A stretch of DNA of 64,000 bases. Origin: Fimbriosthenelais zetlandica. Its lineage: Eukaryota. A program made the translations under genes and the position numbers. How positions within the stretch are numbered: the stretch's first letter is position 1; the number at the start of each line of letters is the position of its first letter. The stretch spans positions 4,092,001 to 4,156,000 of the forward strand of contig OZ365115.1 of assembly GCA_977030845.1 (NCBI GenBank), given 5' to 3'. The notes beneath the pieces are model-generated. The model saw nothing but the letters and a program-made list of their open reading frames with translations. It did not search any database and had not been told where the DNA came from. Positions 1 to 64,000 of this stretch are shown piece after piece.

Positions 1-259
1 TAATACATGTTTGGCAATCAGTCGCTTTTTGTTGGTATTTAGAAGTAGAAGCTTATATGGACTGTTGGCCGAGCATATCATCAGTTGTTAGAACTTCGTC
101 TCCACAGTCTATCTCACATTCTAGAATTTAACCCCTGGGAAGTCCTGATGAATAACGCAATTGATTCCCCTGAAGAAATGTATCTATAGTAAATGTGTTC
201 TGAAGTTTGACAGTGTTCTGCTGTTCCCCACAGTTTGAGTTTGAATCTCGCCCTTACTA

Positions 260-454
260 AAGCCTGTACTCCACAGCACTGCGATTTTTCTTGCGACACA
301 ACTGCGACGAAGGTAATTGTGTCGCAATGAAAAATGTACCAGTGGAGGATGGCCTCTAGGCTTTGGACAACAATATATTAATTTTATTGCGACACATTCA
401 TCACTTTGTCGCCGTAGTGTCGCAAGCCAAATCGCAGCAGTTGAGTACAGGCTT
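260..454. mobile_element. Palindromic MITE-like element, copy 1
   Basis: AAGCCTGTACTC (260-271) is the reverse complement of GAGTACAGGCTT (443-454). Long imperfect internal inverted arms carry TGCGACA/TGTCGCA motifs. Related copies at 4387 and 55167. Confidence 0.75.
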
Positions 455-479
455 AAGCTAAACCTTGCTAACAATTGCT

Positions 480-825
480 CTGATAGTTGGCCTGATTCAT
501 CAGCCTGCCCTGTTTGACCAGTGTGCCAAATCTTCATGTTTAATCTTCCCTATCCCCAGCCAAACACCAAGGCTCCTCACAAAGAACCATGGCACCATCT
601 TGCTGTCCACAAACTCCTCCCGAAGAAGCCCTCCAGGAACTTGATGCCAGTGATAGCTTTTATAAAGCAGCTCGCAGTCAGCATCTCTAGGCTTATGATT
701 GCTGGCAAGTTCTCCTTACAAGACCAAACCTCATTTAAATGCTCATAACATCGAGCACGTCCCCATCTCCTCATCAAGATGAGCACCTCATCGAGTCTGT
801 AAAGAAGTATGAGAAAACTGGACAT
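480..825 (-). mobile_element. Possible decayed L2/CR1-type LINE reverse-transcriptase fragment
   Basis: Broken minus-strand frames give DEVLILMRRW and VRSLGVWLG, loosely like the late RT motifs (W/M...LN and VxxLGV) of L2-type LINEs. Recognised by eye only. Confidence 0.25.
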
Positions 826-3800
826 TCATATATACCCTACTAGAATTTCTCCATTAGTCTCTTATTAACTCTGCCTTCTGCTCACCCCTTGGAGAGTGTT
901 TAACCTAAGTGTATTTGCTACAGTCTATAAGGCACAACAAGGTGGCAAGTAAATTGATTTATCCATAGTAAAGTCTATGAAAAACAACTAATAGCACTTC
1001 CTCCGTGAGTCACTCCCTCTCACTCTCTCTCACTCTCTCGCTCCCTCCCTCTCTCTCTTCTCTCTCTCAGCCGTCCCTATGGTATTTCTTGTATTGCCTA
1101 TTGTCAAGGACCTTCATTTATTTATTGCCTCTCACTCTTGGCCTCACGCAATCCATACTTGATTAAAATCGTTTGAATATGGAGATGGGTGTGAATTCGA
1201 AAAATAAATGCATCACTGAACAGCGCATCTAAAACAGGAAGAAAACATAGATGGAGACAATACTAGAGGATTGTCTGGACTTTGTCACGGTTTGTTGGCT
1301 TAATGAGACCCTATAGGTTTAGACCTGCCAATGCTGGGCCAATTAAAATGTGATTCTAAGACAGGTCATGTCCCAAATTACCATAAGAGTGTGTCCTGGG
1401 ACCTGAATGATAGATAGGAAATGTGAAAATGTCTCAAACAAAACTTTAGAAAATTACAAATGTTGCAAATCCGAAAAAGTATAATGAGAAATTGTCGCAT
1501 TCAAATGAGAGGCTGGTTATTTCTACTTGACTAATAGTTCAAAAGAGGATGTCCATAATTCATCATTAGTGTTGTCACTCTAAAAAAAAAGTAATCACTT
1601 TAATGCGTTTTTGTTGGCATATTCATTGCTTTTAAACAAAAGATAAATTCGTGATTAGCAGTTTATTGATTGAGTCAATCAATGAGTCTGTTTACAGACT
1701 CTTAACCAAGTACATGAATAAATGAATGGCCAGGCATCAATCGATGAGCGTGTGATTGTAATGGTCGCACGCAAATAAGTCGTACAACATGATTCATTGA
1801 GCAGCTTCCATGGTTTTTGTATCAGGTGCCGAAAACTAGAGTCGAGGTATTCATTACAAATTGAATCACGCACTCTTCTTAAGGCAAACCCTAATTCTAA
1901 ACTCTTGACTAAAGTGCTATGTTAGAATGAACGCAAGCTGTGTTGTGAATGAACAGGCGAATAGTCTATGCATTGAACCCATGAAGCCAGCAGGCTAATC
2001 TTTTTTGGAGCACAAATTATATTGGGTTTTACAGATTGCAAAGTAAAGTCTGGTTAACGTCTGCTACGCTTCATTAAATATTAATCAATCACAAGGAGGC
2101 AGAACCTCCTGACATAGAGACCAATACTATGACATCAGACCGTGGCAGGGACCTAACCCTATGACGTCATAACCCTGACGTCTTGGTCTACACCACCTAT
2201 GGCTGAATTCTTAAACCACGGAAGTGTTGCTCAGCTGATGAGGAGACTGACCTAAAGTTTAAGCCTGAAAAAACCATCAGACCAAACCAGCTGACACTGG
2301 CTCTGAGAAGGGAAAACCTAATGAGACTGTTCTGAAAACAGATCTCAACAACACAACAGAGCATTAATTAGTAACTTATAATAGGGCACATTGTAATTAC
2401 GATTACGTAGGTGGACGAGGAAGTTTGATGCATGGATCTGCCAGCTCCTCAAACAAAACAGACGGAGGTGCCACCAGGCTTATTAATCACGCACCTCCAG
2501 TTTACTTTTTGGTTTCTCCCTGATTTCTTGACTGTCTTTTGTCCCAAGCCCCATTTACTGTTACAAGTATGTAAGCGTTCTTTCTACAGCACTTATTACA
2601 AATCGCAACCGCTTAAATATGTTTTGCTGTCCACTCGTTATTCCTTGTGTGCTTAATTCTATTAGAGTGATCCCAGAGATAGCTCGGTCATCTTTTTAGG
2701 CAATGTGGCATTTTGAGATTTGTTGGAGATGGGGAAATGAGATAATTTACCTAAAAGATTTCATTACTTTGTGCTGTCTTAAGCAAGTGTGAAGCAATAT
2801 GAACGGACGGCATCTACTTTAATGAATCTAAGTCCTCTTCTCGCCTCCTGAAAGACAGAATTCTGAACATTTTTGTGGAATGTGACTAAGGATTTATTTC
2901 AAATGCGTACAATTCCAATTAATTAAGGAGCATACTTTTTCAAGAATTAAAAAACACTCGATCAACAAACCGTCTAGGCTTTTTCCCCTTCTGATTGTGG
3001 ATCTTATATTGTAGTTGTTTCAGAATTTCATGTGACTCTGGGATTAAAATTTAACATTTTATATCACTCAAAATCATGCAGAGTTTAAAGGATTTGACCC
3101 TCAAAGCTGAAGTATTATAGTTACATGTAATGTAATATAGCTAAGCATTGATACCATATATTTACCACAGTGACAGATAATGACAATGCGGATCCATACA
3201 TATGTATAAAACATGATTTGTTGTGCGGTCTTTGTAGTCTTAAGAGGCTTAAATGACTGTCCAAATATTTGATGGCCCTTATCCCTACGGATTTCTGTAA
3301 CCTTCACTGCATGGAAACACACTCTATAGAACAGAAGGCTGTATTGCTTGACTATTGCTGCAAATGAAAATGTGATCGATTAATTATAACGGAATTGCTG
3401 GTAATTATTTCACGAAATGGAATCTCACCCATCAGGAAGTAAGTGATGATTCCGGTCCATTCCGGTCCATATCATTATAGACTAATTGTTATTACATTAT
3501 CCCCTCCCTGTACGGAACTCATTATTCTGAAATTTAATGCGCTTGCGGTAGGCCGCCTTTGTAATGCTATACCGATTGTCAGTGCAGCAACAGGGTTGTT
3601 TGCAATTGCTCTCCAATCAATGTAAGCATTTTATAATTCCCCTATATCCTTATAGTAAATATGATAAAAGAAAATCCAGCCTGCTGATTGTTTTCTGTAC
3701 ATCAATCATTGTAAAACTATGAAAACTCACTATTGTGTGTATTGCAAAGAGTTCAGAGTTTACCTTTTGTCGTGAGCCAACCATTTAGTAAATGAGTGTA

Positions 3801-3938
3801 CACGTGTTTCATTTCGAAAGTAAATTTCGAATGTTATTACTTTTAAAGACATACATATATACCCTGAATACTTTAAACTGGAAGACATGCATATTACATA
3901 CAACATGGTAAAGTATGATCAATTATTATGATCAAGTC

Positions 3939-3993
3939 CCATGATAATGATCCACCATGATAATGATCCACCATGATAATGATCTGCCATGAT
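3939..3993. repeat. 16-bp minisatellite, about 3.5 copies of CCATGATAATGATCCA
   Basis: Tandem repeats visible directly. Confidence 0.85.
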
Positions 3994-4386
3994 TTGTTAA
4001 TGTGAATATTGGACATAACCCATAACCTGAGAGTGGATGTTGTTTTCTGACATACTCTATATCTGACAATGGTCTAAGATCATTTTATTATCTTCTAACA
4101 GCTATCCAGTTCATTATCACCTCTAACATTTCATCTTCCCTTTATAAAGGCTAATCACCACTGATTACGGTGTAGGCGTTACCGTAATACAATTTCCGTG
4201 GTATTAGAGAATGCCTCTTGCAACCCACAGTACGCTATGGACGCCATGCAGTGCACTATTGGGATAGTTATTAATTTTTCCAAAGTTTTTCCAGGTTACA
4301 TGGAAGGTAATGAAAAAAAATTTTTTTCCGTCTTTCTAACACACTATTGGGATGTTTGTCTCAGGCAAGACCAGCCAAAGTATGCG

Positions 4387-4586
4387 TTAAGCTGGGACTC
4401 CACTGCTGCGATTTTACTTACGGCACTATTGCGACAAAGGTGATGTTTATGTCGCATTGAAAAATATACTAGCGGAGGACGGTCTTAATTCATTGGACCA
4501 CAATATATTAATTTCATTGCGACACAAGCATCACCTTTGTCGCAATAGTATCGCAAGCAAAATGGCAACAGTGGAGACTGGTATAG
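4387..4586. mobile_element. Palindromic MITE-like element, copy 2
   Basis: Begins TTAAGCTGGGACTCCACTGCTGCG and ends CAGTGGAGACTGG. Same internal TGCGACAAAGGTGATG / CATCACCTTTGTCGCA arms as copies 1 and 3. Confidence 0.75.
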
Positions 4587-4949
4587 GCTACTTGTTTGTC
4601 GTATAAGATAATGGTTATATAACTAACTGAGAGGAAGAGAGAGTAATGTCAGATTAGTCATCACGGAATTGTACAGAGTGGCTGTAACTGCACAAAGCAG
4701 AAACTCGAGACTGCTCGACAATGTATGAAGAGATCAGCAGATGAGAACTCTTTAATATGATACTTCCTGCCATCCCTTTGAAGGGAAATCGAAAGACTGA
4801 TGAAATCTTAATACTTTATCCCTTAGCAACGACACAGGCATGATAAGGAAGAGATTGAAGTAACAACTAGACTTCTCATTCATATAGTATGCCATAGAGT
4901 ATAACTCTGGTTACATCATGTTATACTCAATACATCATAAAGTGTCAGA

Positions 4950-6440
4950 TCAGGGTGTGGTTGACTTTACACATTGGTGTTAAACATGGAGATGCATACT
5001 TTTAGATACACTAATTTTTTGGCTCATATGTTCGGTTACATATCAAATAGCAAATATACGTTGCATGGTATACCTGCTACTTTATAACATTTTAGGATAT
5101 AATAACAACCGGCATGAGTAATATCTGCATACTGCTCCACACATAATCAGTATGGATTGGTCAGAATACCTAGAGAGGAGTCTGTACCGAGGCATCTGTA
5201 ATTTAGCATGATGCCCTCCATATATCCATCGTCTGGTTCTACTTTGAAAGACCATGCAGTGATAGATAGAGACACGCCTGATATCACAGATCATATCTTC
5301 ATATGGGATTGAATTGTGAGGGTTGTAAGTGGAGGAAGGCAGGCGTGAAGCCTATTATTATGGAGAGGATGAGATGGCTGTAGCTGGCTGACAAGAAGCC
5401 AGAACTCCAGCAGCTCTGTCTGCCCTCTTTCCTCTCATTATGTACACCTCAACTACTGTCATAATTAGACAAGTGGCTAATTCACACTTACTCATCTTGT
5501 TTATCATTTATTTACTCCTTCACTCATTCGTACTTCACTCCCTCATTCACAGGTGCTAATTTGTAATTTATATTACCCAGGGTCAGCTTCTGAATGAAGA
5601 TCCATTACCTTAGAACCCCATAAGGTATTCCATGCAGAGTTCCTCTCCCTTGTCCCGAGGGACATGAGAGAGAACTTCTGAGAATGTCTTGGGTGGAATA
5701 CTTCGATCCAAAGGTTAAGTCACCCTGGCATATCATACAACTATATAAATCAGGTCGCAAAGTGAAAAGTAGAGGTAGGATGCTTTGCTCCGTGTAGTTG
5801 AATAAAAATTACATTATAAGCATTGGTCATGCGATTTACCCAGTACCCATCCATCCAACCAGCCATCCACGTCATGGCTGCCCCAAGAGTGAACACCTTT
5901 TTGTAGCCTTCTTCTTGCTAAAAGTTGCTGAATTCAGTCCCAAAGAGAGTGATTTTTTCTTTCGAATTGAAGAAAGTTCTCACGATACTGATTTGTGGTA
6001 TACCGCATGCAATTTATCCATTGAAGAGACACTTGCTGGACCAATGGATATTTGGGATTTGGTTTCCCCCTGTCTTGGGACCTGTTTCATAATGAAGAAA
6101 AACTACATTTGCCCAATGGTAAGTCTCTAGGCTAATGCCATACATTGATATATACCTTTCTGAAAAAGGATGATTGAATGACTAAGCTAACCGCTGGGCA
6201 TAATTGCCAAAAACAATTGGCATGTATGTCACTGGATGATTTCAGGAAATATGGAAAATGTTTGGCACCTGTTGCCAAATTATAGATGGAGGAAATGTTG
6301 CGCATAACTATTGCTGTGGGACAAGTAAGTGAGGTGATAAAAAGCCCACTGTACATCCGGCTATCAATGGAGGTAACTCTCAGTGGACATATATAGCAAC
6401 CATCCCTGTGCCACTTGATCTGACTGTGTAGTATGAACAC
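4950..6440 (-). mobile_element. Probable heavily decayed CR1/L2-type non-LTR retrotransposon 3' part
   Basis: In colinear order on the minus strand: VYINVW (YINDI-like RT motif), LYFSL, AWNTL (WNxL motif) and HAKLQM...CGA..RYYSC (terminal zinc-finger-like motif). Many stops and frameshifts. Confidence 0.35.
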
Positions 6441-9400
6441 TGACTATACATATTGAGAGTTATGAGCCTATTCCCGCTGATTGGCCAAGCTAACTGACAA
6501 CGATCTCCCTCTCTGCATGCTCATTGGGCATGTACTTGAGCTTCCAATAGATGGAGGCCATTGGAGGATTTTAGAATTGAGAGCTGTACTTGCTGATCAA
6601 CAAAAGTTAGAGTGGAAAGTATTTTTTCATAATTAGCTTAGTGTATGTTAGATGTATTTTATATTCATATATATTATATGTTGGATGTCTACTTGAAACT
6701 TGTATCATTATCAAGATTCGGGGTAAATGTATATTATTCTAATTTTATAAGTTGATAATGTTTCTGGTATCAAATATATTGACAGTAAAAGGTTAATTGT
6801 GAAGTCTGTCTTTGGGAGGAATTGATTAGATGAAAGAGTCTGCTTGTGCTGTTGAACACAGCTGGCTACATACTGCATCAGTTCTGTTTGCTGTTTCTGT
6901 AGACCCTGACAAAGGCAGACCACAAATAAAATAGTCTTGTACCTTTAAGGTTCACTGACAGGCTTGAGATCTTTCTTTCAAAGACATCTGAAGCTAAACA
7001 GGCAGGTTTAGACGGCTTCTATTTGTCTTAATGAAGCCCATCTTCACCAATGAGATTCAACTATTAATTTATACCACTCCTACAGAAATGAACTTTTGAT
7101 ACTTTTAATAGAATTCATGGGCATGATCTCAAATTTATTCGACACTGTGCTCTCTTCCCACGTCCACATATCGAAATGGCAGCTTATGCATTGAGGGAAT
7201 TACTAAACAGATGGGACTATGTAAACTGGATCAGTATAGAGTGAAACGATGCTTAAAACACATCCTGTAATCTTATGACCTTTCACTTTGATCAGTGGGG
7301 CCAGTTGTCCAATTTGGCAAGCAGAAGAGAAGAGTTATTGTGAAGAAGCTGTATAATGACATGCAGAATGGCTTATACATCACTGGTTGAACGCCATGTG
7401 ACGTCAGAGGCATGCTTCCTAGTGTTACACAGGAGGGCTGATGGATGTGACCAGGCACATTTGACCCGCGTCTGGCCCATGTTTGACTGGTAGCCAAATC
7501 GGATGTAACTTGACGTTACCTATCGTCTGTCCCACCCTCTTTCTGCCATCTACTACTTACTAACACTGACCCTGCAATCCTACCTCCGCCTTGCAATAGC
7601 TCACCAGACGCCCATACCTGCAGGAGGCCTCCAACCAAATTCCTCAGCCTCCACCACTTGTCAGGAAGACATGGGGTAGAGTATGGTGTGTGCTTAGAAT
7701 GATTACTATACCTCAATTAAATGTTCAATACCCGAGAATCTTCATTCCATGTGCCTCTATAGATTCTCATATCTCTAATGTTTAAACCATGTAAACCTCC
7801 ATCCACTCCGCCTCGCCCTTCAAGAGATTATTACACTTAAGTCAATGGAGAAATGTTGCGCATTTTTCTTCTGAAACAAGTGCCTGGGCAAGTCTTGTTG
7901 AAGCCAACCTCTGTGCAGTCGTATTGCTGCGTCCCATAAATTGTATGGTTGCCAGGAGCATACTGAATGGTGTTGTTTCCCTAGGCCTCTAAAGTAAATT
8001 TTCCCTGGGTTTTATGTATCCCTTTACCCTGACTTGCCACAGGGTCAATAGGTTTGCTCCTTTCGAAGTCACCTTTGATTTTATTAGATCTTGTTCTTTT
8101 TAAACAAGAATTCCCGTTGGTCCACCACTAGTCAACTTTGTATTCGTAGAAAACAAGCATCGTTCAACGTTGTCAGGACAGCGCAACTTGTGTTTGCCCT
8201 CTTGTCAGGTTACATTTTATGGTGGCTCTATCTTATTGTAGTCTTAAAGTTCTACCAATAAATTGAGTCATATTCCCGATAGGAACTGAGACCATAAACT
8301 AACATGTTGAAATAATATCATATCATTCAGAAACATGAGAACTGAAACTAGGTATAAATTATCAATCCATGCATGCCTTTAATTACTTGAAATTTAATGC
8401 CAGGAAAAAGGAAAATTCTAGAATTTCTGAAGGATATTACCAATATTCCATTACATCTTCATCACATATCACCGAGTGTAGTTGTATCACTTCACAGATG
8501 CATGAAATGAGAAACAGGGTCTTATATTTTCCATCTTTGTTCTCAGTTTCATCTTCTTAAATTTATAAATGTAATTTCAGTATCTTCTGTTGTCAGTCGT
8601 GTACAACCTTAAACTGCCTGAAATGAGAATCTGTATTTCTTCTCTCATATATACTTCATAATATCAACATATCAGTGATATTAGTCTTCTCCGTTTGAGG
8701 GAATGGAAGTAAAGTACTTCTATGCCTACACAACAGGAATGTAGTACATATCTTAAAGCATATAGGACAGTCATAATGGTATTTTTTATGATATGAGGAT
8801 GCATACAAAACACACATAACTCTCTGACCTTGAATGAAGACATGTGATATGAAGATTGATAAGTCTGGATATTCTTCTATAGAGCCATATACATACACAT
8901 CAAGGACAATAACCTATTATCATCAAAGGCCGACTCTTCCCTATTACCTTTGAGGAGCACCTGATTGTGTTAATCAGAGTCTCTATCTAATTGCCAATCG
9001 ACGTAACTGTGGTGACTAATCGTCAATGAGATCAAGTCTAACTGCAGTCCCTACCTCCCTCCTTCTATCTCTCCTTCAATCCTTCTCTCTTAATCCTTCC
9101 CTCTCTGCCTGGAAACTGCTCCTGTCAGGCCCAGACTTGGCTAATCCTCTTGGACACACGCAGGGTCAAAGCTCAAACACCTTTGCCTTGATTAGCACTG
9201 GTCATTATTAGCACTAATCACCTGAGCTTCCTTTGTTTAAAATCTCAAGAGATTTGCTATTTTTCACTGTCTTCAGGACTATTCATACACGTAATGGACT
9301 GAGATGTGTTACTTATAGGATATATATCCTAATTGTTTTATATGGAGATTGCATATTTATAGATAAGTATGAAGATTAGATCTCTACCGTTTGCTTCTAC

Positions 9401-12400
9401 GATCAAAGGGATATTAAGCTGATAATTACCAATCATAATCATCTTTAGGCACTCATTCCTCTTGGAGAAACCTCATGTGAAGAGGATAATTAAAAGCTAG
9501 CTACGATGCTCAAAGCTGATACCCAAAAGATGAAGCCATATATTGTAGATCTAGCTCCTTGCCCAGATATATAATTCTACATATTGGTAATTAATGACAC
9601 ACAACCCTCAAGACAAAGCTTAGCTATAGACAGTTCAGTCCCCTGTTACTGTGACTTTTGGTCAGCCCCACTTTCGGTTTCAATCTGTAGTGAGGAAGCC
9701 ATACTCCCTTAAGTTTTGTTGCACAACAACTTAATGGCATACCGCTATCCTCTACCTAAATCTCAGCTACTAATTTAGTAGGTCTTCATTTTGTTTTCTA
9801 TCGCTGAACCGCATGCGAGCAGTCCAGGTGAACATCAGTAAACTTTATGAATGTTTTAATTAGGAACTTTTGATATATTGGGGCAATTTTGCAGAGCTCA
9901 GGTGACTTTGGAGCTAATCAAGGCCATCTTAGAACAACTTAAATTGACAAACCATCACTTTACACTGGATCGTGTACTTAATTAATACCATCGCAACCAA
10001 GTCACTTGATACATTCCAGAAGCGCTGTGTACATACCCTTTTCAGTTCATTTCATGAAAAAGGGCAATAATTAACATAAAATACTTATTGTTATGCATAT
10101 AACCTTCCTAAGTTCCTTAGAGAAAAAGCCTATCCATTATATCTGAAGTCAATAGACTGCAGACCAAGCCTAAAAAGGGAATATAGATTTATTTCTTAGC
10201 ACTCAATGATATTGATGTAGAAAATCAACAAGGAAATGGAGCACTTAATAAGATTAAGAAATTGATCTTCAGTTTTCGTGATTTAATCAGCAGTTGGCTT
10301 TCGTGACCAACGTGGATAGAGTGGTGAGATCAGAAGTGGAGAGATCTATTTTTCTCAGTTTATCCCTGATTTGCGTGGGATTGAAACCATTCAAGTCTAT
10401 ACAACACATTATGCTCATTAATTATAAGCCGAAATAATCGTATTCAATGTTATAAACGTCTGAAGCATAAACTGTTATAAATCCTGACTCTGGGGCTCCG
10501 TTTTTGAAGTGTACAAAAGGTGGCAAAATCTAAATTGTAACTGCCACCGTTTTTGTTAAAGGGAGATCATTAAGGAATATAAATTTGAACCTCTCTTATC
10601 GTATACTGGTTTTCTTTATTTACTCCAGAGGTTCTATTAGATATCTCATGTTGAGGAGGTTTTCTGAAGTGATAGGGACTGTGGTAGAATCTTTTGTATG
10701 GAAAGTATTTGAGCCAATTGGTTCGACTACCCCCACACATCTATTCTTTTCCATTGCCGCCTCTATGATATTGGAGACTCAATCACATGCCCACAATGGA
10801 TCATACCAGTAGTGATAAAGGCCTGGTATAGGAGGATCCAGGTCGTTCTTGATCACTGTGAGGCCCTCAGTACGCCCTCACTCGGCTGTAAACAACCGCC
10901 ATGGCCATCTCTTCACAGCGCATGCCTCAGTTTCACCTTACGTCACTTCCCTTTTCACCAAATCCCTCTATTATTGACAAGGGGATCTTTTTAGAACGTC
11001 CTTTTGTGGCAGTGGAGGGCAGGAGCATAGATGGCACTGCGCTATCCCATGGCGATTAATAGAATCCAGTTATTGTAGGGTAGACAACCATTTGCGAGCA
11101 GAGAGGCACGTTTCTGTGGGCCCCACTCCCTGGCTTTAGTAATCGAGCCTTGTAATAAGAACCAAAGAAAATAGGAAGGATTTCCTTGGTTAAGTGCTGA
11201 ACACGGCCACAAATCCACGTAATTTCTCCCACAACAGTAGTGGTTTCCCTGACCCTGTGGAGAGTCACCTCCGTAGACAGAACAGGAAGTCAGGATGGAG
11301 ACCTCAAGGTCATGGCACAAGCGGTGTAGCCAAGGTCAAACTCATTCCGACAGTCTATAGTATCCATAACGTACCTCTCAATGGATTTTGCTATCCCTCA
11401 AGCAGGGGAAGCTCGATCTGAAGTAATAAAGCTACTTGTTGAATTCCCATGACAACTCCAAATGTAACATTAACAACTCTGTCATTACCAGTCCTGGTGC
11501 AATCGATGCATTATAAGATTTTATGGTTCAATTATTTTTTCCACTTAGAATACCATAGAGTGGTCATGTAATGAACCATTTTGCATTAGATAGGCTATTT
11601 AGTATTTGGAGCAAGGCTAGTGCAATGTGTAGATCTGTTATCTGTTAAATAATGAACGGAAAAATGACCAGATAAACCGTCAACAAAGGGTCAGATATTC
11701 AAATATACTCTGTCTATACTACATGCCTTCCATAAGCCCTGAATCCTGAAATGTTCTATTCATCCACAATGCTTGCTAAATTAGTAGCCATGAGAAAAAC
11801 ATTACGGACAACCATGCAGTCAAATTGTGGTTGTCAGTGGGCTACCATGCAGCGTTTGAGAGGCGAGGCAACCTTTTAAATGTATGGACAACCATCCCCA
11901 CTTACAGACAACCATAATCACCGAAAATGGTTGTCTGTGGGCAACTGCTTCCAACTGATTTGCTGAGGCCAGATACATTTAGATCAAGTTTGGTCATTTA
12001 ACCATTTCAGTTTTGACATGTATCAAACTTGATATCTTGAGATGCGACATCAGTCCTGTGATCACGAAAGTATAGTTGAACATGTCGTTGACAATCCATC
12101 ATAAAGAAGCCGGCCAGATTACAAGCCCGTCATAGTCCTCGGTGTTAACAGTGGATGATGAAACACGCCTGAGTGGGGATACAGGTATTATCACCTCTCA
12201 AAAGAGTCTTTGATTGATGATGGTCGCTCTTCACTATACCAGTCTAAGAATACTGTAACATGAGCTTTCCCTTCTGATGTTTTTTTTTCTTTCTGATGAT
12301 TTTCTGCAACGAGGCAATTATATTGAGAACATGCCTTAATGTAGGCTGTGTAGGTAAGAGCGGCCCTCCACTTAAAGTGACAGAAACATCTGTTTTGTCA

Positions 12401-12901
12401 GATATTTTCAAGATGGTCATAATGCCCCAAGATATACACCAATAGAACGACTGGTATACATATGCTGCATTTCCCAGAAGAGAATGCCCAAAGCAAACTC
12501 CAATCCGAAAACATAAGACTGTCCCTGATGAAAACATGATTTAGCACTTAGAATTAATTTAATTGTCGTATAGGCCGAATTCTTATCAAATATAGTCGAA
12601 TTATGCATAATTATAGGCTCATAGAGTTTTCATCAAATAATATTTGAAACTTCTTCAAATAAGGCTCTGAGATGAGTATGTCATTGCAAAAAAGTCTTCA
12701 GCACTTCATCCTTGGCGATCGTGCCAAGCATGTAACATTGTGCAGAAAGTGTCCACCATATGCTAAATACACTGGGGGTTGGGGGTTGGTGAAGGAAGGC
12801 CCGGCAGCCCTATATAGTCGTATCCATCCTGGTCTGATGCTCCCATAATTGACATTGTGTGTCACTCATCAAGTAACTATTACTAGGTTAATGACGCCTC
12901 G

Positions 12902-13074
12902 GTTGCTATGGAAACCTAAGGCAAAACCATGATAATGGCCACCGGAAGTCTACTTGATTCTGTCGCGCTCCTTCCATATGGTCCTTCGGCACTGGTGTAC
13001 ATCACAACTTCCGGCATATTCTTCCCACTGTAGATCTATACACATGCTGGAGGCGCACACGATAATAAGTAAGT
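12902..13074 (+). promoter_or_regulatory. Candidate promoter/first exon: RFX X-box, two ETS motifs and a splice donor
   Basis: GTTGCTATGGAAAC (12902-12915, X-box consensus), ACCGGAAGT (12941-12949), ACTTCCGG (13007-13014), donor GTAAGT at 13069. Target gene unproven; the nearest downstream gene is the neuropeptide precursor. Confidence 0.4.
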
Positions 13075-16000
13075 GTGTGCAAGGAAGAAGGTTGTGGTAA
13101 ACTTATGATGGTCATCTTGGGCTATCTATACACTGAAGCCATCCGCCCCTGCGGTCAAGACCCTTAACATCCCACTGGTGAAAGCTAAGGAGTGAGAGGT
13201 TTCTTATCTTACAAGCACGCCCACGCCGCAGTGGAAAAACAGATATCTATCAGAATCACCCGTTCATATTGCCATTGATTCTGCTCCTAAAGGCAATCGG
13301 AAAGGGATAGTTCTTTTTAGGACTTAAGGAAAGATGACCAAGATACTTGCCTTCAAATGGAAAAGATGTCTTTGTTTAGTGGGGGTTTTCTGTCAAGAAG
13401 TGAGCGAGCAGTGCTTCCCAGTGGACATTGCTGGGGGCAAAGTTTCATTAACCAGCCGGATTAGGCGCGCCAGTTTTTGAAATGAAGGGCATTATGGGAG
13501 ATGGCAGACGCTGAAGCCAGTGTCTTCATGGGGAGAAATGGTGCACAGTGTTCGACATGCCTACCAAGTGTCTTTTTCTCCTGTCGATAGGCTTGTTTAT
13601 CTGTAATGCACTACTCAATTCAGTATACCACCGTCAAAGAAAAGGGCTGTATAGATACTGACATGGATCTCGTCAGCCAAATTAGGGATGTTTTCAACTT
13701 CTTCAGTCTATCCATGATGCTTCGATAGGACCTACTATGGTAGTTCTTGCAGAAATCCATGGAAAAAACTAATAATGAGTAAGACAAATACTGCTGCCTT
13801 TGCGCTGCCTTCTCAGTGTATAATTATGTGCGCCATGCAGGAATGTGATGTTTTCCCCATTAATAAAAAATCAATGCATTTTATGTTTCCAGTATCTTTA
13901 GGAAGTGCCATACTACTGGTGTGTTTTCAGGCACTGTGACATGATTTCTGAGGGGAAGACATTCTGCCATCTGAACTCTGAGCTCAAGGCACATTCATGG
14001 GCAAATGTAAGGAGTGTTTCGACAAACACGCCCAAATGTCGACCTGTCATTGACAGAATGTTCCTGCATAATTACCCGTATCACAAGTAAAATGAATCAA
14101 CAGCATATGACATGGAAAAGCCATCAGGTGTTTGCAGACATTTGTGGACATTGCTGGTAGTCATCATGACTTGTCCATCCCACTGGTCACTCACCTACCT
14201 CAGTCATGTTGACCAGGCAATGACCTTGATAAATGAGTAACTGTACTAGAGTTATATAGCTCTCTTTCCACCTCTAGACACCAGGATGCCCACCTCTCAC
14301 CTTTAGAATCTGTGAAGACAGAGTCACTTCTCGTGTCTGCTAAAAGCCACCCTTGTCAAGACTCCTCGATGTGAGATATTCTGTGGCCATGTCTGATTCG
14401 CTTCTCCAGTCTGCAAGGGGAATCTGAAACGCGACAAAATGAAGAAATAAAGATCACATGAATCATATTTCCCTCAAGAAATTAACAAGATTTTTGCTTT
14501 TGTCTGCAGAATGCTGATGAGGCCTAACATGCATACCTCATATAAGCTTCCCTTCTGATTCTGCTGTGTATGCTGCAGTTGATATCGTCTTACTCATTGT
14601 CAGCAGAGCTGTCATCAGAATTCTGTGGTCGTGTGGTTTCAGCCTCCTAATACTGCCCCTATTCGGTGTCCATCATTAACCAAAGAGTAATTGACTTGAG
14701 GATAGCCTATTACATGCTGGATTGTAACGTCGAAGGCCATCTGAAAAGTTCAGAATGAAACCTAAATAAGTTCCCTGTAAGATTTATACTGACTAATTAG
14801 GGAAAGGTTTGCTTTTAATTAGTATGATGCATTGCACTTAATGTCGGTTATCCAGATAAAAAATAATATATTAATTTTGACACTCGAATGTCAGATTTCT
14901 GGTAGGGGAGCCCCCTCTGCTCGAGTGGCTGCATAATGGACAAGTTAATGAGAGAATTGTAACAGAACATGTGTGACCTTATGACTGCTCAAATTACCAG
15001 CTTCTCAGTATACGTAAACTTATTACTTCTGACGTATCAAATTTTTTAAAAGTTTTAAAATCAGATCTCAGATTGGTTGGAAGTTTTAGATGTTTGCCTG
15101 TATAAGGTGACCACGTTTGTGATGATCTCTTATTACACCATGTTACTGGATAAGGTCAGCTGTCATTAACGGCTCAAATGATTTGAATCCAATTATTGGA
15201 AGAAAATTAAACTCGCTCGAATTGTGTATCGTGACATTCCTTATACGAGAGACTGACACTTCCAACACATGTCAAACCACGTGCACTCGAAAACCACTTC
15301 CTTCTAAGGTTGATGACAATATGATCAGCATTGAACCTATATATAAGTGTATACAAATGCATTATTACCTGAATGACTGAAATTTGATGGGTTAAATTAT
15401 GCCTCAAATGTTTCTTCTCATAAGGGATGGTTTCGGATGTTATGGTTGCCATATTCCGTTCAGGAATATTATATATACATTAATCTTCCAGGAGCCTTCA
15501 GCGAAAACCCCGACTACTGTTGGTCGAAAACTTAGAAATGTGATAATAAACTTAATGATTTGTTGGAAAATTGAATTAATGGGAATAAATGGCAGTTGGC
15601 CAAATTCCTGGCCCCAAAATGTTCCCGTTTGCTCGGACCTTTCCTCACCAGGATCATGAGCTCTGAGACAGCTGTCTGCTCAGCCCTCGTTAACTTAACT
15701 ATCTCAAACAATTACCTGAATTGCTGGAAGGGAAGCAAAATAATTTCTCCAAAATTAAAACCTGCCTGCGGATACGGCTAAAAATTGTTTTTTTTCTTAG
15801 CTCAGGTTGGAGTACGCCACAAGGACATCTTTTGGGTTAGCCTGAAGACCCAGTTCTAGGTCCAACAAATGATATTGTTTTTTGTCTTTTCTAATTTTGT
15901 TTAATTTCCCTTTCATTAGTGAAAGACAAATCAATACATCATAGGTCATCGGCTGGAACCCCTCACAGATTTGTTTCCCTCTCCATGGGCTTTTGGAGCA

Positions 16001-17268
16001 GGAATGATAAGGGACAGCAGAGAAAGTTCCTGAAAAGTTACGATTTTGGACGAAGTCCGAATCAGGAAGTTATGACACCCAAATAAGCTGAAACCTGTGA
16101 TGAATGATGTCCAGTAATAACTGATTATCCTGGTGATCCCATAGCATGAAATTAAACAGCTCCCTTGTCTGCTCACAGCTGAGATGAGATATTTTTTTGC
16201 CTGTGGAGACACATTAGGTACCGGGGCATTTGCAGCATGAGTGCGTGCAGTAACTTCATCAAGCTGTCTTAATCATTATGATCTGGCTCCAAGAAATGGC
16301 ATGAAATTTCACAGGGGTGGGCTGTGTCATTAGAATGACCTGGGGGTGGTGGGGGGGGGGAGGAGTGACGTTGGCTTAGGTATTACTAAGGTTAATTATG
16401 TTGAAAAACAACCCAAGGGTGGGACCATGAATTTTGATTATCTGAGAATTCAGATGTCAACATCATTATAAATGTGTTTATGTACCTAAAAGACAAAGAA
16501 CATGTAGCTCTGTTGCCTTTTACTTCTATTGCTCCTTGAGATTCCTTGTTACATTAACAGCTCACAGAACCAAGATAAGAATTGACAACATTGAATTGTT
16601 AATGAACATGACAATCAAAATGATTCAGGGACTTTCATTAAGGCATTTAGGGGCATTAAGCAATTAAATTTGCATAAACCTCCTACCAACTGTCAAGGAT
16701 GACTTTCTTTATTAAATTTATTACATTAAATTTAGGTTTAATATAGGGTGTACTTTTAAAAGGATATAATATACCTATTAATAAAATTATCGGTAAGCCA
16801 GATTTGATGAGGTGGATTGAAGGTCAGTGGCTCCCATGTACTATACAGTTTGGATCATGAGAGAGATCTAATATGACGCTCATGACGCCATCTGGAGCAA
16901 TCATGGAGAAAACACTTTACCTTCTGAATATAGACAAGAAGCAGCCCAAGCTGCTCTCGTCCAACTCAACCCACTGAAAACAGATGGCAGCACTGAGCCG
17001 CTCAAGATGTGTTCCATTTTGGGAAGAATATGTTATTCTAGGTTCAAAAGCTAAATTTGAAACCAAAAGGATCAGTTTCTGTCTCCTGATTTCCATAGTT
17101 AACCACAGAACATGGATTTATACTTGACTTGAAGTGTCCTCAGATTCCTACTGAGATTTAATTTATTTCTTATTCCATCTCTGAACAATCTGTTAACGAG
17201 GAATCCATCTTAAATGTATCAATGCATATTGTCACATTTTTATCCAATGTTTTCTTTTATACTTTCAG

Positions 17269-18892
17269 AAATCGGATGTGAAAAGGTCAGCGCTAACTCC
17301 TGAACAACTGAGCCTGCTAGAGGAGGTTCTGAATCATCATAAAGCATATCTGGGGACGAGGGAACTAGACAGTTTAGGAGGCGGTTATGTACCACTTCGG
17401 AGAGAGTTGGATTCTTTAGGTGGCGGTGAAATCCCACTTAGACGTGAACTTGACTCACTAGGCGGAGGAGAGATCCCCCTGAGGAGAGAGCTTGATGAAC
17501 TGGGTGGAGCAGAGATCCCGTACTACGAGAGAAGTATCCATTATCCGGACGATTCAGTGAAAGACGAAATATTTCCTCTAAGAAGAGAACTGGACTCCCT
17601 GGGAGGGGGTGAAATCCCTCTCAGACGCGAGCTTGAGGATGAGAATTACAACAAACGGGGATTTGATTCCATTGGTCATGCTAGTGCATTCAGTGGATTC
17701 AGAAAGAAATCATTTGATCCCATTTCTCATTACTCTTCATTCAGGAACCTCAAGAGAGCATTTGACAGCATCGGTCATCACAGTAACTTTGCAGGTATGC
17801 GCAAGCGGAGGGCAGCTCAGAGGATCAAAAAGGCATTTGACACTATTGGTGGAAATAGTGCTTTTGGTGGTTTCGACAAGAAAGCTTTCGACTCCATAGG
17901 CGGCCAAAGTGCTTTTGGTAGTTTGAAAAAGAGAGCATTCGATTCAATCGATGGAAATAGTGCATTTGGTAGCTTTGACAAGAAAGCCTTTGACTCAATT
18001 GGTGGCAACAGTGCATTTGGAAGATTTGACAAGCGGGCCTTTGACTCAATTGATGGTAATAGTGCATTTGGAAGATTTGACAAGAAAGCCTTTGACTCAA
18101 TTGGTGGCAACAGTGCATTTAGTGGCTTCGACAAAAAGGCTTTCGATTCCATTGGTGGTAATAGTGCTTTTGGAAGATTTGACAAGAAAGCCTTTGACTC
18201 AATTGGTGGCAACAGTGCTTTTGGAAGATTTGACAAGAAAGCCTTTGACTCCATTGGAGGACAAAGCGCATTTGGAGCTCTGAAAAAGAAAGCTTTCGAC
18301 TCGATTGCAGGACAGAGTGCTTTTGGTGGCTTAAAAAAGAAATCATTTGATTCAATTAGTGGCAACAGTGCGTTTGGCAGATTTGATAAGAAGGCCTTTG
18401 ACTCCATTGGGGGACAAAGCGCATTTGGAGGATTAAAAAAGAAAGCCCTGGATTCTATTGGCGGCAATAGTGCATTTGGAGACTTTGAAAAAAGAGGTTT
18501 TGACTCTATTAATGGCCATAGTGCATTTGGAGGCCTGAAAAAGAAAGCCTTTGACTCAATTGGGGGACAAAGTGCTTTCGGGGGCCTCAAAAAGAAAGCC
18601 CTCGACTCCATTGGTGGCAACAGCGCTTTTGGAGGCTTTGATAAAAGAGCGTTTGACTCAATTGGGGGCCATAGTGCTTTTGGGGGCATGAAAAAGAAAG
18701 CCTTTGACTCCATCAGTGGCAATAGTGCTTTTGGTTCCTTTGACAAGAAAGCATTTGACTCTATTGGTAGTCAGAGTGCGTTTGGAGGACTACAGAAGAA
18801 ATCTGTCGCACATAAAGATGAAAAAAGAATGATTGATAGAATAGATCGACCAAATGACTGGGAGCACGAATTAACTCCAAAACTAAAAGAAG
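17269..18892 (+). CDS. Main coding exon of a pedal peptide/orcokinin-family neuropeptide precursor
   Basis: Acceptor TTTCAG at 17268 (phase 0) and donor AG|GTAAG at 18893 (phase 1). Open frame with 5 ELD(S/E)LGG-type peptides and 22 xFDSIGGxSAFGxx-type peptides, separated by KR/RR/KK/KKK convertase sites. FDSI-x-G-x-S-x-F is the lophotrochozoan pedal-peptide pattern. The signal-peptide exon was not located. Confidence 0.9.
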
Positions 18893-20873
18893 GTAAGAAA
18901 ACTACACTACTTTTCTGTTGATGTTATACCTTTTGGCTGTTTGTTCAGGGGCGGGTTAAATTTAAAAATTCACAATAATTCTCAGTAAAAACCCTTGTTC
19001 ATAATCAAAGTAAAATACACTTGAAAATATATGCTGAAAAAAGCCAATGGAAATGGTTGCCTAGAGATATATGGTTGTGATGAGAGCAAAGCATTTCCTT
19101 CAATTTCCAAAATTAACGTTAATCTGTTTCTAAACTAATGTTAGGGGTCTTTCTACCAATTCTGGTAAGTAGTCCGGAATTAAAGTTGAACAACTTTGAT
19201 CGTTCTGCCTCTTTTTTGTGGGTGTTTGTTATCTGGATGCATCCAAACTTTAAATCGCAAACATCTGCGAGATTTTTCTTAAGAATGTTTCTAATTTTTT
19301 TTTATATTGAATGAAGGATTGAATGGTGTCATCATCATTTACAGTTATCTTTGCTTACAAAAAGTTTTACAACAATCATCTGTTGTGAATGGAAAGTGGA
19401 GATATGTAAAAGTTATAAACCAGGAATTGTTTCTTTAAGAGTAAAACATGAAACTTATATAATGTAGGTTTAGTTAGGCCTGCTGTTAAGGGATGGGAAT
19501 TATGGTTTTCAAGTACTTGGTAATTAGTCGCTATGGCATACCTTCTAAAGCGAAGAACCATCTTCAAATTTGTGTCCCGTCACTTGATCATCTGAACATT
19601 ACTGACGAATAATCCACCATATACAATGTATATATCATATTCTTACATTCTATAGGGTCCTAATCCTTTAATCTCCTCTCTAAAGAATCATTTTATATTC
19701 AGTAGTTCTATTGATGATTTTTGAAAGAAGAAGTTGTACAACCAGTTTATATGTGCATGTGTGCATCTTATTTCACAAAATATCAATCATACAACTTTCA
19801 TCAATATTTTGCAAAGCCAATATTATTCTGTTAAACATAGCATGTCATGCATTTTAACATTATATTGGTGTAAAGAGATGACGGATGCATGGACTGCATG
19901 TAACATATATATTCCAGCATTTGACTAGCATTTATATCTATCTCTCCATTACAAAGTATTTCATACCTGCAAACATTTGAGAATTCCCCCATTTCTTATT
20001 TTTTGTTACTAATTAATATACTTCTTATTGTTCCACTTTTAAAACATACATTTTACATTTCTTTACATTACTTCATTTTCAACATACCGCATGCATAGCT
20101 AGTCTTTACATCAAGAAACTATACCTCAGAATTACCAGTAACAAGCATTCCGTAGATAATTCTAGAAGCAATGCCACTTTTAGTGTTGGTTAGCTTGTCA
20201 CTATGTCTCCATCTGCCTACATTTTCCCATATTTAACGAGCATCCTTTGTAATATAAAGTTCCTCCTTCATTACAACAAGAAAGGCTGATTACAGACTTT
20301 AATGATCAGATTTTGATGAAGCTTGCTGAAACTTGGATTTTCCTGTCGTTCGGACTAATGAAGCAATAACTCTGACATATGATATGCCAATATCATCAAA
20401 TTGATCAGGGGGTAACATGCTATGTGTTCAGGGGTAAGCAAAAGATCAAGGACTGTTAGTTTTGGTATGTGTGAAGACCCGTCAAAGCAATGGCCCAAGT
20501 CCTGTATTAATTTAAACTGTCACATGCTGAATAATAGGACAACACTTTTGTCCTAATCCGCAACCCTCACAAGATAATTAATTGGCTACAAGGTTTACCG
20601 CGATAATTAAAGTGGATCCTAACAATCCATTGTGGTTTTATCTTGGGATAATCACGTTTATTAATAGATGAGTGAGTTTGTCTATTGTTACAATTGAGTG
20701 GTGGGATCATCCCTATTGTGACAATGGCTGCTGAGAGGATGGAACTGTTCCCTATGTCATAAATGCCTAGCTTGATTATTCTCCTTTTTAAGCAAGCGTG
20801 AACTTTGCATTTTTAGGATTAACAGCTGTATCAAATTACTCATTTTGAATTCTCTTATTTTTCCTTATAACAG

Positions 20874-20931
20874 AGGCGGGTGGAGACGCTTAGGAGATAT
20901 TGAGGACAAATGAAAGACGACAGGATTGAGT
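20874..20931 (+). CDS. Probable small downstream exon of the neuropeptide gene containing the stop codon
   Basis: Pyrimidine tract plus ACAG at 20873 and donor GTAAGT at 20932. Phase-1 joining gives ...KE-EAGGDA*; the alternative AG at 20875 gives ...KE-GGWRRLGDIEDK*. A further acceptor (TTTTTCAG, 21092) probably starts a 3' UTR exon. Confidence 0.45.
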
Positions 20932-23900
20932 GTAAGTATTAACCTTCACCGTTCTACTGTTTTTTGAGTGCTGTAACACTCCTAAAGATATAGTTTGTAG
21001 ACACAAGTATCATAAAAATCTGTAACTTGAGTAATGCGATTTTCTTTCGTAAATTTATTCTTAAATATCCTCATCTCCTTCCTATTTTTCAGGTGGGAGA
21101 AAGGAGTATCTATGAGGAATATCTTCAACGAGTATCCGGGCATCTACAGGAAAATGAAAATATCCTGAATCTCAATGAGATATTGTGGCGTGCGGAATAC
21201 AGCCAGCTGTGATCAAGAAAAAGATAAAAGTAATATTTAAATGTTTGAAGACACTAAAATATCACTCTTATTCTGACAAAAAAAAACACATTAAAAATGT
21301 CGGTTTTGACACAACAAATTGACATTATCATGATATGCACAATGATGTTAACTTCTGAAGGCACTGCAGGACCACTGTGGTAGAGATTGTCCATATCAAA
21401 GAACATTGGCAGATGGAGATGTGACATTCCAAATGAAGAGAGCGTTAGATGCAAAACCTTTCCTAGGCAACTGTAGATAAATGCATTAAGATTTGGTTCC
21501 TACGCAGATATCAATATATAACATACTTTGTTTTATTTCTGAGTGTGGATCTCATGTCATTGCAGGGAGACCACCATGTAATAATTTCCATTGTTGTCTG
21601 GCATTTTATCATGTTGAATACAATACAATGTGTTTGTGGAGCAACCACTATTTCTGTATGTGTTTTTGATTATATAAAGATTATTAAATTTGTATATGAT
21701 ATAAGGTCTTGCGTGTCGTTGCAGTCCAAATGGGAAAGTACCTATTTAAAAAAAAATCATCTTGTTTTGTTTTAGAATGGATCCCAGAAAAATGATAATT
21801 GTAATAAAGTTATCGGCCTGCCCACTGCGATATGCCATAAAGCCAATGGAAGAATAAAGGAGATTATTACAAGTTTATATAGTTGTATGTACCCATGTAA
21901 CATTCGAAGGAATAAAAAAAAGTAGAAAGTGCAGCCCAAATAATACTCTTTAGATATGAGGCTCATATTTTGTAATAAAGACCGAAACATCCGGAACGGG
22001 TGGGGACACTCTGAATTAAAGTGGGTACTAGGGCTCTTTCTCAATTTCAATTAAGGAGAAGAGGATAATTTTACTACGGACATCAAGGACCTCGGAATTT
22101 GAGAAATATGGGTACTTTTTCAGATTTTCCTCCCCCTACCCCTGGGGCGAAACGCCCACCAAGGAAACCACTCTTGTTGCAGATAGACGTTGAGATTTTA
22201 GATTTTTACATGGTGATTGGTGAACTGTGGGCCTGAGTATTAGGGATGATCAGATATTTAGTATTTAAAAAAGGGGTGTGTGGGGGGGGGGGGGGGGGTG
22301 GCGTCGGCCCACATGTGCAAACGGCCCCTGGGGTCTAGTCTCGTGACAAATAAAAATCATCACTGAAAGGGAGGGTGCATGAGGGTACGTGAGTGCCCCC
22401 CCCCCCCCCCATGGATCCGCCCTTTGAGTGAGTGAGGAATGTCATCTATTTAGTTCCCAGTAGGGTACGCCACATGAGGATTGCTTTATAGGATCATTTC
22501 CTCCAGCCTCCTGGCTTCCATATTTTTAGCAGGGTCAAAGCTGGTCCCTATTGCTGCCTTTAGATCAAAATGTCCTCATAAAGATTTGGTATATTGTAAT
22601 TATCTCTATTGAAGGTGCAGTATATTATGGAAGGAGAGGAAAGGGTGGCCTTTCTTAAAGGAACTAAATTCTTAAAGGTGTATTAAAATACCTTTCTTTT
22701 GAAAGTCCCTTTGAAAATGATAACAAAGGAAATATGTATAGGCCTGTCTATAAAATAATAATGCGAATATCAATAAATACCAGTAAAGAAGTGCTCCAAT
22801 GAATTGAAGGGGAAAAAATACAAAGCTTTATAATATGCGACTACTGGTGCATGTGCGCAGCAACAGTCAGGATGGAGCATCTCCATATACATAACACAAG
22901 CAGCAAGCATCCAGGGGTTGAAGGAGGGAGGTGCCGGCCTTGGTCTTGCAGGCGTAAATAGCTTTCGGAGCAGTGGGATAGGAGGCGGTACATGGGACGG
23001 GAGGAACACTTGTACCATCAGCTGAAGCAGCCAGCAGCACAACCTATAGGCATGGTACTTACTGCCAAAGTGGGTTTTCCTTCTGCAGAAAATCTCTTAT
23101 TTTTACACCTGGAGAAAATAACCACCTGTTTTATTTTTGGGGAGTTCGCAGAATTATTTCTTGGAAGTTGGCTCAATTGAAAAAAATAATTCATGAACCT
23201 TGGCTGCACGGACATAAAGGCAGCTTTAATTTGTTCCACCCAATAAATCAGGTGTGTGCGTGACAATCCATCTTGGTTGTGAGTGCCTAGCCCTGGTTTA
23301 CAAAGCTGGAGTGGGAAAAGCAGCAGCAGGAGAGGCTGAAGCAGACGCAGTAGAAAGCTTTTGCCTTGAATATTGGCTGAGTAAAGTATCAGCAATACCA
23401 GCAGCACTAAAGTGGACAGCATCGAGCGTTCTATAGTGTGTATACATACAAACGAGCAGCAGCTAACTTGGATTTGACCTCGGATGCCCTGGCCCAAAGA
23501 CAACATATCCCCCCACATGGGATTCCACTGGGACAATAAGGCATTGGGGACACATGTGAACATCAGATAGGCGCTGAAAATCCTGCTGTCCTACGAGAAA
23601 ACAAACTGTTTTGTGACAGAACCGTGGACTGTTCTTACACAGGCAATTCTTTTCACCAAGGAAAAGGGTCCCATTTCTTGATTTAAGAGGGTAGAATCAG
23701 ATTCTGATTGTTGGGAAAAAACGCAATACAGTGTTAAGAGTGAGTATAGATTATTATTTTGATCATGATAGCTTGTCAATGCCCGTCTATTAGTGTAGCA
23801 CCCAGTGTATTGCCTATACTTGTAGAGCTCTGTGAGCAGCTCAGCATGCTGTATTCAACATTAACCAGGTAACGCGGGCTTTGCTGTTCCTTGGTGGGGT

Positions 23901-25342
23901 GGGGGCAGCGGGAGGAGCCATAGTGAGCGCCTCCCTGCTGGAACCAATATAGCTGCATGGCCTCAACTTCACTACGGACACGCCTGTGCAATATTATACC
24001 TATACTACCTTGGTGGCTACTGTAGCTAAGCTAGTTTTAGATCCCCTCCTAAACTCACCTTTCCATCTCAAATCTGTCTCCAGAGGCTTTATCTAGGAAA
24101 AGCTCAATCTATAGGCACATTAAACTGAATTCAGACATTCCAAAACTTTATATCAACATGGTGCCGGCTCCAGCTAAAATAATTTATTTTTAGATGACCT
24201 AGTCACAGGGAACAAATTATAATCATTTGGTCCGAACAGTAACCTGTCGTTTCCGTTTCCCGTTATTATCCTACTACAGATTTCCTGTCATTTTGTAAAA
24301 TTACCTTTGCTGAGCCAGAGGTTCCAATGCGGGCTTACACAAAGAGAATTAAGTCACTCAACAGAATTACTGTTTATATCCTCTAGGCCTATATTTAATG
24401 CCGTGAAAACCTAAAAAAAGGAAACTTCAATTACTAAAATCTGATAACATATATTATTTATCAAATATATTATAACTGTTAAGCAACCATTCCTATTTTA
24501 TTAATGTAGAAATTTAGAGATCCGAAACTCTATCCATATTTAAATACCTTAAGTACAGTTGCGGTTGTAATTTCAATCCTTTAGTCCACGACAATCCGAA
24601 TCACTTATTCAACCCGCATGCACACCAATGAGTCCATAAAGCCATATGGCATCCACAACGGATAGGCCCTATATACATGTACAGTATAATGGGTAAGAGG
24701 GTATAGTGTTCAAAGCAAGTTTTCTTTACCCCAATACTGCAATTTAATTCACTTGAGTCCCCTTACACCATCTCTTACATTGGGAAGGTGCTGGGCCACC
24801 TGTTGAACATAAGTGCCCTACCCAAGCGTGAGATTTCCTAACCCAAAAATGTTAGGTTCAAATAGTTTGTGTCTTTGTCAAATTGTTCCCTTGAAAACTT
24901 AAATACCGATAAGCTGGGATGCATCAAAAGGGGATAGGGTCCTGGGGCTTCCTAATAGAGTAGCTTTAGGCGTTGGATAACACATCTGGTTTGACACATG
25001 CTGTTCATTTAGCCTGAACGAAACCACCACCAGGAGTGAAAAGATATGCATTCCACCCTTACAAGTTAATGCCCCCTGGGCTAATGCTGCCTGACCCATG
25101 ACTGCGATAACACTTCTACTCAAGAAGAAAATATTTGTATGCTTTAGATACATATAACTCTTTAATAGACCCACAAACATTATATCGATGATGCATTTAT
25201 ATAATTATAATGAAACCTATGATATATATTTCAGAGAAAAGCCTGGGAAGGCCACTTAAAGTTGGCAGGAGTCGGTTTGACAAAACCAAGGCAGTTCCAC
25301 CTCTTTCTTCATAGTTTCCTTTACAAAATCAATGGTTTAAAT

Positions 25343-26995
25343 ATGCATCGGGCCATAAGCATCTTCAGTGTCCTCATCCAATGGTCTGTGGTGATGGCAA
25401 CCAACATGACTTGTCCAGACACAATTCCCTGTGACTGCAAGGAGGAACTGAACTTTGCATCAGGCATCAACGAAAAAGTCATCGACTGTGAGAACAAAGG
25501 CCTCGAAGAAGTGCCCAACTTCATAAATTTCATGGATGAAAGTTTTGAAACTTTACGACTTGGAAACAATATGATCTCGAGCCTTGGTCACAGTGCCTTA
25601 GCTGGATTAACAGTAAGGCAGATAGACCTCAGTGACAACCCGAAACTCAACTCCTTTTCCAATTACGCCTTTAATGGGGTAAAGGGTCTGGAGGTACTAA
25701 AGATTGAAAACGGTCGTCTGTCGTCAGTACCAGTTGCTTTTGAAAAATTAAAGGATCTTCGTGAACTGCACCTGAAAAATAACAAAATTGCTAGGTTGCC
25801 CAATAAAGCTTTTTCTGAAATGACTGAGCTCCGTCACTTGGATCTGAGTAATAACCAGGCTCAGTTTCCAAGGCCATTCACTGCATTCAGTAACCTGCAG
25901 AAATTGGAATACCTCAATCTCAAAGGAAATGGCCTATACAACCCTCCAGTTGAAGCCCTGCATGATGTACCAGGCATCCATACCCTGATACTCTCAGATA
26001 ATTACCTAAGGCAAATGCCTCTTAGTATACTACAGAGCCTCAAGAACTTGAAGAGGCTGGAGCTCGCTGGAAACAAAATCGTACTAGAAGATGATGAATT
26101 ATTCCCTGGCTTGAATTTGGAAATTTTATCTGTTGGTGGATGTAACTTAAAAGCCATCACACCAAAAACCTTGTCGTCCATCCGAAATATTCGGAATCTC
26201 ACAATCCGAGACTGCCAGGTCTCTTCCATACCGAGAGGCACCCTCAAAATGTTGTCTCGTCTTCAATACCTGGACATCAGTGGTAACCCTGTCACAGTAT
26301 CGATGGACATCTTCACTGGCATTGAGAACCAGCTAACCACACTGAAACTAGACAAGATGAACCTGACACAGTATCCACTCAAACTTCTTGCTCGGTTCCC
26401 AAGGCTCAAGGACATCTCTCTGAACCACAACAAAATGTCTTTCCTTCCTGGGGGCATCTTCAAGAATCTTCCTTACGGTGGTTCTCGAATTTTTGTTGAG
26501 AACAATGTCATTCACAAAGTGTCCCATCATGTGATGGATGGTGCTCGTAAACCTGTGAGTCTCTTCCTTGCTAACAACCACATTAAGAGTCTGGCTTTTG
26601 TCATCAAGCATCCTTGCAGATTCTATCACTCCTATGTTGATCTCTCTGGGAATCCTGTGCATTGCAACTGCAATACATATAAGATGGTTCAGCAGAAAGT
26701 ATTTGATCTCGTCGGCACATGCCACACGCCCCACCATCATCATGGTCTGGAGCTGGTCTGGAAACCAAATCGTGAGTCTCAGGTCAACCACTTTGAACAA
26801 AGCACCAATGCCACAGAAGAATGTTCCAGTAAGTCGAGACAGAACCAGAGGTATGATTGTTCATGCAGGACGTGGATTGACTATGACAATCCGCCTGCAT
26901 GTGCTGTCACTGGCCAAGCAAATCCAATGGTTTTTGCTGGAAAGGCACAGCTCGCAATTTTGGCAGCAGGATATTTGTTAATGCAACATTGGTAG
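25343..26995 (+). CDS. Intronless secreted leucine-rich-repeat protein, 550 aa, probable GPI anchor
   Basis: ATG at 25343 starts MHRAISIFSVLIQWSVVMA (signal-like). LRRNT CPDTIPCDC, about 15 LxxLxLxxN-type repeats, LRRCT LSGNPVHCNC, and a hydrophobic C-terminal tail AQLAILAAGYLLMQHW with no cytoplasmic domain. Confidence 0.9.
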   Translation: MHRAISIFSVLIQWSVVMATNMTCPDTIPCDCKEELNFASGINEKVIDCENKGLEEVPNFINFMDESFETLRLGNNMISSLGHSALAGLTVRQIDLSDNPKLNSFSNYAFNGVKGLEVLKIENGRLSSVPVAFEKLKDLRELHLKNNKIARLPNKAFSEMTELRHLDLSNNQAQFPRPFTAFSNLQKLEYLNLKGNGLYNPPVEALHDVPGIHTLILSDNYLRQMPLSILQSLKNLKRLELAGNKIVLEDDELFPGLNLEILSVGGCNLKAITPKTLSSIRNIRNLTIRDCQVSSIPRGTLKMLSRLQYLDISGNPVTVSMDIFTGIENQLTTLKLDKMNLTQYPLKLLARFPRLKDISLNHNKMSFLPGGIFKNLPYGGSRIFVENNVIHKVSHHVMDGARKPVSLFLANNHIKSLAFVIKHPCRFYHSYVDLSGNPVHCNCNTYKMVQQKVFDLVGTCHTPHHHHGLELVWKPNRESQVNHFEQSTNATEECSSKSRQNQRYDCSCRTWIDYDNPPACAVTGQANPMVFAGKAQLAILAAGYLLMQHW

Positions 26996-28549
26996 CTGGT
27001 TATCGTCAGTAGAATCAGATCGTACACCACTCATCAGTAAATTTAGTCAGAAGGAATTTTATAACATGGCAACAAGTTTATAACATGGCAACAAGTATGT
27101 CACTGGCATTTTAAGCCTTAAAATTGCATGCAATAGGACTCGCCAAAGAAGTGGATATTATTTTAATGCCCTTACACATTGAAAATGCAGCTGTTCAGAA
27201 TGCCTGAAGTGACTGGACTGAAGTGAATTGAGTTGAATGTATGGAATCAAATAGGTAGGCTTAAGACAGAAGTGGATGTTTCCAGGAATTGCTGAAGTAC
27301 AACTGATAGCTTAATGATCTACAGACAACGAAGATGGGGCTTTTGAATCTACAATAGGGCAGCAAACATTCTTACAGTGTGTATATATCTATGGTAGTGC
27401 TCAATGGAGGAAATTGTTTCCTTGGATGCTTGAAAGTTTAGCAATAATCTGTTGTTGTTTCGCCTTTACTTCAGATTTTGCCGTCTCTGATCTGCCTTAT
27501 GAGTTTTAGTTCATCATTCAGGGACACCATTCGGTGGGAGTTGAATATTATTATTGAATTCATAAAATGAATGTAGCTTTCAAGATAATGTTTTATTTTT
27601 GTGTGACAGAAGAGGTGACAAGGGAACTGGGTGAATGATATTGAAGTATAAATACAATATTAACGGAATGGTGGTTTAACCAGGAACGTATATTGGATTA
27701 ATATTGGATTAATAATTAATTATCTTCAATCGATATGAATTACATAGTCAACTGAGGAAGGGATAATAATAGTTAGGCCTAATTATAATAAATTTTATTG
27801 GTATTAAGCAATGATTTTTTTCAAAATATATCCAGCTTCAAATCCTCCACTGAGAATGTATAGCTTTATAAACTATTCCCATAGCATTCATGCAGAACAT
27901 GTATATTGACGCCTATAACTGTATGTAAATGAGAACAATCAGCTATCTGTTGACTAATTTTGCCTTCAGCCTGTCGGTACATTTTTGTAATGACATTGTT
28001 GTGTACAGATTTTGTGTAGGTCTATTAATTCCAGCTTATGCAAACTAAAATGACATATCTTTCCTCCTGGAAAAGGTTCAAATTCACGTTGAAAAATTCT
28101 GCCTCTTGAATCTCAGGAAGAATTTGGCAGCCACTTAAATTCACATAATTGTAAATGCCCAGCAGGCATACGAAAAAAGACATTTTTCATCGTAAATAAT
28201 TTCTTCATATTTTGTTCAATTGTGATAAATATAGGCTACCCTGGGTAAAAATATTCATTGCGTGAGACCATGATCTCAAACGTTTATATGGCCTATTTGT
28301 AGCCTACATTTATAGGATTAGCCTAATATTCTTCAGTAGGCTTCGATCTACAGGCAAACTTGGGCTAATAATATAGCTACCAAATACTTGATGTTTGCTG
28401 CAGCCCGGTGTTGTTTGTCTATGCATAATTATGTGAAATTGTTTTTTGAACACTAATGCTAAAGATAAAATAATTGCGCTATGCGATAAGCAAAAACACT
28501 TGGAGGTCCATGCAATCAATTCTACAGAGGATAAAGTAAAATCAAGGAG

Positions 28550-28588
28550 TTACCAGACGGGGAATCGAACCCCAGCCGCGGCGGTGAG
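28550..28588 (-). pseudogene. 3' half of tRNA-Glu(CTC), truncated
   Basis: Reverse complement reads CTCACCGCCGCGGCTGGGGTTCGATTCCCCGTCTGGTAA, matching the anticodon-to-3' half of metazoan tRNA-Glu(CTC). D-arm and 5' acceptor strand are absent. Confidence 0.7.
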
Positions 28589-29030
28589 GTAGGCCTAATA
28601 TAGGCCTAAGCTAGGCCTACTAGTAGCTGGAATAATAACATTTCCTACTCTAAATTGTCTTAAAGCTATACGCCTACCTACGCTCTATGTTTTGGTGGAT
28701 ATTTCAAAAGCAAAATGTTGCCTATACCATTCTTCCTTTGGCCTATGTAAGGCCTAGGTTAAGAGGCATAGGGCCTATATTTTTATAGACCTAGGCCTTA
28801 GGTCTATAATTGTTCTAATAGGCCACTTCATGAAACAAAATGTAATTAAAGTGCTTAATAAAAAAACACTCCTGTGCTTGTTTTTCATTAAATTAATTAT
28901 TAATTCTTAATGGGGCAGAAAACACTGTGAAATCAGCACAGGACGCCACCACTGAGAAAAACAGGGAACTAAAGGGGAAACGGTGAAAGTTGAATGTTTA
29001 GTTGTAACCGACCACCCGTTTCAACGTTCC

Positions 29031-29282
29031 AAGATGGCCGACTTATGCAGTTAACACATATTCCACACAGTGGCGCTCCAGTCGTTCCTCACACTATGGA
29101 GCGCCACTGTGCGGAGTATGCAGTTATCAGAGAAATGATTGGCATAGGCCTAGATCTTATTATAGTTGCATCTGACTTCCCATATAATTGAAAACCGACC
29201 GCCATCTTGGATTGTGACGTCACTCACTCTCTCTCCTGAGTCGGGTCGAGGCTGCAGACAGTTCCAAGCCGGTGTAATTGAG
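29031..29282 (+). promoter_or_regulatory. Enolase promoter and non-coding first exon
   Basis: CpG-rich patch with YY1-type motifs AAGATGGCCG (29031) and CCGCCATCTT (29199), CRE TGACGTCA (29215-29222), pyrimidine-rich Inr-like CACTCACTC, and donor AG|GTAGGT at 29283. Confidence 0.6.
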
Positions 29283-30166
29283 GTAGGTATTTCTCCCATT
29301 CTACCCTTTGTCAACACCCATTTTTCATCCTAAATAGCAAGGAGAGATTGTAGAATGCATTGGCGTGTATATATGTGGTTTGAATGCGCTGACCGCTGAT
29401 ATTACACAAGTTAATGGATGACCTTGACAGATGTCTGAGCCCATCTAGTGGTTGCTTTCCTGCACGTAGCCATTGACGGATATAGGCGGGAGGAGGTCGG
29501 GTCAATGCCGGGGACTGTACGTGGCAAAAATACCGTAGGCTACTCGAAAATATTACTGGCCATCTTCATCACAGATCAGTTTGAGAAACCTTCTGAATAG
29601 ACCATAGGCTATTTGCTACTGTTTAGACTCGCGTTTACGGTTTAGATAGTGTAGATCTATTTGGGATTATATTTTCCTCCAGACACTCAGTCTCAGCTGT
29701 TCATGAGATAAGACAGGTGACTCCTTTTATCCTTTACCATTCACCTGCCTGGCTTTCAATGTCGCTGGATATTTCTGCTGGTAAAATGAAATTGAATGAG
29801 TGGCTGAGACTGGTTAATATTTGCACAGATTTATAAATACAAACACAATACTAGGATCAATATATTAGGCCTAGGCCTATGGCCTAGGCTAATGAGACAT
29901 GATTTGAAGGGCAAGGATCTACTACCAGTACCGGTATATAAATATATAGGGCCTACTACTAGGCCTACAATGACTCGATCCTTGCACTAGTTGTAGCCTA
30001 CCGTAAGGCTTGTCATGAAAAGCTGAAAATTCCATTGAATTAACTATATAGCTCGCCTCAATCATATTGGAATAATTTATTATATGATATAATCATTCAT
30101 TCAAAGAATTATTATAGGTTGGATGTGGACCTTTGCTATTTCCAGGTAAAATAGTACGCTGTCAAA

Positions 30167-34423
<4,257 letters not shown>

Positions 34424-36683
34424 AGAGTGCCTGGCACGTAGTGAATTGTGGCTGAATTCTAGCTGCAATGTATGTGTGTGTCCCCTCTCTATAACCTTCA
34501 AAGTCCACACCCTAAAAAGACCCATCATAAGGTCATTTTCCTTTGCCTGAAAAAGAAAAACAATTTTGTCGATCAACTTTTGATTGTGGGACACCAAGCC
34601 TGGAGGCTGGAATAGAAACAAAAGATCAGGGACAAGAGGATGGAACTTGGAACTTGAATATGGAAGGACGATCAGAATTGTTGAAAGAAGTAGTATGCAT
34701 GAAGAGCATGCTCTCAACACGACCCTGAACAAAGTAAGGGCATGTATCCACCTTGGTGAGGTATTGCATGCATTTGTGGACATACAGAAAAGCACTGGAA
34801 GGTAAAAGCTGGAGTTATAAACCCAAGTCTCCTCATGTGATCGATTTGAAGAACTCTCTTATAATTGTGATAAAATTCCTTCCTGCTCCCAAACCTACTG
34901 TTCATGAGAGACGTGAATTCTAAGGGAATGAATTGTGATTACAAGATGCCGCATACCGTATCAATTCATTTTAAAAAAGGAAAGAAAGAGTTACTGTTCT
35001 GATCAAGCTACTAATTTAAGATATTTGGTTTATTCTGTGCCATATAGTCAAAAAATGTTACCAGTGAATCATCAGATACAAAAAATGGAACCAAAGGAAA
35101 AAAAATAATTATGACAAATAATATAAGACTTTAAATATCAACCACAGCCACACATCTGAATATTTTCTTTGAAAATATAACCTGATCATATAACTATAAA
35201 TTATTCACTGTTTGATTTGGTTTTGTTCTGGTATAAACTAATCAAGAAGGTAAGATCCTAGTTCCATGAATGAAAGTGATTTCTCTCTGACCAAATGAGT
35301 AGAGGTGCTAGCTCAGCCAATCTCAAAGGTCCTAGACGTAGGGTTCTATATCACCCTTTCTTATATTAAATCTATTAGACTAGTCGAAAAGTCTGTAAAA
35401 GATGATGATATTTGCGATGAATTATAGTATAATTCACATTGTTGAGTATTGTAATTGTTGAGGTCGTTATAGAAACGTGTACAAATCCTTTTAGACACTT
35501 GTACAAATCCACGAACGTCTGTTGGTGATAGTTACCATTGATCAGTGAATGAATCTTGACATCGGGAATCTGATAATGTTATCTTCAGGGGGTTGGAAAA
35601 TCATTCCTGATATCTAGAGGTGTTAGCGAATAAATCAAGCAAGGTGTACAACTTGTTAAAGAGAATATGCTGTAAAAGCAGGTGATTTAAAAGTGGTTTG
35701 TTGTGATAATGCATTTAAAAATTAGGCACCTAGGTCCTGTTCATTAACGATTGGAACACATTTTTATATTATTTGACTGACAAGCTTGTGATTTGTACCT
35801 CCTCAGTTGATCTCACGTGGATCTGTATTACCTGATTTGTATTAACACCTGTGTTTATCGCCCACTTTAGAAAGACCTAGGGACCTTCAGTTAAGACACT
35901 TTTGTTGTGCCTTCTTGAAATTGTTTATTTTGTTTCTTAGGAACAAGTCAAACTTACCTACTGATATTAATTCATATGAATAGAACTCTTCCTTGATTAG
36001 GATAAAATTGCATAATATAAATTATGTTTGGTTTATAAGAGCAATAAGTAAGTGATAGTTATAGAAAATGTCAGGATGTATTGATAAATTGGTTCATTTT
36101 CCATCTCTGAAACAAATGGCGAGAGAATGGGGTAGATTTAGCTGCTTGCCAGCAAGTTATTTGAGATGAAGTATTTGTTCCATCTCTAGTCCATCATTAG
36201 ATGCTCTAGTTTCTTACTATTTTCCTAGTGCCATGAACTGTTGTTATGTGCTTAATCCAATTAGGTGTATGTGATACAGACAGGAATAAAAGATCTATAA
36301 ACACTATATTTGACGTTCTTGCCTTAATTAATTTCATATTAAGTTAAGATATTAATCATTAAAGAAAGATCACACTCAACTCTGAACCTACCTTTCTACC
36401 TGAAGTTGTCCCATTTCCGGCATGTATCATTTCAATTAAGTTGTTTAAAACTTCAATAGGAAGTCACTGCTCCTCGTCCTACTCCAAAGTCTTTTCTCAG
36501 TCCTATTATAAAATTAATCTAATTTTGGAAGGGAAAAAATACTATCGCATATTCGTTTGGAATGTATTTGTAATTGAAACTGGCCTTTCCTCCCTGTCCC
36601 GACTTTTTTTCTTTGCACCATGCGAAGATGATAGTATATTTCATTGTCATTTTCATTTCATTTTGGTATCATTTCTCTTTCAG

Positions 36684-39872
<3,189 letters not shown>

Positions 39873-41269
39873 GTAATGTTTGTTCTGAATACAATCAGGA
39901 ATGGATAGATTTCATTTCTTTAAAGTTTCAAAGGTCTAGAAAATTATACATCCAAAGATAATATACCTGGTAGCCTATGAACTTTATGATTTGGAGTTAA
40001 TCTTAAAGTATTTTTCTCCTCACCAGAGAAATTGTGGGTTGTTCCTGCAGGCATTTAGTCCCATTCACATTGTAATTTTAAGTTACTTTAGAGTTTCATT
40101 TACTAAAAGCGATTAGTGAGTGCTGATTATATAATTACTAATCGTCAAATAGGTTGTTTAACTGAGTTATGGATGACACAGAACATACTCAACGTGGAAG
40201 AGACTGGTGCATCAAATAAATATTCAAATTACACATTTTGAAATGTGTTGTAGCAGCTGATAAGTTGCACAGAATTTGTAATTAATTAATAATTTAATCG
40301 GACTGTGATACTGTCATATAATGTTGAAACCAACCAACGCTATAGACTTATTAAAAACAATTCTACAAGTAAATATTATAATGATAATCATAAGCAAGAA
40401 TACAAGGATGAAATCTGTATTTACTAAGTTCAGAACTACTGAAGACCTGTGTCTTTTTTGACGTACACCTGTGGTAAGATTGTCGATGACAATAAAGTTT
40501 ATGAACCTTGCAGATTGAGACAATTCAAGAAGTTTTTACATTGCGTTTTTACATACCTAATTGCTGGTGTATAAACCGCACCTCACTATAAACCGCACCC
40601 CCTGGCCGATCGGGTTAAAATCCATATTGTGGCTTATACGTGCCAGCAAATATTATACTCTAGTCCTTATAAGGAGCACTTTAATATTGTTTATTATTTC
40701 TGTGTCTGATCTTATTTCTCTGAAGGGCGTGTCTGGAAATGCGTAGGCCTATGTCCTATTTCTGACCCCCCTGTGAAGCTTTCTACCTGATCAGTGTGCT
40801 TTTGAAATAGGCCTACAATGCATGTTCACCTGAATGGTTGGCTAATAGGTCTAGCTTCCCACCTTCACCATTCCCTCAGCAGAGCGTCTGCTGCATGTGT
40901 GAAAGCTAAGGTACCCCTATCCCAGTGCCTCTTCACACTAACACCACCATACACACACACACACTTCCCCCACTCCCCTACTAGGCCTATGCACACACAC
41001 TGACAGCAATGCCTGAGCCGAGCGTCTGTTGCGTGTGTGTAAAAGCCAAGGTCCGTCCTGTGCCTCGAACCCATGTAGGCCTAGCTGGTGGTGGATTGGA
41101 GGCACAGGACGGGTCTTCATCTTCAGTCTTCTGAATGCACCTTGTAGGCCTAATTAGGGCCTATGTATTTAGGGTTCCGTCAACCGGGGTAATTTGAATG
41201 TTTTTCAATAGCTACACCATTAACAAAAACTGAAGGAACGCTATTTTAATCCTATTTGGGCTGTAGGCT

Positions 41270-41477
41270 ACTCGGCTCTGTTGTTTGGCGGGTCCATTTG
41301 TTTACTTCCAGTGCCGCGGGAGGTCGCCACTGAGTCTTCGGGATTCCCCTCGAATGACGTCATAAGCTGGGGAAGCCCGCCGCAACCAGTAACACATTGC
41401 CACACAAGCCCTGTTGTTGAAAACGCCTTCAGTATTCCTTCCCATCTCAACAAAAATGGATAAAACAGCCGCATAAA
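41270..41477 (+). promoter_or_regulatory. CpG-rich promoter/first non-coding exon of the 42762 gene
   Basis: CpG-dense patch, CRE TGACGTCA at 41355-41362, donor GTAAGT at 41478, matching acceptor TTTTATTTTCAG at 42542 upstream of the CDS. Confidence 0.55.
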
Positions 41478-42761
41478 GTAAGTAAATGAGGTTTTATATC
41501 ACAAATACTTCTATTTAACAATTTGCTTGTCGATTGTATCCACGAACACATTACTTTTATGAAGTTTAACCAAGTCACAGAGTGGCAGAGGAACTTGCCC
41601 CCCTTGGGCCTTGCAGCCATGCATCATTTAGGCCTACCGCACTTGTTAGGCTATCATACATTGGCAATGTTATTGCAGTTACTGGGTGTGAGAACATTAT
41701 ATTAAGACATGCATCAGTTGAAGTTCAGAAGAACTAATGTGCATGTAATCAGTAATGTACTCTTGTATTTCATCACTCAGGCATACGGTAGCCTACGGTA
41801 TGCATGTACGGTACCTGGACATTGGCATTGTCCTGTTATCCAGGGTTGGATCCCTGGAGTTGGAACTTATGAATCTAGAAAATGTTACAGCCTATAGCCT
41901 ATAGTATTAGTGAATTAGTTGTGATTTACCAGACCTAGGGGCAACAATATTTTGGGTACCCGGTACAGAGTATCCATCTCTACAGGGCTGCTTATAGTGG
42001 CTACGGTAGGCCTACAATCCATATTTTAGGGGCAGGGGTCTAGATTTGTCTTTATTGTAAAAAGAAAACACAAAAAAAGTCACACACACAAAAACTCGAT
42101 TCAGTAAACACGACTAGGCTTATCAATATATACATGTACATATATTTTATGAATCATTACGCTTGGTTAGAATCTCCATTGTGAGAATCACAACTGATTA
42201 TAAAATGCTAAATTTTTGATCCGACTCTCTCAAAATATTTAGGCCTAGATCTAATTAAAGAAAGAGTTAATAAATATTCGGGTAGATCTTTTGGTGCACG
42301 TCAGAAATTTTGGATGAAAGAACTATTCATGAATTCCCATCTCTCTAGGCACTTGATTAAACTGTTTTGAATATATGTGACATGCTCAATTAGCGTTGAA
42401 CGTTTTATGTTTTATCCTGAGGCTATATCTACCTAATTTTAAATTGACCCGCATTGCCTGAACATTTGACCCCTCATTTCAATAATCCAAATATGAAAAA
42501 ACATGAATTTCAGTTGTACATTGATGGTACTTTTATTTTCAGGACAAATGAATTCTGGAACAGACCTTCCAAGTTCCAGAGATCAGTTTTTACCACACGT
42601 CTTACTCCAAGCTGACTGAAGTGTAGCACCATGCATCGTATACTCTCTTACACCCTGACCATGCATTATGACGTAATAACGATGAGCTGCTAGTACCCTG
42701 TCAATCCATGTCAGTCAGGAATGATTCCAGTTTGAGCTGAAGGATTCACAGCTCAACAGAC

Positions 42762-44765
42762 ATGGCCTCAGTGAAGAGAAAGATCGTCCTTCCAGTTTTG
42801 CTGGCGACGGTAGTTGTCGTCTTTGCTCTCCGATATTACAACAGGCAGCAACTAGAGCAACAAATCTCCACTGACCTTGTCCACAGGCCTCCACAGCCCC
42901 CCATCTCAGCGTCTCCTGGCTACGACAGTTCATGGAAAAAAATGGGGCGTCAAGGGCCGATTGAGGAGTTGAAATTATCGAGGAGGGCGGGGGAGACCCC
43001 TACACGATCTACCAGGGCTTCAGACAACCCTAAAACAATCACTAAATCACCCTCACATCAAAAACTTCACCCGGGAGCTTTGAATGAGGATGATAAAAAA
43101 AAGGAAGACCCTCAACACAACTTGACGAAGGGAATTAATCCAGCTCCAACTAAGGTGATGCAGAAAGTTACGGAGCGTCCGGTGAAGTTTACAAGAGGGC
43201 TACTTGGACGGTTGAAGGAGACTGATAGGCACAGACAGGCAAACCAAGTGGAGATGGATAGGGGAAAGACAGTGCCTAAGACAGGGGACAGGGAAGGAGT
43301 CCTGAATGAGGGAGGTATTAAAATTGGGAAGGTCGGATCTGGGGGTACGACAGGCGTAAGGAAACCTACATCTGTTCCAGTTACTCGACCACCACTGAAG
43401 AAAATTTGGGATGATAGTCTTCGTGGAGGCCAGGGCCAAGCTCTTGGACAGGGCCAGGCTCTTGGACAGAAAACCTCTTCCAAACCTAGTGGGTTAACAC
43501 AAGCTAGACACATTCAACGTGTGACTTATCCTGCAGATCTCAAACAGGGCATAAAATCCATACATATCAAACATGTCACACCCCCGAGACTGGTCCCCCC
43601 AGTTAGAAATGTCACCCCACAGAAGCCAGTTAATATCTGGAACGAGCAACTAAAACCAACCCCCAAGCCTGACGAGCTGAATGGGAAAACATCAGGACCT
43701 TCTGCTGGGAAAGGAAACAACACAAATAATATCAAACCAGAGCCACCAGTAGACGTTAGCCTACACTCAAACCGACTCCCTGCTAAAGCACTGCGTTCGG
43801 TTGAGTTAAAGTTCCGTTACCAACCCGAATCGGGTAAGAGATATGCTGTTATGTCAGTGGCGGCTATTGGGGAGGATTACAATTATGTATTCCCGCTACC
43901 ACTGACGGTGGAGGCGTGGAAGAGGGTGGGGTATGATTCTATTGTACTTTTAATCGGCAGTGAGCAGCACTGGATGTCGCACCCCGTGTTAAGCTATGTC
44001 CTTAAGGAGTTACGCCGTCACGATCCTGTCGTCCTCTTCCTGGACTCAGGCAGGAACCACTGGGTGTTCCTCAGCCAAGTCTCACGACTCTTTGTCAGTG
44101 AGTTGTTCGACTGGCGAGGGTTGGAGGACAACTCTGTTCTCCTCACCACAGATGTGGACATCTGGCCTCTCGCGAAAAACACATACATACTCCCTGAAGG
44201 GAAAAAGATCCGAGCTCTTAACTCGGAGTGCTGCGGCACATTCCGCCATGATAGTAAAGTTCATAAAATGTTGCCCATGTGTTCACTGATTATGTCCATT
44301 AGAACATGGACGGAGGTGATGGCATTATCCCACCCCCTCTCCTCTACTAACCCCGTGTCTGATATTGTCACATATTTTGAGGATGAATTCGGCTCTGATC
44401 TCATCTCTAAACCTGTTAATAAAGGTGATAACGATGGCTGGTATTTAGATCAGCATATGGTCTCTGTTAGGGTGAAGCAGTGGCAGGAAAAGCACGGAGT
44501 TGAGAAGGTGGATTATGTACGTAGATCTGTCAGCATCGACAGAGTGGACAGGTCTGGCTGGAGGCCGTACCACATAGAACGAAAAAAAGATGCCCACTTA
44601 CTCAACTACCTTTATCAACCAGACGCGTGGGGCAAGGTGATGCCTTTAATCAGAGCCTTGTTCCCTGACCAATCTGACGACATGGTCAGCTACAGAGAGG
44701 GCTTCATCAGGATGCTGCTAGAGCAGAAACTGAGGCGGGAAAAAAAGACAGAAGGAAAAAGTTAA
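42762..44765 (+). CDS. Type II membrane protein, 667 aa, long stem plus putative GT-A-like glycosyltransferase domain
   Basis: Uninterrupted ORF: basic N-terminus, TM IVLPVLLATVVVVFAL, ~350-aa P/K/T/G-rich stem, then a ~290-aa globular domain with YVFPLPLTVEAWKRVG, SQVSRLF, TTDVD (DxD), WYLDQ, RVDR and DAHL motifs. The enzyme call is inferred from topology and the DxD motif only. Confidence 0.75.
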   Translation: MASVKRKIVLPVLLATVVVVFALRYYNRQQLEQQISTDLVHRPPQPPISASPGYDSSWKKMGRQGPIEELKLSRRAGETPTRSTRASDNPKTITKSPSHQKLHPGALNEDDKKKEDPQHNLTKGINPAPTKVMQKVTERPVKFTRGLLGRLKETDRHRQANQVEMDRGKTVPKTGDREGVLNEGGIKIGKVGSGGTTGVRKPTSVPVTRPPLKKIWDDSLRGGQGQALGQGQALGQKTSSKPSGLTQARHIQRVTYPADLKQGIKSIHIKHVTPPRLVPPVRNVTPQKPVNIWNEQLKPTPKPDELNGKTSGPSAGKGNNTNNIKPEPPVDVSLHSNRLPAKALRSVELKFRYQPESGKRYAVMSVAAIGEDYNYVFPLPLTVEAWKRVGYDSIVLLIGSEQHWMSHPVLSYVLKELRRHDPVVLFLDSGRNHWVFLSQVSRLFVSELFDWRGLEDNSVLLTTDVDIWPLAKNTYILPEGKKIRALNSECCGTFRHDSKVHKMLPMCSLIMSIRTWTEVMALSHPLSSTNPVSDIVTYFEDEFGSDLISKPVNKGDNDGWYLDQHMVSVRVKQWQEKHGVEKVDYVRRSVSIDRVDRSGWRPYHIERKKDAHLLNYLYQPDAWGKVMPLIRALFPDQSDDMVSYREGFIRMLLEQKLRREKKTEGKS

Positions 44766-46206
44766 AAGCGTAGAAGATTACGTTGAAAAAAACTAACTAA
44801 AACTCATACCCGCCGGTTCTCTTAGTATATATATTATCACTTGACACAGTGTACATTTTTCTGTGATATATCTCATTAGGCCAAACAACTAAATACATTT
44901 ATTTCAGATCACACGAATAACATGATTTTGGGTCGGTCGGTCAACATAAGTTATGCATATTATAAGTTAATGTTTTTTGCCTTAAGATATGAATGAGTTT
45001 AGTCGTAAATTTTGAAAGTTGATGAACCCTCATATTATTATAAAATTAAAATTAACATATATATGTGCATTTATTGAGAAATTTATGCATAATTATGAAA
45101 TTGAAGACAAACTGAATATAAAGTGGTTGATTACTTCCTGAGGGTATTGGGACATGTTTCTTGGTTATTTATACTTTTGTGTGAAAATCCAGATTCAAAG
45201 TGTCGTTCATTAAACGAGAAAGTGCCAATCTTTGCTGCCAAGGACTGCGGGGTCAAATCAAAGGTAGAACAACAAGAATACTATGCTGTGGTAACACTAT
45301 TCACCAAAAATGTGACTTGGATCATTCTGCTCGTGGATGTATCATATGTAAAATTACACCTGACGATTAGTGAATCATTAATGGTCGGTATGAGATGCTG
45401 TGTTATGGATTGAGGTTGTATGTAGGAGCCTGCGGCACATGGCCATATGGCACAATCTAAGTGAATTGTTCTACACTACCTGTAGGTAGGAGCCTGGGGC
45501 TCAAGCCTTATTAGCACATGCTTAATGACACTGTTTAACACTGCCTCTCCTCCTATAAACATGGTTCTTCTACATACTTTGTGCCAAAGTCTTGCCTAAC
45601 CATGGGAGTCAGACGGAACTATTTGTTATGATCGCAAATTTATGGATTATTTGTTATCTATTTTATCCGTGTGATCATTACAATGTTATGTCATGTCCCA
45701 GCTCGACCATCTTCAAAATATTGATATAATCGGTTCAGAAAATATATTTACGAAACCTTATTTTGATAAACATTATACATGAATGTATAGAATGAATTAT
45801 AATTTTACACATGTTTGAAGTAACTAGTTTGAAGACAATCGTAGATTGCTCAAGTCCTGCTGCGAGTAGGTCGTCATGAGATAATAACCGAATGAATGGT
45901 AAATTTACTGACAATTGTTACTTGTATCATCAGTACCCAAACATGTATCATGATGTAAATAATATCAAACATGTAGTTCTAATTGGTTAATGGTAATATT
46001 TGTCAAAGGATATCATACACCCTATGTGTATACATGTAACTTGTCAGAGGTCTTTATACACAAACTTGTCACAGAGAGATTTCCTCTTGACGTTTTTTCT
46101 AAAATGTAGCAAACTAAGGCTTAAAATGTATAATCTTTCCTACCTGACTCATGTACCGTCCCTCCCAGATCTATTGGGACATACCAATTTTGTACTTTAA
46201 TGTTAT

Positions 46207-46346
46207 TTAAGGTCCATCTATGGATGACGTTACATATTGGGGGTTGGGTTTTTTTAAGTGACGCGTAATGTTAAAGAAACCTCGGACAAGTGAGGGGGCG
46301 TTCAAAATGACAAAAAAGTTTGACATCATTATGGATAGTCCCTTAA
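46207..46346. mobile_element. ~140-bp MITE with imperfect TIRs (PIF/Harbinger-like appearance)
   Basis: TTAAGGTCCATCTATGGATGACGT versus GACATCATTATGGATAGTCCCTTAA: imperfect inverted repeats bounded by TAA/TTAA. Confidence 0.5.
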
Positions 46347-46557
46347 TACTGAATATTAAGAGATGGGACAAGGTGCAGGGGCCATATGTTGTTATATATA
46401 TTGTGAGAAAATCTAACGTGGATTGTATATCATTTGTCTGATATGACTCCGAATCAGGGTTTACAGGGTTGTAGTGCTGTATTTTTGGCAGTAGTTTTAT
46501 GCGATATATATTCATGATTTAATGAGTGAATATGTTGATTTCATTCTATTCATTTAT

Positions 46558-46696
46558 NNNNNNNNNNNNNNNNNNNNNNNNNNNNNNNNNNNNNNNNNNN
46601 NNNNNNNNNNNNNNNNNNNNNNNNNNNNNNNNNNNNNNNNNNNNNNNNNNNNNNNNNNNNNNNNNNNNNNNNNNNNNNNNNNNNNNNNNNNNNNNN
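46558..46696. other. Assembly gap (139 N)
   Basis: Run of N. Confidence 1.
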
Positions 46697-46879
46697 TCCA
46701 CCTCTCAGATACCGGTCCAGTACCCTTCTCCCCCTCAGTGAAGCTGAATGACTGATTGTTTAATTGAATGATTGATCTATAAGTTATTCAGTGAGCCATC
46801 TTTGAAGTTTGTTATTATTTCTCAGATGTCTTGGCTCTCAGCTAATGAAGCATAGCGTTTATGATTCTCTCTATCCAGC

Positions 46880-47070
46880 TCCCCTATAGAACCAATCTCT
46901 CTCTCTCTCTCCATCCCCAATCGATGTCTCGTTCTCACCCCTCTGCTCCCATCTCCCTGCCCTCCCTTTATTTCAGATAATCCACTCCGTTTCTGCCTCT
47001 TTTCTCTCGTCGCTCCCCTCCCTCCCTTCCCCCCTTCCCCTTTCTGCCAATCTTCCCTCATTTTGTCTTC
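46880..47070. repeat. CT-rich low-complexity tract
   Basis: (CT)n and polypyrimidine runs. A similar tract lies at about 1015-1070. Confidence 0.8.
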
Positions 47071-49188
47071 CTTAATGCACATCAATAATAATTATAATTT
47101 ATGTTCACCATGTCAAAGGTCACCACTCTGTGACGTTCATACATATATTAATGGGATGAATAAATGGTGATTAGTAACTTAGTATAAATGAATATATAAT
47201 TGATAAAATGGTTTATGTTAATCGCAAATGTTAGGTAATGGTGTGATTGTATGGCGAATCTAGTTCATGGATTATCCACTAGAGGGGGCTTGAGTGCATA
47301 CAAGAAGCAAACTAACCTTTGCTTGAACCTATGTTTTTATAAGTTCTGCTCAACTTTTCGTGTGTGTTTTAATTTGACAGATTTCACGTTAAAGACACGC
47401 GAAAATAAAAGTGTGTTGGACCAAAATCGGACCAAAATTTTCAAACACCCCACGAAATTAATGTCATTAACAAAATGTATGATTATACTGTATACTTTCA
47501 TAATGTTTCAATTTATATTCTCGTGTTATTAATTTTGACTGAACAACCTTCTTACATGTGCCATTGTGCCTGATTGTGCCTACATGTATACATACTAATG
47601 TAATGTACACATGCATTTGATAATTTATGATTATGTAAAATATCCTTTTGATAATTTTGTCACATCCCCACGATTCTTTAGTATTTGTAATGTATCCTGA
47701 AAAGTGCTTTGCTGAGATTTTAATGAAAATGTAATTTATTTTTATATATGTATAATTAATGACATATAATGAATAGATAGAGGTCTCAGAGAACAATGAC
47801 GTTCCTGACGATATATTCTCAGAGAAGACTGAGTTGGAGATGTTCCAGCTGTGAACGCTATAATTTTAAGCAGAACTAGCCTAATCAAAATTTAAATATG
47901 AAATGTCAAAAGTGCCTTTCTGCCCCCTTAGTTTATCGTTTCTGTCATTAATATTCACCAGAATGAATTGAATAATTAATATGACTCACAATTTTCACGT
48001 TATGGAGATGTGGACATTGTTTTTCTCCAATCACATTCCATTGTTTCAAAATAAAAGGTTACATTTAACATTATGTCCTTGACCATAGTCAGTGATATTA
48101 ATTACATTTACAGGAGCCAGTTTGTGATATGGAAATGGATTTTATGATTGTACGGTTGTTTAACGTCACTTTCAACAATTGTTCAGTTCTATCATGACGG
48201 TGCCTAATTATGAGAGTGAGCCCTATGCTTTTTTATAGTGTTACCTGAAGCGCTAAATGGGTCAGTACGACATTTAGTGAAAACATCACATATGGTGAGG
48301 CAACCAGTGATTCACATGTACCACCGATGTCAACTGTGTGGAGAGGAGAAATGAACAAGTGGAAGGTTATGAGGAATGAGTTATGACAGCTAAGTCAGAA
48401 ACACAAATGTTCCTTAAATTTTGCCTTTATTTTAAATAATCGTAATTTCGATTCTAATTTCATGTGAGAAGTAGTGCACCGCTTCATTTTGGTAGCACCG
48501 TGATTGATATAAAAGTGAACCATGCAGTTCTAATATGCAAATATGGAAATTACTCCAGGTAATTAAGGTGTCATTTTGTAGGTTTTGGGGTTCCTTGGCT
48601 TGGTTGAGAGACTGTATATAGTCTTTGGGAACAGATAAGTGAGACACCACGAAGCGTGGAAAGCTGCGAACCTGAAACTCGTGACCTAGTACAACCATAA
48701 ACTAACTATTAAAATACCATACTTCGTTTACAAATTATACAAAATACATCATACATTCAGACTGGCGTATCTTACATGTATATTGAACAGGGCTGATTGA
48801 ATTGTTACATAAACGCGGGGAAATGTGGTTAATAATTGTGTCATTATTGCACAATGCGTGTATTATAAGCAAGGTTTAAGGAGGGGGTGATTGTCATCTT
48901 GACCGAGTGAACTGTGTATATATTATAAGGTAAAACTTTTAATGCCTCGGTGATGATACCATTCAGTGTAGCTTGACTTGGGCGAAACCTGATTATACCT
49001 GACGCCATCGCCCTGGAGAAATAAGCTTCCTCAGATTTATCATTAGGTTTTGGTCACCGAAAAGGAAATTCTTGAAGCCAGATATTCATGGTAGGATTTT
49101 CAGAAGAGTGCAATGTCTTTACCTGAATTTAAGGAGATCGGAGGCCAATTTAAGTGAAGGAAAAGGTGTTCCAGTCCACTCCGTCACG

Positions 49189-52100
49189 ATGGGGGCTTGG
49201 TGGAAATTGTTCCTTGTGGTAAACCACATTGTCATCAACAGTACACCTCACCTCCTGGCCACAGACGTTCTGGTAATAGTGTTATAATTGTAATACCAAC
49301 TTAATTTTCATTATTATAACCGATATAAAAAAATGTTTATTATAAAATCTAATTGTTATATATAATAGTTATTGAAAAAGGCCCTTTGTCGCCCATAACA
49401 GGGCCCATTTTCACAGAGAAATTCATTATTTGAATCTAGTTTTCACCTTTAAACATAATATTTCTGCTCCACACCCTTCATTCCTCTTCCCTTTCAACTT
49501 ATGAAACCATTTTCTGATGTTAGTTAGGCCCTATGTGTTTGATGTGGAGAAATTAATAACATTAAATTAAATTAATAATAATTTAGTAACATTCATTGGC
49601 ATTGTATACATTTTATGTTGTTTACATTTTTAGGTAAAGGATGATGGATTTCGTCATAAGAGATCTGTTCCCACGGGAAAATGCTGGAGTAAGTCCATGT
49701 AATATTATGTATGTAGGGCCTAATAGTCTGTCCAAACTATAGCAAATTCAAATTAGTAGTTCAAATTAGGCATTCACTGTGCATTTAAATTACATAGCTT
49801 CTTAACCTAATAATATCCAGACAATATTCTGCTGACTATTTTTTTTAACTTGTTAACTAACTGTTATTTTTAACAGGTCGAGATGATTTACTTTCAAGTT
49901 TAGACACACGACGGTATCATTATGATGGCAATTACAAGCGTCTCTACCTTGTACAAATATGCTGGGGTCAGAGTGTCTCTGAGACAGCCCCCAACGACCA
50001 AGTTTCAGGATGTCCATATGGTGTATGTACTTTCGCATGTTTCTCTTACAACTTCAATAGGCAGGGCAATGAAATTTGTACCTGCTCATCCAGCATAAAT
50101 AATAAATACCTCTACCCCTTAAAAACAAAATACAACCCCGCTATAATCATGAACGTTTCTTAATAGGTAAGTGAGTGCTTCTTCGGCAGTGAAGTGGAGA
50201 TAATTGCCTGCGGCTGTAAAGTATGGAGTACCTTTGTACCTGGGATTAACTCTTACTATAATAAATGCACCGAAATATTATTCAACGCCCCAGAATGGAG
50301 AAACGAAGAAGCTTCGAGACTGGCAAACGAATGTCGCCCACCTCTAGGCGACCATTACATTCCTAATACACTCAATGTCAAAGGTTAGTTAGTAAATATA
50401 ATTCATATGACCAAATTTTAATGGTTAAAATTGTACTTCACTTAAGATACCTTGAGTTAAGTTGGTTCAAGCTGGTAGACAGCGAGTAAACTAAGAACCT
50501 AAAAGACGTTAATATGCTTGTCACATTCTGTTTATGAAGTAATTGTTTTTCCATTTAGATGAAGATTATTGTAGTTCGGGCCGAAACCAGTGTAGTCCTG
50601 GCAGATCAGTATGTCGTCCGATCTATGGAAACTATGAGTGTGCCTGCACAGATGACTATGTGGATACATATGGCAGTAACGATGGAAGCAACCCTCCCAG
50701 GAGAGGGATTGATTGCAGAAAAGAAGGTAATACTGATGTTCATGACTGTATAGTAACAAGGACTGGTTTCAGAGTATGATGAACTTTAGCTTGATCAAAG
50801 ACACGAATATAATATAATATATATTATATTAGTATCTTTGGTATGATGTAACAGAGGGTTTCTGGACATCAGTTTTTAGCCCTTAATTGCACAGTCTACT
50901 ATGGCCTTGTACGTCTCCCTGGAAGTGCTCTTCTCTTGAACGCTGACACGTCAGAACCCCACATGCATTACGCACTTTTTGAGAAGATATCCAACATTTT
51001 ATTCATGTATTTAAGGGGCCTTTACAGCTGTCAGGGAGTTAAGAATTGGACAGAAGTCATCATATGTCATATGCCTTGATTATCTTTATATCTGATTTTG
51101 TGATAATAATAACATTACTTTTTATACAGAATCTGACACTGATGATAAACCATTGATTGAGGCTTTATGGGTTCGCATCTTGATTGGATTATCCGTCTTG
51201 GTTGTGCTTCTTGTATTCCTCTTCTGTGTATGCTCATCACACTGCTCGAGGTGTGTTCAGAAAATACATCACCTCTTATACAAAGACGGTTAGTGATTGC
51301 TAATTAACAATTAGATTGCTAATTTCCATTTACGACTATGTCTCCATATTGGTAGATGTCTATGTAATTTTAACCATTTTAAATTACAGACCAAGCTTAT
51401 GTAATCGCTGAGGAATTGCAAAAACTGATTGGGCTCTTACCAGAAATCAAGGTGAATATTCAGTAGAAAGACCACTTTCGAGTCAAACAATTGGATAGCC
51501 CTTTCATTCACCCTCGGGGCATACATCACCCATCTAATGTCGAGGTCAGTTCTATCTATACCCTTAACATTTCTTATGGTTGTAGGTAAAGAAATTCAAG
51601 AACTGGGCCTCGACTCAGGTGGTGAAGGGAGCGTTGACAGTTCGACCACGATCAGTGGAGGAAGTCCAGGCTGTGGTCATTGCTGCGGGCAAGCTGGGTC
51701 TGGAAGTACGAGCCACCGGAGAAAAACACTCATGGACACCCATGTTCCATTCTGATGTGAGGAGAGGGATCATCATGTACGTAGGAAACATTGAGAGGCC
51801 CTGTGGTGCACCAAGGATCGAACTCAGTCAGGTAAGACATTTCTATAGTCAGGTTCCTGCAACTGCCTCCAAGCTCTGCATTCTGCTTCTAGAGTGCGTG
51901 TTAAATCGCTTTTTTCCCCGAATCTTTTCAGGTACAGGTTTGCATTTCGTCCCCAAAATAAGAAAAGGAATGAAATTGTGCCTTTATGTAACATACTGTA
52001 CTGTACTTGACTAGAATTGTTCAGACTATGTTGTTTGAATTTCAGGATGCAACCGGGACGTACGTCACCTTTGCACCAGCAGTAACAACTGGTGAATTTA

Positions 52101-55100
52101 TGCAGTTTCAGCTGAATCACGGTGTCATCATTCCAGCTAATGTCGTCCTCCGAGAGGTCACTATGGGAGGTGTCATAGCCGGAGCTTGTCATGTAAGGCT
52201 TTATAATACACCTCCGCATTTTCTCTGCTAGGAGCTTGATGAGCATGTCAATAATTTCTTGAAATGGCCTTGTATTCTAAGTCAGAGCCAATTTGGACAT
52301 TTAGAAACAATTGCATTTTTATAAGTCTGCTTGGCGTAAAAATTAAGCTGAAAATTTTAGAATGCTCGTGCCCTCAGCAATGTGCATCACAGGTCATTTT
52401 TTTAAGGTCAGAGAAACTGGCACTCACTATTCACAGATTCAGTGTTTTGACAATCCATCTGCCGAGATGTGCCCGAGTCTAGTTTGATAAGATCTTTATT
52501 TTCATACAGGGAGTAGGACGTGATGTGCAGACTGTGTCAGACAGTGTGGTAGGGATGAGAGTGGTTGATGGTCATGGTGTACTGAGGACATACTCCATGC
52601 AGCAAGATCCAGACATGATGCGAGCATTACAATGTAACCTTGGCTTGTGGGGCATCATGACTGAAATCACTATCAAGGTATACACACCCTAATTCAATTT
52701 TATATTCCTGGCGGATAGTGTCGTGGGAGGCTGCTGTAAATGCTGTCTCGTGAATTTCTACTATATACATGTACCCAAAGACCTGTTTAGACAATCTAAC
52801 AAGCTTTGCACAATCTTTCTGTAAAAAAATATTTTTCTCCTATAGGTTGAGCCAATGCGAATAGTCCATACACAAAACCTTTTCTTCAAAGTCAGGGATA
52901 TCTTCTATAACAAAGAGAACTTGAAAAACATCGTCAATGGGAACTGGTCTGTGGAAATGTTCTGGTTCCCATTTACTGGCATTTCCAAATGGGAGGCAGT
53001 GGAGGCACTTGTACAGAAACGCATTGATGACGGAGAGTGGGATCCTCTGGAAGATGTGGTCTATGTCAGACTTGTCAACAACGCTGTGTCCACAGAGATG
53101 CTCGCAGGTGACCAGGTGTATGATGCAATAAACATGAATGATCTGAGGACTGTCCAACTCTATGACAAGGTCAATGAGTTTTTGGCTAAATATCCCCATG
53201 TGGCTCCTTTCTTCTTGCAGAGTCAGGTAGGAAATATAATTATCTGAAAATTGAGAAATATTACTGCAACCTATATAGGCCTATACGGTACATATATATA
53301 TATATATAGGTTACATTATACAATTATGCTGGCAAATGCCTTACATCTATTTTGTCGTACTGTATGCATTTCCATCCCACCACATCTTGTTAAATTCAGT
53401 ATCCATGATCTAGAGCCTGGTAGCCCAGATTTTTGTTCCACCTCGTAATGCTATTTAGTGAATAGACCACTTAGGATCAGCCCGAGACTTGTCTAGCCTG
53501 TTAATTAATATTCTCGAGACGGTACTTTATTTATTTATCATTACACAGCTGTCAACTTTAAAGAGCATCTATGATGGACACCTCACCCAGCATTTACCAC
53601 ATGCTATCCACTTTAGGGACTATATTGAGAGTGTGCCTTTGAACTGCATGGAATGGGCCTTCAGCGTTGATCAGGATTTTAACAATATTTGTTATGCCTC
53701 TCAGGTTGGTAAAGCCCTAGTTTTTTTACACTCGATTAAAAGCTCATGAGTAAAATAATGTGATAATTTGTACATTGTTGCAAGAGTTGGTTAACCCAGC
53801 TTGTCTATAGCATCTTGATAGTTCAACATTTTCCGTCTGATTCACAAAAAGTTTGGTTTGCATTTATTTATTTGAACATAATCATGATGACAACATTAAT
53901 TTTGCAGAGAACAGTGGAGCTGGTCTACGCCGAGGCTAGACAGGGGCGTTTTCCTGTAAACTTGGCGTTGGATATGCGATTTGTTGCTGACAGCAATGCT
54001 TACCTTGCCCCAGCAGTCTGTGGAAACAGAAAATATGGTGGAACAGGTTTGTATATTAATTGTAGTCGTCATGCCTTTTTCTGGCATGCCGGATAAGCCT
54101 CACACTAACACAAGCCTCACACATATAAATTTATTTAGCCAATTTATGTATATTTGTCATAGAGCGAGGCTAAAACCCAGATAGGCCTCTGGTTGGTAAA
54201 TAATCAGTTGGGCCAGTATACATGTAATTCGAATTTGCAGTGTTTTAATTGTTCTTTCAGGATTGACATGCTATATTGAAATACTGACGTCTCAAGGCAC
54301 CCCAGGCTGGGAAGATTTTTGTACCATGGTCTACTATGTGTGGCGGGATCTACATGGTGCCAAGCCTCACTGGTGCAAAATGTGGTCATTCCTCCCAGAT
54401 ATTGACAACTTCATTAGACAGGTAGGCCTAAACCTCATGTATTGACATTAATTTTTTAATAACCTTAATGATTGCAGCATAAGAATCACCTTAAAAAAAC
54501 TTATGATGTTATGATGCAACTTCTGACCACCCTGATAACCGTGTCGACCCTTAAGCGGGTGATCCACTTTGGCGAAAATGGCCCGCCAATGTGCGCTAAG
54601 CCCCGCTAATGTGCGCTAACCTACCCCGCCAAGGCCCGCCCGACCTCCCCCCGCCAATGTGGATCAGCTACCCCCGCCGAGCCCCAACGTTCCATTGTGC
54701 GCTAAGCCCCGCGAGCCCTTCGCGGGATTATCTAGCATGTTTGATATTTTCGCATTGGCGGGGTATTGGCGGGGTAAAAAACAGTGCGCTAATGTGGATC
54801 AACCCAAGAGCGCTGTAGCGCCACCATTGTCATAGATACAAAATCATTCTTGGCGGGACCACTTACTAAAATGCCCCGCTAATGTGGATCAGTCATTGGC
54901 GGGTCTTGGCAGTCGTCGTAAGGACCGGCAAAACCCGCCAGGAAAACTCCACTAACAAACCGCCAGGTTTTAGCGGGCTAAACCGCTCAAGTGGATCCAC
55001 CGCTTTACGCCAGTATCAGGAAGGCTCGTAACAATCATGGGACTCGTAAGCACTTGAAGAATGGGATAAGCACTCGGGAAACCTTATGAGACGTTACTAT

Positions 55101-55636
55101 AACAACCATGAGGTTACGCCAAAATTAATAGATAATCTAATCAAAACGATAGGGCCGTAAGTGTTGCTAAAGACGGGACTCCACTGCTGCGACAGTGCTT
55201 GCGACACTACTGCGACAAAGGTGATGCTTGTGAAGTTGTGTAAGAATAAAATTTCTAAATTGTGATTCAAGTGTCTAAGGCCTTAAGGCCGTCCTCCAAT
55301 GGTAGGCTAAATTTATCATTGAAACACAAGCATCACCTTTGTCGCAGACGTGTCGCAAGCAAAATCGCAGCAGTGGAGTCCTGGCTTAAGATTCAAATCT
55401 TGAAATAATTGATCAACCTCTAAGTGTTTGGATATCTTTGCATGCAGACATACAGATATCAGCTTCCCAAGTTCCTGGCAGCTCTAGAGAGGTCGGGTGC
55501 AGACCCGCATGGCATGTTCCTTCCCAGTTGTCTGGAGAAGATTTTCTACCCCCATGGTCATCCAGGCAAACACCGTCACCAACAAAACACTGGAATGCTC
55601 CTGGAAATGAAGGATGATTCAAATGTATATTATTAA
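49189..55636 (+). CDS. EGF-domain single-pass membrane protein fused to a cytoplasmic L-gulonolactone-oxidase-family (FAD_binding_4 + ALO-type) oxidase, ~825 aa, 15 coding exons
   Basis: Exons 49189-49272, 49634-49688, 49877-50022, 50167-50383, 50559-50726 (EGF, phase 1-1), 51130-51288 (TM), 51390-51451, 51586-51831, 52046-52192, 52510-52677, 52846-53226, 53549-53704, 53908-54046, 54261-54421, 55448-55636. All GT-AG, phases consistent, 2478 nt. Oxidase motifs: FKNWA, PRSVEEVQ, VRATGEKHSW, TMGGVIAGACHG, CNLGLWGI, KPHWCK, DPHGMF. Confidence 0.82.
54531..55020. mobile_element. ~490-bp GC-rich intronic element with short TIRs and internal repeats
   Basis: CCTGATA...TATCAGG termini, subterminal GATCCACTT/AAGTGGATC, and repeated AATGTGCGCTAA / AATGTGGATC / CCGCCA motifs. 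Composition differs sharply from the host intron. Confidence 0.5.
55167..55389. mobile_element. Palindromic MITE-like element, copy 3 (intronic)
   Basis: GGGACTCCACTGCTGCGA...TCGCAGCAGTGGAGTCCTGGCTTAA, same family as 260 and 4387. It ends about 60 bp upstream of the last oxidase exon. Confidence 0.75.
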
Positions 55637-56488
55637 TGAATGTGACCTGGCTATCAAAACTGTTATGGCACTTTCATACTAAAGCATGACAAGACAGCGA
55701 CAATACCAATACTTATCACACAATTGTGTCTTTTTCATATTCTTCTTTCCATTTTACTATTATAATCTCAAAACATAGTTGTTACTACGTCTTGTTGGTT
55801 CTTTTAAATATGAAAGATCGATCCTGAACTTACAATGTCTGACTTTTTGACTGACTAATATAAGTATTGTATTTTTGTGGTGAATCATCTCAGAAAATAT
55901 TACCCAAGAATTGATATTAATGTGGTTTTATCTTTGGTCATGGACACAGAACTTATAAACTGCTTTAGCACAATAATTATTAATATTAAAAGTGCAAGTA
56001 ATATTAACCATAAATGGCCGTTTTAACGGTTGCCAATTCTTAAATAGGTGATCGCGTGAGAACTGCTGAAGATACCAAACATTTTTTAAATGTTTACAAT
56101 TCACAATGTTATCGTAGGTGTCTGAATATTATAATTTAGAAGGATTTTTTTCTACATATCATTATGGTTGTGACTTTTAATTTATTCCTGTTTTTTAAAA
56201 CATTATTTACCAAATCGTAGACGGAATTTGGCTTGACATTTTATTTTACTGTCTGGTAAAATTTAGTAAAAACAATGAACACCTTGTTTAAGACCATGTC
56301 TGGAAATAAAATGGATTTCCCAACTTTTGGAAGTTAAAATATCCTTGAGTTTACGCTTACACTAATTCTAAATCATCAAAACTGTATCAGAATGAATTAA
56401 CTTCGCTCTAAACCTCCCTAAACTTTGTGCAGAATTTTCGAGTACTGCTAAGCCGTATAAATGTGTAGTGATCCAGGGAGAAGCAAAA

Positions 56489-56558
56489 AGCAAGACGTGG
56501 AATCGAACCAAGGACCCTCACGTTCCAGGCCAGCGTCTTACCTCTAGACTACGAAGCT
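56489..56558 (-). pseudogene. tRNA-like gene/pseudogene with GGA anticodon loop (left copy)
   Basis: Reverse complement AGCTTCGTAGTCTAGAGGTAAGACGCTGGCCTGGAACGTGAGGGTCCTTGGTTCGATTCCACGTCTTGCT: A box, loop CTGGAAC, B box GTTCGATT, followed by TTTTT. Acceptor stem poorly paired. Confidence 0.55.
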
Positions 56559-56790
56559 CACACATTCTCTGATGCTCTCAGGTTACTTCATTACACCCTG
56601 CCCAGGCCAGGCTGAATCACATAATGTTTATAATTATTTTGGACCCCCGGACCCCTCCCCCTCCCCCAACTTCCACCCCACCCCGCATGTCTACCCCTAG
56701 CACTACTACCAACCTCCTCTAAAAACACCAGCGCCACTCGAAACGGCTAACATGTCAAAATCCGTTAATATCGCCCACTATGTAGGTACT

Positions 56791-58550
56791 GCCCATAAGC
56801 TCCAATGGTAAAATTTATTTAGCCCCCCGGACCCCTCCCCGGGCCCCAACCTCCACCCCAAACCCGGTGTCTACCCCCAGCACCCATCCCAACACCCTCC
56901 TAAAAATTCAGCCCGATCCTTTGCTTCTAACCTGTCTAAATCCCTTGAATTAATCAAAAGTGTCCCGCCCATAGGCGCAATGTTAAAAGTCACTCACGAT
57001 TACAGGAATGTGTGCCACAGAGCCGGTTTGTCAGTCCACTCCAATCGGCCTTTCTATACTTAATATGCGTTATTTTCACTCGAAACGACGGTTATGTATG
57101 TCTTATGACCTCTACTGATAAATACCAAAAGAGCAGAGACGTAAAGCGACGTTAACACCGATTTCTTCCAAGTCGACAAATCGGCCTTGCGTATACCGGC
57201 CTATAATTTGGCCTTTTAAAAACCTTAACAGCGCCCTCTCACTAAAAGTCGAAAAAGTTGAATAACTTCGTAAATAATGGGTCTAAAATTACAATTCAAA
57301 CGGATTATTCTTAGTTGGGAGACCCTTCAGATGTCTATATGGTTTTGGCTCCAATAAAATTGATTTAAAATTTCGGATTTTCGAAATGCACTGAATTTCT
57401 TCAATTAGCATTGGAGTCAATGGAAGGAGGCGCCTGAGCGCATGTGGCGACCCGAGATGTCCTAGCGGCGGAAACGTGAACTACTATGCTCCAGCCAGCA
57501 AAGCCAGCAGAGATTCCAGCCGGGATAGAGATTGGGGCTCGGGGCCGTAGCAGTAGGCCTAAACCTAGGTGGATGTCGGGTGTTGGATGGGGTGGGGCGC
57601 AGGTGGGCAGGGGAGGGTGTGCGTAAGTGATTGCTTCATCTCAAAGATAAAAAAAAAAGAAAAAAAAAAAAAAGAATCCCATGTATACATAATCCTATTT
57701 CACTCTAATAAGGCCTACAGCCAGGGCAGGAGTAGGTATCGATAGATTGACCATAGTAGTGTAGTTCATCTTTTTGCTGCTGCTAATCTCGAGTCCCAAG
57801 TCGCTCCCGATTGGAAGGCGAGACTTGTCATTCAGGCTATACTGGCTTGGGCATAGTAGTTCACCTTTTCGCCGCTAGGGCATCTCGGGTCGCCACATGC
57901 GCTCAGGCGCCTCCTTCCATTGACTCCAATGCTAATTGAAGAAATTCAGTGCATTTCGAAAATCCGAAATTTTAAATCAATTTTATTGGAGCCAAAACCA
58001 TATAGACATCTGAAGGGTCTCCCAACTAAGAATAATCCGTTTGAATTGTAATTTTAGACCCATTATTTACGAAGTTATTCAACTTTTTCGACTTTTAGTG
58101 AGAGGGCGCTGTTAAGGTTTTTAAAAGGCCAAATTATAGGCCGGTATACGCAAGGCCGATTTGTCAACTTCACGGAAATCGGTGTTAACCTTGCTTTAAG
58201 TTTCTGCTTTTTTGGTATTTATCAGTAGAGGTCATAAGACATACAGAACCGTCGTTTCGAGTGAAAATAACACATATTTAGTATAGAAAGAGCCGATTTG
58301 AGTGGACTGACAAACCGGCTCTGTGGCACACACTCCTGTAATCGTGAGTGATTTTTAACATTGAGCCTATGGGAGGGACACTTTTGCTGAATCCAGTGGA
58401 TTTAGACAGGTTAGAGGCAAAGGATCGGGCTGAATTTTTTGGAGGGAGTTGGGGTGGGTGCTGGGGGCAGACATCGGGATTGGGGTGGAGGTTGGGGCCC
58501 GGGGAGGGGTCCGGGGGGCTAAATAAATTTTACCATTGGAGCCTATGGGC
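56791..58550. repeat. Large inverted repeat (foldback): arms ~56791-57500 and ~57840-58550, ~340-bp spacer
   Basis: GCCCATAAGCTCCAATGG versus CCATTGGAGCCTATGGGC at the ends. Arms align throughout; 57175-57459 is the exact reverse complement of 57881-58165. Confidence 0.95.
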
Positions 58551-58593
58551 CTTGCCCTCGGCAGAGTGTAATGAGAAACCAGAGACACTATGT

Positions 58594-58665
58594 GGGGCAG
58601 GTAGTCTGGAGGTAAGACACTCGCCTGGAACGCGAGCGACCGGGGTTCGATTCCCCGTTGCTCAC
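58594..58665 (+). tRNA. tRNA-like gene with GGA anticodon, short variable loop (right copy)
   Basis: D-stem GTCT/AGAC, anticodon stem CTCGC/GCGAG with loop CTGGAAC (GGA at 58627-58629), T-arm CGGGG-TTCGATT-CCCCG, imperfect acceptor stem, downstream TTTCGTTTTT. Body resembles tRNA-Pro. May be a SINE head or pseudogene. Confidence 0.45.
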
Positions 58666-58883
58666 TTTCGTTTTTGGTATGTATGATTTAAAAAAACAAA
58701 TCAAGTATTTCACTTCGATTGATTTAATTTATTTAACTTTCATAGAACTGCAAAGAAAGAAATCCAAAGAAATATACATTTTAAACTAGTAGGCCTAATC
58801 TAAATAAAGGGATACAAACACTAGCGCCACCTACCATAGAAATTGCAAAAACTGCAGAACAAGGGATTCACAGAAGAAACAAT

Positions 58884-58956
58884 CACCACCGGTGGGACTC
58901 GAACCCACAACCTCTGGATTAGAAGTCCAGCGCGCTATCCATTGCGCCACAGAGGC
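58884..58956 (-). tRNA. tRNA-Arg(TCT), intronless, copy 1 (one acceptor-stem mismatch)
   Basis: GCCTCTGTGGCGCAATGGATAGCGCGCTGGACTTCTAATCCAGAGGTTGTGGGTTCGAGTCCCACCGGTGGTG, 73 nt. T:T mismatch at pair 4:69 and an interrupted T-run terminator. Confidence 0.85.
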
Positions 58957-59196
58957 CATATATTACCATGAGAGAGCTCCAATTAAAAGCTGAATGAAAT
59001 CAAAATGACAGAATCAGATCGATAGATCTTCAACAATAAAAGAGTAGGCCTATCAGTATCACATTAAAGTAAAATAAAAAAATAACAAGGAAGCCATGTA
59101 ATGATCAATCTAACTGTTACTCGTTCTGTCCAAGCACAGAAAAATATTTTTTATTAAATTAAACAAGAAAATAAATTTTTTTTTGGTTTAGGAATC

Positions 59197-59340
59197 ACCT
59201 CCCGTAGGAGGTTTCAAAAATTGCGAGTGCTGCTCCATATTTCAGGACAACACCGCGGGGTATTGGGTATAGTTTTCAACTAGCAATAACCGCGCCTCGG
59301 ATGAACCTCATTGGCTACAGTACTGCCACTGCGCAAAGCT
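59197..59340 (-). ncRNA. RNU4: U4 spliceosomal snRNA, copy 1
   Basis: Reverse complement starts AGCTTTGCGCAGTGGCAGTA and contains the kink-turn GCCAATGAGG...CCGAGGC, TTGAAAAC, CCCAATACCCCGC, Sm site AATTTTTG and 3' stem-loop ACCTCC-TACG-GGAGGT. 144 nt, colinear with vertebrate U4. Confidence 0.95.
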
Positions 59341-59663
59341 ACCTCAACCATTCCCAACCCAAGACCCAACGAGGTCGGACCACACATGAACATGGTGTCT
59401 GTACTTGAGGGCTTTCTTTAATATACATTTCTCTGATGTTGTTTTTATTTTTCACACCAAAACCCCTTCTTAACTATGTCATTTGAAAATGTTAATATAT
59501 CTCTATTTAATAGTAGCCTAGAGAAAAAATATTCAATTCATTTGGAACACAAATCAGTTCATTTTGATAATCAGTTTCAACCATTTGAAAGGGATACAAA
59601 CACTAGCGCCACCTACCATAGAAACTGCAAAAACAGAATAAATGATTCACAGAAAAAAACAAT

Positions 59664-59736
59664 CACCTCCGGTGGGACTCGAACCCACAACCTCTGGATT
59701 AGAAGTCCAGCGCGCTATCCATTGCGCCACAGAGGC
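59664..59736 (-). tRNA. tRNA-Arg(TCT), intronless, copy 2
   Basis: Same sequence with a fully paired acceptor (GCCTCTG/CGGAGGT) and a T7 terminator. Confidence 0.95.
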
Positions 59737-59978
59737 CATATGTCACCTGAAGAGAGTACCAATTAAAAACTGAATGGAATCAAAATGACATAATCAGGTA
59801 GATAGACCTTCAACAATAAAAGAGTAGGCCTATCAGTATTGATCACATTAAAGTAAATAAAAAATAACAAGGAAGCCATGTAATGATCAATCTAACTGTT
59901 ACTCGTTCTGTCGAAGCACAGAATAATATTTTTTATTAAATTAAACAAGAAAATGAATTTTTTTTGGGTTTAGGAATC

Positions 59979-60122
59979 ACCTCCCGTAGGAGGTTTCAAA
60001 AATTGCGAGTGCTGCTCCATGTTTCAGGACAACACCGCGGGGTATTGGGTATAGTTTTCAACTAGCAATAACCGCGCCTCGGATGAACCTCATTGGCTAC
60101 AGTACTGCCACTGCGCAAAGCT
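59979..60122 (-). ncRNA. RNU4: U4 spliceosomal snRNA, copy 2
   Basis: As copy 1, with one substitution seen (GAAACATGG versus GAAATATGG). Confidence 0.95.
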
Positions 60123-60450
60123 ACCTCAATCATTCCCAACCCAAGACCCAACGAGGTCGGACCACACATGAACATGGTTATTGTACTTAAGGGCTTTCTT
60201 TATTATACATTTCTCTGATGCTATTTTTATTTTTTCACACCAAAACCCCTTCTTAACTATGTCATTTGAAAATGTTAATATATATCTCTATTTAATAGTA
60301 GCCTAGAGAACAAATATTCAATTCATTTGGAACACAATTCAGTTCATTTTGATAATCAGTTTCAACCATTTGAAAGGGATACAAACACTAGCGCCACCTA
60401 CCATAGAAACTGCAAAAACGGCAGAATAAATGATTCACAGAAAAAACAAT

Positions 60451-60523
60451 CACCTCCGGTGGGACTCGAACCCACAACCTCTGGATTAGAAGTCCAGCGC
60501 GCTATCCATTGCGCCACAGAGGC
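60451..60523 (-). tRNA. tRNA-Arg(TCT), intronless, copy 3
   Basis: Identical to copy 2; T6 terminator. Confidence 0.95.
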
Positions 60524-60772
60524 CATATATTACCATGAGAGAGCTCCAATTAAAAACTGAATGAAAGCAAAATGACATAATCAGGTAGCTACACCTTCAG
60601 TAATTATAGAGTAGGCCTATCACATTAAAGAAAAATGAAAAATGACAAGGATGCCCTATAATGATCAATCTAGCTGTTACTCGTTTTGTTCAAGCCCAGA
60701 GCTCAGTTATACCGTTGAATTATTTCTCTATTTAATCAAACAAGAAAATGAACTTTTTTTTGGTTTTGGAAT

Positions 60773-60792
60773 CACCTCCGGTTGGAGGTTTC
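60773..60792 (-). pseudogene. U4 3' stem-loop remnant at the array boundary
   Basis: GAAACCTCCAACCGGAGGTG in the unit-equivalent position. Homology ends at the Sm site. Confidence 0.75.
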
Positions 60793-63700
60793 TATGATGT
60801 GTTCTATGATGTTAGTAAGAAACATGTTCTATTTCTGGTATGCCATGAATGATTTTTAAAAGACAAGAACTTTGATTTTCTCATTTATTTATTAGCCCGC
60901 AACATCACATAACAGTTTATACATTCCACAGGTTTAGTGAGAGTACCTCTGGCGTTATGCTCTTTTACCTCCAAATTGAATCAACTTTTTCTACCCTCAT
61001 TCCTTAAATAGACGTAAACTCTTCACCGCATGAAAATTTAAGGAAACCATAAAAAAAAATCAGCACGCGGGGACACGGTGCTCGGCCCGTCTTGCTCTCT
61101 ATTAAATACGTGAGCATTGTAAAGTGACCTTCCTCTTGGCAGAATTGCCTCAGCGTTTTTTGTTTTTTGACTGCCGACAAAAATAAGTATATTTTTCACG
61201 TGGACCAAGCTTATGAAAATCACAATATTTGGCGATATGTAGCAATTCCGCATGAGATATGTGGCGCTTTCCTCTCTCTTAGTCAGCTTTACAATACCAG
61301 ACAAAGTCACATATTTTCCCTTTTTTCATTCTTTTTGTTTAATTTATGGACAATTTTTGTAATATCTTCACTTTCACTACACCTGATACTATAGTATGAA
61401 GTTTTATGTTCCTTTTAAACCTAGGATAGAATTATTTTCAACAGTTTTTTTCTCATTCCGTTCTGGAAATGCTTCCACTATGACAATTTCTTATAATAAG
61501 AAACTATTCACACAAAGCTCCACCCAAAAACAGATTGTAAGATTTTTTGGTTCAAAAACATACCTTGACAAATGCCAGTCTAGGTTCAAATATCGATAAA
61601 GCTCCAAGTAGCCTAATGCCCAATGTTAAAAAAGACACTAATAATAAGTTCACCCTTGAATATAAAATCGTTGAACAATATAGCTGACCACTATAATTAT
61701 GAGTGAAAGTTTGAATATATGTAAAATATAAACACAATACCTCATAATCATAACCAAGGCTTATATTCCTGGCCACAGGGGAAACTCATAACAGTCACAA
61801 TCGTTGGCTAGTTGGATAAGTGACCTACCACATTAATAGGAGGCCCTATTTAGGCAAGTAAAGCATATATACGAAAGTATATATATAGTAGGCCTACACC
61901 TTTTCAAAGATGATTTAACAAGTCTTGGAGAACATATTATCCAGATATTCAAGAACTTGTGAATTACAAATTAACAAAAGAGAATGAGTCAATAAAAACA
62001 TAGCAACATGATGTAATGATTTCGTTAAACACTGCACATGCATCAAAGGTGCAAAAGAACTTCAAAATTTCATTCACGAGTGTCAGTTTAGTCATCTTGT
62101 AAACCGTATAATGCTTTAGGCCTATGAATGTCAAGTAAATAACAAATGTAAGGAGTGCAACACAAAGAATATCTGTTACTTCCAATTTTAAAATCCCGCC
62201 TCATCGCCTGAAGACCGGGCAGGTCGAAACATGTAGTGTTGCCACCACTTATATTTAACACAATAAAACCAGCCCAAGTGTCGAGTTCCTCCTATTTTCA
62301 TAAATCACAAACCATTAGCCCTCTATATTCCACCTTCAACGAAACAAAATTTTACAGGTAACTTTCAAAGCAGGGTTTTGTATAATTATACTCGTCATGA
62401 AAGCAAACAAAAACCCTGAAGTAGGCCATTACTATTGAACATCTGACTTCTGATGTCTTCATAGGAGATTCCATACAGTTCGAGGAATAATTATTAATGG
62501 CCACTGAATTTATAATCTAAGTTCCAAATGTCATAGAAAGTGTATCAAACACTTATGCTCTAACGAAACACTTGCTTACACAACATACACATAGCAATCA
62601 AGTCTTATAGAAAGATGAAAAGACATGGCAAACTATTAACCTCAAGTTTCTATATCGTGTGAACTTTGCCTTTTTAACAATAACCTCAACACTTACTCCA
62701 TTTCTAACTTATAAAACACATACAAGAAAGCAGAAAAATCAATTATTAGTCAAAGTTACCGTTTTGCAAAACGATCAAATCATCAACATACTCGTATACG
62801 GCATAATACATGTAGTCACATAGGAGCAGAGCTTTGTGCGTTTGAAAGGAAAACTAACCGGCATGTCTTATCTTGCCAGTGCACATTAGGGTCAAACATG
62901 ATTGAGTTATCAATACTATCAATGAAACAAGAGAAAAAATGCCAGAGGATAGAGAGATGTAAGAAGAAATGGATTTCATCAGTCTTTCTGGTGGACATCA
63001 GAGGGGGTGAGGATGGGGGAATAACCCTATAGTTATTATGGCCTTTTATTAGCGAATTAGTCATCAGAAACATGCCATATTTTCTTTAAAAGAATTTAAA
63101 AAAAAAACAAATTATCGAAACCTGCGTAAAAGGCTACATGCACAATTCAGAGAAAACAATTATGCAGTGTGTTCTGGGATGGACCTTGCAGGAAAGCTTT
63201 GTTTTTTTTAAAACATTAGCAAATTATACTCTGGTAAGTAAGGTACGGTACTAGAAACTACAACCAACTTAAAGATGGATATGAAAGCCACCACAATCAT
63301 CAAACATTTTGATCAGTTATCAGGTTTTTTCTCAATTTCCTACCTGAACATCATTGGACAAAACATGTTGTAGCACCAACCAATAACCATGACAAACTCA
63401 AAACCTAAAGCATTGCTTTTCTCATAAAAGAGTCAGAAATAGCAAATATTGTTGATTATCACACATGACATGGCATTGGCTGCAATCAGCCTTTTTTGAG
63501 CTAACCACTATATAATAGGCTACTCAACCCTTTCCTCTAGTGATCTACAATGCCATCTAGTGTGATTGTGCTGCATCATTCGTGAGTAAACAATTCAAAT
63601 TTTTTGAAGGCAGAACATTTCCTGAGGGCAGATTATTTTGGCGGGGAAAGGCAATGTTGCAGAAACCGCAGCAACACCAAAATTTATTTTCAGCCAACCT

Positions 63701-64000
63701 GGAGTCCATTTGCATTCCGTCTTAACTCCCAATGACCGAGTGACTATAATATTGCTGTGAATATAATTATACGTATAAGCACATACCGACAATTTCAAAC
63801 CAAACCTCTGAGGCATTAAATAGATCATTTTGATACAGGGTTCCTGTACAATAAAGTATTAAGAGTGAGTGATCTAATGCCTATCATATCCACTCATTCT
63901 GCAGTACATGTATTTACATTAGCGTCTCACTTCACCCACCCACCACCTAATGATAGTACATTGATAAAATACAGGATAATAAATACAGGACAGGGATTTA

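What the first reader, a model, noticed from the sequence alone, without database searches (positions are those of the whole stretch)
49189..55636. Receptor-like flavo-oxidase: EGF ectodomain and TM fused to a gulonolactone-oxidase-family enzyme
Seen in sequence: 15 phase-compatible exons join a signal-like N-terminus, a Cys-rich region, a Ca-binding-type EGF exon (DEDYC...C...C...YECAC...DC), a TM helix (LWVRILIGLSVLVVLLVFLFCVC) and a complete FAD oxidase. The oxidase has no start of its own: an in-frame TAG acceptor directly precedes VKKFKNWA, only 134 bp after the previous exon. Established: the His in G-x-x-H-S (here GEKHSW) carries covalent FAD in GULO/ALO enzymes, which release H2O2. Inference: a type I membrane protein with a cytosolic oxidase, possibly a ligand- or adhesion-regulated source of H2O2 or ascorbate-like product. 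I do not recognise this architecture from any described protein.
Basis: partly seen in the sequence, partly recalled or inferred. Interest (0 to 1): 0.9.

Follow-up and report, generated by a model that had tools for sequence, protein, structure and literature searches.

The report
Membrane-anchored GULO-like flavoenzyme gene model
A probable worm gene seems to join a small cell-surface part and a membrane anchor to an enzyme distantly related to the one that makes vitamin C, a combination seen in no other protein searched, but no RNA evidence could be reached to prove the join.

Summary
Fifteen GT-AG exons (49189-55636, + strand) give one open 825-aa frame: a weak signal-like start, an orphan Cys-rich part, one EGF-like exon, one strong transmembrane exon, then a complete FAD_binding_4 + ALO flavoenzyme.

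The enzyme is real. It aligns colinearly with "L-gulonolactone oxidase-like" proteins of bivalves, corals and sponges (about 36% identity, E 1e-108 to 1e-114). It shares three intron positions with the Mytilus gene.

It is not true GULO. It has HWCK instead of HWAK, and its relatives score far below the sugar-lactone-oxidase cut-off. Val412 sits where GULO has the oxygen-enabling Gly, so H2O2 release is doubtful.

The join to the TM and EGF exons is the most economical reading:
- Exon 7 is homologous to the family's N-terminal helix but has no ATG.
- The TM exon lies 101 bp upstream in the matching phase.
- No rival start exon lies between exon 2 and exon 7, and no poly(A) signal follows the TM exon before the oxidase exons.
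- Relatives attach other membrane-targeting N-termini (MGC acylation-like motifs, PLAT) at the same point.

No transcript and no orthologue with this architecture could be found, so the fusion stays unproven (about 0.55). "Receptor-like" regulation is speculation.

The parts
49189..49272 (+). Exon 1: ATG and weak signal-like N-terminus (MGAWWKLFLVVNHIVINSTPHLLATDVL)
   Evidence: First ATG of its open frame, GT donor in phase 0. Hydrophobicity is only 1.27, so signal-peptide status is not settled.
49634..49688 (+). Exon 2, basic linker, ends in phase 1
   Evidence: AG/GT sites and frame continuity; no homologue.
49877..50022 (+). Exon 3, Cys-containing orphan ectodomain part
   Evidence: Frame continuity. 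Its donor is the weakest of the gene. No Pfam hit.
50167..50383 (+). Exon 4, Cys-rich orphan ectodomain part (5 Cys)
   Evidence: 72 open codons with AG/GT sites. No homologue by word search or Atlas.
50559..50726 (+). Exon 5, one EGF-like domain, symmetric phase 1-1
   Evidence: Pfam EGF_CA E 1.9e-4, 22 bits (GA 27), plus FXa_inhibition and EGF_3; six Cys in EGF order.
51130..51288 (+). Exon 6: acidic stalk, single TM helix (aa 237-259), basic Cys-rich juxtamembrane stretch; phase 1-1; no in-frame ATG
   Evidence: KD19 of 3.27, the top of 677 open segments in the window. Strong acceptor ttactttttatacag.
51390..51451 (+). Exon 7: DQAYVIAEELQKLIGLLPEIK, the conserved N-terminal helix of the oxidase family; no ATG, stop three codons upstream of the acceptor
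   Evidence: Aligns to LQKxIGxxPxxxIExFxNW of the relatives. The Mytilus gene has an intron at the same point within 1 nt.
51586..52677 (+). Exons 8-10 (51586-51831, 52046-52192, 52510-52677): FAD-binding domain with His345 (GEKHSW) and Val412 at the gatekeeper position
   Evidence: Pfam FAD_binding_4 and TIGR01678/01679 exon-level hits. GalDH alignment. Two intron positions shared with Mytilus.
52846..55636 (+). Exons 11-15 (52846-53226, 53549-53704, 53908-54046, 54261-54421, 55448-55636): cap/substrate (ALO) domain with D685-M-R687 and H746-W-C-K749, stop at 55634
   Evidence: HMMER hits of exon 11. ALO hit. Colinear alignment to relatives with 50 of 65 family-conserved columns kept.
54553..55390 (.). 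Two inverted-repeat (MITE-like) insertions inside intron 14; they explain its 1026-bp length and are not part of the protein
   Evidence: Inverted repeats I2 (22-nt arms, 54553/55005) and I1 (66-nt arms, 55167-55390).

Best explanation
This is one gene of a probable annelid. It encodes a type I membrane protein with four parts:
- a short, poorly conserved Cys-rich ectodomain with one EGF-like module;
- one transmembrane helix;
- a roughly 25-residue basic, Cys-rich juxtamembrane linker;
- on the cytosolic face, a complete VAO-type flavoenzyme of a little-known metazoan 'GULO-like' family.

Shown here: the enzyme is intact, carries the His for covalent FAD, and keeps the Arg and Lys that bind aldonolactone-type substrates. 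It needs an upstream coding exon. The TM exon is the nearest compatible one.

Inferred: the N-terminal part serves mainly to place the enzyme at a membrane. Relatives appear to do the same with N-terminal acylation-like motifs or a PLAT domain joined at the same intron. The enzyme oxidises a still unknown hydroxyl or lactone substrate close to the bilayer. Because a bulky Val fills the oxygen gate, it probably passes electrons to an acceptor other than O2 rather than releasing H2O2.
For: - Gene model: 15 GT-AG exons, one open frame.
- Enzyme: E 1e-108 to 1e-114, about 36% identity over aa 282-796 to bivalve proteins. 50 of 65 family-conserved columns are kept.
- Exon 7 matches the family's N-terminal helix and has no ATG.
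- Exon 6 lies 101 bp upstream, in phase 1, with no ATG of its own and a strong acceptor.
- Between exon 2 and exon 7 there is no alternative ATG-to-phase-1-donor exon. There is no AATAAA or ATTAAA between exon 6 and 53127.
- The TM segment is the most hydrophobic stretch of the whole window. Its N-side is acidic and its C-side basic.
- The Mytilus gene joins its own N-terminal module (first exon MGCGASSQA) at the same intron within 1 nt and shares two further intron positions.
- Sponge relatives carry an N-terminal PLAT domain. Several bivalve paralogues start MGCxxS.
- The gatekeeper alignment with GalDH and its A113G variant puts Val412 at that position. The meaning of that position is taken from PMC11099136.
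Against: - No transcript could be reached.
- No protein with TM or EGF plus this oxidase appeared. The exhaustive HMMER search with exon 11 against 1.84 billion representatives gave 57 hits, and the only full-length ones were three bivalve proteins. Two family searches found none either.
- The closest genomic relatives (L001, L002, L007) lack usable upstream sequence.
- Exons 1-4 are orphans with weak donors and weak frame statistics.
- The signal peptide is weak.
- Stand-alone relatives start about 10-13 residues before the LQK helix. That is just where exon 7 begins. The Mytilus gene has a 27-nt first coding exon, so a hidden tiny first exon is credible.
- The gatekeeper inference rests on an alignment at about 20-25% identity.
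Confidence: 0.55

Rival explanations
1. There are two transcription units, or an alternative promoter. Exons 1-6 encode a small type I EGF membrane protein that ends just after exon 6 (read-through gives ...YKDG, then stop). The oxidase is a soluble cytosolic enzyme that starts from an unrecognised tiny first coding exon (ATG plus one base) spliced to exon 7.
For: Stand-alone relatives begin 10-13 residues before the LQK helix, just where exon 7 starts. The Mytilus gene has a 27-nt first coding exon, and the GULO literature reports an ATG-only first exon (PMC6582580). Twelve weak ATG-to-phase-1-donor candidates lie 2.8 kb or more upstream of exon 7. No relative has a TM. An in-frame stop follows the exon 6 donor.
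Against: No candidate start exon lies between exon 2 and exon 7. There is no poly(A) signal after exon 6 before the oxidase exons. Only 101 bp separate exon 6 and exon 7, so the two genes would have to overlap or interleave. Exon 6 has a usable donor in the right phase. The stop after that donor comes from the GTTAGT donor type, which exon 4 shows as well.
Confidence: 0.3
2. It is one gene, but the TM exon is skipped in the main isoform. Exons 5, 4 and 2 all end in phase 1, so each can join exon 7 in frame. The product would be a secreted or lumenal flavoenzyme with a Cys-rich/EGF N-terminus.
For: Exons 5 and 6 are symmetric phase 1-1 exons, and several donors are phase-compatible. From general knowledge, many covalent-FAD VAO-family oxidases are secreted, for example plant GulLO-like and cytokinin oxidases.
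Against: The splice sites of exon 6 are as good as those of its neighbours. Relatives point to cytosolic, membrane-tethered or mitochondrial locations (N-terminal MGC motifs, PLAT, basic presequence-like starts), not to secretion. The signal peptide is weak.
Confidence: 0.08
3. Exons 1-5 are chance open frames and not part of any gene. Only the oxidase, and perhaps the TM exon, is real.
For: Exons 1-4 have no homologues. Frame discrimination is weak (0.083 against 0.051). Donor scores are low.
Against: The EGF_CA hit is significant at library level, with a full six-Cys pattern in a phase 1-1 exon. Composition is 3.6 SD above that of intron pieces. Exon 6 has no ATG and therefore needs upstream coding exons.
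Confidence: 0.05

Closest known systems
Uncharacterised metazoan 'L-gulonolactone oxidase-like' proteins (for example the Mytilus edulis protein P0049, oyster, Pinctada and Tegillarca paralogues, anthozoan LOC114523184, homoscleromorph sponge LOC134187974)
   Same: Colinear FAD_binding_4 + ALO core at about 32-37% identity. The LQKxIG helix, GxxHSW, EMR/DMR and HxxK motifs are shared. Three intron positions are shared with the Mytilus gene. A variable N-terminal module is attached just before the LQK helix.
   Different: None of about 40 full-length members has a signal peptide, EGF or TM. They use MGC-type acylation-like starts, a roughly 100-aa soluble N-domain, basic presequence-like starts, PLAT (sponges) or a C-terminal extension (corals).
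Aldonolactone oxidoreductases: animal GULO, fungal ALO, plant GalDH (nearest solved structures 8qnr, 8qmy, 7sml)
   Same: VAO/PCMH fold family and ALO cap domain. His at the 8-alpha-N1-histidyl-FAD position as in GULO/ALO. Equivalents of Arg388 and Lys456 are kept (PMC11099136).
   Different: Only about 80 bits to GalDH. Relatives are far below the TIGR01678 cut-off. HWCK replaces GULO's HWAK (PMC6582580). Val replaces Gly (oxidases) or Ala (GalDH) at the oxygen gate. The cap domain is longer. True GULO is reported as lost in bivalves, which nevertheless keep this family.
Type II (VAO-type) cholesterol oxidase, alditol/xylitol oxidase, DprE1
   Same: Next-best solved relatives of the family profile (E 1e-13 to 1e-6). 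Exon 8 alone hits cholesterol oxidase 3js8 best. Some relatives give weak Chol_subst-bind hits.
   Different: Similarity is confined to the FAD domain and is lower than to GalDH. There is no evidence on substrate.
Membrane-anchored flavoenzymes with an ectodomain or N-terminal anchor (Duox; DHCR24, a VAO-family enzyme with an N-terminal TM). This comparison comes from general knowledge and was not tested here.
   Same: The working principle: a flavin redox domain is held at the cytosolic face by a TM segment.
   Different: The folds and electron paths differ (Duox), or there is no ectodomain and a signal-anchor topology (DHCR24). Neither has an EGF ectodomain in front of a VAO/ALO enzyme.

Membership tests
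True GULO/ALO (sugar 1,4-lactone oxidase, TIGR01678) | FAD_binding_4 plus ALO domain pair | tested here: met
   Exon-level Pfam hits to FAD_binding_4 (E 1.2e-4) and ALO (E 0.037). Colinear relatives pass both gathering scores.
True GULO/ALO (sugar 1,4-lactone oxidase, TIGR01678) | His for the covalent 8-alpha-N1-histidyl FAD | tested here: met
   His345 in GEKHSW aligns with the Leu of GalDH GSGLS, which is the His position of GULO/ALO (PMC11099136). The covalent bond itself was not tested.
True GULO/ALO (sugar 1,4-lactone oxidase, TIGR01678) | HWAK motif, said to be present in all animal GULO | tested here: not met
   The window has H746-W-C-K749; bivalve relatives have HLAK. The criterion comes from PMC6582580.
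True GULO/ALO (sugar 1,4-lactone oxidase, TIGR01678) | Gly at the oxygen-gate position (GalDH Ala113) | tested here: not met
   An ungapped alignment anchored by HG...E...GG...HGxG puts Val412 there, and V or I in the family. Alignment identity is low, so confidence is moderate.
True GULO/ALO (sugar 1,4-lactone oxidase, TIGR01678) | Score above the curated family cut-off | tested here: not met
   Full-length relatives score 64-89 bits against a cut-off of 396.8. Window exons score 22-27 bits. The whole spliced protein could not be submitted.
True GULO/ALO (sugar 1,4-lactone oxidase, TIGR01678) | Substrate-binding Arg388 and Lys456 equivalents | tested here: met
   Arg687 (DMR) and Lys749 (HWCK) (PMC11099136).
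Metazoan GULO-like family (bivalve, coral, sponge) | Colinear full-length similarity and family-conserved residues | tested here: met
   E 1e-108 to 1e-114 over aa 282-796; 50 of 65 conserved columns kept.
Metazoan GULO-like family (bivalve, coral, sponge) | Shared gene structure | tested here: met
   Introns before the LQK helix (within 1 nt), at RISN|RKKC = ELSQ|DATG, and at GCH|GVG are shared with the Mytilus gene. The ENA contigs L001, L002 and L007 share exon boundaries.
Calcium-binding EGF (EGF_CA) | Six Cys in EGF order within a phase 1-1 exon | tested here: met
   C172, C179, C186, C195, C197 and C220 in exon 5.
Calcium-binding EGF (EGF_CA) | Ca-binding consensus D-x-D/N-E/Q-C ... D/N ... 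Y/F, and the Pfam gathering score | tested here: not met
   The sequence is D-E-D-Y-C (Tyr where Glu/Gln is expected) and C-R-P (no Asn/Asp after Cys3). It scores 22 bits against a gathering score of 27. The consensus is quoted from general knowledge.
Type I single-pass membrane protein | Cleavable signal peptide | tested here: inconclusive
   The N-terminal hydrophobic stretch is interrupted by Asn and His (KD 1.27). No signal-peptide predictor was available.
Type I single-pass membrane protein | One TM helix with the positive-inside charge pattern | tested here: met
   The single TM spans aa 237-259. The N-flank is ESDTDDKPLIEAL and the C-flank is SSHCSRCVQKIHHLLYK.

The most novel reading that the evidence does not exclude
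The fusion is real and is the main isoform. It would be the first VAO/ALO-type flavoenzyme built as a type I surface protein with an EGF ectodomain. It would also be one of several independent solutions (TM helix, MGC acylation, PLAT domain) by which an uncharacterised, patchily distributed animal enzyme family is pinned to membranes. That pattern would point to a membrane-proximal, possibly lipid-linked, substrate. Through the ectodomain, it could also place or control a redox enzyme at cell contacts.
Probability: 0.4. Interest if true: 0.65.

Novelty: new variant of a known kind. Interest (0 to 1): 0.45.

Why it matters
If the join is real, it adds a new domain architecture to a large and well-studied flavoenzyme superfamily.

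It also draws attention to a metazoan family that databases label 'L-gulonolactone oxidase-like', which is probably misleading. Bivalves, reported to have lost true GULO, keep many copies of it. The family combines the covalent-FAD His of the oxidases with a bulky residue at the oxygen gate, a pairing that the vitamin C enzymes studied so far do not show.

The repeated attachment of different membrane-targeting modules at one conserved intron gives a testable hint about where the enzyme works.

If the join is not real, the locus is an ordinary pair of neighbouring genes, and it is a warning about merged gene models.

Tried and rejected
- HMMER search of exon 11 against 1.84 billion representatives. 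It gave 57 hits, mostly exon-sized fragments. Three long hits (P0003, P0043, P0048) were repeat artefacts.
- Genomic contigs of the closest relatives, fetched to look for upstream EGF/TM exons. L001 looks decayed and has a (TG)n run upstream. L002 ends 447 bp upstream of its exon-8-like exon. In L007 the upstream region is filled by a multi-copy transposon (24 contigs). L003, L004, L005 and L006 belong to stand-alone or coral-like types. One look-up was lost to a coordinate slip.
- tblastn of the relatives' N-terminal modules against the whole window found no hidden exon.
- Word search and Atlas search with exon 4 found nothing meaningful.
All such tests were therefore run exon by exon or locally.
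- Structure prediction was not run. It could only have been done on a relative and would not bear on the fusion.
- Literature searches for the architecture or for the family found no description.
- Reading the enzyme as a cholesterol oxidase was considered, because exon 8 hits 3js8 best. It was rejected as unsupported, because the family profile is closer to GalDH.
Full report
**What is in the sequence**

I rebuilt the model from the raw bases. Fifteen exons between 49189 and 55636 on the + strand all have AG acceptors and GT donors. All phases fit, and the exons join into a 2478-nt CDS of 825 aa plus a TAA stop at 55634. Introns are 101-403 bp, except the last one (1026 bp). That last intron holds two inverted-repeat, MITE-like insertions.

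This covers the EGF-like exon 50559-50726, the hydrophobic exon 51130-51288, the TAG directly before VKKFKNWA at 51586, the 134-bp intron before it, and GEKHSW.

**Is it more than chance?**

The oxidase half certainly is. The spliced model aligns colinearly over aa 282-796 with full-length proteins at E 1e-108 to 1e-114 and 32-37% identity. It keeps 50 of the 65 columns that are conserved in at least 11 of 12 relatives, and the changes are mostly conservative.

The upstream half gives mixed evidence:
- The EGF exon hits Pfam EGF_CA at E 1.9e-4 (22 bits, below the gathering score of 27) and has the six Cys.
- The TM segment (aa 237-259) has a Kyte-Doolittle mean of 3.27. That is the highest among all 677 stop-free segments of at least 40 aa in the six frames of the window. 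Only one other reaches 3.0.
- Exons 1-4 are orphans. They have no Pfam family, no word-sharing protein and no meaningful Atlas neighbour.
- The composition of exons 1-6 is exon-like, 3.6 SD above same-length intron pieces. Frame discrimination is weak, and their donors score lower than most of the oxidase donors.

**What the enzyme is**

It belongs to a family that databases call 'L-gulonolactone oxidase-like' or leave unnamed. The family has many paralogues in bivalves (Mytilus, oysters, Pinctada, Tegillarca, Potamilus). It has a few members in anthozoans and homoscleromorph sponges, plus unnamed fragments from environmental and run-level assemblies. Earlier notes of this scan call the genome probably annelid; I did not test that.

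The family is related to the vitamin C enzymes but is not one of them:
- Relatives score 64-89 bits against TIGR01678, whose cut-off is 396.8.
- The family profile finds L-galactonolactone dehydrogenase as the nearest solved structure (E 1e-21). Alditol/xylitol oxidase, VAO-type cholesterol oxidase and DprE1 follow.
- Henriques et al. (PMC6582580) state that animal GULO always carries HWAK and that GULO was lost in bivalves. This family has HLAK in bivalves and HWCK (H746-K749) in the window protein.
- His345 sits at the position that carries covalent FAD in GULO/ALO and is Leu in GalDH. Arg687 and Lys749 correspond to Arg388 and Lys456, which Boverio et al. (PMC11099136) report as conserved substrate-binding residues.
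- The position that the same paper identifies as the switch between dehydrogenase (Ala113) and oxidase (Gly) is Val412 here, and V or I across the family. This follows an ungapped alignment anchored on both sides, in which the A113G variant in the PDB marks the column.

A bulkier side chain than Ala argues against fast reaction with O2. This is an inference from a low-identity alignment. The substrate is unknown.

**Is the fusion real?**

Exon 7 (DQAYVIAEELQKLIGLLPEIK) is the key. It aligns with the conserved N-terminal helix LQKxIGxxPxxxIExFxNW of every relative, so it belongs to the oxidase. It has no in-frame ATG, and a stop lies three codons before its acceptor. An upstream coding exon ending in phase 1 is therefore required.

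The points in favour of the TM exon as that partner are:
- The TM exon lies 101 bp upstream and ends in phase 1. It has no ATG of its own and has a strong acceptor, so it is an internal exon too.
- Exons 5, 4 and 2 also end in phase 1.
- A scan for ATG-initiated open stretches ending at a phase-1 GT donor found none between exon 2 and exon 7. It found twelve weak ones further upstream, 2.8 kb or more from exon 7.
- There is no AATAAA or ATTAAA between exon 6 and 53127. A separate upstream gene would therefore have no obvious 3' end before the oxidase exons.
- The charge pattern (acidic before the helix, basic after it), the 14 Cys in the N-terminal part and a Cys cluster at the cytosolic edge (FCVCSSHCSRC) fit a type I topology with the enzyme inside the cell.

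**Support from the family**

None of about 40 full-length relatives has a TM or EGF; their best hydrophobic window is at most 1.9. Their N-termini vary, however, and several look like targeting devices:
- MGCGASS, MGCTTSS and similar starts in bivalves. From general knowledge, these fit the myristoylation-plus-palmitoylation pattern of Src kinases and G-alpha subunits.
- Basic presequence-like starts in some paralogues.
- A PLAT domain in sponges (E 5e-11).

In the Mytilus edulis gene the acylation-like motif sits in a 27-nt first coding exon. Its N-terminal module is joined to the oxidase by an intron directly before G90. That residue aligns with D277, the first residue of the window's exon 7. 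The two introns differ by one nucleotide (phase 0 against phase 1) under an ungapped alignment. Two further intron positions are identical.

The family thus has an old splice point in front of the core, at which different N-terminal modules are attached. A TM anchor would be one more solution of the same kind.

**What speaks against it**

- I could reach no transcript.
- No orthologue with this architecture turned up. The exhaustive HMMER search with exon 11 found only three full-length proteins, all from bivalves.
- The genomic contigs that share exon boundaries with the window gene (L001, L002, L007) gave no usable upstream sequence.
- Stand-alone relatives start 10-13 residues before the LQK helix, just where exon 7 starts. 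Tiny first coding exons occur in this family and are reported for GULO. A hidden ATG-plus-one-base first exon for a soluble oxidase is therefore a serious rival.
- Because exons 5 and 6 are symmetric phase 1-1 exons, isoforms without the TM or the EGF exon would also stay in frame.

**Verdict**

The one-gene, TM-anchored reading is the most economical (about 0.55) but unproven. 'GULO-family' holds only at the superfamily level. H2O2 or ascorbate production is doubtful. Ligand regulation is speculation.

As an architecture it would be a new variant of a known enzyme kind. The family-level pattern, an uncharacterised animal flavoenzyme with interchangeable membrane-targeting heads, is the more robust and, I think, the more useful result.

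Noticed in passing
window 54553-55005 and 55167-55390: Intron 14 holds two inverted-repeat elements: 22-nt terminal arms 409 nt apart, with internal CCGCCAATGTGGATCA-type repeats, and a 66-nt-arm hairpin at 88% complementarity. They are probably MITEs.
   Followed up: partly
window 42762-44765 (+): An intronless 667-aa ORF with an N-terminal signal-anchor-like stretch (VLPVLLATVVVVFAL) and a low-complexity middle. It matches no Pfam family.
   Followed up: partly
L002:270-470: In a related ENA contig, the acceptor and the first ~30 nt of the exon-8-like exon (cag|attgatcgttttgagaac) occur three times in tandem at a spacing of about 85 nt before the real exon. This resembles the copied splice junctions noted elsewhere in this genome.
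   Followed up: no
L001:2918-3130 and L002:448-690: Two close genomic relatives have Leu (SLSWSP, GLSWSP) where the window protein has His345. This would be a non-covalent-FAD variant within the same family. L001 also looks decayed.
   Followed up: no
window 50023-50160: After the exon 3 donor the frame stays open for 46 more codons with a Cys pattern (CTFACFSYNFNRQGNEICTC) and ends in TAA TAG just before exon 4. It may be a vestige of a longer Cys-rich exon or an alternative donor region.
   Followed up: no
proteins P0075, P0080, P0071 (bivalve-like relatives): Some paralogues start with basic stretches free of acidic residues (MLTYRKFFGRHIF..., MMLRTTQRLRY...) that look like mitochondrial presequences. 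Paralogues of one family may therefore go to different compartments.
   Followed up: no
L010:3001-3027 (Mytilus edulis OY782964.1): The first coding exon of the Mytilus relative is only 27 nt long (MGCGASSQA) and carries the whole acylation-like motif.
   Followed up: yes

What the first reader, a model, noticed from the sequence alone, without database searches (positions are those of the whole stretch)
58807..60792. Tandem array co-amplifying U4 snRNA and tRNA-Arg(TCT)
Seen in sequence: each ~780-bp unit has a full U4 gene and, 240 bp downstream on the same strand, an intronless tRNA-Arg(TCT), which in turn lies ~320 bp upstream of the next U4 start. Established: U4 is normally a Pol II snRNA, while tRNAs are Pol III/TFIIIC. 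snRNA-5S linkages are known in several invertebrates and tRNA-dependent snRNA promoters in trypanosomes. Inference: a U4-tRNA repeat unit in a metazoan is unusual, and the tRNA may serve as insulator or transcription-factor platform for U4. A conserved ACCATGTTCATG about 45-56 bp upstream of both U4 starts is a PSE candidate.
Basis: partly seen in the sequence, partly recalled or inferred. Interest (0 to 1): 0.75.

Follow-up and report, generated by a model that had tools for sequence, protein, structure and literature searches.

The report
Small U4 snRNA plus tRNA-Arg repeat
A worm (annelid-like) genome carries a real but small tandem repeat in which a U4 splicing-RNA gene alternates with an arginine tRNA gene. 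Most U4 genes in the genome have no tRNA nearby, so the pairing looks inherited by copying, not a new way of switching U4 on.

Summary
On the minus strand of 58806-60792 lie 2.5 units of about 782 bp.

Its core, ACACCA at -58, recurs upstream of 11 of 15 unrelated U1, U2, U4, U5 and U6 genes in this genome. U4 has no TATA box and shares a 3' box with U1, so it is a Pol II-type gene.

The functional reading is not supported:
- Only 4 of the 25 U4 genes are tRNA-linked. A 17-copy U4 array elsewhere has no tRNA.
- Only 5 of at least 30 tRNA-Arg(TCT) genes are U4-linked.
- The three linked loci share spacer homology, so they are copies of one ancestral module.
- Only the two genes are conserved above the spacer level.

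Best reading: two autonomous genes duplicated together, a new gene pairing within the known class of linked small-RNA gene arrays.

I could not test expression, true copy number or conservation in relatives. The scan had noted another U4 gene in this genome, but not this array.

The parts
58806..60792 (-). Whole tandem array: 2.5 units of about 782 bp. Order along the minus strand: U4 remnant, tRNA, U4, tRNA, U4, tRNA, then 78 bp of spacer.
   Evidence: Direct-repeat families D1-D8 with 778-795 bp spacing. Genome-wide spacer matches mark the ends.
60772..60792 (-). Truncated U4 (nt 126-146, the 3' terminal stem-loop only) at the upstream edge of the array
   Evidence: Repeat family D4, 87% identical to the 3' ends of the two full U4 genes. 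Homology stops at 60792.
60451..60523 (-). tRNA-Arg(TCT), intact. A run of six T follows four bases after its end (60441-60446).
   Evidence: 71.6 bits against RF00005. ARAGORN anticodon tct. 100% identical to 24 copies genome-wide.
60123..60450 (-). Spacer from tRNA to U4 (sp2) of the upstream full unit. It holds the CTCF-core-like 12-mer at 60390-60401 and the PSE.
   Evidence: 96.9% identical to 59341-59663. 85-88% identical to the spacers at the two other linked loci.
60175..60180 (-). PSE core of the upstream U4 (reads TAACCA, two mismatches to the genome consensus ACACCA)
   Evidence: Positional comparison with 15 independent snRNA gene upstream regions.
59981..60122 (-). U4 snRNA gene, full length, with the canonical Sm site AAUUUUUGA
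   Evidence: 123.8 bits, model positions 1-138. Sequence comparison.
59962..59971 (-). 3' box-like element (AAACCCAAAA) about 10 nt after the U4 end
   Evidence: An AAAC(C)AAAA element is present after every U4 locus and after U1 genes.
59737..59980 (-). Spacer from U4 to tRNA (sp1)
   Evidence: 90% and 77% identical to the other two copies in the array, and present at C1:16.7 Mb.
59664..59736 (-). tRNA-Arg(TCT), intact. A run of seven T follows at 59653-59659.
   Evidence: 71.6 bits. ARAGORN.
59341..59663 (-). Spacer from tRNA to U4 (sp2) of the downstream full unit. The CTCF-core-like 12-mer is at 59605-59616.
   Evidence: No Rfam family and no unusual fold (z = +0.48).
59393..59398 (-). PSE core ACACCA at -58..-53 of the downstream U4
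   Evidence: GACACCA found with at most 1 mismatch within 8 nt of the same position in 11 of 15 independent snRNA gene upstream regions. The best of 300 shuffles gave 5.
59199..59340 (-). U4 snRNA gene, full length, with the canonical Sm site
   Evidence: 124.1 bits.
59180..59189 (-). 3' box-like element (AAACCAAAAA)
58884..58956 (-). Edge tRNA-Arg(TCT) with one substitution that breaks an acceptor-stem pair and a degraded first terminator
   Evidence: 67.1 bits. 99% identical to the family. Sequence read.
58806..58883 (-). First 78 bp of a further tRNA-to-U4 spacer, where the array ends. It includes the 12-mer at 58823-58834.
   Evidence: 89% match to spacer positions 1-76. Motif match.

Best explanation
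This is a small, fairly old tandem duplication of a 782-bp unit that holds two autonomous genes.

1. A Pol II-type U4 snRNA gene. It has a proximal sequence element (core ACACCA) at -58, no TATA box, and a 3' box about 10 nt after the RNA end.
2. An ordinary Pol III tRNA-Arg(UCU) gene. It has internal A and B boxes and a T-run terminator.

The array most likely grew by unequal crossing-over. It is one of three surviving copies, on three chromosomes, of one ancestral U4-tRNA repeat.

Both genes are kept intact in every copy, by selection or by gene conversion with their many paralogues. The spacers drift. The linkage is therefore inherited by copying, and U4 transcription does not require it.

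Shown: the anatomy, the shared PSE, the gene census, the common descent of the three loci, and conservation limited to the two genes. Inferred: the polymerase assignment, the mechanism of duplication, and that the genes are active.
For: Anatomy.

Census:
- 25 full U4 genes plus one fragment.
- 17 of them form an array at C10:50.90 Mb with a 582-652 bp period and no tRNA.
- Four solitary U4 genes also lack a tRNA.
- Only the two window genes, C1:16.7 Mb and C10:53.6 Mb have tRNA-Arg(TCT), 318-336 bp upstream.
- At least 30 near-identical tRNA-Arg(TCT) genes exist. 25 of them share only the tRNA itself with this unit.

Common descent:
- The linked loci align at 85-88% across the whole spacer.
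- The C1 locus also keeps an upstream U4 fragment and the U4-to-tRNA spacer, so it is a decayed 1.6-unit array.

Constraint:
- tRNA identity is 100% and U4 identity 96-99%, against 85-88% for the spacer (Fisher p from 1e-2 to 6e-7).
- The U4-to-tRNA spacer is 84.8% identical and the tRNA-to-U4 spacer 85.6% (p=0.89).

Promoter type:
- The PSE is shared by U1, U2, U4, U5 and U6. Only U6 adds TATAAATA at -30.
- The 3' box is shared with U1.

Genome habit: U1, U2, U5 and U6 genes and many tRNA genes also sit in tandem arrays here.
Against: - No RNA or read data could be reached, so activity of these copies and their true copy number are untested.
- Every intact U4 of this subfamily (4 of 4) has the tRNA at a near-constant distance upstream. 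The spacer holds a 29-nt invariant run longer than permutation expects (p about 0.009). Some functional tie is therefore not excluded.
- The window copies are two of only four U4 genes in the genome with the canonical Sm site. They may matter more than their number suggests.
Confidence: 0.7

Rival explanations
1. Functional coupling. The upstream tRNA gene, bound by TFIIIC and Pol III, helps these U4 genes. It may act together with the conserved 29-nt island that resembles a CTCF core site. It could serve as a chromatin boundary, hold the region free of nucleosomes, or block Pol II that reads through from the preceding U4 gene.
For: - 4 of 4 intact subfamily U4 genes keep an intact tRNA 318-336 bp upstream on the same strand.
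- At C10:53.6 Mb, homology runs only from about 35 bp before the tRNA to just past the U4 3' box. That is exactly the two minimal genes plus their spacer.
- The invariant run is 29 nt (p about 0.009). Its 12-mer occurs nowhere else in the window (3 matches against 0.43 expected; the three are copies of one another).
- tRNA genes and CTCF act as boundaries in other systems (PMC4041453, PMC12409998).
Against: - 21 of 25 U4 genes do without a tRNA, including the tighter 17-copy array.
- The linked loci are one event by descent, so the constant spacing is inherited.
- The spacer as a whole is no better conserved than the neutral-looking U4-to-tRNA spacer.
- No distal motif is shared with other snRNA genes.
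- The CTCF match was noticed after the fact, against a consensus recalled from memory.
Confidence: 0.15
2. Silent relic. The array is a decaying leftover whose U4 copies are no longer used. The 17-copy array or the solitary genes supply U4.
For: - The array has only 2.5 units, and its edges are truncated or damaged.
- The upstream U4 has two mismatches in the PSE core.
- The sister loci on C1 and C10 are visibly decayed.
Against: - Both U4 genes score among the best in the genome.
- They keep the canonical Sm site that the 17-copy array lacks.
- They are 99.3% identical to each other, while their spacers have diverged 3-17%.
- The PSE and 3' box are present.
- The internal tRNAs are identical to the main family and have good terminators.
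Confidence: 0.1
3. Assembly artefact: one unit wrongly expanded, or a much larger array collapsed.
For: Tandem repeats are prone to mis-assembly, and no read data could be examined.
Against: - The units differ by 3-17% and by many indels.
- The array has unique flanks and distinct partial units at both edges.
- There is no gap nearby.

Expansion from a single unit is thus essentially excluded. Collapse of identical extra units cannot be excluded.
Confidence: 0.03

Closest known systems
Tandem arrays that link different small-RNA gene families. Examples: 5S rDNA with U1, U2 or U5 in oysters, crustaceans, fish and a coral; 5S with tRNA in mussels; U2-U5 in fish (PMC8167085, PMC3464664).
   Same: Head-to-tail repeat units of about 1 kb or less. 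Each unit carries two unrelated small-RNA genes with their own promoters, mixing Pol II and Pol III genes.
   Different: - The pairing U4 with tRNA-Arg was not found in any paper searched.
- The array is tiny (2.5 units) and not homogenised.
- It is one of three dispersed remnants, not the main locus of either family.
Euglena U3 snoRNA genes linked to tRNA-Arg genes in a minority of copies; Tetrahymena U3 with an upstream, same-strand tRNA-Lys about 500 bp away (PMC2784804).
   Same: Only a subset of a multi-copy small-RNA gene family has a neighbouring tRNA gene a few hundred bp away. The authors concluded that any promoter role must be limited, because most copies are unlinked. The same logic applies here.
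   Different: The organisms are protists, the RNA is U3, and the Euglena tRNAs are convergent and downstream. Here the tRNA is on the same strand and the pair is tandemly repeated.
Trypanosomatid snRNA, U3 and 7SL genes that depend on an upstream tRNA gene (PMC4950102, PMC2784804).
   Same: A tRNA gene lies upstream of an snRNA gene.
   Different: - In trypanosomatids the tRNA is divergent, lies 93-105 bp away, is needed for Pol III transcription, and accompanies essentially all such genes.
- Here it is on the same strand, about 320 bp away. The U4 gene has a metazoan-type PSE and 3' box, and 84% of U4 genes lack it.
Human 1q23.3 tRNA tandem repeat with a conserved CTCF site (PMC4041453).
   Same: A tandem repeat containing tRNA genes in which a short CTCF-like sequence is the best-kept non-genic stretch.
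   Different: The human units are 7.3 kb, carry no snRNA gene, and CTCF binding was shown by experiment. Here the resemblance is a sequence match only.
ncRNA tandem arrays of the hydroid Hydractinia (PMC11067881).
   Same: Many snRNA and tRNA genes of a marine invertebrate sit in evenly spaced tandem arrays. U1, U2, U5 and U6 are arrayed.
   Different: In Hydractinia U4 is the one major snRNA not reported in arrays. Here U4 is arrayed, but apart from the other four.

Membership tests
U4 spliceosomal snRNA gene (Rfam RF00015), Pol II type | Full-length match to the U4 covariance model above the gathering score | tested here: met
   124.1 and 123.8 bits against a cut-off of 46, model positions 1-138.
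U4 spliceosomal snRNA gene (Rfam RF00015), Pol II type | Sm site followed by a 3' stem-loop, and stems maintained across paralogues | tested here: met
   AAUUUUUGA at nt 119-127. Two central-stem pairs show compensatory double changes among the genome's U4 variants.
U4 spliceosomal snRNA gene (Rfam RF00015), Pol II type | PSE at about -55 shared with the species' other snRNA genes; no TATA box at -30 (a TATA box marks Pol III snRNA genes) | tested here: met
   ACACCA at -58 in 11 of 15 independent snRNA gene upstream regions, against a maximum of 5 in shuffles. Of the 17 upstream regions examined, U6 has TATAAATA at -30 and the solitary U4 at L020 has a TATA-like TATATAAG near -32; neither window U4 gene has a TATA box.
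U4 spliceosomal snRNA gene (Rfam RF00015), Pol II type | 3' box shortly after the RNA end | tested here: met
   AAAC(C)AAAA lies 8-12 nt downstream at all U4 loci and at U1 loci. It was identified by conservation only.
U4 spliceosomal snRNA gene (Rfam RF00015), Pol II type | Transcribed, with the RNA incorporated into snRNPs | not testable with these tools
Cytoplasmic tRNA-Arg(UCU) gene | Cloverleaf with anticodon TCT; A box and B box; T-run terminator | tested here: met
   - 71.6 bits against Rfam; ARAGORN anticodon tct.
- A box TGGCGCAATGG and B box GGTTCGAGTCC, read.
- T6 and T7 runs 4 nt downstream of the two internal copies.
- The edge copy has a broken acceptor-stem pair and no adjacent T4 run.
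Linked small-RNA multigene tandem arrays (5S-snRNA type) | Head-to-tail repeats, each with two or more different small-RNA genes | tested here: met
Linked small-RNA multigene tandem arrays (5S-snRNA type) | High copy number with concerted evolution of whole units | tested here: not met
   Only 2.5 units. Spacers are 83-97% identical. True copy number was not checked with reads.
Trypanosomatid-type tRNA-dependent snRNA promoter | Divergent tRNA about 95-105 bp upstream, found at essentially all such genes, with the snRNA made by Pol III | tested here: not met
   Same strand, 324-329 bp away in the window and 318-336 bp across all linked loci. 21 of 25 U4 genes lack it. The layout is PSE plus 3' box, with no TATA box and no T-run at the U4 end.

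The most novel reading that the evidence does not exclude
The tRNA-Arg gene and the conserved 29-nt CTCF-like island form a working upstream boundary or roadblock module. The module would serve the subclass of U4 genes that keeps the canonical Sm site. That would be an animal counterpart, acting through chromatin, of the tRNA-assisted snRNA genes of trypanosomatids. It would also tie in with the separate handling of U4 in this genome, where U1, U2, U5 and U6 share one 4.1-kb repeat and U4 is arrayed apart.
Probability: 0.1. Interest if true: 0.65.

Novelty: new member of a known kind. Interest (0 to 1): 0.3.

Why it matters
Linked tandem arrays of small-RNA genes are used as cytogenetic and evolutionary markers. 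They also raise the question of whether neighbouring Pol II and Pol III genes influence each other.

This locus adds a pairing (U4 with tRNA-Arg) that I could not find described. More usefully, it comes with an internal control that argues against over-reading it: the same genome has 21 U4 genes without the tRNA.

The by-products may be worth more than the array itself:
- a PSE consensus for this annelid-like genome;
- a full U4 gene census with three structurally compensated variants and differing Sm sites;
- a composite U1-U2-U5-U6 repeat that leaves U4 out.

Tried and rejected
- **Reads.** Because no reason was given and the message said to go on with other tools, I continued to use other tools on this stretch by reference. 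I flag that here.
- **Synteny in relatives.** An exon ORF of the neighbouring GULO-like gene found no homologue.
- **Spurious-ORF trick.** An ORF reading antisense through spacer plus tRNA found only the antisense tRNA part, in unrelated metagenomic eukaryote contigs. Those contigs hold no U4. The genome search states that this genome has no relatives in its collection.
- **Hidden RNA gene in the spacer.** No Rfam match up to E=5, and fold z = +0.48.
- **Shared distal enhancer motif with other snRNA genes.** Only AT-rich words, within the range of shuffles.
- **Stronger constraint on the U4 upstream spacer.** BLAST figures first suggested it (85% against 66%). It disappeared once substitutions were counted apart from indels and the matching unit was used (85.6% against 84.8%, p=0.89).
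- **Transposon-borne unit (Dada or Helitron type).** No ORF, terminal inverted repeat or target duplication at the module ends. Dada elements encode a protein and insert inside the target gene (PMC8869645).
- **Trypanosome-type promoter.** Rejected on orientation, distance and census.
- **Array lying in an intron of the GULO-like gene.** Rejected. That gene is on the plus strand and ends at 55636, about 3.2 kb before the array.
Full report
**What is there.**

Rfam finds two full-length U4 genes on the minus strand, at 59199-59340 and 59981-60122 (124.1 and 123.8 bits against a cut-off of 46).

Rfam and ARAGORN find three intronless tRNA-Arg(TCT) genes on the same strand, at 58884-58956, 59664-59736 and 60451-60523.

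Direct-repeat analysis gives units of 780-787 bp. Read along the minus strand, the array runs as follows:
- a U4 remnant, nt 126-146 only, at 60772-60792;
- then spacer, tRNA, spacer, U4, twice over;
- then spacer, tRNA and the first 78 bp of the next spacer, ending at 58806.

U4 end to tRNA start is 245 bp. tRNA end to the next U4 start is 324-329 bp.

The two internal tRNAs are identical to the main genomic family. Runs of 6-7 T follow four bases after their ends. The edge copy has one change that breaks an acceptor-stem pair and has lost its adjacent T-run.

The units are clearly distinct copies:
- tRNA-to-U4 spacer, 96.9% identical;
- U4-to-tRNA spacers, 83-92.5% identical, with many indels.

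One unit mis-assembled into several is therefore excluded. The only run of N in the window is 12 kb away.

**Promoter and gene type.**

I compared upstream regions of U1, U2, U5 and U6 genes and of U4 loci with unrelated flanks.
- The conserved core is ACACCA at -58..-53. GACACCA occurs, with at most 1 mismatch and within 8 nt of the same position, in 11 of 15 independent upstream regions. The best of 300 shuffles gave 5.
- U6 has the element a little further upstream, plus TATAAATA at -30. The window U4 genes have no TATA box.
- An AAAC(C)AAAA element lies about 10 nt after every U4 gene and after U1 genes.

This is the layout of a Pol II-type snRNA gene. The polymerase itself is inferred, not shown. 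The upstream U4 copy has two mismatches in the core (TAACCA), which is within the variation seen in other genes.

**Census.**

The window is G000:C25:4092001-4156000 in a 447-Mb assembly. Earlier notes of this scan take it for an annelid.

U4:
- The genome has 25 full-length U4 genes and one fragment.
- Seventeen form an array at C10:50898759-50908630, with periods of 582-652 bp (mostly alternating 586 and 652) and no tRNA.
- Four solitary genes (C13, C1:57.47 Mb, C25:15.27 Mb, C11) also have no tRNA within 1.5 kb.
- Only C1:16708535 and C10:53608617 resemble the window. Each has a tRNA-Arg(TCT) 336 and 318 bp upstream on the same strand.

tRNA-Arg(TCT):
- At least 30 near-identical copies exist.
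- Five are U4-linked.
- The others share only the tRNA and a few flanking bases with this unit.

So 16% of U4 genes and about 17% of these tRNA genes are linked.

**The linkage is one event.**

The three linked loci align across the whole tRNA-to-U4 spacer, at 85% and 88% to the window. That spacer occurs nowhere else in the genome.

The C1 locus also keeps a U4 fragment (from nt 52) and the U4-to-tRNA spacer upstream, plus part of that spacer downstream. It is a decayed array of about 1.6 units.

At C10:53.6 Mb, homology runs only from about 35 bp before the tRNA to about 40 bp after U4.

The constant spacing and orientation are therefore inherited. They are not independent evidence of function.

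**What is under constraint.**

| Segment | Identity between the window and the two other linked loci |
|---|---|
| tRNA | 100% |
| U4 | 96-99% |
| tRNA-to-U4 spacer | 85.6-88% |

Both genes are significantly better kept than the spacer (Fisher p between 1e-2 and 6e-7). At spacer-level divergence, a 73-nt stretch without a single change would be very unlikely. Both genes are thus maintained, by selection or by conversion with their paralogues.

The U4-to-tRNA spacer (84.8%) and the tRNA-to-U4 spacer (85.6%) do not differ (p=0.89). An apparent contrast in the BLAST figures came from indels and from the choice of unit.

One stretch stands out. A 29-nt run in the spacer, at about -281 to -253, is invariant in all four copies. 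That is longer than permutation of the columns gives (p about 0.009). It contains GTAGGTGGCGCT, which fits 12 of the 15 positions of the vertebrate CTCF consensus as I recall it. The 12-letter pattern has 0.43 expected matches in the window and three observed, all in the array and all copies of one another. It is not a general feature of the snRNA loci fetched. This is a lead noticed after the fact, not a test.

The spacer holds no Rfam family, has no unusual fold, and shares no distal motif with other snRNA genes.

**U4 variants.**

Nucleotides 1-84 are almost invariant in all 25 genes. The central stem-loop comes in three types, linked by compensatory double changes at two pairs (U-A to C-G, and U-G to G-C). 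All three types have therefore been under structural selection.

The Sm site differs among the genes:
- AAUUUUUGA in the two window genes and the solitary genes on C13 and C1:57.47 Mb;
- AAUUUUUAA in the 17-copy array and at C25:15.27 Mb;
- AAUUUUUUA in the C1:16.7 Mb, C10:53.6 Mb and C11 genes.

What this does to snRNP assembly is unknown to me. It means the window genes are two of only four with the textbook site.

**Context in this genome.**

Tandem arrays of small-RNA genes are the rule here.
- U2, U5 and U1 (one strand) and U6 (the other strand) share a 4116-bp unit repeated at least 15 times on C34 and C35.
- U1-U5 and U1-U5-U2 arrays lie on C1, C14, C19 and C22.
- None of these contains U4 or a tRNA. 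Only one solitary U2 has tRNAs, about 0.9 kb away.
- Earlier notes of this scan describe many tRNA arrays. One case concluded that a constant tRNA-to-gene distance came from copying the spacer together with the gene.

**Comparison with what is known.**

- Linked arrays of 5S with U1, U2 or U5, of 5S with tRNA, and of U2 with U5 are described in molluscs, crustaceans, fish and a coral (PMC8167085, PMC3464664).
- A minority of Euglena U3 genes are linked to tRNA-Arg genes. A Tetrahymena U3 has a same-strand tRNA about 500 bp upstream. The authors draw the same cautious conclusion as I do (PMC2784804).
- Trypanosomatid snRNA genes need a divergent tRNA 93-105 bp upstream and are made by Pol III (PMC4950102, PMC2784804). 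This locus fails every defining feature of that system.
- A human tRNA tandem repeat keeps a CTCF site as its only conserved non-genic sequence (PMC4041453).
- In Hydractinia, U1, U2, U5 and U6, but not U4, are reported in arrays (PMC11067881).
- Six searches found no report of a U4-tRNA unit in an animal. The library lacks most subscription journals, including the main survey of metazoan snRNA genes (Marz et al. 2008, cited in PMC3464664). I did not try to open that paper.

**Verdict.**

The unit is best read as two independent genes duplicated together. It is one of three remnants of an old U4-tRNA repeat, in a genome that habitually arrays its small-RNA genes.

A chromatin or roadblock role for the tRNA and the conserved island is possible but unsupported. 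I give it about 15%.

Not tested, for lack of data: expression, true copy number, and presence of the linkage in other species.

Noticed in passing
G000:C34:1-25053 and C35:604202-648288 (loci L065, L066, L067, L078, L079, L086-L090): A composite 4116-bp tandem repeat carries U2, U5 and U1 on one strand and U6 on the other, in at least 15 units. U4 is the only major spliceosomal snRNA left out. Further U1-U5 and U1-U5-U2 arrays lie on C1, C14, C19 and C22.
   Followed up: partly
G000:C10:50898759-50908630 (L005-L017, L019, L022, L024, L025): A 17-copy U4 array with periods of 582-652 bp (mostly alternating 586 and 652). Twelve copies are identical. Its Sm site reads AAUUUUUAA in place of the canonical AAUUUUUGA. 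Its central stem differs from the window type by a compensated pair.
   Followed up: partly
L020 (G000:C25:15274847-15274988, minus strand): A solitary U4 gene, noted earlier as lying in intron 1 of a GULO gene. It has a TATA-like TATATAAG at about -32 as well as the PSE, and the octamer ATGCAAAT at -97. PSE plus TATA is the Pol III-type layout that U6 shows in this genome. The window array also lies 3.2 kb from a GULO-like gene, which may be coincidence.
   Followed up: no
window 58594-58665 (+) and 56488-56558 (-): The 'tRNA-Ser(GGA)' call next to the array (48.6 bits, no long variable arm) is the head of a dispersed tRNA-derived repeat. A first look gave 927 candidates in the genome, at 89-94% identity. 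With a weaker tRNA-like hit on the other side, it caps the 1.8-kb palindrome at 56791-58550, facing outward.
   Followed up: partly
window 58823-58834, 59605-59616, 60390-60401 (-): GTAGGTGGCGCT lies inside the longest invariant run of the tRNA-to-U4 spacer. It fits the core of the vertebrate CTCF consensus as recalled from memory. It also occurs in the same place at the C1 and C10 sister loci.
   Followed up: partly
window 58437-58517: A G-rich degenerate repeat (TTGGGGTGGG-like, 12-nt period) lies at the end of the palindrome arm, just before the SINE-like tRNA head.
   Followed up: no
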